The notes under the pieces are model-generated. The model was not told the origin of the DNA, made no database searches, and worked only from the letters and a program-made list of their open reading frames with translations. A stretch of DNA of 63,493 bases, filler included, from Olpidium bornovanus S191 (taxonomy: Eukaryota > Fungi > Olpidiomycota), in the NCBI GenBank assembly GCA_017911155.1. It is 28 parts of 28 records of this genome, joined end to end, with 100 filler letters (N's around TTAATTAATTAA, not from the genome) between each part and the next. Parts side by side here need not be neighbours in the genome. Positions count along the whole stretch, not along the records: positions 61,034 to 63,493 come from JAEFCI010001562.1; 27 more parts are not named here. One strand, written 5' to 3'. The position numbers were made by a program, and so were the translations under genes. Shown piece by piece: positions 1-63,493 of this stretch. Every line of letters begins with the position of its first letter. Position 1 is the stretch's first letter.

Positions 1-51
1 CACGAAATCGCCGACGACGGACGACCAAGCGAGAAATGCATCCTTCAAGCA

Positions 52-561
52 CTACAGTACAGGCCTGGTGTAACGGGAGAGACGTCCAAATTGCGATCTC
101 AGTTACCAGGACCTGTACATGGCTTTCATCGGGAGAATTTCGGTGCCGCAGCTGCAGAAATGGGCACAGAGTGTGCTTCGGTCATGCGCCTACAACGATT
201 CTGTTTGTCGACCGTAGCCTAGACATCCGTAACGCCATACCCATGTGCTGCCACTGGACCGCATGTACATAATTGTGAAATAAGATCGATCAAAATTGGA
301 TTCCGTCTCTGAGCATCGGGCGGTGGAGCACACTCACAATTGCAATAACACCGTTTTCCGAAATCTGACCTTCTCCAAATGTATAACATTGTGACTTTGC
401 AGTCGGCGAGACTCCGTCTCATTGCAGTTTGGGTGATTTTTGGCTATACCCGTTACCGTGACGCACAGGGTTCGTGCTGTCGAGGGCAGACGCGCTTGCG
501 ACGCGGCAGAAGCAGCCGAGGTATATCTATTGCTTTGCGAGCCGCCCCTGGTTTGGCGCAC
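52..561 (-). CDS. Hypothetical protein, possible 3' exons
   Basis: A phase-consistent GT-AG chain can be built (...NVIHLEK|RRNPILIDLISQLCTCGPVAAHG|CGTEILPMKAMYRSW|PVL*). No recognisable domain. Confidence 0.25.
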
Positions 562-1965
562 CTTCCGGAGGTAATGCTCGATGCTGGGAAATCATTCAGA
601 GCACGGCTTTCAATTTTCATGGAAGGGTTTAAATATGGATACAGGGGGGATACAGGGGAAGAACAGGAACTAGTGCGCGCGATGCGTTCACGGCTCGGCT
701 TCCCCTTTCTACTCCACTATTTTCCACAACGGCGGGTAGCGGGCAGGGGGAGGTGCGGAGGACAGGCTTCTTTTTATGCCCCTTCCCCGCAGGGAGCGCC
801 TCCGTGCGCTAGGCCGATCGCCGAGGCCGCTAAGTCTTTGAGAAGCTGCATGTCAGCACGGCTTTAGTCTTCGACAAGCCGGCGCCTCTGGGGCGCCGGA
901 GGTGGTGGCAGTACCGCCTGATACGGCAAGGAGCGGGCGCTTCCAAGGATCGACTGCCGACTACTCTCCTGCTCCCGGTGTCAGTGATCGGGAGAAAAGA
1001 ACGTTTTCTTGGCGAGGACAAACATTTGGCAGCGGATTTTGGACAATTCTGTTCCAAAAACAAATTGTCTTTAGACGCAGGTTGAGCGCACAGTGTGGGC
1101 GTTGACGGGCCCTTCTGGCGGCAATATTTGTGCTCGGCCGAGGTTCTTGCTGACACGGAGTTGCAGGACCGTTTGCTCTTAACTGCTCCCTGCTTCCCAT
1201 CCGTCCCCTTCCATTTCCTGCCCTCGGCCATTTCGACGGCGCCTTGCGTTGTTGACGGCCGGCCGGAAAGCTTCCACCCTCAAACTGGAAAGCTTCCCGC
1301 GTCCCCGCAAACAACGCGGGAAGGGCAGGAGCGAAGCGCGGGCGGGGTGGGGCGGGGCCCCGGGGGTGGGGTAGAGGCAGGCGTCATGCCGCCAATTCCA
1401 ACGGCCCCGATTACCTCCGAGTTGGAGCGCACTTCAGCGGACGGCGCCACGGAGGCGGCGGAAGGCGCGGTTTCGAAACCGCGCGCGCCGGCGCCTCTCC
1501 AGCTCGGCTCAGGAGCGGACAAGTTGCCGCTGCTCGTGTCGAGTGCGGCGGAGCTCGGCCGCCACCGTTGGAACCACGACGACGACGGCGACGAGCTGTC
1601 CGTGTCCTCGTCCGTGGACTGCCCCGCCCAGAGGTCTCTCAGCAGCCTGACTCCCCGGAGCAACTCACCGGCGAAGAGCGGCAGTCGCGCTCCGCCTTCG
1701 CTGCTTGTTGACGCCACCGGAGCCGAAGGCGCCGCTAAATCCGCTCGTGGTGCGCCGCCGGACCCCTCCATCCCGACGGTGACCGGAGGCCGGAGGCCGT
1801 CGACGAATACGTTCGCCTTTTTGAGCGGGCCTCCATGGACGACTTCCAGACACGGCGGGGNNNNNNNNNNNNNNNNNNNNNNNNNNNNNNNNNNNNNNNN
1901 NNNNTTAATTAATTAANNNNNNNNNNNNNNNNNNNNNNNNNNNNNNNNNNNNNNNNNNNNAAAAA

Positions 1966-2038
1966 TGGGCCGACCGAGGGTCGAACTCGGGACCTTCCCT
2001 ATCCCGGAGGGACGCTCTACCAACTGAGCTATCTGCCC
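1966..2038 (-). tRNA. tRNA-like gene, nominal anticodon GGG (Pro), atypical
   Basis: The reverse complement GGGCAGA TA GCTC AGTTGGTA GAGC G TCCCT CCGGGAT AGGGA AGGTC CCGAG TTCGACC CTCGG TCGGCCC A folds as a 73-nt cloverleaf with A-box and B-box, followed directly by a TTTTT Pol III terminator. It has an A5:G68 mismatch and C33. Confidence 0.85.
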
Positions 2039-2049
2039 TATTCACCAGG

Positions 2050-2449
2050 TGTCTGGCTCGCCCTGCGAAGCCATTCCAACAGCTGGCGCCAAGGGGGCCG
2101 GTGGGGGGGGGGGGGGGGGGGGGCCGTTCGGCGCCGGGGGGGGGGCGGGGGCCGAAGGCGCCCGGGGGGGGGGGGGGGGGGGGGGGGGGGAGGCGAGGTA
2201 TAAAATGCAGCACTGCTCCGTACTCTGCGCACCGCCGCTATCCCCGCTTTCTACTCAAGTCAAGCTGCACTTCTCGCTGGAGGTGGGTGTCTACTTATGA
2301 TGGTTGCTATGTCAAAGTCGCGCTTTTTCAGTCGGTGTCTGTCCGACATGATTGCCATGTCAAAGCCGCTGCTGCTGGGCTCGGCGCGAGTCCCGGCGCT
2401 GCAGGGGACGTGCTCGTGTTGCTTTCGGGGTACGCGTTGACGCGGGACA
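2050..2449 (+). mobile_element. LTR-like sequence (TGTC...GACA) followed by a PBS-like TGGCGGAGGG
   Basis: TGTC at 2050 and GACA at 2446-2449; TATAAAA at 2199-2205; TGG starts 1 nt after the CA. No TSD is visible, and an alternative end at 2348 is possible. Confidence 0.4.
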
Positions 2450-2804
2450 CTGGCGGAGGGCCCTGGTGCAGTGCTCCTAAGTTGGCGGTACGGTTCGGAC
2501 GGCACAGGTACGGCCTTGGCAGGGTCGGAGACTTGTGCGGTGGCCTAGCAGGGGGGTGGAGAAAATGGCAGCAGGCAGCACCCGGGGCGGGACGCCGCAC
2601 CAGGTAGCGTCATTTTGCTTGGGGGCGCATTCTTTCTCTTCGCATGTGGACTCTTCGCATCTTCGTATCTTGCGCTTCACTCCGCACTCTCTTTTTTTAT
2701 TATCCTTTTTTTCAATTTTTTTTTATTTTTTTGTTTTTTTTTTTTTTTTTGTTGAAACCTTCTACCAGTTCATCACGATCCGGGGCCTGGGTTCTGACCC
2801 GGGT

Positions 2805-3399
2805 TTAAGCTCTGTTTGCCAAGGTAAGGGCTTTGTGGAAATCTGCAACTGCTTGGCGTGCATTTTGGAAATTTCCCTCCTCCGCCCATGTTGCTTTGGC
2901 CTTGTCATATCCAAGCCATTGGACAAGGTACTGTGTCTTCTTGTGCCTGGTCCTTTGGCCAATTATTGCCTCCACTTCATATTCTTTGTTTGCATCTGCT
3001 TTGGGTCGATTGACATGTCTTTTTTCTCCAGGGTCACTATAAGGACGAAGAAGGGAGATGTGGAAGACCGGATGAAAATGAAGGCGAGCCGGAAGTTCGA
3101 GCTTATAGTTGTCATTCCCTGGGATTCCAATAGTGGAAATGGCCCAAGAAAAAGCGCCGTTTATTTTTTTTGCAAGCAGTTTTTCCTCTTGCGCCTGGAG
3201 GCCTTCTCGGAGGAGAAGGACTTGGTCACCCACTTGCAAGTGGAGGGTTCGGCGTTGGGCGTTGTACCCCTTGGCTTGTTGTATCTGCGCGTCTTTTAGC
3301 GCCGCCTGGGCTTGTGTCAGAGTTGCAGATAGTTGAGCCAAGGGCGTGTTCTTTCTGATGCTGTCTAGCCCGCGAAGGTCGGTTCCAAGTGCAAGCATG
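2805..3399 (-). mobile_element. Ty3/gypsy chromovirus Pol C-terminus (integrase tail plus chromodomain), 5'-truncated by the contig end
   Basis: Integrase tail VGDQVLL...YKLELPARLHFHPVFHISLLRPY, then chromodomain EYEVEAIIGQRTRHKKTQYLVQWLGYDKAKATWAEEGNF. Confidence 0.93.
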
Positions 3400-3500
3400 N
3401 NNNNNNNNNNNNNNNNNNNNNNNNNNNNNNNNNNNNNNNNNNNTTAATTAATTAANNNNNNNNNNNNNNNNNNNNNNNNNNNNNNNNNNNNNNNNNNNNC

Positions 3501-4186
3501 ATGCTTGCTGCGGACAACGGGCAGCACACGGACTACTCGGACTTGGCCGACGCCGAAAGAAAAGGAGGGGCGGGGTTCCCGATCTTGCACTCGAGCCCGA
3601 TGGCGAATTTCGGATCCAGCAAGAGTAGGTGCCTTTGTTGGCCGCCGGGGCGCCGTCGCTGTCATATATATCCGCCGTATTACGTCACCCTTGACTTCGG
3701 CGTCATACCTCAGCCGGTCCCATGAGCGAGGGGTGCTTCGCGTACAAGATTTTCCCAAACTACCAGTACGCCACGCTGGAGATCACTTACCCCACGCAGG
3801 GCGACGTTAACGGCACCGGCGGGGACGGGACTCCGGTGTGCTACTCCTACAAGGGCTGGGTGGCCGGCGAGTCGGATTCGGAGGTCCCGCAGATCTCGGC
3901 AGGCGGGTGCATAACGCCGGGTAACCCCTCGTGGGTCGTTCGCGGCTTGCCGGACGGAGGGCGGGGCAAGTGCGAGATCCCGCTGTGGCCTGCATGGGTT
4001 ACGGCAGTCGTCGTCGTCGCGAGCGTGGCCGTGCTCTGCGCGGCGGGCGTAGCGGTCTACTGCGCCGGCGTCAAGAAGCACTGGTGGGCCGCCGCAAGGT
4101 ACAGAAGCGTGGGCACCAAATCCCCGAGGAGGCGGCGGGAAGACACCGCGCTGCGCGACTTCGCAGGCGTCCAGGAGCAGCCCTGA
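3501..4186 (+). CDS. Uncharacterised single-pass (type I-like) membrane protein, partial
   Basis: Cys-containing ectodomain-like region, hydrophobic stretch WVTAVVVVASVAVLCAAGVAVYCAG and a basic cytosolic tail. A probable intron at about 3624-3713 links the two frames. Confidence 0.55.
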
Positions 4187-4558
4187 GCTGCAACATCGCG
4201 GCGGATCGGGGCCTGCGGGGTTGCTGTGCGGCGCCCGAATTATTTTCTTATGTCCCCTTATTGTGTCACGATGAACTTCCACGATATTTTCCATCCTGCT
4301 GCTTTCCGCCTCCTCGCATGATATACCATGCTCCATTTTCGCATCTTGCATTTCCGCCCCACTCCCTCCCCCCCCTCTCTCTCATTCTTCCATGGCTTGT
4401 GCCGCATGTTTTTTTTCCCCGCAGAATCCGACTTTGGGAGATGCATACAGTTAGTAAGGGGCACGGGGGGGTCTGCACCTTAGAGACGAAGAACTCCTGG
4501 ACCGTTCACCCACGGTACCGAATATCGTATATGAAATCGTGGTGGGCAAACCGCACGC

Positions 4559-4596
<38 letters not shown>

Positions 4597-4801
4597 CCCC
4601 CCCCCCCCCCTTCTCCGCTCCACNNNNNNNNNNNNNNNNNNNNNNNNNNNNNNNNNNNNNNNNNNNNTTAATTAATTAANNNNNNNNNNNNNNNNNNNNN
4701 NNNNNNNNNNNNNNNNNNNNNNNCTCCCCGTCAACACGCGAAACGAAAAAAAAAAAAAAAAAGAAAGAAAGCGATTGGGCGCGAGCGAATCGAAAAAAAG
4801 A

Positions 4802-4841
<40 letters not shown>

Positions 4842-4982
4842 ACAAAAACCAATTAAAGGGCCAGTTTTATTTTTATTTGTTTGTTTGTTTGTTTGCGTCA
4901 GCTGTTTCGGCTTTCCTCGAAAACGCTGCCGGGGGCAGAGGGGAAAAAAAAAAATCAGAGAAAACGGCGACGCGCGACTTAC

Positions 4983-5489
4983 AGATGAGTCCGCACGCGT
5001 ACACGTCGACCTTTTCGGTGTAGCTGGGGTTGGATGCCCACATCTCGGGCTGCCGGTGGAGGGATTTGGCGTTTGGGAAGGAGGCGGGGGGTTGGGTGTG
5101 GTCAGATCTCTCGGCAGGGCGAAAAAGATGAGAGAACCACCCCGCTTCCGCCAGCGAACGGGGAAGGGGGGGTGTGTGTGTGTGTGGGAGGAGGAAAGGG
5201 GGTGAATGGGAAGAGGGGTGAGGGTTTCAAACAAAACAAAAAAAAAACTCACGGCTTGCCAGTTGGGTGTTCCGCACTGCGTGTGCAGCAGGGTGCTGGC
5301 CTTTGGGACGATGCGCGCAAGCCCGAAGTCGTTGATCTTCGCGCGCTGGCTGCGCGAAACAAGGATGTTCTGCGACTTGAGGTCCCTGTGGATGATGCCC
5401 GGGCGCCGGCTGTGCAGGTACGCCACGCCGTGGGCGACGTCGTGCAGCATGGAGATCTGCTTGGCGAACGGCGGCCGCGAGGTGCGTTT
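4983..5489 (-). CDS. Protein kinase, tyrosine-kinase-like (TKL) type, internal exons
   Basis: Exon 5489-5253 has DVAHGVAYLH, IIHRDLKSQNILV, KINDFGLAR and GTPNWQA. Exon 5049-4983 has PEMW...YTEKVDVYACG. Splicing is GT-AG. Confidence 0.92.
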
Positions 5490-5904
5490 CTGGTAGGGCC
5501 AAAAAAAAAATCCCGAAAACAAAAAAAAGAAAATAAACGGTGGACGGGAAGGTTGGGAGGGAGGGGGGGGGAAGCTTCCCGTCAACACGCGAAACGAAAA
5601 AAAAAAAAAAAAAGAAAGAAAGCGATTGGGCGCGAGCGAATCGAAAAAAAGAGGACAAGTGCGCCGGGGAGAAAAGGTACAAACCATGCGAGGCGACCGG
5701 TGGTAGCAATTGAGGAGAAGGGCGCGGCCTTCGTGTAGTGCTGTGAGATTTTTCTCGGTGTTTGTCGCTCCGAAGCCCTTCGCGGTACTCGCCCCGCACA
5801 CATANNNNNNNNNNNNNNNNNNNNNNNNNNNNNNNNNNNNNNNNNNNNTTAATTAATTAANNNNNNNNNNNNNNNNNNNNNNNNNNNNNNNNNNNNNNNN
5901 NNNN

Positions 5905-8900
5905 AACATGGTGGTGGCTCTGAAGGAGATTTCCATCCGGGGCGACTTCCGCACCACGGTCGAGTACCTCATCAAGTTGCTGCAGACCGAAGACTTTGAG
6001 AAAAACACGATCAACACCGGCTGGCTGGACACGCTCATCTCGGCCCGCCTCACCGCCGAACGGCCGGACAGCACGCTGGCGGTCGTCTGCGGAGCGGTTT
6101 ACAAGGCGCACGAGCAGTCCAAGAGGTCCGTCGTGGAGTACAAAAACGGACTCGCGAAGGGAAAAGTGCCGCCCAAGGACGTCCTGCGGACCTCTTTCAC
6201 GGTCGAGATAATTTACGACAAAATAAAGTACAAATTTGCGGCGATGCAGCTCTCCCCAGACTCGTACGCTCTCTTCCTCAACGGCCGCAAGGTGGAGGTG
6301 GCGGTGCGGAACCTGCCGGACGGCGGGCTCCTCATCCTCCTGGACGGCACCAGCCACACGGCATACTTCCGCGAGGAGGTCGGTGCGACCAGGATGATGG
6401 TCGACGGCAAGACATGTCTCCTCGAAGCCGAAAATGATCCGACGCAGCTGCTGAGCCCCAGTCCCGGTAAACTGGTGCGGCAGCTCGTGAATTCCGGAGA
6501 CAGCGTCAAGGCCGGAGAATCCTACGCCGAGATCGAAGTCATGAAAATGTACATGTCTCTGACGGTCACCGAGGACGGCGTTATCCACTTTATGAAGCAA
6601 GTTGGCCAGAGCCTAGAAGCCGGAGACCTCATCGGTGAGCTCGGCCGAAGGCGTTTTTTTTTTTGGAAGAATGCGTGGAGGAAAAGCTCACTAACGCAAC
6701 GCTCGTCCAGGCGTCCTTACGCTTGATGACGCCTCAAGAGTGCAGTTTGCGAAGCTGTTCGAAGGACAACTGCCGGACATGGGACCGCCGTGCGCCGTCG
6801 GCGACAAGGTCCACCAGCGCTTCCGGCATGCGCTGCGTTCCCTGCAGCTGATCCTCGACGGTTACGAGAACGTCGGACAGTTGAAGCCGAGCATCGCGGC
6901 GCTGGTTGAAACGATGCGCGATGCCGATCTCCCGTTCCTTGATTTCCAAGAGGTCTTTTCCACTGTTTCCGGCCGAATTCCGCACTCGTTGCACGAGCAG
7001 CTCGAAAGGATCCTCGGAGGATCCAGAAAACGCTCGACGGGGGAAGCGATCGAATTTCCCGCTGCTGCGCTCCGGAAGCTCCTGGAGGACTACCCGAAAG
7101 AATCTCATATGAAGCTGGCGGACTTGCCGGTTTACCGAAACCACATCGCGCCCCTGTCAGAGGTCATCGAACGGCACGCGGGCGGTTTGGCCGGCCACGA
7201 ACGGGCAGTGGTCAACGACTTGCTTGACCGCTTCATTGACACCGAAAAGCCATTCTGTCGTTCGGATGACGAGAAGGTTATTCTGGATATCAGGGAACGC
7301 CACAAGAACGACGTGGATTACGTCATCGGGGTCGTCCTGTCGCATTCAAACATCGCTACGAAGACCGCACTCGTCCTGTCGCTCCTAAATCACGTTCAGC
7401 ACCACACACCGCAGCCATTTGACAACAGCTACGTTTCTTCTTTGAGGCGGCTTGCACAGCTCCGCGGCCGCGGCCACATCGACGTGGCCCTCCGTGCCCG
7501 CGAGATCTTGATCCACTCCCAGCTGCCTGCGTACGATGAAAGGATGGAGCAGACGGAGAAGATCCTGGTGAACGCGACGACGGTGAACGTCTACGGAGGG
7601 GGGGTCGAGTTTCGGCTGCCCGCCTTGGATTCCATCCGGGACCTCATCCGGACCCACCACCTCGTCTTCGATGTGCTGCCGAACTTCTTTTCCCCCCCCA
7701 GCGAATACGCGTGCCTGGCCGCGCTGGAGGTCTACGTCCGCCGCGCCTACAACGCCTACCACGTCATCAGCCTCCGGCATCGGCTGGCCGAGAAGCCCTT
7801 GGTCGTGGACTGGCTGTTCGTCCTGAAAAACCGCGCCGTGGCGCCCAACGGCGGCCAGACGAAGCGGGTGGCGAGCATCTCCGACCTCGGGTACCTCGTG
7901 CCGGCCAAGAGCAACGTGCCCCGCCACGGCGCCATGGGCGCCTGCGCCTCGTTGGAAGAGGTCCCCGCCCTTCTTCTCCGCCTGTTGCGCGTTTTCAAAG
8001 AGCGCCAGCGGGACGAAGAGGAAGAGAAAGAGTCCGCCAACGTGATCAACATCGCGCTGAAGGTTCCCGAAAGTTCCCCCGCGGATGACGCGACCTGGGT
8101 GTCCCAGTTCGGCGAGATCGTCGACCGGTTCAGGGAAGACCTGTCGTCGTGTCACGTCCGCCGCGCCACGTTCCTGATATTCCGGAGCGGGCAGTTCCCG
8201 GGGTTCTTCACTTTTCGGGAGCAGGACGGCTACCGGGAAGACCGGACCATCCGCCACGTCGAGCCCGCCCTGGCGTACCAGCTGGAGCTGTCCCGGCTCT
8301 CCAACTTCAACCTGGAGCCGGTTACCGTGAAAGACCGCCAGCTCCACATCTATTTCGGCGTTGGCAAGGAAAACCCGTCGGACGTGCGGTTCTTTGTTCG
8401 CGCGATGGTCCGGACCGGCAGGCTGCGCGAAGGTATCTCGCCGGAGGACTACCTGATCTCCGAGTCTGACCGCCTGCTGAACGACGTCCTGGACAATCTC
8501 GAGGTCGCCTCGTCCATCCGCAAGAACTCGGACTGCAACCACCTGTTCGTCAATTTCATCCCGGCTTTCGTGCTGACCGTCGCACAGATCAAGAGCGCGC
8601 TCAGCGACTTCATCCAGCGGCACGGGAAGAAGCTCTGGCGGCTGCGCATAACGGGCGCGGAAGTGAGGCTGGCGATCCAATCGCACGCGGACGCCCATCC
8701 GATCCCGATCCGGTGCATCATCTCGAACGTGTCCGGCTACGTCCTCCGGATGGACACCTACACCGAGACATTGAACGGCAAGGGCGTGCGGGTGCTGCAG
8801 AGCATCAACCCCGGCTCGCCCGGCGCGATGCACATGAAGCCCGTCTCGACGCCGCACCCGACGAAGGAGCTCCTCCAGCCCCGGAGGTACAAGGCGCACC

Positions 8901-8953
8901 TGATGGGAACCACCTACGTCTACGATTTCCCGGAGCTTTTCAGCCAGGCGGTG
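5905..8953 (+). CDS. ACC1: Acetyl-CoA carboxylase, internal fragment (end of BC, BCCP, central domain, start of CT)
   Basis: Biotinylation motif IEVMKMY; RGDFRTTVEYL; central regulatory-loop motif RVASISDLGYLV; LQPRRYKAHLMGTTYVYDFPELF. Intron 6635-6710 has GTGAG, a CTAAC branch and CAG. Confidence 0.98.
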
Positions 8954-9053
8954 NNNNNNNNNNNNNNNNNNNNNNNNNNNNNNNNNNNNNNNNNNNNTTA
9001 ATTAATTAANNNNNNNNNNNNNNNNNNNNNNNNNNNNNNNNNNNNNNNNNNNN

Positions 9054-10104
9054 ACTTTTATCTTGCTGAACGCTCCGTGTTCCAAGATAGCCAGCTCTTG
9101 CGCTAAATGAACCGGGTCAAGCCCAGAGAGCGGCGCCGCCCCGTCCTTTTCCTCAGATACTTTAAGCGTCATGGAAGGCAGGGACTTCGCCCTGCAGTGA
9201 CTGATAAAGCTCGGCCGGCTTTTTGTGCCAGAAAAAGACGGGAGGAATGGGCGGTGTGTCGGCCTGACAGGCGACGGCAGCAAATTCGCCGCATCGCACA
9301 TCTCTTCGATTTTCAGCACGCACGCAGAATCTGATTTTGGTATGCGCAGAGTGCGCGCCGTCAGCGGCATCAACATGAAGTCCTTCGCCGGCCGCGGAAC
9401 CTGCCAAGCAGTTTCCGCGTCCGAAAGCTTTTGGAGAACGTTCCTGCCAAATGACGAAAAGTTCTCGTCCGGCAGCACAATGGTTTCGAGAAACAGCCAG
9501 AGCACCTCCAGTGCACTGCTGACGCCCAGGCATATATCAGCATCGGCGTAACCACAGTCGCGTTTGGCCCCAGAGCGTGAGAAGTCCCCCGGTCGAGAAT
9601 CGACCCATCGCTTAATGAATCCAATCACGCGAAACTGGATTGCTCGGTCCCAGCCGTCCCGGCTTGCAGCAGCAGTTGCGTTTGTCCACACGCCTCCAGG
9701 GCGTTTACATGCGCCGGCCAAATGTGTGTCGCCTGCCTCTTTGCCACCCTCAGCCTCCCAGCTATCCTCGTGTTTCTGGCTGCCGCTTTCTCCAGGGCGC
9801 GGCCCCGCCGCTGCCGTCGTCCTCATCGGGGGGAGAACACATTTGCCCTGGACGCACTCAGCAATCGACATCGAGGCATTGAGGTAGCGGATCACCAGCA
9901 GCCGGGCAACGTCCAACGCCGTGGTAAAGTACTGGTAGGTTCTGAGGAAGTCGTCTGCAAAATCATGGTCCGGTTCGCCCTCGCATGCAAGGAAGTGGAT
10001 GAGGGCCGGCAGCGTCGCGCTGTGTATTACGCGACGACCGGTGGCGGGATCGACCACCTTTTTGCACTTGACAGCAGTCTGGCCACTTGGCCACAGCACT
10101 CCAG
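9054..10104 (-). CDS. RasGEF (CDC25-family) protein fragment: REM domain and start of the catalytic domain
   Basis: SATLPALIHFL...DFADDFLRTYQYFTTALDVARLL, RVIGFIKRWV, LDPVHLAQELAILEHGAFSKIK. Confidence 0.88.
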
Positions 10105-12048
10105 NNNNNNNNNNNNNNNNNNNNNNNNNNNNNNNNNNNNNNNNNNNNTTAATTAATTAANNNNNNNNNNNNNNNNNNNNNNNNNNNNNNNNNNNNNNNN
10201 NNNNAAGGCCAGCGGCGTAATTCTCCGCCGGTCTTGGGCAGCGAAGACGATTTCGGATGCCTTCCTTGAAAGTCTGCCCGGTCAAGGATCTTCTCGTCAC
10301 CTGCGGCGGCACAATCCTCAACATGATATCGCCAAAACCTCGTTGCACGGGCTATTCGTTCCTGTCAGACGGCCAGGCCACTCCAGCCCGGGGCGCCCGC
10401 GGCTAACGGCGGTATGGACCCGATTGCCCACCCCGCAACGCCGCGTGGGCGGCCGTACTCCTGCAAGCAGCGTTTCTGCGCTCGACAAAAAGGGTGCCAG
10501 AGTCACGGGCGCGCGTGGGAGGGGGCTGCCTGGCTGGCATCGCACAGCCGCTGCCCCGCGGCCGAGTTGATCTGAGAACCCACATCAAATGAACCGGCTG
10601 CCGCCGCGCAGGTTCGATCGAGCGACTTCTTCCCCCGCACAAAGGAAGTAGGGTGGCCGCGCGGCCTCGACGTCAAGACTCTCCATGAACGGAAAATTTT
10701 GCGCATCCTCGGAATGTCAAATACAACGGCGCTCGACCGGCTCCACGCTTTACTTTCTGCCTTCTGGCCTGTGAACGTTACGTTGCAAATGCGAAAGTTG
10801 CGCGAGGAGGCCATGGCGCGCGTCCGGTGGGGTAATGGGTGAGGGGACGCGCTTTACGGCTACTTCGGCGCGGAGCGGAGGAGGGGCGGCGCCGGAAGGG
10901 GCGTAAAGACGCGTTTATCGGTCGGCGAAGAGTCAGCGACTGCCGGGGCAGGCGGGGAAGCAGAGGGCTCTTTTCGCCGGCGTTCTTTCGGTCCGGCGGG
11001 GGCGAGTTTTTTCCTTGACCCGACGCGCAACAAAATAGGAGCGGAGCACCCAAGCGCGAATCAAAGCTCGTTCGCGCGCGAAAATCCCCCGCAAGCTTCC
11101 CCGCCCGGTTTCCTGTTCTGACCGCACTGGGCCTACCGGACCCCCGGGCGACAGCGGGAGGATCGTGTCGAGAGCTGCCGAAGTCGCAGCCGTAGAGAAC
11201 CCGGGCCCAGCGATCGCTCGAGCGACTGCGGCCCATTCTCTCCCTCTCCGCGGAAACCAAGACGTCAATTTCCAGGGCGGCTGGTCAGACGAGAAACGTC
11301 CACTGGGCGAGAGAGCATACGGCGAAAGCGGCTGGTCTTGCCTGCCGGGGGTGGGGGGGGGGGGGGGTATCACAGGCGGAGAAACAGGCGACACTTAGAA
11401 AGACCCTCCAGATTTCGCGGAAACTCGCGGGCCGGGAGACAGGTACGGCGGTCATCACAATCCCCCGCGACGGCTCCTGTGATGCGCGTATTACTACATA
11501 GGATCAGTGAGTGGCGTGCCGGCCCTCCCGCAACTAAAATCTTGCAACTTCATAAGAGCTAGAAACACGGAAAGGAGTAGGGGCGGGGTGCGTGTGGCAG
11601 AGGGCATTTTTCGACAGTAAAATGCGACCAATCGCCAATCGTGGCAAATCTGGTCACTGCCGCTAAGCGATTGCATCGATTACCCCGCCTCCAGCCCGCA
11701 AAGTAGTGTACACAACTTTTTTTTTTGCGATAAACCGAATCTGTTGCAAACCGGGAGGGTCCCTCGAAGCCAGCTGCCGGCGCAGGAGGAGCAGACCCGC
11801 GAGCTCGGCAACCTTTCTGACATCCAGCCCGATGCACTGCGAACGGTGCCAGTTCCTGCGTTTTCTGAGAGCGGGGACGAAAAAATGGAACAGCCCATTC
11901 GAAGGGGGCGGCCGGGAGGTGTGGCGGGGGGGGGCGGGGAAAGAGGGGGTTTTTGCCGCCCGATCGGACGCGTCTCTGTCAGTCGCGTCGAACTTTTGCG
12001 CTGCGAAGGGTGGGGGGGGAGGGGCGAAATTCCAAAAATGCGCATACG

Positions 12049-12089
<41 letters not shown>

Positions 12090-12125
12090 CCCCCCCCCCC
12101 CCCCCCCCCCCCCGGGAAAAAAAAA

Positions 12126-12165
<40 letters not shown>

Positions 12166-12644
12166 ATTGCGGAAAGAAGTGAGATATAGAAGAGAGAGAN
12201 NNNNNNNNNNNNNNNNNNNNNNNNNNNNNNNNNNNNNNNNNNNTTAATTAATTAANNNNNNNNNNNNNNNNNNNNNNNNNNNNNNNNNNNNNNNNNNNNA
12301 CATGCAGATGCCCACAATGGCGCGTGCTGCCTCGGCAGCCGCGCCCGAGCGAGAGAAAAAAAAAGTGCCGCCGTGCGCGTCAATCGGCACCGGGTGGGAC
12401 GGGCCGGCGGTGGCGGCTGGTGAGGACGGCGGCGGGCCTGCGCCCACCCTTTTGACGAAGGGCGGGGGCCCTGTGAGATTCTGCCCGCCGCTGGAAAACG
12501 CACGCAGTCCTCCGTGGAAAGTTTCCCATCCGGGAGATTCCCGTCCCGCCCCAAACTGCCGCCGCGCCCTCTCCCCCATCCGGCCGCCACCGTTAGCTGG
12601 CCAAACCCCCCGCTTCCGCACCCCTTCCCGCGCCCTGAACCACC

Positions 12645-14179
12645 ATGCTCGTGACAGAGGCCCTGGCGCGCGCCGCAAAATGTAACGCCAGCAGGCCCCC
12701 GTTCTCCTTCGAATTTTTTCCGCCGAAAACGGACGAGGTGAGAGCAGGGCGAGGCTGGCGTGGTTATCTGGCGAATTCGGTTTCGACCCCGTCGACGGGC
12801 TTTCGGACTCCCCAGCTTTCCTCGCCGGCGGGCCGCGGCGCTCGCTCCCCCGAAAAGCTGTGACCGTGCGACCTTTTTTTTTTTTTTTTTTTTTTGACGA
12901 ATTGCTCAGGGCGTGGCAAACCTGCTGGCGCGCATGGAGCGGATGGCCAGGCTCGGCCCTTCGTTTATATCGGTGACCTGGCCGGCCACGGGGTCCGACA
13001 CGGCTGCTGCGATTAAGACGGTGGAGCTGTGCGCGACTGCCGCGCAAGAGTTTGGCCTGGTGCCTTGCTGTCACCTCACCTGCACGAACACCCGGCGCGA
13101 GACCATCAACGCGGCGCTGGACGACATGAAGCGCAGCGGAGTGCGTAACATCTTCGCCCTGCGCGGAGACCCTCCTCGCGATGCCGAGCACTGGGAACCC
13201 ACCGACGCCTCCTTCCGCTACGCGGTCGACCTGGTGCGGCACGTGCGGAAGAGGCACGGCAGCTACTTTTGCGTCGGCGTCGCGGCATATCCCGAGGGTC
13301 ACCCCGACAACGACCGGCCGCAGGACGAATTGCAGCGGCTGAAGGAGAAGGTTGATGCGGGGGCCGACTTCATCATCACGCAGTTTTATTTCGACGTCGA
13401 TGCGTTCATCAAATGGGTAAAGGCGGTCAGGGACGCCGGTAAGATCACGGTCAAGCTGTGAACGACACGGAAAACCAGAACTACTGAGCATGGAATTTGG
13501 CGGGCCGCTTCTGCAGGTTGCGATTTCCTGTTCCAGCATTCCCTGATTGCTGCTCCTGTCCTGGCTTGTCAAACCTCACACATCTGCATCAGGCATCACC
13601 GTTCCTGTCATTGCAGGGATCATGCCAATTCACGGCTACGCGTCTTTCAAAACGTTGATCCGCCTTACAAAAGTTGCGGTTCCCGAGGAGATTGAGTCCC
13701 AGATAGAGGCCTTGAAGGTCAGCCGCTTTACGCACGTCTGAAGGTCGTATAGCGGTTGTGAAGCCTTCACCGTCGCTCGCTTCTCAACCCTCCAAATCTT
13801 GCATCTGCAACAGTACGACGATGCCGCCATCAAGACTTTTGGAGTAACATGCGCGGCATCAATAGTTAGCTGTCTCTGCGAAGCTGGCGTGCAAGGCTTC
13901 CACCTATCAACCCTCAACTTAGAGTGGTCCGTTCGGAGAATACTGCTCGAGACCGGATATATCGAGGAGGTCAGAATCCGGACCGACTTTGTTGTCTGCG
14001 GTTGACTTGAAGCTCAAAATGCGGATGGCGTTCATAAAAGAAACCGACGAGCAACGTAACGACCTTAGCCGAAAAGACCCGAGAGAGCGTCGTGCGCGGC
14101 CTTTTTGGACCTCATCCGCAAAGTCCTGAGCTTTGGGACGACTTCCCCAACGGGCGGTTCGGCGACTCCAGGTCACCAG
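12645..14179 (+). CDS. MTHFR: Methylenetetrahydrofolate reductase (MET12/MET13 family), 3'-truncated
   Basis: FSFEFFPPKT, CHLTCTN, ALRGDPP, YPEGHP, KVDAGADFIITQ, GIMPI, WDDFPNGRFGDSRSP. Exons 12645-12737, 12910-13438, 13593-13717, 13814-13969 and about 14041-14179. Confidence 0.96.
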
Positions 14180-14555
14180 GTGAGAAGCTCCAGCGTTTTG
14201 GGTGAGAAGCTCATGCGCGTGTTCGGTCGCAGGTGACCCCATCGGACGGCGTTGTTGACCGGTAAACGTTGCGTTCCCGTTAGCCTTCGGCGAGATTGAT
14301 GGCTACGGCGTATCACTCCACATTGAGGTTCGNNNNNNNNNNNNNNNNNNNNNNNNNNNNNNNNNNNNNNNNNNNNTTAATTAATTAANNNNNNNNNNNN
14401 NNNNNNNNNNNNNNNNNNNNNNNNNNNNNNNNCCGGTGAGCGGGGCACGCACCCAACAGCGAGAAAAGCCCTTACCGCCTTGCAGCAGTAGAGCCACGGG
14501 CTATCCTCTAGGCAGTCCTGCAAAACTCTCGTCAAGCACAGAATCGCCCGACACC

Positions 14556-14742
14556 GGCGTTGCTACCAAATGTGGAGGGACAATCACCCAGGAGAGGGAC
14601 TTCAGCTCAAGGACATCCTCCGACTTCTTCTTTGCTCAATCTTCCTTTCTTCAGCGCATGTCTATGCCATAAGTTTGCAAAGTGGGGGGGGTTGGGGCCT
14701 GGTTATATACCCAGGGCTGGGGATCAAACTCAGGTCTCCAGA
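14556..14742 (-). mobile_element. Short 5' LTR (about 172 bp) with primer-binding site
   Basis: On the minus strand the LTR ends ...CCCTCCACA (14571), followed by TT and TGGTAGCAACGCC (14568-14556). TATATA at about 14704-14709. A near-inverted left end TCTGGAG lies at 14742. Confidence 0.6.
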
Positions 14743-14761
14743 GCGCAGCTGTGCAGAGGGT

Positions 14762-15015
14762 AAATAGAGAGACGAAGCTAAAATAGAGAGACAAAGCTAA
14801 AATAGAGACACAAAGCGAAGGTGACGCGAGAAACGTTTAAAGCGACATCAAAAGAAAGTTTAAACTGATGTCAAAAAAGCTTAAAGCGCTCTCAAGAAAG
14901 TTTGAAGTGATGTCAAAAAAGTTTAAAGCGACCTCAAAAAAAGTTAAAATGCAGAAAGGTTAAATTCGGACAAAGGCTAAATTGGGACAAAGGTTAATTC
15001 GAAAAAGGGTTAAAA
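14762..15015 (+). repeat. Three abutting A-rich tandem arrays (19 bp x3, about 21 bp x5, about 17 bp x3-4)
   Basis: AAATAGAGAGACRAAGCTA x3 (14762-14818); GTTTAAAG/CTGA..TCAAAAAA-like x5 (14835-14942); AAAGGYTAAATTSGGAC-like units from 14955. Confidence 0.85.
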
Positions 15016-15109
15016 GGGAGGAAATTTCCCTGAAAAAACTGAAAGAAAAAAAAAGAAAGAAAGATGACGAAAAGCAAAGCCCCAAGAAGAAGAAAATCAA
15101 AGCCCCAGA

Positions 15110-15484
15110 GTGCAATGTAAGTGTCACCCCCCATACCGGCTGAAGGACCTAGAAGACACAATCGTGGAGCTCGCCCCAGCAGAACACCTTACAGCAGTAG
15201 ACCTGGAGGTCGAAGACCTCAACAAAAGACCCCACGAAGGTGGGCGAGAGACAATGAACGCCCTGTTAGCAAGAACACTGCTCGAGGCAATCACAACCTA
15301 CAACGGGACCGGCGGCGCGACAACGCTCAACAGCTTCATCAACAAGTTAGAGATGGCAGCAAAAAGAACGGGTTTCAACAACAAAGAAACACTCGACCTG
15401 GCTGTCAACCGCCTCGCGGGACAAGCAGCCGTCCTGTGGCAAAGCCACTCCATGGCAAATCCAGAACGAAGTCGCCTGCGCTGG
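15110..15484 (+). mobile_element. Ty3/gypsy-type Gag capsid fragment, interrupted by an LTR insertion
   Basis: ITTYNGTGGATTLNSFINKLEMAAKRTGFNNKETLDLAVNRLAGQAAVLW resembles a retrotransposon gag. The frame runs into TGTCACGGCG at 15485. Confidence 0.75.
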
Positions 15485-15615
15485 TGTCACGGCGCACCCG
15501 CTACGGTGGCGTCAAACCCCTCAGGCTGCGTCAAGCCCCTCTCGGGAACGCCTGCCGAGCAACGGTCACGTGATCCAGAAATCGCCGAGACCACTAGACA
15601 CACCAGTGTGTCTAG
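15485..15615 (-). mobile_element. LTR terminus, family copy A
   Basis: About 127 bp colinear and similar to 60406-60534 (TGTCACGGCG...CGGTGGCGTCAAA...AGAAATCGCCGAG..CACTAGACACACCAGTGTGT). Confidence 0.8.
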
Positions 15616-15855
15616 NNNNNNNNNNNNNNNNNNNNNNNNNNNNNNNNNNNNNNNNNNNNTTAATTAATTAANNNNNNNNNNNNNNNNNNNNNNNNNNNNN
15701 NNNNNNNNNNNNNNNCCCCCCCCCCGTGCACACGCACCCCGCCCGCACAGGAGGAAAAAAAAAAAAAAAAAGGAACAGAAAAAAGAAAGAAATCTCCTCC
15801 CCCGCGCTGCGCCCACCTTCCCCTCTTCCATTACCTCCCTCTTCCCCTTCCCCCC

Positions 15856-15897
<42 letters not shown>

Positions 15898-15936
15898 CCC
15901 CCCTTCCGCCCTCCCTTCCCCCCCCCCCGTCCTCCG

Positions 15937-18295
15937 ATGCAAGAAGAAGAGCGGCGGACCGGCAAGGACGCCGCCGCCGCCGCCGCCGCCGCCGCCCCGG
16001 GAAATTCCCGCAGCCGCGCACCGCCCTCCGCCCAACGCAGAGGGCCAGGGCCCCGGGCGGGCCGCCGCCCCGAGTCGGCGTCCGCCCCCGCCGCCGGCCG
16101 TCGCCCTCGCGGCGCCGTAGAGGTGCGTGAGAGGGGAGCGGCAGCCGCCGCTGCGCTCGGTCTCTGTCTTTCTTTTTCTCTCTCTCTCTCTTTTTTTTTT
16201 CTCTCTCTTTTTCTCTCTCTCTCTCTTTTTTTTTTCTCTCTCTTTTTCTCTTCTCTCTCTCTCCCTTCCTCTCCCTCTTCCCCCTCTTCCCCCTCTTGCC
16301 CCCTGTTTCCCCGATCGCTTTTCGCCCTTTTGTGCTGTTTCTCGTACGGGCTCTCCCGACCCATAACCACCCGCTCTTCCACCTTCGACAACCCGCCGTT
16401 GCCTTTCCTTGCCTTGCCTTGCCTTGCCTTGCCTTAGTCTTCACCCCGGTCATTCCGCCCTCCCGCCCACCCCCACCCCTACTTTTCGGGCGGCGTGACG
16501 TGCGCGGACGAGGCGGACGAGGTGGAGGCGAGCAGCGCACGCCCGGGACGGGCTTCCGCTGACATCCGGCTGCTTTTTCTTTTTTTGTTTCCTTTGTTTG
16601 CGCCTCGTCGCTTTCTCCAAACGTCACCCCCCCCTCGCGCCGCTGCCCATTTGCCAGAATTCCGGCCCGCGAGGTCCTTGCAACGGGAAATCTCCCTCGC
16701 CTCTTTCGCCGCCGCGGTCGCCCACGCGGCAACCGTCCGAGCGCCGGACGCCGGCGCAGTCTCCCCAGGTGCCCGCCGGCCAGAGCGCCGACCGGTCCCT
16801 CGAAAGGAAGGCTGCTCTGGAGCAGCTGGGCTGTCGCGCGGCCGCCGCTTCCGGGCCCCCTGCGCCGGCGGTCCCCGCTTTCTCCCGCCAGCCGCCTTCG
16901 CCGACGTCGCCGTCCAAGTCGGCGTCGTCAGCCGCGCCCGCCGCCGCCGCCTCCGCTCAGGCGCCGTCGAATTTCGCGCCCCCCCCGCACGCGGCCGACG
17001 GCCGGCCCCCGACAACGCCGGCCGCATCGCGGGGCCCTTCGCCGCCCGACGGAAACTGCGGCCCGCCGGGGTACGACGACGTCGGCCCCCTCCCGTACCG
17101 GAGGCCGAGGGCGGTCAGCCTGTCGGCCGACGGAGGGATCTCGGAGTTCCAGGGCGCACAGGGCCCCGGAAGCTTCGCCAACAACCTCGCGCACGGCGGG
17201 AACACCGCCGCCAACTTGGGCTTGTGCGCTAACCGGTCCGGCGTCTGGAACGGCGGCGGCGTCGGCGGCGGCCCCTCGTCGAAGCTCGAAGGACCGTCCG
17301 CCGGCCGCCGCACGTCTTTTGCCGGGCTCACCGAGTATCAGGCGGCATACGCGGCCGGCGACGAGCCCGCGTACTACGGCGGCCCCTCGTCCTCGGTTTC
17401 CCTCGGGACGTCGCAGGTAGCGTCGGCCCGGGCCCCGCCCCGTGTCCTTTTTTGCGTCGCGCAGTGTGAGGGCGGTCTCTTCCAGCTCACCCGGGAGTTC
17501 GCGCGTGCCGCCGTCGTCCGACCAGCATCCGCCCGGGGCTCCGTACGGCCGTCGCAGCTCGGCTGTTCTCGCAGAGGGGCCGGATCTTACCAGGATGGAC
17601 GGCATCCCGCCGCAGTTCGGGGTTCGCGGACTTCCTTCGATGTCCGAGGAGAGCGAGCTGTGCACGGGCGGCGCATTGCCCTCGGACCACACGTCGTTCA
17701 CGCTGCCGCGCCTTCGTTTGCGCAGCAAATCCTCGGCTGCCGCGTACGGAATCGGTCCGCCGGGCGTCATGAACGACCGTCGCTTCTCCCTGGGAGCGCC
17801 CGGCTACGACAGGGACGGCCTGGACGCCGGCGTCGCGCCGCTCGCTTCTGACGTTTACGGCTCGAACGACGAGCAGCTGCAGGAAGGGAGCCGCCGCCGG
17901 TCGGTCACCAACCCTGCGGACTACTGGTTGCACGCGCATGACGGCGAAGGCGACCTCGCCGGACAATCCGCGGCAGGTGAGCCGTTCGAGCGCGTCAGGC
18001 CCCGCCGCCGGTTGTCGCTCCACCCGAGCTTCACGGGATACGGCGGCGCCAGCGCGTACCAGGCCGGCGGCTTCGGCTCTGTTGCCGCGGGTGGCGAGCT
18101 GGGCGGCGCCGGGCAATACGGCGACTACAGCCACCTCGAGAGCAGCCAGGGCATGGGCACGCTGAACAGGTTCGTGCGGCGTCAGGATGGCAAAAAAAAA
18201 AACGAAAAAAAAAACGAAAAAAAAAAACGAAAAAAAAAACGAAAAAAAAGAAAAAAAAGAAAAAAAAGAAAAAAAAGAAAAAAAAGAAAAAAAAG

Positions 18296-18326
<31 letters not shown>

Positions 18327-19564
18327 AAGAAAGACTAGAAATAATTTTCACGGCCCCGCATACGGAGTCGTAGCTGACCCCTGTCGTCGGATCGCTCGCC
18401 CGCAGGATGGTGGAGCCGGAATTTGGCCACCACAACCAGCGTCGCCACTCCGTGTCCGGTCCGACGCTTTCGTTCGCTAATCCCTCCCAGGCGCGTTACC
18501 TAGGCGACGTTATGGAATCTCTCCGCATCGACGACGCCAATTTGTACGGCCGTCAGCCGCAGGGGATGATCCCAATGCCGCCGGATTCGTCGCGGGACAA
18601 TTACGCCGACGACGACGAGTCCCGTGCCGCCGCCGCCGCGTCCCCAGCGATCCCGAACACCGTCCCGTCCCCCGTTCGCTCGTCTCCCAAGGAGCTCCAT
18701 CCGGGTCCCGCGGCGACGGCGGCGAGCTCCGACTCCGTGATGCACCTCGGCAAGGGCATTCCGCTGCACGCCGTGCCGCACGCGGGGCCGCTGTACATCG
18801 TCGAGTTCAAGGCGGGGCGGTCGGACCTCTTCTACCTCGTCCCGGAGGCGGGCGACTTGAAGATAAAGCGGGGCGACCTGGTGATTGTCGAAGCCGACCG
18901 CGGCAAAGACCTGGGCAAGGTCGTTAGCGATAACATCACGCCGGTGCAGGTCCAGATGCTCCAACAGCAGCAGGCCGAGGCGGCGGCAGTCGCTGAGATG
19001 GGCATGGTCAACAAGGACCCGAAAACCCCCGCGGCGGCGGCGGCGCAGCAGCCGCAGCCGCAGCAGCAGTTGCAGGTGAAGGATTTGCATCCGAAGAGGT
19101 TGTACAGGCTTGCCCAGCCCGCCGAGGTCACCATGCTCGTCGCCAAGAGCCAGGACGAGACCAAGTCGATGCTGGTGTGCCAGGCCAAGGTGCGGCAGAA
19201 GAACCTGCCTATGGCGGTTGTGGACGCCGAGTACCAATGGTGAGGAGGGCGGCCCCCGGGCTCCGCCGGCCTTTTTTTTTTTTTTTCCCTTGTCGGTCGT
19301 GCCGGGAAGGACTTTCCATCGGAATTTTTTCTCCGAGGAGAGAACCCAGAGTGCCGGGGCGTTTCAGCCCGTCCGTATTGAATCGGCTTCCCCGGCCCGC
19401 GCCATCTCAGGGACCGCCACAAGCTGACCTTTTACTTCATTGCCGAGCGCCGCATCGACTTCCGCGAGCTGGTCCGCGAGCTCTTCAAGATATACAAGAC
19501 CCGCATCTGGATGTGCGCGGTCAACCCCGGCCATATGTCGAACGCCGGCAGCGTCAAGACTTGA
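15937..19564 (+). CDS. PSP1: PSP1 C-terminal-domain protein with a long disordered N-terminus
   Basis: [40 protein letters not shown]|DRHKLTFYF...[22 protein letters not shown]. Last intron 19240-19410. The 5' exons (from 15937 or 16658) are tentative. Confidence 0.9.
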
Positions 19565-19686
19565 AACGGGCCCCGCGCGTGCCGAGGTTCCATCTTCCCC
19601 ACCCTCCTCCCCCCGCCTCCTCCCCATCCCGCGCCCCCGTCTCCTAGGGCGGCGTGACGCCTTTTCTCCTCGCTCGACGAAGCGGC

Positions 19687-19729
<43 letters not shown>

Positions 19730-19748
19730 CCCCCCCCCGGGGAAGGGG

Positions 19749-19785
<37 letters not shown>

Positions 19786-19914
19786 GTTTTGTCCCTCCGA
19801 CAATCTTAAATTTGCGTTCGTTCCACTTTCGTCGCAAAAACAAAAAAAAAAAAAAAAAAAGGCACGCTAAGCACGAACGCACTTTCCCTCCCTTCTTCCC
19901 TTTCCCCCGCTCTT

Positions 19915-19964
<50 letters not shown>

Positions 19965-20136
19965 NNNNNNNNNNNNNNNNNNNNNNNNNNNNNNNNNNNN
20001 NNNNNNNNTTAATTAATTAANNNNNNNNNNNNNNNNNNNNNNNNNNNNNNNNNNNNNNNNNNNNATTCAAATCCAAGTCCAATTTCAGAAGAGCAGGCAA
20101 GACGGGCGACGCACCCGGCATCAAGCCACCACGCAC

Positions 20137-21477
20137 CCGTCAAAATACTCAGAAAATCTTTCGCAGTCGAGGGTGGCGCTCATGACGACGATCTTCAGCG
20201 GTCTGACTCGTACACCCGCTCCGGCCCCCTTCGCCTTGTCTCCCTCCTCAACCGGGTAGGTCCTGACCCCACTTTTAATCATCTCCTTCCTCTGCTTCTG
20301 CACGCTCTTTACCATTCCAAACAGCAAGTCCGTACGGACGGAGCGCTCGTGAGCCTCGTCGAGCACGATGGTCGAGTACGAAGACAGCAGAGGATCCACG
20401 AGGAGCTCGCGGAGCAGCATCCCGTCCGTCAGAAACTTGAGGACGCCGTGCTTCGGGGAGAAGACCGACTTGAAACGGACAGAGTACCCAACCTGCGTTC
20501 ATTCCGGAGGAAAATTGCCCGCGTTATTTTGACAGATTAACGAGGCGAGACACACCTGATTCGGCCAAAAATGCCGCTGTGAGCCACGAGTTTACCGACT
20601 CCTTCCGCAAACTACTCACCTTCCGCCCCAGCGTCGTCCGCATCTCTTCTGCGACGCGATGAGCGAGATTGACAGCCGCAACCCGTCGGGGCTGGGTGAC
20701 TCCCACGACGCCGCCCGGACCTGCTGGACCGGCTTCTACGATGTACTGGGGTATCTCTACGTGGCGTAAAACGCGGAGTAGGGTCCAAGAATCAGTTGGT
20801 TCTGCCGTGTTTGCCTTTCGTGCCTGGTGCGGGAGCCTTGCGGTTTCTGAAAAAGCACTTTTCTCCACGAAAGGTCGCAGAATCTGCGTCTCGTTCTGAC
20901 ACGTACGAGTGGTTTTTCCGGATCCTGTTTCACCCACGATGACGACTGTGGAGTGCTTGTTGATGTTGTGCAGCAACGCACTGCGGGCTAGACGGAAACG
21001 CGAAGAAAGCAAAAAAGCTGACGGTTACGCCCGGTTTCCTTTCTTTTTCTTCATATTTTTTATCGCCGGTTTCGCTTTGCTGGGCTGTGGCCCGGGTGAG
21101 GGGACGAGAACCCTTTTCTGTCTCCGACGCGGTGTATAAATCGTACCTTCAAAAACCGGCAGACTTCGCCGGTGCCGCTGCAGCGCGGCCAACGGCTCTT
21201 CCGCACTCCCGCGGCTGCGATCGATAGCGGCCGCCTTGGCAGGGCCCGCTGCCGGCGTTTCTGGACCCGCCGCTCGCTTACGCTTCCGCCTCCAGACCTT
21301 CTCGTTCCCCTTTGCTTCGTCGCCGCCGCAGCCGCCGCCTCCCTGTTCGTCCTTCCCTCCGGGCGCGCCGAGCCCGTCCGCCGGCGCTACTGCTGATGCC
21401 GCTGATGCCGCGGCGGCGGCGGCGGGAGCCTTCCCTCCTGCGGGCGGCGGCGGCGCCTTTCCGCGGAACAGCGACAT
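20137..21477 (-). CDS. DEAH-box RNA helicase, DHX33/DHR2-like, 3'-truncated
   Basis: RSLPVFE|[15 protein letters not shown]|[42 protein letters not shown]. Exons 21477-21147, 20987-20907, 20756-20620 and 20492-20137. Confidence 0.94.
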
Positions 21478-21582
21478 GGTCTTCGTTCGCCGAATTGTCG
21501 GGCTGTCAACCTTCCCGGCCCGCGCTCGCTCCGGTTCGCTCTCTCTCTCTCTCTTACTCTCTCTCTCTCTCTCTCTCTCTCT

Positions 21583-21623
<41 letters not shown>

Positions 21624-23093
21624 CTCTCTCTTGCTCTCTGCCCCTGGCGTTCAATCGGTAGGAAATCCCGAGGCGGGCGGCAAAATAAACGGGATTGAGC
21701 ACTCTCCCTCGCGTTCCGGCGGAGCGTTTTCTTTCCGCGGCGAAGTCCCCCGGAAACCGACGGAAAAAAAAAAAAAAACAAACAACAAATCAAAGCGAAG
21801 GAAAAGGAATGGAGCCCCCCTGGCGACGGACGCGCCTTGCCCTCTGGAACCGACCGAGGAAACAGCTTTTGAGGCGGGTAGCGGCCTGCGCTTTTCGCCG
21901 GCCGCACCCGCAAATCAAACTGGACTGCCGGATTTGCCCGGCCGCTCCGGTTTTTGCAGCGTGTCGACGGTCCCTCGCCAAGTCCCAGCTTAGGCAGGGG
22001 AGAAGTAGCTCCGATGGGATGTGACGTCACCGACGGGAAACGTGCGTCTCCACACCCGTTTTACGTGTCAAAGCCCAAACGGCTCAAACGAGTGCGACGA
22101 CCGCAGCCGGCCCGCGACACCTTCCCCCCCAACCCCCCCCCCCGGATCGCACTACGACCTGTTCAACACCGTGCACTCTAGGCTCAGGAATCGCACCGCG
22201 AGTCGTGTCGTGCGCGGCGCTCGGTCATCCGGCTGTCCTCCTGCAAACACCGCACACGTGGTTTTCATTTTTAGCATGGAGGATTATCGGCCGATGGCAT
22301 CTGGTAGGTACCGCTCAAATCAGGCTACCGGGGTATGTAAGCGGCATCCCAGACTCACCGGGCAGTAGGCTTAATACACCACCCTTTGCCCAGATGGCGG
22401 GTGTCGACAGAACAGCGCTCCGCGGAAGGTGAAACCGCCGTGGGGTGGCAGAACAGTAACAGAAAACGGCCATTCTGCATTGTGGAACGTTTTATTCAAA
22501 ATTGCTCGCTTTTACGCGTCGACAAAGCGCAAAGCCGCACCATGGGACGCGCGCGGGTGCACCTCACACGATCGATCCTTGAGCCGCATGGACTGCTGGC
22601 ACCGCGAAACATCAGATTACCTAAACGAGGTTTGATTTGCGGTGACGACCGTAATCGGGGCGCGTGAAGCCACCGTTCGCTCCGCCACGCCTGCGTTTCA
22701 GACGAATCTTCAATGGGCGCGGTGAAATAGCGGCACGGTTCACATTCAGGTGCAGCGGTTCTGGCACCGCGAGGGGAAATTTATCCGTGTGCGAGACCGG
22801 TCTACAATTGCACAACATGGTTCTTGTAGCGGGGAGTGAGGAATTCGTGCATAGCTTGAGCTATGCACGTCGATGAAGTCAACGCGTGTGTCAAGTCTGT
22901 CTACCTGTGAATGGGTGTGTATTTAGTTGCGGANNNNNNNNNNNNNNNNNNNNNNNNNNNNNNNNNNNNNNNNNNNNTTAATTAATTAANNNNNNNNNNN
23001 NNNNNNNNNNNNNNNNNNNNNNNNNNNNNNNNNCATGTTTTCTTACAGAGAAGCGCGGGGCGGGCGGATGCACGGAAATTTAAGGCGCGGTAA

Positions 23094-61033: not shown

Positions 61034-62600
61034 CACGCATTGAAGGTCTACCATTGTTTTGTATGATATTGGCTCCACGAAGCTGTTGATAATCTCCGCA
61101 AATGTCTCGGCAGACACCTTGGCGCGTCCCACCACGGTGGGATCCCTATACATGCACGTAAAGGAGGAAGTCAAGGCGTACTTTGGCGATGGGTCGAGGC
61201 GTAGTGTCGCGAACGAAAAGCGAAAACCGGCCAAACTCGAGGAAAAATCAAAAAACGTTGACGCAAAAGGATATGATTCCCAAGCTCTGCAGGCCTGTTC
61301 AATTGCCGGGACTCGATCCCCCGGAGTGCATTTGTTTTCGAGATACTTTTCAGAGCACTGCGACATTTCCTTCAGTATCTCTAGCAGATTGCCCACGAAG
61401 CAACAAACAGGGTACCAAGGTCGGCCGTGGAAAGAGGGAAAGAAGCGCGTAATGCGACACAAAAGCCCGAGCACAAATACGGGACCAGAGTAAGCAGCCG
61501 AATCGCACCTGCCGAGTACTCTTCAACCTTGAGGTCAACATCCCTTTGCACTGTCCTGATAAACACCATTACCAGGTAGCCAAGCACAGCCACCACAAAG
61601 ATGTTGAAAGTGAGCTGTAGGTATCCCGAGATCACGTATGGTAAGCTGTGGTGATCGAATGTTGCCGCCTTTGGTGATGTTGTTGAGGGAAAAAATCCGT
61701 GCATATACGATCGGCCTCCATTTTTCTACAGCCGTAGTCCCAAGCCGCGAGTGCAAAATCAATCAGCACAGCCAGAGAAACGCGGGCATATGTACTCCTC
61801 AAAGTTGATCAGCCCATGGGTACCGCAGCAGCTACCGCTTCGGTCTAGAGAGATTTAAGGCTCACCTTCCAGTCCCTTTCGCTTCCGTTCCCGTCATCGT
61901 CCTCGTCGCTGTCGCCGGCCCGCCAGCACTTGGTCTCCGATCGCGCCCTTTTCCGTCGGGCCTTCTTCAGCGAGTGACCGGCCGGCGGTTCCGACGGAGA
62001 CGGATTCGACGCGCGAAACCTCAGGCTGCCGACGCCGTCGGCCAGAAAATTTGCGGACGGAGCGGCGATGTTCGACGCGGCAGTTGACGGGCGCGAGAAC
62101 ATGAACGGGCCGCCGAACGCCATCGTGGTTCCGTCCGTCTCTGGTGCGGCGTTCACGGTGGAATGGGAGCCTTTTTTTTAAAAAGGTGAATGAGACCGCT
62201 TTGCCAGCACACGGGCACTAAGAAAGAGAACAGCACAGGACTACGCCCCGACACACGGTTTTTGGGAGCGTTTAAGATGGAAACGGCGGTACGCGCTCAA
62301 GGCCGGACCTCGCGGCCTATCGCCGCCGTATCCTTTTTATGCCCGCAACAACACGTTGCCCCAGTTCAAGCTTCCTATACTCACGCTTGAGACCGGCGGC
62401 GATCATGCCGGCACCTTGTACGCCGGTTTCGCTTCCGGCTACCACTGTTGCCTGTTCGGAGGCGTCGGCTGCTTGTTCCGGGTCAACATCGGACTGTGGC
62501 GAAGAACGCGTCCCGGAGGGCGCAAATATGCTCGTCCTTCCGGAAGCGCTGTCGTACTCAAACTCCATGGGAGCCTCCTTCGGGCCGACGGCACGACGGC
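61034..62600 (-). CDS. BRL1: Brr6/Brl1-family nuclear envelope protein, 3'-truncated
   Basis: EAPMEFEY, LPYVISGYLQLTFN, DVDLKVEEYSA|EILKEMSQCSEKYLENKCTPGDRVPAIEQACRAWES|CMYRDPTVVGRAKVSAETFAEIINSFVEPISYK, with four conserved Cys. Confidence 0.93.
61158..61274 (-). other. U12-type (minor spliceosome) AT-AC intron, 117 nt
   Basis: 5' site ATATCCTTTT; branch site GCCTTGAC with the A 13 nt from the end; 3' site TAC. Removing it restores WES|CMYRDP. Confidence 0.88.
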
Positions 62601-63214
62601 CACCCCCCCTTTCAGCGACGGCGAGGTCAGCTGGCGGTGGCCTGAGGAAGCGTGCAGCAAATGCAAGGCGGCCTGGCGCGCCGACGCCAACATGTCTCGA
62701 CTTGCGTTTTTTTTTTTTTTTTGCCGAGGTCCGGTTCACCGACTAAGACCCCCCCTTTCGTTTTCCCTTCCAGTCGGCACTCCGCAAGAAGAGCGATTGG
62801 ACGACGGCAACGTGTGCCTGCCGCAGTCGCGGGCGAGGCAGCGTCTAACGCCCTGAAGCCCTGGGGAGAACCGATTGAGCATGAAGGTCGAGGGCGACGG
62901 GGGCGAATGCTGGCAGAATCATCACGGGCGTGATGCACCGGATTCAGCCGAATTTCCTGTTAACCTTTCCGGCGAACGGGACGCCGGCAACGGAGCGCGT
63001 CCGCCTGGGAGCCTCGGGAACCTGCGGGTATCCCCAGCGATTGCGGACGCAGCCTGAGTACCGGATGTTGGATTAGTCGATGGAGCCGCCCAGGATTACC
63101 GCGCTTTGGCGGCGGAGATAGACTGACCTTCAACTTTTATTAGGCTGGCGTTTTTCTCCCGCGTTTGGCAAGTTTCGATTGGTCATCTGCTAATTTAACC
63201 ATTTTGACCCGAAG

Positions 63215-63347
63215 GCAGATTCCTGAGGCAGACCCAGAATGCAAATTTCGAGAGTAGATCGGAACGCAAACTCGGAACGCAGATTCCAATGGCAGATTCG
63301 GGGATTCCGCAGATTCAGAACGCAAATTTGGAGGCTGAATTTCGAAG
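63215..63347 (+). repeat. Degenerate 13-bp minisatellite, about 10 copies
   Basis: GCAGATTC/GCAAATTT-headed units start at about 63215, 63228, 63241, 63254, 63266, 63279, 63292, 63309, 63322 and 63334. Confidence 0.85.
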
Positions 63348-63493
63348 ACAGACGCAGTCAATAATTATGGGCACTGGGCACCTTGCGGTTGACAGTTGCG
63401 GCACGCTGCAAGAGATCGCGCTGCTAATCGCCGTATCATTGAACTGAGGGCGGCTATTGAGATCCGTAGACGACATTTGCTGTACTTGCATGC

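Follow-up and report, generated by a model that had tools for sequence, protein, structure and literature searches.

On the minus strand of DNA from the root parasite Olpidium bornovanus S191, nucleotides 61158-61274 of the window (the whole stretch of DNA that was analyzed, 63,493 nt in length) constitute a genuine U12-type AT-AC intron, a reading to which we assign a probability of about 0.93. The intron, which is 117 nt long and in phase 2, is the fourth in an apparently single-copy gene of the BRR6/BRL1 nuclear-envelope family on contig JAEFCI010001562.1. Its identification draws on the sequence itself, a joint in assembled RNA, the Pfam profile of the protein family, and a composite splice motif.

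Splice signals of intron 4

Introns of the U12 class have either AT-AC or GT-AG termini and contain no long polypyrimidine tract apart from the branch site. On the gene strand, the ends of intron 4 read TC/ATATCCTTTT … GCCTTGAC-12 nt-…TTTAC/G; with its immediate flanks, the intron begins as gaatc/ATATCCTTTTGC and finishes as GCCTTGACTTCCTCCTTTAC/gtgca. The sequence ATATCCTTTT (61274-61265, minus strand) fits the U12 criterion /RTATCCTT. Within it, the 5' splice site, ATATCCTT followed by TT (61267-61274, minus strand), is an exact match to RTATCCTT, for which only 0.09 matches are expected by chance in shuffles of positions 61034-63493. The branch-point sequence CCTTGAC (61170-61176, minus strand) is the sole CCTTRAC in 61034-63493. 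Seen as GCCTTGAC (61177-61170, minus strand), this motif differs from the ideal, TCCTTAAC, in that its R is G and the leading T is missing. Its branch A lies 13 nt from the terminal C of the intron. Just 12 nt, TTCCTCCTTTAC, follow the motif, and thus there is no room for a separate polypyrimidine tract. The composite ATATCCTT…CCTTRAC…AC is found once in 61034-63493 and in none of 100 shuffles. The exact 5' site, the CCTTGAC branch, and the AC end therefore bear out the preliminary description, which had ascribed a full set of U12-type signals to this AT-AC intron. The GC content of the intron is 48%, and its length is a multiple of 3 without a stop codon.

The same description held that no GT-AG alternative exists at the site. 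This too stands: when all GT..AG pairs around the site were enumerated, none gave back the WES-CMYRDP segment of the Brr6 domain. The sole in-frame GT..AG candidate, 61262-61146, was rejected because it deletes the fourth conserved cysteine. A second RTATCCTT, GTATCCTT, is located at 62328-62335 on the plus strand. It lies antisense within intron 1, has neither a branch motif nor RNA coverage, and is considered a chance match.

The BRR6/BRL1-like host gene

Contig JAEFCI010001562.1 (2,460 nt, window positions 61034-63493) contains a single minus-strand gene, whose model was built from the sequence and then compared with RNA contigs. Exon 1 (62385-62714) includes a 5' UTR that extends, in an RNA contig, to at least 62714, and the ATG at 62568-62566, which opens the reading frame MEFEYDS…. 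Sixteen consecutive T (A on the gene strand) occupy 62707-62722, at the transcribed 5' end, and the longest RNA contig breaks off within this run, at 62714. Farther upstream, about 650-770 nt before the ATG, degenerate direct repeats of a GAACGCAGATTC-like unit occupy 63211-63340, a stretch without RNA coverage. Intron 1 (62171-62384, 214 nt, GTGAGT…AG) is removed at a joint seen in RNA of runs X1 and X2, with the cut reported at +1. Exon 2 (61866-62170), supported by RNA contigs and by translation, encodes a low-complexity N-terminal region, and is followed by intron 2 (61726-61865, 140 nt, GTGAGC…AG), for which there is an RNA joint in X1. The first transmembrane helix is encoded in exon 3 (61509-61725), where the Brr6 domain also begins, and intron 3 (61381-61508, 128 nt, GTGCGA…AG) is spliced at the joint 61380/61509 in both X1 and X2. 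Exon 4 (61275-61380), which ends in …EILKEMSQCSEKYLENKCTPGDRVPAIEQACRAWE-S, contains cysteines 1 to 3, and exon 5 (61052-61157), CMYRDPTVVGRAKVSAETFAEIINSFVEPISYKTM, contains cysteine 4; like exon 3, both are present in RNA contigs. The start of intron 5, GTAGAC… (61034-61051), is cut by the contig end, and the RNA contigs stop there, ending at 61051. Homologues diverge after the KTM at the end of exon 5, and the intron position after this KTM is conserved among them.

Translated as far as the contig end, the spliced product is a 306-residue member of the Brr6/Brl1 family. It matches Pfam PF10104 (Brr6_like_C_C) with 89.5 bits against a cut-off of 25, and exons 3, 4, and 5 tile the profile as positions 1-39, 40-75, and 77-113, respectively. 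Intron 4 is located between conserved cysteines 3 and 4 of the domain. Its excision joins profile positions 75 and 77, position 76 being the Ser codon that the intron splits, and the 39 intervening codons have no match to the profile. Removing the intron thus makes the PF10104 match contiguous and restores both WES-CMYRDP and the fourth cysteine, in agreement with the earlier assignment of this gene to the Brr6/Brl1 family. Moreover, the 39 residues that the intron would encode are absent from 17 of 17 aligned homologues.

In Brr6 and Brl1, two membrane-spanning segments flank the cysteine domain. The first hydrophobic segment of the Olpidium protein, LQLTFNIFVVAVLGYLVMVFI, is encoded in exon 3, and the contig ends short of any second segment. 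The family is defined by four conserved luminal cysteines (PMC3206342). Here these are found in MSQC, NKC, and QAC within exon 4 and, after splicing, in SC-M within exon 5, and so the set is complete only once intron 4 has been removed. The gene should be called BRR6/BRL1-like only, since assignment to either of the two yeast paralogues would rest on a polytomous tree backbone.

Deposited annotation

For the assembly, GCA_017911155.1 (JAEFCI, O. bornovanus S191), non-axenic zoospores were collected by washing cucumber roots, and the resulting sequence was binned and then annotated with MAKER (PMC7865070). In the deposited annotation, the gene is split into two models (61052-62568, corresponding to 926-2113 and 2128-2442 of locus L012). 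The upstream model runs from the ATG at 62568 to 61381, which is the last base of intron 3, and so it appears to read into this intron. The downstream model, P0001 (105 aa, 61366-61052), translates intron 4, giving …AWESYPFAST…SSFTCMYRDP with 39 in-frame codons. The predictor read through intron 4 because the intron is a multiple of three without a stop; the probability of a frame staying open by chance over 39 codons, computed as (61/64)^39, is about 0.15. As had been proposed, then, standard GT-AG annotation misses this intron. When 312 fetched proteins were searched for further retained-intron signatures with the regular expression W..YPF, only P0001 of this gene matched.

Removal of intron 4 from RNA

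Precise excision of the intron, with its ends at 61274 and 61158, had previously been claimed. Contigs assembled from RNA of two independent studies, run X1 of study P1 and run X2 of study P2, now contain the joint 61157/61275, which skips exactly 117 nt. The ends at this joint are GT..AT on the plus strand and, consequently, AT..AC on the gene strand. The support consists of assembled contigs rather than read counts, with a depth of the spliced contig over intron 4 of about 130 in X1 and about 15 (15.3) in X2. Introns 1 to 3 are also skipped in contigs of X1 and X2, at CT..AC on the plus strand, that is, at GT..AG on the gene strand. Because the same contigs splice three GT-AG introns, they represent spliced RNA (cDNA) and not DNA.

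One X2 contig of 131 nt (61175-61304, depth 5.1) runs unspliced across the 5' site of intron 4. The X2 RNA contigs include no unspliced form over the three GT-AG introns, and in X1 no unspliced contig over intron 4 was found. The unspliced X2 contig, a single one, may reflect partial retention or slow splicing of a minor intron. Spliced contigs dominate in both X1 and X2.

The RNA contigs contain two variants of the gene, which differ at 61097, 61121, 61249, 61546, 61670, 61977, and 62003, among other places; differences number about 5 over the 107 nt of exon 5. The two variants, each of which shows the AT-AC joint, could be alleles or co-occurring strains. Two raw-read runs bearing the same species label, X24 and X18, yielded no reads of the locus, and no locus reads were present in the approximately 6% that was sampled of each of the very large runs X15-X24, from 2026. 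The species label of these runs could refer to a host, or the gene may be expressed at a very low level.

Introns at the same site in other fungi

Conservation of the intron position in related fungi, which the preliminary description had suggested as a check, was examined by fetching the genomic loci of named homologues and mapping their exons, and by scanning JGI metagenome contigs with a 35-residue exon-5 alignment, which gave 80 Brr6 loci. Introns with AT-AC U12 motifs at the same site and phase are present in several lineages. In Calcarisporiella thermophila (XP_069249063.1, locus L002), the intron is AG/ATATCCTTTTTT…TATCCTTAACTGACATTTTTAC/T (105 nt, AT-AC, phase 2), and in Pilobolus umbonatus (Mucorales, L008), it is TC/ATATCCTTTTTT…TTCTTAACTCTATCTCATTAC/A (75 nt, AT-AC, phase 2). 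Metagenome locus L053 (GC 64-70%) has AA/ATATCCGC…GCCTTAACCGCGGTGCAC/T at 1397-1499 (103 nt, AT-AC, phase 2). The locus represented by both L056 (1422-1499) and L057 (815-892), again with a GC of 64-70%, has the motifs of L053 in a 78-nt AT-AC intron, also in phase 2. Finally, an AT-rich fungus in Logan ERR11523676 (L007) has a GT-AG intron, AA/GTAAGC…TTTCTAG/T, at 640-835 in phase 2. In all five (L002, L008, L053, L056/L057, and L007), the intron is in phase 2 and interrupts the codon that precedes the one for the fourth cysteine, just as in Olpidium.

The Calcarisporiella and Pilobolus introns share with the Olpidium intron the site, phase 2, the ATATCCTTTT 5' site, and a branch sequence (TCCTTAAC or TTCTTAAC) that is 13-14 nt from AC. 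They differ from it in being shorter (105 and 75 nt) and AT-rich, in containing stop codons, and in being correctly spliced in the deposited models, whereas the 117-nt Olpidium intron, with its 48% GC and open frame, has been mis-annotated as coding. In L053 and L056/L057, the 5' site, ATATCCGC, is weaker, and the branch sequence is a perfect CCTTAAC, 11 nt from AC. Outside the two splice motifs, no similarity among these orthologous AT-AC introns was evident by eye. Similarity confined to the motifs is the pattern that purifying selection on the U12 signals would leave.

Many loci have no intron at the site. In the JGI metagenome scan, 77 of the 80 Brr6 loci read straight through W-x-x-C. The intron is likewise missing from this position in Umbelopsis, both copies of Basidiobolus meristosporus, Rozella allomycis, Paraphysoderma sedebokerense, Tieghemiomyces (intronless), and locus L001. 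A GT-AG intron at the identical site and phase, as in L007, is the pattern expected of U12-to-U2 conversion. This U2-type intron is a candidate for such an event, in which it would be homologous to the AT-AC introns and would have changed from the U12 to the U2 type. In a maximum likelihood tree of 56 Brr6 proteins, L007 groups weakly with Mucorales. The protein of the Olpidium gene and that of Calcarisporiella sit on a backbone polytomy in this tree, which neither dates the intron nor lends support to the taxon.

Taken from its distribution (Olpidium, two orders of Mucoromycota, and one further lineage) and not from a reconstruction, the intron appears to be old, dating from no later than the ancestor that Olpidium shares with Mucoromycota, and would later have been lost or become U2-type elsewhere.

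Several other features of these loci may be recorded. The lengths of four of the five AT-AC introns are divisible by 3 (117, 105, 75, and 78 nt; the fifth is 103 nt), and the Olpidium intron is the sole one free of stops; the multiple-of-3 lengths are probably due to chance (P about 0.05, with cases that are not independent). A GT-AG intron after …V[IV]GR/AKVSAE is common to Calcarisporiella, Umbelopsis, both Basidiobolus copies, and Pilobolus, where it follows …VVAK, and is missing from the Olpidium gene (comparison of L002, L004, L005, L008, and L011). The introns that follow EEYS and SYKTM are shared widely.

Alternative explanations

Two other accounts of the 117 nt deny that they are a minor intron, and we regard each as very improbable. 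The segment could be coding, an in-frame, lineage-specific insertion of 39 residues as translated in P0001, with the spliced contigs representing a minor isoform or an artefact. Its length, a multiple of 3, its lack of a stop, and the X2 contig of depth 5.1 that is unspliced across the 5' site (61175-61304) would all be accommodated by this idea. However, a frame open over 39 codons has a chance probability of about 0.15, and the spliced forms are the dominant ones, at a depth of 130 with no unspliced contig in X1 and at 15.3 versus 5.1 in X2. In addition, the insertion would sit between Cys3 and Cys4, where no homologue has one, and the orthologous introns are either interrupted by stop codons or of a length not divisible by 3. 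Alternatively, intron 4 could be one of the rare AT-AC introns that are U2-type, spliced by the major spliceosome, in which case it would be uninformative about the minor one. It is well established that AT-AC termini by themselves do not define the U12 type, and the scan for minor snRNAs covered the contig alone. In AT-AC introns of the U2 type, the 5' site resembles GTAAGT (ATAAGT), and the branch is distant and accompanied by a polypyrimidine tract. Intron 4, in contrast, has ATATCCTTTT and a CCTTGAC 13 nt from its end, and four other lineages have kept both motifs in their orthologous introns, although the remainder of these introns cannot be aligned.

A third account accepts a real U12-type intron and questions its owner: the contig would come from a fungus contaminating the non-axenic preparation, for instance a relative of the Mucoromycota. 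The assembly consists of 13,695 short contigs binned from a metagenome (PMC7865070), Calcarisporiella supplies the best full-length homologue (53% identity over 232 aa), the tree is polytomous, and two large runs with the same label yielded no reads of the locus. Against this, the authors of the assembly removed contigs that clustered with reference genomes of Mucoromycota, Zoopagomycota, Dikarya, and chytrids (PMC7865070), and eight RNA runs from studies P1 and P2, all with one organism label, contain 27-46% of the sampled words of the locus. Furthermore, at 53% identity, Calcarisporiella is no close relative. We consider contamination unlikely, if less so than the two preceding accounts, and favor a U12-type intron that belongs to Olpidium.

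Minor splicing in early-diverging fungi and its probable use in Olpidium

U12 introns and minor spliceosomes in fungi outside Dikarya have been documented since 2006-2008, with minor snRNAs found in Zygomycota and Chytridiomycota in 2008 (PMC2396436) and a broad survey in 2023 (PMC10639083). About 4 U12 introns have been reported in Rhizopus and about 20 in Phycomyces, and the predictions of 2023 comprise 205 minor introns in Rhizophagus, 249 in Basidiobolus, and none in Dikarya (PMC10639083). An AT-AC intron is thus the expected kind of thing in an early-diverging fungus, where minor splicing is already established. Like the U12 introns of Rhizopus oryzae, Phycomyces blakesleeanus, Rhizophagus irregularis, and Basidiobolus meristosporus, the Olpidium intron has the same 5' site and branch consensus and occurs in a fungus outside Dikarya, the kind of lineage in which minor snRNAs are kept (PMC2396436, PMC10639083). 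Its phase, 2, accords with the reported tendency of minor introns to avoid phase 0 (PMC10639083). It also resembles the classical AT-AC U12 introns of animals and plants in its termini, its /ATATCCTT, a CCTTRAC some 10-15 nt before the 3' end, and the lack of a separate polypyrimidine tract. There are differences as well. Neither of the two gene copies in Basidiobolus, which is the richest of all fungi in minor introns, is interrupted at this site. Some of the Rhizophagus minor introns can be aligned with those of other species, which supports them (PMC10639083), whereas BRR6/BRL1 has no animal or plant orthologue and so offers its U12 intron no positional comparison with genes of these groups. 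Within the library of papers searched, none connects Olpidium to spliceosomes or to minor introns, and none connects Brr6 to minor introns.

In the established pathway of U12 splicing, from which the following steps are extrapolated, the U11/U12 di-snRNP binds the 5' site and branch sequence cooperatively (PMC2396436). For intron 4, for which the motifs, the excision from RNA, the restoration of WES-C, and the orthologous introns have been observed directly, the di-snRNP would recognize ATATCCTT and CCTTGAC together, and U6atac would then displace U11 at the 5' site. The bulged branch A of CCTTGAC, 13 nt from the 3' end, would attack, and the intron would be released with its AC terminus, the short, fixed distance from the branch to the 3' end presumably selecting AC. 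A precisely spliced intron with ATATCCTT, CCTTGAC, and AC implies the minor machinery. It points strongly to the presence of U11, U12, U4atac, and U6atac in Olpidium, which would presumably carry the minor-specific proteins as well. As expected, an Rfam scan of the 2,460-nt contig JAEFCI010001562.1 gave no match.

Why such an intron would persist is a matter for speculation. One idea, to which we give little credence, is that an ancient fungal (or older) minor intron has been kept for hundreds of millions of years because its slow splicing or retention tunes the dose of a nuclear-pore-assembly factor; in Olpidium, retention would then yield an isoform with an in-frame insertion of 39 residues rather than a truncation.

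The established picture of minor-intron biology is unchanged by the Olpidium intron, and what it adds is modest: an apparently old, positionally conserved U12 intron in a gene absent from animals and plants. Other in-frame minor introns in assemblies of this kind may be hidden by annotation in the same way. For the organism itself, the intron provides evidence, direct and at the level of transcripts, that minor splicing persists in a fungus assigned to Olpidium. Among zoosporic lineages, Olpidium has been placed nearest the terrestrial fungi (PMC7865070), and minor splicing in this lineage helps to set limits on the time at which the minor spliceosome disappeared along the line leading to Dikarya.
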